Below the pieces are notes generated by a model. It did not search any database, had not been told where the DNA came from, and saw only the letters and a list, made by a program, of their open reading frames with translations. Below, piece after piece: positions 1-64,000 of a stretch of 64,000 nucleotides of DNA; within the stretch, counting starts at the first letter, position 1, and each line of letters opens with the position of its first letter. Source of the DNA: Amoebidium appalachense (Eukaryota > Protista > Ichthyosporea). The DNA lies in contig CAVNZM010000015.1 in the NCBI GenBank assembly GCA_963693365.1, forward strand, positions 4,099,502 through 4,163,501, in the 5' to 3' direction. The position numbers and the translations under genes are program-made.

Positions 1-301
1 ATGGAGAGCCTGGCAGGAAAGCGGGCCAGCGTGCAGGGGGGGGGGGGGGGGGGAAGAATGCGTCACGGTGCGAAGTACACGTTCAAGACGAGTCCGGACA
101 ACACGGAGCTGAAGTTGCAGAGCACCGTAAGAGCATGCAACACAAGCAAAGGGCCTCCATGATCACTTATCAGGGGGGGGGGGGGGAGGAGGGTAAGGCG
201 GGGAAGGGGGGGGGCAAGTCAAAAGTAACGCAAGTCAAAACGGAGCGGCGGGGGGGGGGGGGGAAGGGGGGAGGGGTACAGGGCAGAAGGCATAGTATTA
301 C

Positions 302-3223
<2,922 letters not shown>

Positions 3224-3960
3224 TTTCAACAAGTCACACGGTCACACAGTTGCCAAAGTTTTGGGAGGGCGTGTAACTTTTGATTTTTGCTACTTTCTCG
3301 TTTTTCGTTTTTCCTGAAAGCGTGGCCCGTGACACTATTAGTTAGTTTAGTCACACAAGAACACAAAGGAAAGCCTTCACTCGAACCTCTGTCTCTCCCT
3401 TGGACACACACACAAATCTCTTTCCTCCCTCTCCCCCTCTCTCTCACGTCACACACACACAGCACCTTCGGAAGATCTGCTGTAGATCTGGTAGGCATTC
3501 TTTGTGGTTACGTCTAGACCAATCACACCCATCTATTTTATTAGGAATGTGGTGGTCACAAACACACACCGTGACGCGCACACACTGTTCGAACCCGAAG
3601 TTCCGAACCAACTCCCGAATTTTCGTGACACCAAAGTTTCTGTTGTTTGCTCCAAAAAGTGCATCATAAAATATATGGTGGGAGCTTCAATAGTTGCAGC
3701 CTTTAGCCTATGTTTCAAGCGCTGAAGTCACTTTTTCTTTCTTTACTTCGAATCTGTATCCCACTCTAAATACTTGTGTCCTCATCGCATGGCAACCGAT
3801 TAGTTTCAATTGAATTGTGCATGGGCATTGCGTGAACTGTGTCCTTCACCTCATATCTTTGCAGAGTTGCATTCCAGCTAGCTCGAGACTACAGTCGATT
3901 AAGTGCTGAGCCTGACCTGTTTTCAAGCACACAGTAGAGTTCTGTGTGCATGTTTTCGAG
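3224..3960. promoter_or_regulatory. Probable bidirectional promoter region between FKBP and the kinase
   Basis: 737 bp separate two divergent start codons (3223 minus, 3961 plus), and the interval is comparatively free of microsatellites. Confidence 0.55.
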
Positions 3961-14360
<10,400 letters not shown>

Positions 14361-14612
14361 GCGAAATTTATGGCAAAATGACAGACGATTTTTTCTGCAA
14401 TATGTGCAAGGGTGTATGAGCTATTTTTTTGGATATTGGTGTGTTTGGGTTGATGCGCAAGGTGGGGTGCCGTTTCTGACAAAATATTGCCGAGTATGAT
14501 GGCTTGCGGTTCCCTTTTTTGGTTCCTTTTTTCTTGTATGAAGGAGGAAATGCGATTTCTGCTTGTTTGTTTTTTGTTTGGTTTTTTCTGTTCTTTTTCT
14601 TTTCCTTTTTTT

Positions 14613-14656
<44 letters not shown>

Positions 14657-15034
14657 TGTACATGTGAAGATTGTAATGAGGTGCCGGTGAAAGGCAGATT
14701 TTACCTCCACCGTGAACAAAGAAGCGAGGCTAGATAACTTGGTACGAAACATTTTTTCTTCAGGGAGACGTGATTGTTTTCCCTTCCCAATGCAATTCTC
14801 GTGATTTACACTGCGGTGCAATGTATGAAAGCGAAAAACTTCAAATTGATGTCAACTTGTGGTACGTATGACTTGTTCCGTTGTATATTCTGTTTTTTTG
14901 TTTTTTTTGCCCCTGTACAAAGGCGGAAAATGAAATGACAAACCGCATACACAAAGCCGCGTTTGTTTTGCCGTCAAGTCGGGCCATTTATGAAAGGCTG
15001 CTTTGAAGCGACGGGACGTTTTTTTTTTTTTTTT

Positions 15035-15065
<31 letters not shown>

Positions 15066-15183
15066 GAGGGGGGGAGGGGGGGGGGAGGGGGGGCTAGATC
15101 TGTTAAAGACCGTTCCAATGTTGGTTTAAAGTTTTGCCAGCGACAGGGATAAGTGTTTTCCAAGGATTTCTTTCTTTCTTTTT

Positions 15184-15269
<86 letters not shown>

Positions 15270-15879
15270 CGCTTAAAGGCAATCACAATTTGTGCAGAAC
15301 TGTGTTCCATAATTCCTGTAGCATAGTTTTGTTTTTGTTTTTTTTTCCCCTGTTAATTTTTTTGTTTGTTTGTTTTGTATTCTGTTGAATATTTTCACTA
15401 CCTTTTCTGATTGATGCTTTCCCTTTGTCTTGTCTTTTCTCTCTCAGCCTCGACCCGAGATAACCAGATTCAATTACCGATTTCTCGAGGTCCGTATTTC
15501 CTCTAATCGGTTCGGTTTGAATCCTCGGATGTTTGGTTTTGCTCTACTATACTCAGTAATAAAAGACTGTGTACTGAACCGCAGTAAGCACAAAAACATA
15601 TCATTTTACGGTATTTTTGAACTCAAAGCCACTTGTGTTTTCCCTCACAGAGGTTCGCTTACGAATATTGGCGCACCGAAGTCACTCTGATTATTATTAT
15701 TTTTTTTATTTTTTTTGGTCTCTTTACCGCACGGCAAGAATATCTGCGTGTTGCAGGGATACGCTCGGAACCAAGCGAGCAAACGAGCAGCCAATACAGC
15801 CAAGGGTGGTCAGTTAGGGTACTGTCAAAGTCATGGTGGATCCCTTTCCCCCCCCCCCCCCCCCCCCTTCCCCCCCAAT

Positions 15880-15966
<87 letters not shown>

Positions 15967-16151
15967 GCCACCACCACCACCACCACTTCCACCACCACCC
16001 ACCTACCCAAGAACGCCCAACATTCGCCCAATAGGCCTCCCTCCTGTCCTCCAATGCTCCTTCTCCTTCCCCACTTCAACCTTCCCCCCCATCCCCCCCC
16101 TCCTCCCCCCTTTCCCCTCCCCCCCCCCCCCCCCCCCCCCCTCCCCCCCCC

Positions 16152-16187
<36 letters not shown>

Positions 16188-16459
16188 CCAACCGTTACCA
16201 CCACTACTTCCCTCCCCCCAGCTGCAGTTCTCTTCATCTATCGTAGTAACCAACTCAATCCCTTTTGCGCTTGCCGCCTTGCACGTTGTGCGTAGTATAG
16301 TATCGAATGACAAGACCCATTGTTTTCTCATCAAGCACCTAACAGCCTGCTTCTAAAATGCAAGTTCGTGAGCTCACGTCAGCACATCAAAAAGGCTCTC
16401 TCTGGTCGAAATCTTTTCTTTTGACTTCGGAATCTGTTGTGTGTACAGTAACACCACTC

Positions 16460-18442
16460 CCGCTAGACTAGGTGAGCCCCTGTCTCAAAAGGAAAGCTTG
16501 CGCCGGCTTGCTAGTATGAATCGATTTGGCCGGTGATACCACTGGAGACCCCCTCATAGACTCTGATAAGTATTTCTCGGAACTGTACTTTAAGATAGGA
16601 CCCCCGCTCAGAAACCTATTGTGTGGCCTGTAGACCCATCTATCCCCATAGAATCGATCCTCCCCTTTTTCAGTCCCGATACCATATGGTCTGTGATATC
16701 TAGTTATAGCTCTAGTAAGTCTTGTGGACCTGATGGACTTCCTGCCGGGTTTCGTAAAATCCTTGTTCCCTCCTACCCACAAAAGGAAAGTGATTGTGCT
16801 ATTAAACCTGATCTTACTATTATGTCAAGCTCTCTCTTTTCTTGGTGTGTTAAATGTGGACATGTCCCGTCATGTTGGTTAGATACCTTAGTGATCCCCA
16901 TAGTTAAGAAGGACTCTGAGGGCCCCATATCATCTTTTCGCCCATCTTTTCGCCCCATCACACTAACCCCGGGTTGTTCGTAGATTCTTTGAAGCTTGCT
17001 TAGTAATACTCAGGTTATTTGCACATCACCCTAGGTTTCAATCTATTCTTCACATACACCCATGCCAATCCGCTTTTCGTAAAAACAATTCATGTTATGT
17101 TCAAATAATGGCACTGCACGATTCTATGCTAGTTGGTGCACGATAATTTGGTTTTATTGATTGGAAAACTGCTTACGATTCTGTCTCCCCTGGTCTCCTA
17201 TGGGAAAAGCTTGCTGCACGGGGTGTACCACACTGCATTGGTGTTTTGTTAGAAGCACTCTTGTCTCAAACCTATGGTAGAGCTGTGGTTAATGGGCACC
17301 TTTCATATGGTTTTGCTCACACTAGAGGTCTCTTGCAGGGTTCATTGCTTAGCCCCTTTTTGTTTAACCTATTTATAGATGATTTGGCTGTCAAGATTTA
17401 TGCCGAAAATGATGACCCTATTAATAACTTTCCGCTCGGCTAAAATTTTTAAAGACACACCCCTCCATCCTTCTATTAGACTTACATTTGTTTGGACTTT
17501 TGTCTTCCTGGCATGTGAATATGGTTTACCCCTTCTCGCCACTTGGATCAAGAAAGGGAGAACTGAAGCGCTGAAACCCTTGGCAAATTTCGTTGAAGCA
17601 GAAGTTGCCTCCTTTCTATCTAACAACTGTTGTAAACCTGGGCCTGTAACGCTCTCGATATATGGTCTGGTCCCAATAGCTGCTAGAGTATCCCATCTCG
17701 CGCTGAAATTCAATAAGCACATAAGCCGCTTAAAGAAGTATTTGCCCTCCCACCCTCTCTTCTCTATCCGACCTGTCCCCTCCTCACCTCTCTCCTCTTT
17801 CCTTCCCTCTCTCTCTCCTTTTCCCCCGGGCACAAATACAAATAAACCCCGCAAAAGTGTGCGTGTTGACTCTGGACAGCCACTTACTTATTAGACATGT
17901 ACACAATCACAAGAGAATTACGCAATATAACAAATGGAAAAAGATACCACATGACACCAGACCCGATGAAAGCATACACCTTGAAAAACTAAGCCTTATG
18001 TCTCGTCTTATATATAATGACCGCCTTAATCATATTGCCAAATATGGCACTCGCAAATGTGTAACACCTAAATACATATTACCTTCCTGTAGAATTGGTC
18101 TTTCTCTAGCTGATGGTATTATTGGTCACATACCACGCTTTTACTGTACACGTGCTATACAGTGGAGATCTAATAAGTATAAGGTGGCATCGTTTGCATG
18201 CCCAAACAACACACACATACACCAGTTTAAACCGTGACGGTCACGCGAGGTGTATCTTGAAATGTAGTTTGATAGACCACATAATACCGCAACACACACA
18301 CGTCACAGTAACAACAGATACCCAGAAAGATAGCCTACCTGAAAATTACAACATCCTTGATTTTATACTAAACACGCGAAACTACGACCTGTTTATTAGA
18401 TGTATTGATTGGCTTGAGAAACACATCATTACAAAATTCTAG

Positions 18443-18504
<62 letters not shown>

Positions 18505-18774
18505 GTCACACACACACACACAACCAGCTGATACCGAGTGTCCCAAGGGAGCCCAAAAAAAAAAAAAAAAAAAAAAAAAAAAACGGGGAACCCCAATTAA
18601 TTGATTGCTCTTAGTCTTTATGGTGTCTCGTAGAGAAAGTAAACCCTGATATATAATCATCACCCGACAGCTATGTACGTGATCATGATATACCGCTGAG
18701 GGGATATTCCGAGCAAAAACACCCCATACCTGAGACTGGTCTCTCTTTGCCTCGAGTAAACAGCGTAAACCCCC
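16460..18774 (+). mobile_element. Non-LTR retrotransposon (LINE-type RT), 5'-truncated and decayed copy
   Basis: RT fragments KSCGPDG, LVIPIVKK..FRPITL, GFIDWKTAYDSV and RGLLQGSLLSPFLFNLFIDDL are broken by stops and frameshifts. A 302-bp deletion at ~17434 removes YADD relative to the copy at 62002-64000. The 3' tail matches the other copies. The 5' boundary is approximate. Confidence 0.9.
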
Positions 18775-19545
18775 ATGTATATCTCCTACATGCAGGATCA
18801 AAAATGGTTCCGAACGGTCGGTCCTTTTTTATTATAAGCGACACAGCAGATAGAGACGTGTTTTTTTGATGCAGATTTACGAGAAACAAGCAGCAACACG
18901 ACGTAACGGTTGGTACTACTTTTTTTTTTTTTTTTTTTTTTTTGTACAAATATGGCTATCCCGTGCACGGATCGAAACCTCCGGGAACGAGTGTATGTAA
19001 ACCTTTTCCACTAAATAGTACAGACATTCTCTTAAATAGGCTTGAAATACTACGACTGCTTTTAGGGGCAGGAAAAGGGTGAAAACCGATAGAAACGAAA
19101 AGGAAGTTTATTTTCATGTAGTATGGCTGCATATCATTCAAGTTTCATTGCTTGATTTAGATAGTCAAGTATGTGTGTCTCTGAATATTAAATCGAGAAG
19201 TCCGTGAAGATCTATCAAAGGCTGCCAAAATATTTTAATGTCCAATAAAGTTTCAAAGATATCTAAAAATATCCCAAAGAAAAAGAAAAAGAAAAGAAAA
19301 GAAAAAAAAGAAAGCTCTCCATATATTTATATGCATTTACAAGCAAGTCTCCGTGAATGTGGGCCAAACATAACCTTCATATTTTAGTCAACTTCCACAC
19401 AACTCTGCATGGCATACATTATTGGCCAAATGATCCGAACTGTGTCGTCTTGTATTTGAACAACCTTAACTCTCCATAGATATCCATATGATAATCCAAA
19501 CACTTCTTAACCATCGGATTTGTTTTTAAAATTAAGATCATCCAA

Positions 19546-22500
19546 TCAAGTTTCCTCCTCCATAATATTCTGCTGTTCACCCTGCTCCCGCTCTGACCCC
19601 CCCGAGTGCCTTTTCTGCTTTGGCCACAACAGAACACTGTATAGTGCGGCGTCAAAAATCCCCCCCAAATTCACCGTAATCGCCTGCAAAAACGCAAGCG
19701 GCACATTCGTACATCCCAAAACCACCGAATGAAGGACATAAACGGAATAAGGAATCCACTGAACGAAAAAAACGAATCCAAAAAACAGGAAAAATACGGC
19801 CAGTCTCTGCATCGCCTCTTCCTTCTCCGGATCGGGATCAGCAACGTGGGAGGCAGGTAGTTGCTCGCTCTCTCTTCCTCTTTCCCTGCCGGAAAATGGA
19901 ACCGCAAGAATAGACTCCCCCCACCACTTGAGAACCTGTAACACCACAAACTCAGCATCTTATCGGCCGACTTGGCATCCCTCACGCACGCACTGTGACA
20001 CCAACCCCCCCCCCCCCCCCCCCCCCCCTCCCCCCCCCTCCCCCCCCCCTCCCCCTCCCCCCCTTCCCTCCCGCTGCCCCCCTGAAAGAAAGAAAAGCAG
20101 GTGACAAACAAAAGGAATGAACCTTTCGCCTCCCCTCCCCCCTCCCCCCCCCCTCCCCCCCCCCCTCCCCCCCCCCCCCCCCCCCCCTCCGTCCCCCCAA
20201 AAAATAAATAAATAAAATAAAAAGAAAAAAAAAAGGAAAAAAAAAGGAAACATAAAAACAAGATACCCCCCCCCCCCCCCCCCACACACACACACAAGCG
20301 CGCGCGCACACACACACACACACACTCTCTCTCTCTCTCTCTCTCTCTCTCACGCACTCATACACTCATTGGGTCCTATGCTCTCACACCCTTGGGGGAA
20401 AAAAAAAGGAAAGGAAAGAAAAAAAAAGAAAAGAAAAGAAAGAAAACTCAAAAGGATGATCCGGAAAGGAAGAACGACAACAAGGAGAGAAAGAGAGAAA
20501 TAGGCTCTGGGCCGTAAAGGATATAATACTACTGCGGAGAATCTGTCGTTGAAAAGCGGGAAGATCAGAACTCATACCTTCTGTCCCTGATTCAATACTG
20601 GGGTACCGCTTCCACCACCGCTCGGAAAAGGCTGGGGATTTGGACTACCCTCGACTTGCACCGACAAATCATTTTGCACATTTGCAGAATTTCCTTCCTC
20701 GATAGAACCCCCCTGTGCCCTATTTTCACGATTAGCCGTCGTCGGAACCGGGCGCCTTACAAACGATTGCGATCCCAAATTTCGATGTGTTGATGCACCC
20801 CCCCTTAAAACGTGGCTCGATTGCACGTGGTGAGTTCCCCCGGCTAAACTCATTAACGTGCTCCGGTTGGTTTGTGCTTGTTGGGATTTGTTTAAGGTTC
20901 GCATTCCCAATGATTTTACAATAAGCACCATTGCCCAAATATGGCAAAATGCGCCGAAAAGGAGCGTCCCCAAGGGAAGAACGACGCTGAGGAGAAGAAG
21001 GAGAAATTTGCTGTGTTGCAGGCCACACCTATCCCGTTTTATTCCAAACATTCCGAGCAAATGCATCGGGAGGGTGAAAGCAAACGGAATTGGCCCCATC
21101 CATAAAAGGAAACCAAACATATATAGGCGATTGGTTGGCTTGTCTCCTTTAAGCGTACGAAGAAGAACAAAAGCGACCCAAGCCGTAGAAACGTGCTACA
21201 CAGAACGAACGTCTTGTTGGAAGTAGAGTCCGCTGTGACTAGGGTCGTCGTGGCGCGCTTGGGCGCTGACCCGTTTTTTTACTGCTTTCAGTGTGTTAAC
21301 TCCATGACTGAACTCCATGACTGAACTCCATGACTGAACTCCATGACTGAACTCCATGTCTGAACTCCATGACTTAACTCCATGTCTGCACCTGGCAGAG
21401 CCGTGGCTTATATACCCGTGGGGCAGCAGTCTGGAATGTAATCCGGATGCCAGGCGCTAATCGGATTGGTTACTTTCATTTAGAGATCTCTGGGACCAGT
21501 GAACCAATCGTTTGCAGTCAAAACACAATTGGCAACATTCCTCAACTATGCAGATGTGCATGTGGTGATCGAGTGTCAGCGTGTGTCTGTGTACACGGAA
21601 CCAATTGTAAAGCTAACATACACATATAGTGGAGTGAGCGTAAGTCTGCACTCCAACACCCCTACCCAATTGGAGAAGTGTACACACCACTAGAGAAGAG
21701 AGAGTGAGTGTGGCTACTTGCAGGGTAGACCGGGGTGTGCATTCCACTGTGGTGCTTGCCCCGCCAATGAAGTGGAATACTTGACGTTGATGTCGCAGGC
21801 TGCTGCGGATGGAGTTTGTGGAAGCGAAAGTCTCTACTTCACGGAAATACGCTCGCGGGTGTAGGGTACAGCCTAGAAGTCGGGTTCTGGCTCCTCCGTT
21901 CAAGGCGTCGTAGGGGACGTGAAGTTAGAGGCCGCGGTGTCGTGTCTGGGCCCATAACCCTGTTGGAAGTAGAGTCCGCTGTGACTAGGGTCGTCGTGGC
22001 GCGCTTGGGCGCTGACCCGTTTTTTACTGCTTTCAGTGTGTTAACTCCATGACTGAACTCCATGACTGAACTCCATGACTGAACTCCATGACTGAACTCC
22101 ATGACTGAACTCCATGACTGAACTCCATGACTGCACCTGGCAGAGACGTGGCTTATATACCCGTGGGGCAGCAGTCTGGAATGTAATCCGGATGCCAGGT
22201 GCTAATCGGATTGGTTACTTTCATTTAGAGATCTCTGGGACCAGTGAACCAATCGTTTGCAGTCAAAACACAATTGGCAACATTCCTCAACTATGCAGAT
22301 GTGCATGTGGTGATCGAGTGTCAGCGTGTGTCTGTGTACACGGAACCAATTGTAAAGCTAACATACACATATTGTGGAGTGAGCGTAAGTCTGCACTCCA
22401 ACACCCCTACCCAATTGGAGAAGTGTACACACCACTAGAGAAGAGAGAGTGAGTGTGGCTGCTTGCAGGGTAGACCGGGGTGTGCATTCCACTGTGGTGC

Positions 22501-23325
22501 GTGCCCCGCCAATGAAGTGGAATACTTGACGTTGATGTCGCAGGCTGCTGCGGATGGAGTTTGTGGAAGCGAAAGTCTCTAATGAAGTTAGAGGCCGCGG
22601 TGTCGTGTCTGGGCCCATAACCCTGTTGGAAGTAGAGTCCGCTGTGACTAGGGTCGTCGTGGCGCGCTTGGGCGCTGACCCGTTTTTTTACTGCTTTCAG
22701 TGTGTTAACTCCATGACTGAACTCCATGACTGAACTCCATGACTGAACTCCATGACTGAACTCCATGTCTGAACTCCATGACTTAACTCCATGTCTGCAC
22801 CTGGCAGAGCCGTGGCTTATATACCCGTGGGGCAGCAGTCTGGAATGTAATCCGGATGCCAGGCGCTAATCGGATTGGTTACTTTCATTTAGAGATCTCT
22901 GGGACCAGTGAACCAATCGTTTGCAGTCAAAACACAATTGGCAACATTCCTCAACTATGCAGATGTGCATGTGGTGATCGAGTGTCAGCGTGTGTCTGTG
23001 TACACGGAACCAATTGTAAAGCTAACATACACATATAGTGGAGTGAGCGTAAGTCTGCACTCCAACACGTCTGCCATAAGAAGCCAACACCATTGCACTT
23101 GTTCTTTAATATCGCCGCGGGATGGTGATTGCTTAAAGGAAGGCTGGATACTAATGTTGCAATCGCGGTGAAAATATCGGATGCACATATGTATGCGGGG
23201 AAGTATTGAACAACGGACATAGAGCCGGGGAGCATGTAATGACGGACGGCGGTAGCGAAAAGGATGGCAAGACAGGAGGTGAGACTGGCTGTCGCTGTTG
23301 TGTACACCGCTATCTGCATGGGCAT
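19546..23325 (-). pseudogene. 7TM receptor of cAR/Git3-like type (GPCR-A), interrupted by a TRIM insertion
   Basis: Exon 1 (23325-20578) is split at GFLWQT|FVLC by the element 21215-23067. A further 1-nt frameshift lies in a short homopolymer at 21189-21191. Exon 2 (19935-19546) encodes TM6-7 (RLAVFFLFFGFVFFVQWIP..NLGGIFDAALY). Seven hydrophobic segments and a long third loop; paralogous to GPCR-B (shared QYFPAxIxxxD). Confidence 0.8.
21215..23067 (-). mobile_element. Tandem-array TRIM (non-autonomous copia-type LTR element with three LTRs)
   Basis: LTRs 21215-21658, 21961-22403 and 22624-23067 (443-444 bp), each TGTTGGA...TCCAACA. 5-bp TSD CGTCT at 21210-21214 and 23068-23072. Internal regions of 302 and 220 bp are non-coding. 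On the minus strand: PBS GGTTATGGGCCCAG (21946-21959, 22609-22622) and PPT GGGTAGGGG next to the LTR. Each LTR holds 7 copies of the 13-bp repeat AACTCCATGACTG. Confidence 0.95.
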
Positions 23326-23889
23326 ATAGTAAATTAATTAGTGACTTTTATAAAAATTAATCAAATTTAATCGTGTATGTTGCATAACATAAAAAAAGAG
23401 TGTGCATGTGTGTGTTTTTCCTCTTCATTCCTTTTTCGTTTTGTTTTTTTGTCCATGGTTGCAGCATGCATATGGGGCCTGTGGTTCGGTTTGTGTGTGT
23501 TTGTGGGTGGGTGAGGAGGGGGGGTGGAGAAAGGGACTCGGGGAGAGGCGGGAGGCGGGAGGGAGTGAGGGAGTGAAGGTAGGAGTCATAGGGGGGGGAG
23601 AGAGATCTGGATTGGCAAGTACCGGAGGAGAAGGGGGAGAGTGGAGGGGGGTAATGCACCCGGGGTGGGGGTGGGCGTGGATCACAAGTCTGTCTGAGAA
23701 GACAAAACTTTGGTATATGGCCAAATCGAAGAACAGTTGACAATGTACGCAAGACAAAACTTTTAAGTGCTCTTTAGTCACAGGTTGCCCAAAAAAAAAG
23801 AAAGAAAAAATGCCAACACCGAGCAGTGACTCGACTGTACATGCATCTCTAACACATCCCGTCATCAAATTTGCGCAAGTCCAATGAAA

Positions 23890-23914
23890 CACGTGTCACG
23901 TGGTGTCACACGTG
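23890..23914. promoter_or_regulatory. Cluster of three CACGTG E-boxes upstream of GPCR-A
   Basis: CACGTG at 23890, 23897 and 23909, about 570 bp 5' of the ATG. Further upstream: E-box (24383), CRE TGACGTCA (24392) and AP-1 TGAGTCA (24437). Confidence 0.4.
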
Positions 23915-24443
23915 ACATGCCAGTGCCTATCATATTGAATTATAGTGTCAACCCCCTCCCCCCCCCCCCCCAAAAAAAAAAAAAATAAAAAAAATAAAAA
24001 TAAAAATTAACTTATGATAAATAAATAAACAAACAAATTAAAAAACAAACAGATAAATAAACGAGTAAATAATTTTTGAAATGAATAAATAGAAAAATAA
24101 AACCATATCCCTACCTTTTTTTTTTAGTTTTATATAGAACCATTTCAGTTTTTTGTTCTGGAGAGTTGAGTCCCAAATTTATTGAGTGCTTTATTCGTTT
24201 TTATTGTCATTCATGATATGATATTTTCAAAACTAAAGCTGGTTACATATGGCACTTTCTTCAACTTGGTTTGTTTTTTGCCATTGCATGTACATGAACA
24301 TGAACATAAAGAGTGTCTTAACTAACTCTCAGAACAGGGGAAAAAAAATCGGGAACCTCCCGTACGTAATCACACATTTTTACACGTGCGGTGACGTCAG
24401 CATTTTCGGTCCTGTCAAGGACCCAACCACATCGGCTGAGTCA

Positions 24444-24737
24444 ACTTGCTCCGAGCAGAATTATTCTGCAAAATGCAGAATTATTCCGTAAAAGCAGAAT
24501 TAATCAGCAAAAGCAGAATTTTTCTGCAAAGAGAATCAATCTGCTAAAAGCAGAATAATTCTGCAAATATTCTGCAAAAGCAGAATTATTCCGCTACTTC
24601 TGCTTTTTGCGGATTGGCAGAGTGATTCTGCTAAAAGCGGAGTGATTCTGCTTTTGCGGAATAATTCTGCTATGAGCAGAATTCCGCCTTTTGCAGGATA
24701 ATTCCGCTTTTGCAGAATAACTCTGCATTATGCAAGT
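24444..24737. mobile_element. Foldback/MITE-like element built from GCAGAATTATTCTGC units
   Basis: Ends ACTTGC...GCAAGT. The left half has units linked by AAAA and the right half has the inverted form linked by TTTT. No TSD recognised. Confidence 0.5.
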
Positions 24738-24747
24738 CGGGGGGGGG

Positions 24748-25717
<970 letters not shown>

Positions 25718-26874
25718 GAGAGCCTGGGGGGGGGGGGGGGGGGGGGGGGAGGGGAGGGGGGACTTACATGGTTTGATAGCACGTTGGTGTCCATCGTAGT
25801 TTGAGGCTTGTTGTGGTTCTAGTAGTCAATGATACGGTCGCTGCGGTGCAGCTCTCTATGTGTGTGCGTGTATCTGTGTGTGTGTGCGGGTGGGTGTTGG
25901 TGTGCACGCCTGTGTCTCTTCTTTTGGTAGTGGTGTGTACGTGTGTGTGCATGCTGGGGGAGAAGGAGGGGGGGGGAGGGGGGCTAGGCTATGAGCAATA
26001 AGATATCGATTATCCCGCGATTATCATTGATGGGGTGTCAATATTTGTACTTACGGCACATTGAATATTAGATCGATATGATCGGGCTAGATTGGTGTCG
26101 GACGCAATATTGCTGGCAGGCGATCTTCCCCAGTGGAAAATTTTTGATAAAAACCGTCACGGGAATTTATTACAAGTTGTGGCGGTCTCTTAATAATCGG
26201 TATTATAACAGTTGCTTTTGATATCAACTAATAAACACAAGAAGTTTTCCTAGGTTCAAGCTAGGAGTTAAGGCTGCATATTAATGTGTATAGCATCGAG
26301 TTTCTTTCTTCCCCGAGATGCACATAAGATTAGATAAGCAGCAACACCCATGCCGTGCCATTTAATGCCATGTCGCGTCTGAAATGATATACACATGCAC
26401 CTACACAGCAATACCGCTGAACAATCGGTGAGCAGACGATATTCCTTGATTTTTCCCACTGTACAACACCCCTAATAATGTTAACGATAATATTTGCATA
26501 GTCAGAATTAGTACAACCTGTTTTGCCTTTTGATAACGACAAGCATATTACTCAGCGTAGAAATGTTATTATGCTATATTCCTACTTTTTTGTTGTTTTA
26601 TAAAACTTTTTTTTTGGCGCGCAAAACCTTCCCGCCCAAATTTCCATATTTGGCTAATCGTGCGATCGATCGCGCAAAAATCATTGGTCCATACGTAATT
26701 TTTCGATTTGCGATATTCCTACTTTTTTTGTTGTTTTATAAAAACTTTCATGATTAAGACATGCATACATTGGCATATCGGTAGTTAAGCAAAATCAAAT
26801 CATCTCAACCACCAAAGCTTATTACGATACTCCATAAACCCTAAAATTTCATAATTACATTACTTTATCACATG

Positions 26875-27971
26875 CTATTCACCCCCACGTACCCTCGCAA
26901 GAAAAACATTATACAACACCGCATTGAACACCCCCGACAAATTTGCAAGGAGCACCGTGCATAGTGTTAGAGCCAGGGGAGACTGGGCCCCATATGACGT
27001 CACAATGGTGTGTGCAGCCCAAGGGGTCCACTCCAACACGAAAATTAGTACAAATCCGTTCATAAATGTCGCCAGCCGACGAATTCTACTGATGCTCGAA
27101 TCTCTGGATTCCGCAAAAACACCGCAATCGCGATCGGATACTTGAACTGTGATCCGTATCCGAATGGCTTCTGGTTGGTTGATCTCTCCGATCTCCGCTG
27201 GATCGGTGGCGGTTTTTGGGTTAGACGATGCGAGGGTTAATTCTGGTTTTGAAGTGGGCCCCAGTTGTCGTTTTGATGTGTCGGAAGTAGAAGCAGTAAC
27301 GTCACGGTTGAGTGTTTCGGCGGATCTGGGCTGCATTGTGTGGAATGCGGAAATGAGCAAATGGAGGTCAGTGATTGGCTTGTCTTGGGGCCAGTGGTAT
27401 TTTACAGTTGGCTGAATTGCCATATCATGCTTTCCGTATGTGTTCATTGACGAACCACTCACAGTCACCGGTTCTGTGGCATTGTGTGTGTGTGCGTGCG
27501 TGCGCGTGCGCGTGTGCGTGCCTGCGTGCATGTGTGTGTGCGCACGCGAGCACTCGCGCGATATCCGTATTCCGTGGCTGTTTGTATGCGCCTTTCTCCG
27601 AAGTCCCCCCCCCCCCCCCCCCCCCCCCTACCCCCGGCTGCTCGTTGTGTCTTTATTGATTACTTCCATGCTTCCATTCTTGCACGGCCATCCAAATGCC
27701 GTGTGCCATCTAGACCATGACTTTCATCCTTGGTGTCTTTTTTTTTTTTTTTCCCTCTTCCCTTTTTTTTTAATTTTTGTGTCTCGTTTTGCAGTGTCAG
27801 GGACGTTGTGGTGTGTGCCACGGTGTGTGCACGCGCACGGGCGCGCCTGTGGGCCAAAGGGGTGTGTGTGTTGTCTGTGTTTGTGTCGGTGTGGGTATGT
27901 GCGTATGTGTGTATGTGTGTACAGGTATGCGCACGTGCGTGTGTACATGTGTGTGTGTGTGTGTGTGTGTG

Positions 27972-28010
<39 letters not shown>

Positions 28011-28791
28011 ACGTGCAGGTGCAGGTGTGTGTGGTGGTTTACCAGACATGGCCCGGGGGGTTGGGGGGGGGGGGGGGGGGGGGGGGGAGGAGTTTAACCT
28101 GAGGCTTATGATGTCCAACGCTTATGTATCGGTCCAAACTTGCAGTAATCCCCACGCTGGAGCAACGTGATTGGCCAAGATTTAACGAAGTGTTTTGATT
28201 GGGAGGAGGACTTACATGAGGTTTGTTGCATAGATTATGGGTGCAGAGATCTGCATGTTGGCTTTCTTTCTTAGATTGGCAGGGGGAATCAGGTGATGTC
28301 TCAGAAACCTGGTTGTTTTTTTCGTGAACTTCGTGCAGAATCGACGTGTTTGTAAAAGCACAAACGGATGAGCTTGTACCGGGGTTTCGAAACAAAATTC
28401 CGGTAATTTTGCCTATGGAGATCGGTGTCGCCATGTTTACAGTCACAGAGCTCACTTCTTCTCCAGGTCCGGGAATTTGCTGGTTTATTGTATCGGAGTG
28501 TGTTCCGATGGGTCGTGATGTTGAAAAAAACGAATGATTTGCGCGAAAAGCGGCCGAACGGCGCAAACGTATTGTTGAGAGGGTGTAGCATGTGGCGCTA
28601 ACAGCCAATGAAATGACGAGAAATCCCATGTTGTAGAGCACGCTCATCCACCCGGGCATGGTGTCGCCTATGCTGCACCACAGGGCCGCACTGTGTGCAT
28701 AGTGTGTCAAAGACCAGAGTCATGCGCAAGTTGCCAAGGGGGGGAGGGGGGGGGGGAGGGGGGGGGGGGGGGGGGGGGGGGGGAGGGAGCG

Positions 28792-28839
<48 letters not shown>

Positions 28840-29956
28840 GGGGGAGGGGGAAAGGGGGGGGGGGAGGGAGGGAAGGGTTGGTGGGATGTGTGGGAGGTGG
28901 GGGATGATGTATGCGTTAGTGGGTTGGAATATATTGAGGAAACACCAAAAGGAGAAACTACAGCTGTCACGGAGGACAAAGGAGGGGGGGGGGGGGGGGG
29001 GGGGGGGGGGCAGGCCGGGTGATTGCCTTGCATGTAATTGGATGGCTCACCTTCCATATCCGGCCGGGATGAACAGCGGTATGCACGATATAACCAATGG
29101 AATTCCAAGACTTGCACCCAGCATCCACCCGAGTGTGTGCCACGTTCTTTCAGCCCCGCTATCGTTGATAACAGGGTGTCGCGGGCGTGGCCGACAAATT
29201 ACTCGCCATATATATGCGCTGATTAAGGCAGGTGCAACACAAACGCACAAAAGCGCCCAAATAAGGAAAAATCCCGATATGGCGCACACCCATTGGCGGC
29301 CTCCTACGTACGGGTCGGCGAGGGTACTTGCTATATTTAGAAGGCAGGCGAGTGACCAGAATGCGTCTGTTAGGCTGATTAAGGCGGGAAAGTATTGCAT
29401 GGTGCTTAATTTTCTGCCGAACCTTCGAGAAAGAATGTATGTGGTGATGATGATCCACAGTGAACCGCAGAGGCTCAGTGTGACGCTGACCAGAGACACA
29501 TACTGCAAGGGAGCATGCGTGTTGAGTCAATTTTATTTTTATTATTTACCTATTTTTAGTTTTTGTTATTTATTAAGTGATTATTTTGGGGGGGGGAGGG
29601 AATGATTCAGGAAGGGTGGATTTTCCAGAATGAATGTGTACTCCCCCCCCCCCCCCCCCCCCCCACACACACACTCACACAAACGCTGAGGGCTGTCACA
29701 TGTTTCTAACCCCCTTTTTAAAACCTCCCCCCTCCCCCCCCCCCCCCCCCCCAAAAAAAAAAACACACACAGGAAGCATTTCTTCCAGCAATTGAGGCGC
29801 GCGCACACACAAGCACAAACATAGTCTGCTAAAATTTGGCAACATTTAGCCATATATGGAAATTTGGGCGGAAATTTTTGGCGCGCATAAAAAAGGGCTT
29901 TTTTTTTAAACACACTAATTATGAGAGTATGCACAGTCACACACACACACACACTG

Positions 29957-29994
<38 letters not shown>

Positions 29995-30506
29995 AAGCAT
30001 GCACACACAAACAAACAAACACCGTGCGCACACACAGACACACACGGGCACCGTACACACACACACATATACACGCCGTGACTCAACACACATGTGTACG
30101 CATGCACGCATACACACATGCACGCACGCACGCACTCGCCCAGAGGTCACACACACGCACACACACGCACACCTACACACACACGTACATGCACACGCAC
30201 ACACTGACACGCACACACAAACACGCACGCACACACAGTCACATACACACGTGTGTACGTACCGTAACACCCACACCCACTCGCTCACATATGCCCAACT
30301 GGTCGCTTTACAAATCAGGCTGGCAGCATTTAGCCTGGGGCGTAACACAGTGCCTCTTATATGTGCATGGGAGGACTAAAAACGTAATAAGGTGCATGAT
30401 TTTCATGCTGTTACAATTCTGAAAGGTTTGGCTACCCTACTGATACATATCGACATACCTTGATGGTGTAGAAATACTGTTTTGAAGCACCTCCATAGAG
30501 AGCCAT
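26875..30506 (-). CDS. 7TM receptor of cAR/Git3-like type (GPCR-B), apparently intact
   Basis: Exons 30506-30459 ([16 protein letters not shown]), 29502-29051 (TM1-4: [32 protein letters not shown]), 28690-~28099 (WCSIG, TM5, long loop; donor may instead be GTAAGT near 28215), probable 27709-27664, and 27473-26875 (TM6-7: [26 protein letters not shown]). Phases are consistent. Confidence 0.82.
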
Positions 30507-31918
30507 TGTTTTCTTTCATCAGGCCCGAACGAGGCCAACTTTCCAACAAATCACTCTGAGAAAAAAAAAAACTGAAAAAAAAACAGCAACGTTAACGATT
30601 TTCATGCGTCGCAACTCGCCGAGGCTTCAGCTTGGCTTGTGACGTACGTCGACTATAAATAGGAGAGTCATCACTGGCCCAATCAGGCGGGCGGCAAGTT
30701 GTGCAAGATTTGTGCATTCCATATTTATAAAAAGCACGTACGCGTCACACACGTGGCACATGGTCCAAAATCATTACTTCTGACCCAAAAAATCGAAAAA
30801 CTCAGCCTCTGTACAGCTAGTGCAAGGAAATTACGCAAGAATCTTCCGTGTTTCTGCCTGAAATCTTTCCAGTAATATAAACTGGACCAACAAATAAGGT
30901 GCACGTGGGTGCGTGTACATGTGAGCACAATCATTGTACGTGCGCCGCCACAGCCGTCGGAATCGCCAGTGATCGATGATAGTGGACATTCTTTTAACCA
31001 GATTCCGACCAATAGGACAACACCCCTGAAGGGCCCGGGTACCATATCAGGAGCGGGCAATTTTTGAATTCTCCCTCCCCGGCCCCGCCGGGGAAAATTT
31101 GAGGTTTTTGGACCTCAAAGAAGTCAAATCCTGCAAAATCCACTACCGGGAGGCCAAAAAGGGTGATTTTACAAAAAAGGAGGGACATACATGAAAAAGA
31201 GAAAATGGGCGAGTTCAGTGGGCTGCCGATAAGTATATTTCGTGCTGGGCCGGTATACATGCTGCCGTGGTTGTTGCTGTAGACGGCAGTATGGCATCGC
31301 ATGTGTCACGTGACCTGCACGTGAATGCGACCATGTGCAGGCACTGAGTCTAGGGGGATTTGTATGTGTGTTTTGGAGCACCGACAAGGCAGAGCCAGGG
31401 TGAGGGATGTGTAAACATGGAGTTTAGGGAGATCGTGCTGCTATTGTAACATGTGCACAAAACAGCCACGTGCACCGGCACACTCCGGTGTACAGAACAA
31501 TAATATGCACATGCGTCACTGTAATATCATGTATGCGCATGCCGCACAAGGTTTAGGAGACCACCACAGTATATACTATTTTCTTTTGGTTGATATCCAT
31601 GTAGGAATGGTGTGTTGCAGTTGTCATGATCAGCCTGAGGCAGGCACGTGCACTCACTGAATCACTAGAACTCATGAATAAAAAATACATTCGCTAAAAA
31701 CGGCAAGGTAAATTTGGGGCCAAGCTATTATTTCCCCCTTTTAAACGTTTTTTTAGCTCCAAGAACTTCGACGCCAAAATTTCTATATTTGGCCATCGTA
31801 TATGATAATGAACACGTGTACTTAAATTAAAGTAGTTATATAAATATGAGCGGCCCGTTACAAATACAGTGACGAAAAACAGTGACCCACGAGCAGTTTT
31901 TCTTTCTATCCCCCCCCC

Positions 31919-31966
<48 letters not shown>

Positions 31967-33252
31967 AGACACACACACCACCACCACGGTGACCACCACC
32001 ACCACCACCACCACCACTCACCCCTTAAAAAAACCACACACATACGTGCACGTGTACACACACACACAGAACACCACCACCACCTCCACTGGACCCCATT
32101 TCCTCGTTGTTTTCTTAAGCCTTCAGACCAGTCCTGCACACTGGAGTTAAACAATTGAATTCACCTAGGCTGACATGCATCCACCCCCGCCTTCCACTTC
32201 CCTCCCCCCCACCCCCACCCCCCACCCCCCCCACCCCCACCCCCTCCCCCTCGATGAAGAAGGGCCCCCGTAAGCCTTGGGGGGGGGGGGGGGGGGGGGG
32301 GAGAGGGGGGGAAGGGGGGAGCTCTTGAGCCTCCGGGTAGGGAAGTGGGGTCCGGGGATCCGGAGGGAGGGAGGGGGGGGGGGGGGGGGGGGAAGGGGCA
32401 TATAATATTGGGCCTAGATATCATAGTATGGGGCCCCGGGGGAGGGAGAGGTGGGGGGGGAGGGGGGAGGATCCACGGGAAAGACCTTTAGGTGCATGTT
32501 CTTATTTATACCCCCTTCGAATCATCCCCCCTCTCCCCCCTCCCCCCCTGAGTGCAGGCCGTGACGTAGCTACGATAACCCTGCAGAAGGCAACAAAAAT
32601 GTATTAATTACTAGCACTATACATGTGTTCATAGTGCAGCTTGCACCACGTATGATCTCAGCAACTTTAAAGTAGTCACAAAGTTTAGTTATTTTCATTA
32701 TTTTCATTGCTCTGAACTCTATTACTCTGAAATGATCACCGTGCATGTGCCGCAAGATAACAACCCTATATGTGTGCAGCTGCTGCCTGCAGGTTAGACT
32801 CGCTGAAAAGACAATTGTCAGTGTGCATCCGACGCTTGCAGCTGCAGCTAGCCTCTGCAACATTAATACTTGCCAAGTGAATGCTCTTACACTTGATCAT
32901 CATTCACTCAAAAAACCGAGGACCGACAGATTAAATATTAATGTCGATCCGAATGATCAGCAAGTGTCTATGCGTACTACTATATATACACACACGTAAA
33001 ATGCGAAGCTATCAGTTACAAGGCACACCTGCTGCACTGGCACACATACACATACACACCGGCAGATCGATGCTGTCAAAATTTACTTTCATGTACTTCG
33101 TAGGTCCGACACAGGTGCACATGAACACGTACATATGTACAAGCCGCGCACACACCACACCACACATACACACACACACACACACACTCACACACACACA
33201 CGCACACACGCACACACGCACACACGCACACACACACACACACGCACGCGCG

Positions 33253-33326
<74 letters not shown>

Positions 33327-33765
33327 GACACACACACACACACACACATCACTGGGTGCGCTCGCTGGGGATTAGTTTTTTGGCACGCTGTTGACTTTAT
33401 CGTGTGTTTATTATTTGCTATTTATTGGCCAGCGGCCAACATTTAAAAATATACTATATACCTAAAAATAGATACTGACTACGGCCAGCAGACATTATAC
33501 ACCTTCCAGGACACATTAACACCAATAGTCTAACACACCATACTCTCGATCACAAAGAATTCCTAACAAACAGAGAAAAGTGCAAAGGCTCTGTACTATT
33601 ACTCAGATTCTAAATTTTAATTCTTTACAGTAAACTTCGGAATGAAAGCTAGCCCCCCCCCCCCCCCCCCCCCCCCCTCCCCCTAACATGACTGTACGAA
33701 GAACAGGTATAACTTGAAGCACTACAACACATATGAGATCCGTTACATTGGTGTACATTCCAATA

Positions 33766-35422
33766 TTAGACACTAGTTTGGCTACTCTGACTACTCTGAG
33801 ATCCTGATTGGCTGCCTGCAGACTTGCGGCCACGATTACTTTGCTTTCGATCGTGCCATTGCAGCTGCGTCTCTCCAGCAGGTGGCAACGCCAGGCCCAG
33901 CACAGCAGATGCACGAGAAGGGGGTGGGAACTGCCCACCAGCCGAGGGCTGGCCCACATGGCCCAAGTAAGGATGGGGACCGTGCTGCGGCAGTAGCCCA
34001 GGCATGGGGAAGGCAGGGCCGGGCTGAGGCGGCATGATGCCCCACGGTGGGGGCCAGCCATGTGGGTGGTGCGGGCCTGGATGGGGTGCAGGGGGCATGT
34101 GCGGCACATGGCCCTGCTGCATGTCAAGCGCGGGTGCTGGTGGCATGGCATCCTGATTGGCTGCAACCCAACGTGGGCAGCTCTTGGCCCGATTGGAGCC
34201 GGGGCAGCCCTTGCCCTGGCGGCCACACGTCTTGCAGGTCTTGGGGGCTCTCTGGGGTGGCTGCATAGGAGGGGGCACCGGCAAATCCATCTGCAGGGGC
34301 CCCTCAGGGCCAATGTTGCGATGCTTTTTGCCCACTAGCATGGGCAAGGGCCGCTCACGCTGCGCCCCTGCATCGACACCGTCTGGAACAGGGAGGGGTG
34401 GCAAGGGGGCAGGCCGTATGGTTGCTGGCACAGCGTCTGCCCTCTCCTCGCGCATACGCTTGCGGTGATCTGCCAGGCCCTCGTGTGTGGAGCGCTGTGC
34501 ATGTGCCGTCTGCCAGGTCTTCCACTTGTCGAAATGCTTCTTGATGTAGGCCGCATCCTTCATGTAGATTCCCCCAGCCACAGAGGCAGCCTTGTTGAAG
34601 TCTTGGGCCAAAGCCTCGAACAGCTGGCCGTTGGGCTTTGCATGTGCCTTGTAGGTGCCCAGGAGCAGCGTGCTGAATAGCTTGCGCTCCTGAGGGGTAA
34701 GCACCGGAAGGAAGGGGATGGCCACATGTTGCTTCTGCGCCAGGAACTTGTAGTCGCCCCTCAGTGCAGGGTCCGGCTGTGGTGCACCACGCGCCACCTG
34801 GTTGCCCCCCCCCATGGCAGCACCGTCACCCTCCTCGACCTCACAGTCCTCTGGCCCGCCCATCACGCCATTGGCTGCAGGCTCGATGTTATCAGACGGA
34901 GGTGGGGGTGCGGGCACCGCAACTGGCTCCTGCGCCGGGGCATTGGCCACACAGGAGAGCAGGGCAAAGTTGAAGTACTCCTCCGGTAGCTTGTAGCAGC
35001 CTACGGGTACCCACTGGGGGTCGAGGTGATGGCCGTACAGCATCAGCGCCAGTGCCTCCATGTCGTCAACAATCCAGGGGCTGTAGTGGGGGGGCCCCGA
35101 TGCCTGGCCCAGGCGGTTGCGGTAGTGTGCACGCAGGTTGTGGAGGTGGCGCCTATTGGACATGGTGGCGTCCAGCAGGCGCAGCGACATGCGTGTGGCC
35201 CCAAAGTGGGTGGCCAGGGGGTTGTGCACTGCCCCCTCCACCTCGTTGGTGCCCCGGATGCAGCGGTAGCGCATGAGCCCATCTGCGTCGGCAGTGGTCT
35301 CGTAGTAGAGGGGCAGGCCGGGGGGGTCCGACAGACAGCCATTTTGGGCGTGTTCGAGCAGCGACTGTGGGGGCACAAGCAAACATCAGAGAGATGGGTG
35401 GGTGGTGGTGGTGGTAGTGTGT

Positions 35423-35471
<49 letters not shown>

Positions 35472-35553
35472 GGGGGGGGGATGGGGTTGCTAAGGAAAAA
35501 AACGAGCAGGGAAAGGCAAAAAACAACTGGCTAGGCAGCAAGGGCCGTGCGGG

Positions 35554-35621
<68 letters not shown>

Positions 35622-36211
35622 ATGTTTGGGGGGGGGGGGGAGGGGGGGGGGGGGGGGGGAGGCTAGGGTGTGCGTGTGTGTGCAGATGAACCAAGGATGA
35701 CAAATAAGCGAAGAATCTTTTCTGTGGTGGTGGAGTTGTTGGGCGCCTGCAGGGGGAGGGGGGGGGGGGGGGGGGGGATGTTGCCTCGAGTCTTTCAAAG
35801 CCATCCTTCTTGAACAGAGGCTTGCCATCCGGTCCGGGCGGCACATCCTTGTAGATGTTTTTGAACTCCACCAGCCGCGAGACCAGCGTGTATGGGTCGG
35901 GAATAACCCGCCGGATGCGCTCCATGAAGTAGCTCAGGTCGCCGCCCTTGAGCTCGGTTTCAATGTCGATGCCCTTCTGCTCCAGCACCCCCTGTGAGGC
36001 AGGATGCCAATATTAATTTACTACGCACACTGCAATTTGGGTTTGGTAGACTTTGATACCTGCCGTTATTGTAGGACCCCTCCCCTCCACCCCCCCCATC
36101 TTCTCCCCCAACACAAGTAAAAAATGCATGTGGCTCTTTCCCCCCACAACCCTACATTATTTCTCTCTAGGCATATGAATAACCCCCACTCTCCTCCCCC
36201 CCCCCCCCCCC

Positions 36212-36252
<41 letters not shown>

Positions 36253-37281
36253 TTGCCCCCCCTCTCTCTGAGGCTCAGGCTCTCTCTCTTCCCTCAGAAG
36301 TTTTGTCGAAGGTGTGCATGGTTGTGGGTGGAATGGTGAGTGTGTGCTAACGAGTGTATGTGTGTGTGCGCGTCAGTCACGCATGTTGTTGTTGCCGTTT
36401 TTTTTATTTTTATTTTTTATTTTTTATTTTGGGGGGGGGGGGGAGGGGGGGGGGGGCACCTTCACATGTCCGTAATCCTCTTCATTCCACACAAATATTG
36501 CCTCGCTGAGTGCGCGTGCGTACTCAGCCCTGCGGGGGTGTGACTTGTACGTGCCGTCCGCCGTGTTTGCAATGGAGTGGAAGGCGTCATTCAGCACAGT
36601 CTGCCACACCACCTCCCCAGGCGGTGCCTGGCCCAACATGCCCTCTCTGGGAGCTGCCTCGGGTCCCCCTGGGGCTGCCTCAAGGCCCCCCGGGGCTGCC
36701 TGGGGGTCCTGGGGGGGTGCCTGTGGGCCGGCAAGGGGTTGCTGCTGCTCGGCAGGGGGAGGGGCTGGGTCAGGGACCACCGGCACCTCGGCACCTGGGT
36801 CCGGTGGGGGCTGAATGGGCCGTAGCCACTGCAGGTGCACCATCAGCTCAAAGGGCGGCGGACCCAGCTCTCCCAGGGTCTTGCCCTTGTCGGGGCCAAA
36901 GGGCACCTGCATGGCCGGCGACAGCACCTGATCCACCCGCACCACTGCATGCTTCTTGCCCACCTTCATGCCCCCCCAGCGCTCCGGCTGCACAGCCAGC
37001 ACCACCCCGGTGGCTGCTGCAGCATGTGGGCCCCGCCGGGGCACAATCTCAACCCCTTCACCGAGTGCCTTTGCATGAAGCCGCGCTGCATGTCATAGAG
37101 GGAAGCAAAAAACTCAGCCAAAAAGCCACAGCACCAACGTTTTTCTCTTCGCTCCACAAAAATCAAATGCATATTCCTTAGCAACCCCCTTCCCCCCCCC
37201 CCCCCCCCCTTCTCCCCTCCCCCCCCCCCCTCTCCCAGTGCCCAGCTTGTGTGGCACTTGCACGTGTTAACAGTGCTATAG

Positions 37282-37312
<31 letters not shown>

Positions 37313-39641
37313 ACCACCACCACCACCAATCACCCCCTCCTTTGATAGCCACCCGACACCCAGCATAACACAACTGGAACACTGGCCCATGTGGTCAGCC
37401 ACCCCCCCCCCCCCCCCCCCCCCCCCTCCTCCCCCTCCCCTCTCCTCTGGGGGGCCCACAATCTTTCTATATCTGGCATAAGCACATAAGCACTGGGGCA
37501 AAAAGCAGGTGGGATACACACCTGACAGGTTTGGCCTATCGACCACGGCCGAGTAGACCTGCAGGGACGCATATGCATCAAGGGCAGCGTAGGTGGCCTG
37601 CACCTCTGATAGCGGCTCGTGCCAGTTGGAGCATCGAACAAGTGCCGGCTTGGGCAGCTTCTTGCCTATGACCTGGGCAGTGATGTCGGCCAAGCCCCGG
37701 GCCGCAGAGGTGATAGCTGCACGGGCATAGCAGAACCGGCCCAGCTCCAGATAGCTGGCCACAGGGGTGCCGTAGTCCTTGTTGAGGTGGGCCGAGTCCG
37801 TGCCGATCTGCTTGCCCACCTTGATGATGCTGGGGTCCCTAAGCAGCGCAATCAGCTCGTCCACCAGCCGCGCGGGCGGGCTGTGGTTGGGGCCCATGCG
37901 TGCCAAGTGGAAGATGTACACGGCCCGTGCGGTGGCAATCTGCAGCGTGCAAACCTTGGACCGCGCCTGGCCCACCCGATAGACCCACTCGCAGTCCAGC
38001 CCCACCACGCGGTGCTGCTGCCCCTCCAGGTCGGCACGAATGGCCGCTGTAGCCACCACCGCCCCCTGGCAGTCGGTGTACACCGGCTTAGGGTAGTTGG
38101 CCGGCAGCTCCAGCCCAGGCAGACCGTCCGTCACGCTTACCAGCGCAGCCTCGTTCAGACGGACGGGGCATTTTGGCCGGGCTAGGGTTGGAAACATGCG
38201 CTCAACAAACGCCCGGTCTTGGCAGCACCGATCTGTGTAGAAGAAGGCCGGGCCCTTGCTGTTGAGCGCCGCCGTGGTGGCAGAGATGCGCTGGATCACG
38301 GGCTCAATCTCCTGGTGGCTGCAGTCCCGTGTAAATACCTGCGCCCGGATCTCTGGGGTGCCGCACTGTGTGAGAGGGCATCTCCGAGCAGCCATGCATG
38401 TTCTAGCTTCCCTTACCACATGGCCCTTCACGAGACTTCAGTGCCCACACAATCCTTTCCCCCTCCCTCCCCCCAAACCCATGTGCCCACATACTTTCCC
38501 CTCCCTCTCCCCCAAAACCCTTCCCCCTCCTTCCCCCCAAACCCATGTGCCCACATACTTTCCCCAGGCCTCCCTTTCCCCCAAAATCTTCCCCCCCCCC
38601 CCCCTCCCCCTAAACCCATGTACCTACAATCCTTCCCCCTTCCTCCCCCTAAACCCTTGTGATCACAATCCTTTCCCCCTCTCTGCCTTCCCCCCAAACC
38701 CATGTGCCCACGATCCTTCCCCACTCCCCCCTCCCCCCAAACCATGGGACAGCCCTCCATATGGCACCTACTGCCTCCCCCCCCCCCCCCCCCCCCCCCC
38801 ACCCCACCCCGGGCCTCTTGCCCTCTCTACCTTCAACCCCGACGGTGGTGTCTCTCCCCCCCCCCCCCCCCCCCCCCCCCCCTGCATCCCTTGCAATCAC
38901 TGGCCCCTACTCCCATTCTGCTTGGCCCCCCCCCCCCCCCCCCCCCCCCGATTCCCCGCCAAAAGAAAGCTCCACCCCAGCCCACCCCAATCTCTACCCA
39001 GCAAAAACACATACACACATATCTGGAGCTTCCTAGTTTTTGCTCGACAGGGCAAGAATTGTCCCCAAAACCCACATACTACAAACCTCTACTCACAGTG
39101 TGCCACCTCATTAAATGTGGAGCCTAAGAGATTTCAGGCCCTAGAGGGGGGAGGGGGGGGGGGGGGGAGGGGGGGGGGCGTGTGTGTGTGTGTGTGTGTG
39201 GGGGGGGGGGGGGGGTGGGGGGGGGGGGGGGGGGAGGGGGGAAGGGGGCCTGGGGGAGAGTGGGGGGAGGGGGGAGAAGAGGAGGGACCACACACCGCCA
39301 AGCTCGTTTACACAAGTCCATAGGCCTCGGTACAGAGGCTCCCCATTGATGCCGGTGAGCTTCCCAATTTGGAAGGTGTGGTCGGCCTTGAGCACGTTGT
39401 TTACGGGCTTGAGCTGCGTGTCCAGGCTCTGGTACTTTGCCGTGCGGTCGCTGAACTCAGTATACACGGCACTCAGGTATTTGCCTGAACCCCAAGTACT
39501 GTTAGAACTCCACCACCCTCCCATCAGGACCATCCCCCCCATTCCCTCTAGTCCCTCGTGTTCATCTCACCTCTCTGTATTTTCGTAAGTCTGTATGGCT
39601 TTTCCCATCTCAAAAACGCTACACACCCATCTCCGGCCGTT

Positions 39642-39698
<57 letters not shown>

Positions 39699-39875
39699 CC
39701 CCGCCTCCCGGCGCGCGCAAACCCTCCAAGTCATTGCACCAACTTTCACCTTCTTTCCCCTTTGTGCCCCATCTGCAGTTTGTCCCCTGCACGTCCGTTT
39801 GCCCTTCCCCCCACACCCTCCTGCCACTACTATAATAACCATTAAGTACCGCCACCAAGATCCAGTCTACCACCA

Positions 39876-39931
<56 letters not shown>

Positions 39932-40074
39932 CTCTCCACCTCCTTTCCCCCAACACACACAGACACACATGCGCACACCCACCATCTAATTTCAGGCATA
40001 ACAGTTCTCCACGATTTCCCAAGCACACTCACTGGTACATGGACCGTTATGCTTTCACCCCTCTGATGATCCCT

Positions 40075-40106
<32 letters not shown>

Positions 40107-40181
40107 CACCACCACCACCACCACCACCACCATGACTGATTGCCACCACCACCACCTAATCCATCACCATGTCCCCCCCCC

Positions 40182-40229
<48 letters not shown>

Positions 40230-41622
40230 ACGGACCCACAAGTACACGCACACTCACAGGCGCACATCCACCACCACACATCCACCACCACCATAATAGA
40301 AACTTATTGACCACACTTCCAAAACCCATTTCCAAGTCCCCCCCCCCCCCCCCAAAAAAAAAATAAAAAAAATAAAACAAAACCCTACCAAGCCAACCCA
40401 AAAAATGCCCAAGCACGTGCATACAAAACAATGGGGACCATTTACACACCCAAAATGCAGTGCACACTTGCCTGAAGGCACATGTCCAGCGTAACCATTT
40501 TTGTCACCAAACGCCGAGAACTTAGCCGCCTGCTCCTCTGGGGGAAGTTCTGTCAGGCGCTGGTCGTGGGGGCGGAAATCGTTACGCTTTTTGAGTTCAT
40601 ACTTGGTCCAATGCAGCGCCCTCGAGTAATACAGGAGCCGCTGCTCGTCGTATCGCTGCTTGTGGAGCTCCGAGAGGAGGGTGGCAAAGGCGTTTGGGCC
40701 CACACCTTTGTCTGCCAGTGCACGCAACAATGTTACCACCTTTAGGTCGAGCCCACTGCGGTGGCTAAGGTAGGCCGGAAACTGATCACGCATGAAGAGT
40801 GGAAGGCGTTTAATTGTCTGGGGGTTTGTGCCGGCAAAGTTTTTTTTGCATGTGTCACAAAAGTACCGGGCCGTGATAATGTAGTAGCAGCTGTCAAAGT
40901 CGATAACACGCCGTCCTACGGGGTTGCTCATGAACCCATTGCGAGAAGTACGGTGTGGGTTGGGGTGGTTGTGGGGGTCCACGTAGTGATCATCGAAGGG
41001 GCACGGCACCATGAAACCGGGAGACAACCTTTCCGGAAGCCAGGCAAAACATCTGGGTTTGTAGAAAGGCGCTGGATCGCCCCCAAATTTAAAGCCTATA
41101 ATGGGAGGTGGAAGATGCCACCCCACAGGCGTCTTCTCATCTTTGAGACTCTCTTTCACTGTGTGCAGGTGCGACTTGATTGTTTCGCCCGCCGCGTCAG
41201 AAAACTCCTCTCCACCGTCATCCCCGTCCGTATTATCTTCTCCCTCTTCCTCCCCTTCATCCTCGTCTACCCGGTACGCATCTGCTGCTGCATTTAGCAA
41301 AGGTTCCTCGTCGGGTTGCACCTGTATGTCTGGTGGGTGTGGAGCAGGGGCCCGATCCATTTCTCTTGGTAACGAATGGACGCTACCTGCCTCAACTACA
41401 CGGGCCCTTATGTCGGCGGCCTTAGATAGAGGGGGCTGTTCGGGTTGTACGTTTACGTTTAGTTCCTGCAAAACAGCTTTGTTTGCCGTCCCAAAACCTG
41501 CAAAGTTCGCTAAAGGCTGAACAAATGCAGCATCTTTTTTTTTTGCGCCCAGCTCCCTCCCTAGCTCCGCCTGTTTTATGCCCAGGGCGCTGTGTTGTGC
41601 CCTTAGGGCAGCCTGGCTTCAT
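33766..41622 (-). mobile_element. DUF6729-type DDE/DxxH transposase-like gene with an embedded DEDDy 3'-5' exonuclease (~1530 aa, 6 exons); element ends not resolved
   Basis: Exons 41622-40472 (one-base frameshift in the A10 run at 41535-41544; GC donor), 39484-39296, 38352-37522, 37085-36460, 35991-35785 (GC donor) and 35364-33766. Motifs in order: GGAREGAGRKKK; CP..RRVIDFDSCYYIITARYFCDTC..FPAYLSHRSGLD; KADHTFQ; FYTDRCC; exonuclease VGLDCEW/LQIAT/KVGKQIGTD/SNW..YAALDA; NDAFH; GCLSDPPG..RCIRGTNEVEGAVH; C-terminal helical domain and CKTC..CPG..C zinc knuckle. Confidence 0.8.
38440..38750. repeat. C-rich minisatellite (CCCCAAACCCATGTGCCCACA...) near the 3' end of transposase intron 2
   Basis: AAACCCATGT(G/A)CC recurs at about 38475, 38539, 38612 and 38696. 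Confidence 0.7.
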
Positions 41623-42089
41623 TTTAAACACTTGGGGCCTGGCCCCCTGCCCCCCTAGTGCGACTACGTTACCGCAAACATTCCCGTATTCCAGTGTGCT
41701 CGGCAATGCTGCTCATGGCCTTCCCGGACTGGTTGTGACCAGTAAAGAGCGCGCCAATTCCTGACCGCCGCCTACAGCAGTGTATGATCTGTTATCCATA
41801 TTCGGCAAAAGGGGTCTTGCCCAACCAATGGCTTGAATCCTTGTAACTTTGCTTTATCCATATAAGGTTAGCTGAACACCCCCCCTCCAATCATACCCCC
41901 CCCTTCTCTCTAGTAGTAGCTCCTGGCATGCCGCACCCCCCTACATTACTGTTTGTACTACTAGTCTGTTTACACTTCGAGGCAGACTTGAGGAGGCCGC
42001 TCTGAACTCTGTGTTCAGAGTCTGAACTCTGTGTTCAGATGGCCGTGGGCAGGCGTACACTCCCGGAGGGGGAGCGAGAGAGACAGGAG

Positions 42090-42197
<108 letters not shown>

Positions 42198-42314
42198 CTG
42201 GGGGCCCTGAGAGGAGACTGAGGGAGAGGGAGAGAGAGTGAGAGAGAGAGCGACAGAGAGAGATCAGAGAGCGAGAGAGAGAGAGAGAGAGATTAGAGAG
42301 AGAGGAGAGATCAG

Positions 42315-42385
<71 letters not shown>

Positions 42386-43126
42386 CCAGAGATCTGGGAG
42401 AGCCTGAGGCGAGAGGATTAGAGAGAGAGAAATAGAGTTGTGTGTATGTGTGCCTGTCACAGTGCGTTTGTCTGTGGTTGCCCACCTCTCCCGGCGAATT
42501 CTGTTTTGAACAGCCTGAGCACATATATGTATGATCACGGTGACCCCCCCTCCCCTCCTCCCGGCCCCCTTTCGTATCGAATTCCTTCAAAACTTCAGGC
42601 TGATTGCTTAACCCGTGTGCGCTGCATTATAAACTTAATTTAATCGTTCTTTAACAACAGAGGTCGTTGGTCTTCATGCCTTTAAGTTACACGGATATTG
42701 TGAAACAAAAGCCTTTAAGATAACTACGCCAACTCCTAATCCTGTAGTGTGCAAACGACACTACATAGTACAAATAAATCAGCCACTCTAAATATAGAAA
42801 TCACAACCATGCATATGTCATAAGCACATAGGGACTTATGACACATAACTTCAACAAAAAGCTTCAAGGCATTAGTGATCAGTTCATAACTATCTACAGA
42901 GGGACTCACACACAAGGGCTGCCTGGCATAATTATAAATGTCTTAAAGAAGACACAGAAAACTCGAAGACCTGAACAGGAACATATAACGTAACGACTCT
43001 TTACCTTAGACGAATTCCTTCTGACTACACAACTATCACATCTGTACATAATACTGCGAAATAATATCTATCGAAACGGCATTATTGTGACACATTCATT
43101 AGTCAGTACATGGTCACACACACACA

Positions 43127-43166
<40 letters not shown>

Positions 43167-43209
43167 GTACGCACACACACGCACACACGCACACACGCAT
43201 ACACACGCA

Positions 43210-43277
<68 letters not shown>

Positions 43278-43590
43278 AGCGTCACCAATCAACGAACCGT
43301 TGAAGCGCAACCGACAATAACCACTGTGACACCGCCAGATTTAAACATCGGATCAATTAAAACGTAAAATAACCTTTGTTTACGGAGCCTCACTGTGACT
43401 AAACGAGCACGCATACCATTGCTAAAGGTCAACAAAGAGAGTAGCCTTCGTCATATTATCTTGTCAACTGTTAAAGTTAAAATACAAATGATATCCTTCG
43501 TGCAGAAAAACAAAAAAAAAAGAGTTCTTTGGATCTTTTTCGTATTAAATTTATATATATATATATATTAAACAAGAAAAAGAGTTCTTT

Positions 43591-43644
<54 letters not shown>

Positions 43645-43686
43645 CTTTCTTCCTTTTCTTTTCTTTTCTTTCTTTCTTTCTTTTTT

Positions 43687-43771
<85 letters not shown>

Positions 43772-43841
43772 CACATACAAGGATCTACCATAAGGCTCGT
43801 GCCTACTGGCTAGATGTCAAATGTACCGGGGGTAGGCCCAA

Positions 43842-57355
<13,514 letters not shown>

Positions 57356-60300
57356 GATAATCCGATTTACTTGAGTATACGAGGCAAACTTTGCCGCCAC
57401 GAAACTGAACTGTCGTGGTGAACTTTGCCAACACTATGATTGCGCTTGGTTGGCCGGGCAGAGTTGAAAGGTCTATAAGGCTTAGATTCAGTGCTTCCTG
57501 GGCACGCCGTGGCACTTCTATGAAGCACCGAAACCCGTTTCAAAGAGTCAGTGATGTAATGCCTGCGCAACGGACTGCTACGTAACAACGTGGCGCCGGA
57601 TTCACACTGACCGTCTGTCTGAAACCGAACCCTTAGAACCTTTAAAACCTACTTGTCACTGAGTCAGACGCCGGCCTTGTAACTGTTGTAGTAGTACAAA
57701 CCGGGCCGGGTTCCAACCTTAGGTCAAAAATCCCTATAAAAGGGATTCAACGGTCTTGCAGAAGGAGGAAGCTTCGGAAAAAAAGATGAGGGAGAAGGGG
57801 GGAGGGGGTGGCTAATAAACGAAGCCCCGCCCCCGGAAGAGTTACTCCCTTTAGTAGCTACAAAGTTTGTCGATCTGTTAAGCAAAAATTTACCGTGATC
57901 CCGGAATGATGTCACTGATCGTGACTCACCCCGCTAACTGTGTGACTCCGGCAACTGAGGTTGGAACTACTGGGCCAAACTAGGCGTTTGTATAATAGCA
58001 AGTGGCACTGGGCTTTGTTACAGTTGAGTATTTCCTGGATAAGAACTTGAGTTGAATCGTACCGAGAATGCTTAACTATGGCTGTTCTATGACTGAGGTG
58101 AATTCGCCATGTTGGAAGATGATCAATATGGAAGGGTCGAAGCAGCCTGGTCACTGCGTGGCAACCAGGGGCTTGAACTCGCAAGCCGGCATAACTATTT
58201 AATGAACTAGATTGAAATTCAAGCCGACTTTAGAGCTGGGTTCTCCAGTAAACAAATGCTCGTATAGTAATCAGGCTGAGGAGTATGTAGTTGTAAACTC
58301 GGTGATGACCATCCAAGACACTCCCTTCCAGTGCTGGCAACGAAGAAACGGTCACTGCTCAGAGAGTTACTGTAGAAGTTAAAACGAACACGCCGAACCC
58401 AAAGCAAAACTGAAAATGATCAGCAACAGTCTTAGTGAAACGTGGCCATCAACTCCTTTGAAAGCCTGAAACGCTACACCTTAGACTAAATGACTATTGC
58501 AGTGACATTGTCCAAGTTTAGTTAATACCACGGGTTCCTATTTAGAAGGGTCAGAATTTAAAATAAAAACGTGACTCACTGGCAGTGTTGAGTTCAAAGA
58601 GATGCTGTCAGATATTAAGATTCAAAATAACACATGTGCATCATGATCACGGTTTTTACGAACCAAACCTATAACTATCACTTTCGCTTTCACGGTGTTA
58701 TCATCGGAACAACTTTCTCAGTTTGTGCACACAACTGTACTGACACTTTCACCGTTGGGCTGCTTGTTCGAACTGACCAGGGCTCGAATGATATCCCCTC
58801 AATCAAACCCCTTATTTCATACCCTGACGATCGCATTCCAATGATCTGCAACAGGGCTTTGACATTTTCTCTATATAAAATTTGCCGATCATTCGAGCCC
58901 TAGGATTTCAAGGGAGTTGATGGCCACGTAAACAGCGTAAACCCACACAGTGATATCGATGTCGAATGTACATATAAACTGATGGGGAAGGGGGGAATGT
59001 GCTGATTCCGGATCCCCGAAATTTTCACCCCGTACGGAAGAGAGTACGTCGCGTAGACAAGGAAAAACTACTGGTTGACAGTGTTTTGTTGAAGAAATAA
59101 AGCAAATTAATCTAACATCTATCGGCGTGGGATACAAGAAAAGGAAAAACTTAACGGTATAACAAGAGACTGCATATTGCTTACGACCCGCCCACCCTTA
59201 ATTTTAGTTCCATTTTCTCGGAATTATAGGTAATTCCACAGCCTGGCGATGGCGTCAGGCTTCCGGGAAAATGATTAGCATCCGGCTCAAAAGTTTAAAC
59301 ATATCCTAAGGAATGTTAGGGCCGAAATTGCTTGAATTTTGGATAATTTTGAAATTTTCTATGTTTGGGTCCGATACTTTAAGAGTGCCCGTTAATGACA
59401 TAACCTGTAGCCAGTATATTATACCCACATTAGGCTGTTATTTGCATCAAGCCACTCTACCGTTAATCTTTATAAAGAGAGTCTAACTGCGTTTTATACC
59501 CTGGGGGAGATACCAGTACTGTTCAAACCCTGTAGGAATGTTGGAGCGGCGGGTAGGGTCATGTAAATCTAACCCAAAAACTGCCGATCTATCCCAACGC
59601 ATTATCCTAGATCTCTCCCAAAGTGACTTATTTAACTATCATAGATCCTATCCCGCAAATAAATCCAGTCAAAAGAAAAAGATAATCCTCAAATTTGGTC
59701 TGCATTGCTCTTTAAAGGGCTGACTTGCTTGCTGTGCCCCGGTAGGTTTTGAGGGGGGCCTGTTGGGGGGCAGCAGTAATGATGTCTTCTTGCAAGGAGT
59801 GTGGCCTGGTCATCATCGCTGCATATGACTAGTTGGAGCAAACTAGTTTCACGCATACACGCGTGCACTTGTACCTTTGCCCGCTGGTGTCCTTTGGTCA
59901 CTTGTTGTTTTATTTTTTATTTCATCGCTGTGGCTCTTTCGAAGTCGGTTATTTTGGTGTCATGTAGCCTGTGGCTGCACGTTGCCTTCATCTCCAGCTG
60001 GACCACTGATCAATAAATCCCAGTCAAGAGAAAAAAAAAAAAGTGTGCCTAAATATCCCCACGATCTATCCCTAGAGGCCCTATCTATCACGAGATATAT
60101 CATTTCTCTCCGAGAGTAACTATCCCGGTCGAATATCCCGGTAATTATATAAACAATCCATGGGGTGCTAGGCTTGTTTACATAATACTAAGCACCCAAT
60201 GCATGTGTGCGTAGTCACAGTCCTTATATACAGTGGTTCAAAGATGTGCAATATTAACAAGACAATGTGTGCAAGGTCCGAGCGGCTATCTCGGGTGAAT

Positions 60301-60391
60301 TCACGGTCAAATTCATGCGACCCACCGTGACCCACGGACCGGCCCGGGGCCAGGCGCACGACGTGGCCAGGAACCCAATGTAAGTAGAAGA

Positions 60392-60587
60392 GGGGGTTTA
60401 CGCTGTTTACTCGAGGCAAAGAGAACCAGTCTCAGGTATGGGGGGGGGGGTTTTGCTCGGAATATCCCCTCAGCGGTATATCATGATCACGTACATAGAT
60501 GTCGGGTGGTGACTATATATCAGGGTTTACTTTCTCTACGAGACACCATAAAGACTACAAGGAGAAATCAATTAGTTGGGGTTCCCC

Positions 60588-60631
<44 letters not shown>

Positions 60632-60663
60632 GGGCTCCCCTCGGGACACTCGGTATCAGCTGG

Positions 60664-60718
<55 letters not shown>

Positions 60719-60909
60719 TGTGTGTGTGTGCGCGTGCGCTATAATTTTGTAGTGATGTGTTTCTCAAGCCAATCAATACATCTAATAAACAGGTCGTAGT
60801 TACGCGTGTTTAGTATAAAATCAAGGATGTTGTAATTTACAGGTAGGCTATCTTTCTGGGTGTCTGTTGTGAATGTGACGTGTGTGTGTTGCGGTATTAT
60901 GTGGTCTAT
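60392..60909 (-). mobile_element. Severely 5'-truncated LINE copy (last ~55 codons plus 3' tail)
   Basis: Essentially identical to 62002-62533 apart from homopolymer and microsatellite lengths. Similarity stops abruptly at GTGGTCTAT|TGAAG. Confidence 0.93.
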
Positions 60910-61539
60910 TGAAGCACAAACCATATGAATCCCTCATAGCTATATTATTTAGTGCATGTATACATTTTTACTGAACAGCCTGGTTGTCACTGGGTGAATA
61001 TAAAGGAGTTTTTATAACATGATGCTGTACGTTCATTATAGGCCTGCATAGCGGCCGCTAGCGGGCCGCGAGTCCGGGCCCGTTGACCGGCCCGTTGAAA
61101 CGGGGATGTAACGGGGGGTGTCACGAAAATACAATTTTTTGTTTTTACCCCATTGGTTTCTGGAGACTACGTTATGCATTTTGATTGGTATTTGGTCATT
61201 TTCGACGCGCAAAAGTTACCAAATATGTATACTAATGACGACATTTCTAACCCCGGATTTGCCAATCTATCCCGACCACTGAAGCGGGATATTTCCACCC
61301 CACCTGGATAGATCGGCTGTGCTGGAAAACGCAGTAGGTCGTCGAATGTGGCTGGGCCTCCGGCAGTGTCCACGCAATAAAAAGTGTGTAAACCCCGATA
61401 GATCGTCTATCCTGGGTCCCCTTTGATCTATCACAAAACTACCTGAATATCCTGGATATATCAAGTATCCCGAGGCCCCCTATCTATCACAAATTTCTCC
61501 GAGATATATTTACATGGCCCTAGCGGCGGGGCACAATTC

Positions 61540-61960
61540 GCGATTGGCGGCCCTGGAGTGACAAACGTGGTTTGATTGGTTTGAGATTGAATCGTCATTT
61601 CCGATTGGCTGACGCAGCGTGACAATTGCACCGAATGACTTTTGCATGTATCGACTGCCGGTTACATGTTCATCGACTGCCGGTTACATGTTCATGTCTA
61701 CAGGTGTTGTTTTTCTATTGAACATGGAAACACGTGTGAAAAACTCTGAGCTATTGAAAGTGTACTGTACAACTCCTGCAAGACGCGCTTAGGCTTTTTT
61801 ATTAGACCTGCCCGGCGGGCCGGCACTGCCCGGCAGCCTGGCTGCCGATTGGACTCGTCATGACGACGTCAGCTAGCTGAGTCAGCACGCGCGCGTCACA
61901 TATACGGCGCGTGAGCTTTTATTGTGACGTTCCAGAACGTTCCATGACTCACACGTACCC
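61540..61960. promoter_or_regulatory. Dense cluster of CCAAT, AP-1/CRE and HSE-like motifs (candidate promoter or enhancer)
   Basis: GATTGG x4, TGAGTCA (61879), TGACTCA (61945), GACGTCA, and a perfect TTCnnGAAnnTTC at 61930-61942, in CpG-rich non-coding DNA. Confidence 0.4.
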
Positions 61961-62001
61961 GTGAACACATGATACCGGCTGTGACCGGCACATATGCACA
62001 T

Positions 62002-62199
62002 GGGGGGTTTACGCTGTTTACTCGAGGCAAAGAGAACCAGTCTCAGGTATGGGGGGGGGGGGTTTTGCTCGGAATATCCCCTCAGCGGTATATCATGATC
62101 ACGTACATAGATGTCGGGTGGTGACTATATATCAGGGTTTACTTTCTCTACGAGACACCATAAAGACTACAAGGAGAAATCAATTAGTTGGGGTTCCCC

Positions 62200-62257
<58 letters not shown>

Positions 62258-62289
62258 GGGCTCCCCTCGGGACACTCGGTATCAGCTGG

Positions 62290-62342
<53 letters not shown>

Positions 62343-64000
62343 TGTGTGTGTGTGCGCGTGCGCTATAATTTTGTAGTGATGTGTTTCTCAAGCCAATCAA
62401 TACATCTAATAAACAGGTCGTAGTTACGCGTGTTTAGTATAAAATCAAGGATGTTGTAATTTACAGGTAGGCTATCTTTCTGGGTGTCTGTTGTGAATGT
62501 GACGTGTGTGTGTTGCGGTATTATGTGGTCTATCAAACTACATTTGGCGATACATGACCGGTTAAACTGGTGTGTGTGTGTGTTGTTTGGGCATGCAAAT
62601 GATGCCACCTTATACTTATTAGATCTCCACTGTATAGCACGTGTACAGTAAAAGCGTGGTAATTGATCAATAATACCATCAGCTAGAGAAAGACCAGTTC
62701 TACAGGAAGGTAATATGTATTTAGGTGTTATACACTTGCGAGTGCCATATTTGGCAATATGGTTGAGGCGGTCAGTATATATAAAACGAGACATAAGGCT
62801 TAGTTTTTCAAGGTGTATGCTTTCATCGGGTCTAGTGTCGTTTGGTATCTTTTTCCATTTGTTATATTGCGTGATTATCTTGTGATTGTGTACATGTTTA
62901 ATAAGTAAGTGGCAGTCCAAAGTCACACACACACTATTGCGGGGTTTATTTGTATTTGTGCCCAGGGGAGAAGGGGAGAGAGAGGGGAGGAAAGAGGGGA
63001 GAGGTGAGGAGGGGACAGGTCGGATAGAGAAGAGAGGGTGGGAGGGCAAATACTTCTTTAAGCGGCTTATGTGCTTATTGAATTTCAGCGCGAGATAGGA
63101 TACTCTAGCAGCTATTGGGACCAGACCATATATCGAGAGCGTTACAGGCCCAGGTTTACAACAGTTGTTAGATAGAAAGGAGGCAACTTCTGCTTCAAGG
63201 AAATTTGCCAAGGGTTTAAGCGCTCTAGTTCTCTCTTTCTTGATCCAAGCGGCGAGAAGGGGTAAACCATATTCACATGCCGGGAAGACAAAAGTGCGAA
63301 TAAATGTAAGTCTAATAGAAGGATGGAGGGGTGTGTCTTTAAAAATATTAGCCGAGAAGAAAGCTAACCGCTTACGAGCCAACTCTACCCTCTTTTCGAC
63401 CATATGGGGAAACATAACACCAACAGAATCAACCGGAACACCAAGATATTTGTATTCTGGAACTATAGGTACAGGTTTAGATGATAATGTAAATGTGTGT
63501 AAATTGTTAGCTATATCAGGTACAAGAACACCACATTTGTCTATGTTAAGGATCATAAGGTTTGCCTTGCACCACTCTGACACTACATCGAACAATCTTT
63601 GCAGGCGTCTAGGGGTACGGGCAAGGAGGGACAGATCATCAGCATAGAGAAGTGCAGGCGGAAAGTTATTAATAGGGTCATCGTTTTCGGCGTAAATCTT
63701 GACAGCCAAATCATCTATAAATAGGTTAAACAAAAAGGGGCTAAGCAATGAGCCCTGCAAGAGACCTCTAGTACGAGCAAAACCATATGAAAGATGCCCA
63801 TTAACCACAGCTCTACCATAGGTTTGAGACAAGAGTGCTTCTAACAGAACACCAATGCAGTGTGGTACACCCCGTGCAGCAAGCTTTTCCCATAGGAGAC
63901 CAGGGGAGACAGAATCGTAAGCAGTTTTCCAATCAATAAAGCCAACATATTGTGCACCAACTTGCATAGAATCGTGCAGTGCCATTATTTGAACATAACA
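62002..64000 (-). mobile_element. Non-LTR retrotransposon (LINE-type), young copy extending beyond the right edge
   Basis: Uninterrupted RT ORF followed by (CA)n, a short spacer, an internal (A)n and a ~200-bp tail ending GTAAACAGCGTAAACCCCCC. Confidence 0.93.
62363..64000 (-). CDS. LINE reverse transcriptase, C-terminal part of the ORF
   Basis: FIDWKTAYDSV, RGLLQGSLLSPFLFNLFIDDL, LLYADD, NIDKC, YKYLGV, and C-terminal CPNNTHTHQFNRSCIAKC..ILDFILN. No stops over 540 aa. Confidence 0.93.
   Translation of the reverse strand, partial: CYVQIMALHDSMQVGAQYVGFIDWKTAYDSVSPGLLWEKLAARGVPHCIGVLLEALLSQTYGRAVVNGHLSYGFARTRGLLQGSLLSPFLFNLFIDDLAVKIYAENDDPINNFPPALLYADDLSLLARTPRRLQRLFDVVSEWCKANLMILNIDKCGVLVPDIANNLHTFTLSSKPVPIVPEYKYLGVPVDSVGVMFPHMVEKRVELARKRLAFFSANIFKDTPLHPSIRLTFIRTFVFPACEYGLPLLAAWIKKERTRALKPLANFLEAEVASFLSNNCCKPGPVTLSIYGLVPIAARVSYLALKFNKHISRLKKYLPSHPLFSIRPVPSSPLPSFLPSLSPSPLGTNTNKPRNSVCVTLDCHLLIKHVHNHKIITQYNKWKKIPNDTRPDESIHLEKLSLMSRFIYTDRLNHIAKYGTRKCITPKYILPSCRTGLSLADGIIDQLPRFYCTRAIQWRSNKYKVASFACPNNTHTHQFNRSCIAKCSLIDHIIPQHTHVTFTTDTQKDSLPVNYNILDFILNTRNYDLFIRCIDWLEKHITTKL

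What the first reader, a model, noticed from the sequence alone, without database searches (positions are those of the whole stretch)
33766..41622. Transposase-like protein with a 3'-5' exonuclease inserted inside its DDE catalytic domain
Seen: a spliced ~1530-aa ORF in which the putative catalytic residues D (KADHTF), D (FYTDRCC), DxxH (NDAFH) and E (RGTNEVEG) bracket a complete WRN/EXD2-like DEDDy exonuclease (DCEW..D..YAALD, acidic residues retained). The exonuclease sits between the second Asp and the DxxH motif. There is also an N-terminal GGxRxGAGRK DNA-binding-like motif, a DUF6729-like Zn domain and a C-terminal zinc knuckle. Established: D-D-(C/D)xxH-E with a TN..E signature is the Mutator/IS256-type fold, and characterised members carry no built-in proofreading-type exonuclease. 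I recall similar uncharacterised fungal proteins, so the architecture may not be unique, but I know of no described mechanism. Inference: a transposon class that trims its own ends, flanks or target DNA. This is the best candidate here for an undescribed system.
Basis: partly seen in the sequence, partly recalled or inferred. Interest (0 to 1): 0.85.

Follow-up and report, generated by a model that had tools for sequence, protein, structure and literature searches.

The report
Dada transposon with built-in exonuclease
This is a spliced, repeated jumping gene of the protist Amoebidium whose cut-and-join enzyme carries a DNA-trimming domain, a design already published in 2013; the new part is that its relatives have ends and end-to-end joints like a bacterial element that moves through a circle, so this family likely moves in a way not yet shown for eukaryotes.

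Summary
Six exons give a 1533-aa protein that matches an Amoebidium transcript protein at all but three residues plus the frame break, one extra A in this copy. D418, D487, D890xxH893 and E1044 bracket an intact WRN-like DEDDy exonuclease. This layout was published for Dada transposons of Laccaria and Ectocarpus (Kojima and Jurka 2013, PMC3706591), and the scan has met it on other DNA at least six times. The element is a repeat with a sharp end at 41941; its other end is only a candidate (33354); no small-RNA gene target is seen. What is not in the papers searched: soil-metagenome relatives have short inverted ends and 8-bp target duplications (6 of 32 testable loci; control 0 of 320), and 4 of 4 end-to-end joints hold exactly 6 nt. 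That is the geometry of the bacterial copy-out/paste-in element ISCth4, the only transposase among the model's top 50 fold matches. One joint lies in a clade with a dead exonuclease, so the exonuclease is likely accessory. Verdict: variant of a known kind, interest 0.42.

The parts
33354..41941 (-). Likely extent of the element (8588 bp); right end firm, left end a candidate
   Evidence: Contig depth of three DNA runs stops at 41941; left end from a 7-bp inverted match and a 7/9 flank match
41623..41941 (-). 5' end and leader of the element; terminus reads GGGGGGTGCGGCATGCC on the minus strand
   Evidence: Depth falls from thousands to 0 behind 41941 in X2 and X3, X15 contig ends there, other flanks follow in X14 and X2
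40472..41622 (-). Exon 1: ATG, GGxRxGAGR motif, acidic stretch, DUF6729 zinc domain; GC donor
   Evidence: motif also in 6 other family proteins
41535..41544 (-). A10 run that breaks the frame in this copy
   Evidence: one letter fewer in X10, X14, X2 and part of X3 (table 4)
40596..41159 (-). DUF6729 match (residues 155-342); ligands C207, H212, C255, C258 (Cys in place of H212 in 60 of 63 homologues)
39296..39484 (-). Exon 2 with the first catalytic Asp, D418 (39383-39381)
   Evidence: D in 101 of 108 homologues; first strand of the RNase H core in the model
37522..38352 (-). Exon 3: second Asp D487 (38233-38231) and the WRN-like exonuclease (Pfam match 38023-37547; D566, E568, D632, Y701, D705)
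   Evidence: WRN exonuclease Z 27.7, rmsd 1.7, 184 aligned
36460..37085 (-). Exon 4: small beta-rich domain of unknown role, Pro-rich linker, DxxH motif D890-H893 (36588-36577)
   Evidence: no Pfam match for the beta domain
35785..35991 (-). Exon 5: helical insertion domain; GC donor
33766..35364 (-). Exon 6: catalytic E1044 (35238-35236), C-terminal helical region, CCCC knuckle (34236-34177), Pro-rich tail, stop
   Evidence: E in 106 of 108 homologues
33354..33765 (-). 3' untranslated and subterminal region; candidate left terminus GGGTGCG at 33354 (alternatives: 33388-33391, or beyond the CA repeat near 32560)
   Evidence: (table 8)
33345..33353 (+). Left flank CACATCACT, 7 of 9 like the right flank; not a clean duplication
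   Evidence: 62 of 40991 positions reach 7/9; 2 of 700 G-run starts
41942..41950 (+). Right flank TACATTACT; no tRNA, snRNA or 5S sequence

Best explanation
This is a spliced, repeated Dada-type DNA transposon of Amoebidium whose DDE transposase carries a WRN-like exonuclease, and it likely moves by joining one of its ends to a point 6 nt outside the other end and then inserting that joint, with the exonuclease likely acting as an accessory trimmer of freed 3' ends. Shown: gene structure, domain order, kept catalytic residues, repeat status, right end, Dada kinship (about 0.9). Shown in relatives only: short inverted ends starting GGC, 8-bp target duplications at unrelated sites, 6-nt end-to-end joints. 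Inferred (about 0.55): the core nicks one end, the freed 3'-OH attacks 6 nt beyond the other end, giving a circle or a head-to-tail dimer as in IS256/ISCth4; a second round nicks both ends at the joint and inserts them with an 8-bp stagger. Inferred: the exonuclease, next to the active site, resects the 3'-OH left on the flanking donor strand at the nick, which would hinder reversal and help release or repair; it improves the reaction but is not required.
For: Layout identical to Dada-1_LB, -2_LB, -1_ES. Profiles of the three non-exonuclease blocks match fish protein P0204 at E 5e-27, 2e-16, 5e-33; P0204 has Dada's C-x2-C-x9-H-x8-C finger; D1-D2 spacing is 69 in both, 68 in Dada-U6_DR. Model pLDDT 76, core and exonuclease mostly above 90; ISCth4 transposase 6xg8 aligns from model residue 10 to 725, across the insertion, to chain 134-393, which holds D175, D241 and E348 (Z 14.0, rmsd 4.1, 248 aligned). 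Inverted ends plus 8-bp duplication in L013, L014, L023, L026, L055, L056, 6 of 32 testable loci, control 0 of 320; a seventh across L050/L047. Joints with 6 nt in L020, L051, L052, L061, four families, four different spacers; control 0.5 joint-like hits per pass and none of 6 nt in 10 passes. ISCth4: 8-bp duplications, best integration from a 6-bp spacer. Fish Dada show one-ended insertions and carry a 6-bp flank that replaces the target 'by an unknown mechanism'. Exonuclease kept whole in 83 of 94 homologues with an intact core; core and exonuclease distances correlate (Mantel r 0.71, 118 sequences).
Against: No joint, clean duplication or clear inverted end was found for the window's own element, and it sits about 3 substitutions per site from the families that show them. 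The joints come from assembled contigs, which cannot tell circles from chromosomal head-to-tail dimers. Six more loci have both inverted ends and no duplication within the contig (L002, L018, L024, L031, L042, L050); collapsed assembly would explain it but was shown for one only. ISCth4 may be nearest simply because few structures of this group are solved. Eukaryotic Mutator-like elements are reported to act like hAT and Transib (title of Liu and Wessler 2017, seen in the reference list). L061, L024 and L031 keep ends and core with a dead exonuclease. The 83 of 94 count is biased upward because the query held the exonuclease. Active-site distances could not be measured on the model.
Confidence: 0.5

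Rival explanations
1. Same element, but it moves by ordinary cut-and-paste like eukaryotic Mutator or hAT elements; the exonuclease cleans the cut 3' ends (the published suggestion), and the 6-nt joints are side products such as local re-insertion beside an end.
For: Inverted ends with 8-bp duplications are typical of cut-and-paste elements. PMC3706591 proposes 3'-end processing. Tandem fish Dada copies separated by 6 or 0 nt are published.
Against: Plain re-insertion beside an end should leave 8 nt or a variable gap, not 6 nt in 4 of 4 joints of four families; it does not explain the carried 6-bp flank of fish Dada.
Confidence: 0.35
2. A target-specific Dada of the fish and Perkinsus kind, inserted in a multicopy small RNA gene that the libraries do not recognise.
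For: Dada kinship; the region 32560-33150 beside the left end is itself a deep repeat in X2 and X3; two of three flanks seen begin TACAT, though that flank was shown because it matched.
Against: No tRNA or Rfam small RNA near either end; three flanks behind 41941 differ from each other; relatives insert at unrelated sites.
Confidence: 0.08
3. A domesticated single-copy host gene derived from Dada.
For: Transcribed, five introns; a domesticated Dada exists in carps.
Against: 73 and 135 variant contigs lie on 446 bases of the end, with main contigs at depth 2680 and 7067 against 5-170 for variants, a sharp end and several flanks; all catalytic residues kept, whereas dDada has lost them; this copy has a frame break. 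Contig depth is not a copy number.
Confidence: 0.03

Closest known systems
Exonuclease-bearing Dada families Dada-1_LB, Dada-2_LB (Laccaria bicolor) and Dada-1_ES (Ectocarpus siliculosus); Kojima and Jurka 2013, PMC3706591
   Same: DEDDy exonuclease between the second Asp and DxxH with all acids kept; introns; N- and C-terminal zinc fingers; size in the 4.7-11 kb range. By eye the first exonuclease motif matches Dada-1_ES (GLDCEW) and the L056 family matches Dada-2_LB in 16 of 18 residues of one block.
   Different: New host lineage (ichthyosporean). Fingers are C/H/C/C and CCCC here, not CCCC and CCHC. In the text read, the paper defines no ends or targets for these families; relatives found here have inverted ends, 8-bp duplications and 6-nt joints.
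Target-specific Dada lineages of fish, Daphnia and Perkinsus (Dada-U6, -U1, -tA, -tL and others; PMC3706591, PMC8869645)
   Same: Homologous DUF6729, D-D and DxxH-E blocks; D1-D2 spacing 68-69.
   Different: They lack the exonuclease (DxxH 27 residues after D2 in P0204, 403 here), have no terminal inverted repeats, make 6-7-bp duplications and sit in snRNA, tRNA or 5S genes; none of that target rule is met here.
ISCth4 / IS256 family, bacterial copy-out/paste-in (PMC7780238, PDB 6xg8)
   Same: RNase H core with helical insertion and C/DxxH; fold match Z 14.0; imperfect inverted ends, 8-bp duplication and 6-nt joint as in the relatives studied here.
   Different: Bacterial, about 400 aa, no exonuclease, no zinc fingers, helix-turn-helix binding domain; no sequence-level match.
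KolobokD (PMC9587614)
   Same: C/DxxH transposon lineage that encodes a DnaQ-type 3'-5' exonuclease proposed to degrade intermediates.
   Different: DEDDh (TREX-like) and not WRN-like DEDDy; Kolobok superfamily with TTAA duplications.
KDZ / Zisupton (PMC12730594, PMC11343200)
   Same: 8-bp duplications, some with inverted ends, common in fungi.
   Different: No KDZ Pfam match in six proteins scanned; passages read name no exonuclease.

Membership tests
Dada superfamily (protein-defined) | DDE triad with DxxH after the second Asp, homologous to Dada transposases | tested here: met
   the comparator P0204 is judged a Dada by the motif spacings printed in PMC3706591, since the paper's alignment file could not be read
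Dada superfamily (protein-defined) | N-terminal CCCC zinc finger | tested here: met
   Positions align; three Cys kept, second ligand is His here and Cys in 60 of 63 homologues
Dada superfamily (protein-defined) | C-terminal CCHC zinc finger | tested here: inconclusive
   C-x2-C-x6-C-x8-C here and similar in fungal homologues; same place and last spacing, Cys for His
Dada, exonuclease-bearing branch (Dada-1_LB, -2_LB, -1_ES) | DEDDy exonuclease between D2 and DxxH with all four acids | tested here: met
Dada superfamily | Repeated, near-identical copies; length 4.7-11 kb; introns | tested here: met
   Repeat status from contigs; about 8.6 kb; five introns. No genome was held to count copies
Target-specific Dada lineages | Insertion inside a snRNA, tRNA or 5S gene | tested here: not met
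   None at the window's ends; no tRNA in 56 of 80 loci scanned, no Rfam match in 14; split genes could be missed
Target-specific Dada lineages | 6-7-bp target duplication and no terminal inverted repeats | tested here: inconclusive
   Window copy: no clean duplication, weak inverted match. Relatives: not met, they show inverted ends and 8 bp
IS256 family / copy-out/paste-in route | End-to-end joint with a 5-6-nt spacer and 8-bp duplication | tested here: inconclusive
   Met in relatives; not seen for the window's element
IS256 family / copy-out/paste-in route | Single-strand figure-eight and free circular intermediate that integrates | not testable with these tools
   Needs biochemistry or circle-enriched reads
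KDZ / Zisupton | KDZ transposase domain (PF18758) | tested here: not met
   No such match at E 0.05 in P0006 and five homologues
WRN/EXD2-type DEDDy exonucleases | ExoI-III acids and Tyr, WRN-like fold | tested here: met
   activity untested

The most novel reading that the evidence does not exclude
Exonuclease-bearing Dada elements are a eukaryotic superfamily branch that transposes by bacterial-style copy-out/paste-in: one end attacks 6 nt outside the other, the element leaves as a circle and lands with an 8-bp duplication, and the captured WRN-like exonuclease processes the nicked donor in place of bacterial replication restart. The same carried 6-nt spacer would explain the unexplained target replacement and one-ended insertions of fish Dada.
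Probability: 0.3. Interest if true: 0.75.

Novelty: new variant of a known kind. Interest (0 to 1): 0.42.

Why it matters
The domain layout itself is known and only adds a host lineage. The ends matter more. Dada is defined in print as lacking inverted ends and targeting small RNA genes; its exonuclease-bearing branch appears to break both rules and to show the 6-nt joint and 8-bp duplication of IS256-type copy-out/paste-in. If that route holds, it would be a eukaryotic case of a pathway known from bacteria, would give a mechanism for Dada's odd target replacement, and would give the exonuclease a definite substrate. An intact, spliced transposase sequence from a culturable protist (P0006) makes all of this testable in vitro.

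Tried and rejected
No whole genome was held, so copies could not be counted or aligned. No RNA holder was listed on record; X10 and X14 are guesses, and their spliced contigs plus the EukProt proteins are what shows splicing. Exact and near inverted or direct repeats between the two end regions: nothing convincing; TACATT at 31686 and TACATTACT at 26856 have no inverted end beside them. The element's end was not found in JGI metagenomes; the joint pattern was not found in viral contigs; the three viral hits match the exonuclease only. Rfam matches in the window are repeat-driven miRNA models below their cut-offs. Loose ends at 41767-41933 could suggest ragged ends, but the table favours such exceptions, so I draw nothing from them. 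The shared TACAT flank in X2 is a selection effect. Bases 41955-42085 had no contig in four runs; a hole proves nothing. Joint-like hits in L080 (3 nt, inside the reading frame) and L031 (7 nt, 144 bp outside its end) were dropped as not being ends. The L051 7-bp hit of the strict search comes from its terminal overlap and was dropped from the duplication count (7 hits, 6 kept); the lenient search gave 8 of 32 with control 6 of 99. The DUF6729 domain folded well alone (pLDDT 90) but had no fold match (best Z 4.2; no Foldseek hit at E 0.001). No solved transposase matched by sequence profile. Intact core and intact exonuclease were not significantly associated (Fisher p 0.39). No paper held the term DUF6729. 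KDZ and domesticated-gene readings rejected as above.
Full report
Observation. Reading the region and enumerating splice sites gave a six-exon minus-strand gene from 41622 to 33766. The start codon is out of frame with the rest of exon 1 because of an A10 run at 41535-41544; with that position left open the product is 1533 aa. A homologue search with exon 3 returned a 100% identical transcript protein whose cluster of 18 EukProt sequences is labelled Amoebidium parasiticum. Its member P0006 is 1533 aa and differs from my model at three residues and the break position. Contigs of run X14, a guessed RNA run, join exons 1-2-3-4 and 4-5-6; the two joints listed are absent from DNA runs X2 and X3; X10, X14 and X2 have one A fewer in the run. 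An assembled contig does not prove a single molecule, but every junction is supported.

Protein. Pfam finds DUF6729 and DNA_pol_A_exo1 only. A full HMMER search gave 220 clusters at E 1e-30 or better. Of 156 homologues examined, 108 span the core; 94 keep D418, D487, D890, H893 and E1044; 83 of those 94 keep all five exonuclease residues and 10 keep two or fewer of the four acids. Named homologues with the same layout come from an aphelid, a chytrid and agarics. An AlphaFold2 model of residues about 385-1533 (P0001, 75 sequences, mean pLDDT 76.4) puts D418 on the first strand, D487 after the fourth strand and E1044 on the helix after the insertion. The exonuclease matches WRN (Z 27.7, rmsd 1.7, 184 aligned), and the only transposase in the top 50 is ISCth4, aligned from both sides of the insertion (Z 14.0, rmsd 4.1, 248 aligned). 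This supports a reassembled RNase H core; I could not measure side-chain distances.

What it is. PMC3706591 (parts 1-3 of 4 of the text read, supplements S1 and S3 read, figures and the alignment file not available) describes Dada transposons and states that those of Laccaria and Ectocarpus encode a DEDDy exonuclease between the second D and DxxH. A profile search reached a stickleback protein, P0204, with the paper's zinc-finger spacings; profiles of the three non-exonuclease blocks match it at E 5e-27, 2e-16 and 5e-33, with D1-D2 spacing 69 in both. So the protein is a Dada transposase of the exonuclease branch. The scan's index lists seven earlier Dada notes on other genomes, six with the exonuclease; I saw them after forming this reading. 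The Amoebidium genome paper (PMC11244446, passages only) does not mention Dada.

Ends in the window. On 41640-42085, 73 contigs of X2 and 135 of X3 were laid; main contigs have depth 2680 and 7067, variant ones 5-170; all cover stops at about 41941, where a low-depth contig of X15 also ends. Different letters follow that point in X14, X2 and the window. This is the end of a repeat, not a single-copy gene, although contig depth is no copy number. The left end is unsettled: contigs start at 33388 and 33391, the stretch 32560-33150 is also deep, and 33354 offers a 7-bp inverted match with a 7/9 flank match. No tRNA, snRNA or 5S gene lies at either end.

Ends in relatives. A metagenome scan kept the best 80 of 225 related stretches; they look fungal by their homologues, but are unlabelled. 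Of 32 with all domains and enough flank, six have about 20-bp imperfect inverted ends starting GGC and exact 8-bp duplications, each different (L013, L014, L023, L026, L055, L056); shuffled control 0 of 320. Six others have both inverted ends without a duplication in the contig; for L050 the partner flank lies in L047. No tRNA was found in the 56 loci scanned and no Rfam family in 14. Four contigs of four families hold right end, 6 nt, left end (L020, L051, L052, L061); L051 closes on itself and L061 closes through L076; two other joint-like hits are not at ends; shuffles gave none with 6 nt in 10 passes. By eye the L056 exonuclease is close to Dada-2_LB.

Mechanism. PMC7780238 (passages) reports for ISCth4 8-bp duplications and best integration from a 6-bp joint formed by one end attacking beside the other. 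The relatives match that geometry. Fish Dada show one-ended insertions and a carried 6-bp flank that replaces the target, left unexplained in PMC3706591 and discussed in PMC8869645 (parts 1-3 of 5 read); a joint intermediate would account for both. I therefore commit to end-to-end joining followed by insertion, at about 0.55 for the route and 0.5 overall; cut-and-paste is the main rival at 0.35. The joints may be chromosomal dimers and not free circles, and none was seen for the window's element, which lies about 3 substitutions per site from those families (FastTree on 126 core sequences rooted on P0204). The exonuclease has travelled with the core (Mantel r 0.71, 118 sequences), but a clade of 11 with support 0.99 includes forms that have lost the acids, among them L061 with a joint and L024 and L031 with inverted ends. 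It is thus likely an accessory trimmer of freed 3' ends; that WRN-type domains act on nicks and recessed 3' ends is from my own knowledge, not from a call.

Novelty. The layout is known since 2013, and KolobokD is a second precedent (PMC9587614, passages). Inverted ends, 8-bp duplications and 6-nt joints for this branch were not found in searches; subscription papers, Repbase entries and the supplement of PMC8869645 were not seen and may hold some of it. PMC5751038, PMC12730594 and PMC11343200 were seen as passages only. Verdict: real, correctly read, a variant of a known kind; interest 0.42, rising to about 0.75 if the copy-out/paste-in route is shown.

Noticed in passing
window 40472/39484 and 35785/35364: Two of five introns have GC donors; intron 1 is bounded by a 9-nt direct repeat, so its cut site is ambiguous in the contigs.
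   Followed up: partly
P0007, P0011, P0013, P0014, P0017 (EukProt isoforms): Assembled isoforms retain introns; some stop after DxxH and lack E1044, leaving the exonuclease without a full core. Could be unspliced RNA or a regulatory form.
   Followed up: no
window 36787-37083 (-): A confident beta-rich domain of about 90 residues follows the exonuclease in most homologues; no Pfam match. Not folded alone.
   Followed up: partly
window 40473-41204 (-): The DUF6729 zinc domain folds confidently alone; its structural class is open.
   Followed up: partly
window 32560-33150: Deep, variable repeat in X2 and X3 beside the left end; a separate repeat or part of the element.
   Followed up: partly
window 62366-64000 (-) and 17093-18778: Reverse-transcriptase frame (RVT_1, E 1.7e-22) with a 92-96% identical inverted partial copy; a young non-LTR retrotransposon family.
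   Followed up: partly
window 21215-23068: Tandem repeat of about 700-bp units, 99-100% identical.
   Followed up: no
L075 3150-4989 and L068 1614-3272: Insertions of 1.7-1.8 kb inside copies of the L013 family; the L075 one has 183-bp identical direct repeats.
   Followed up: no
P0056: 3352-aa Podochytrium protein with three repeats of OTU protease, exonuclease and DUF6729 matches; likely fused tandem copies of a Dada that carries an OTU domain.
   Followed up: no
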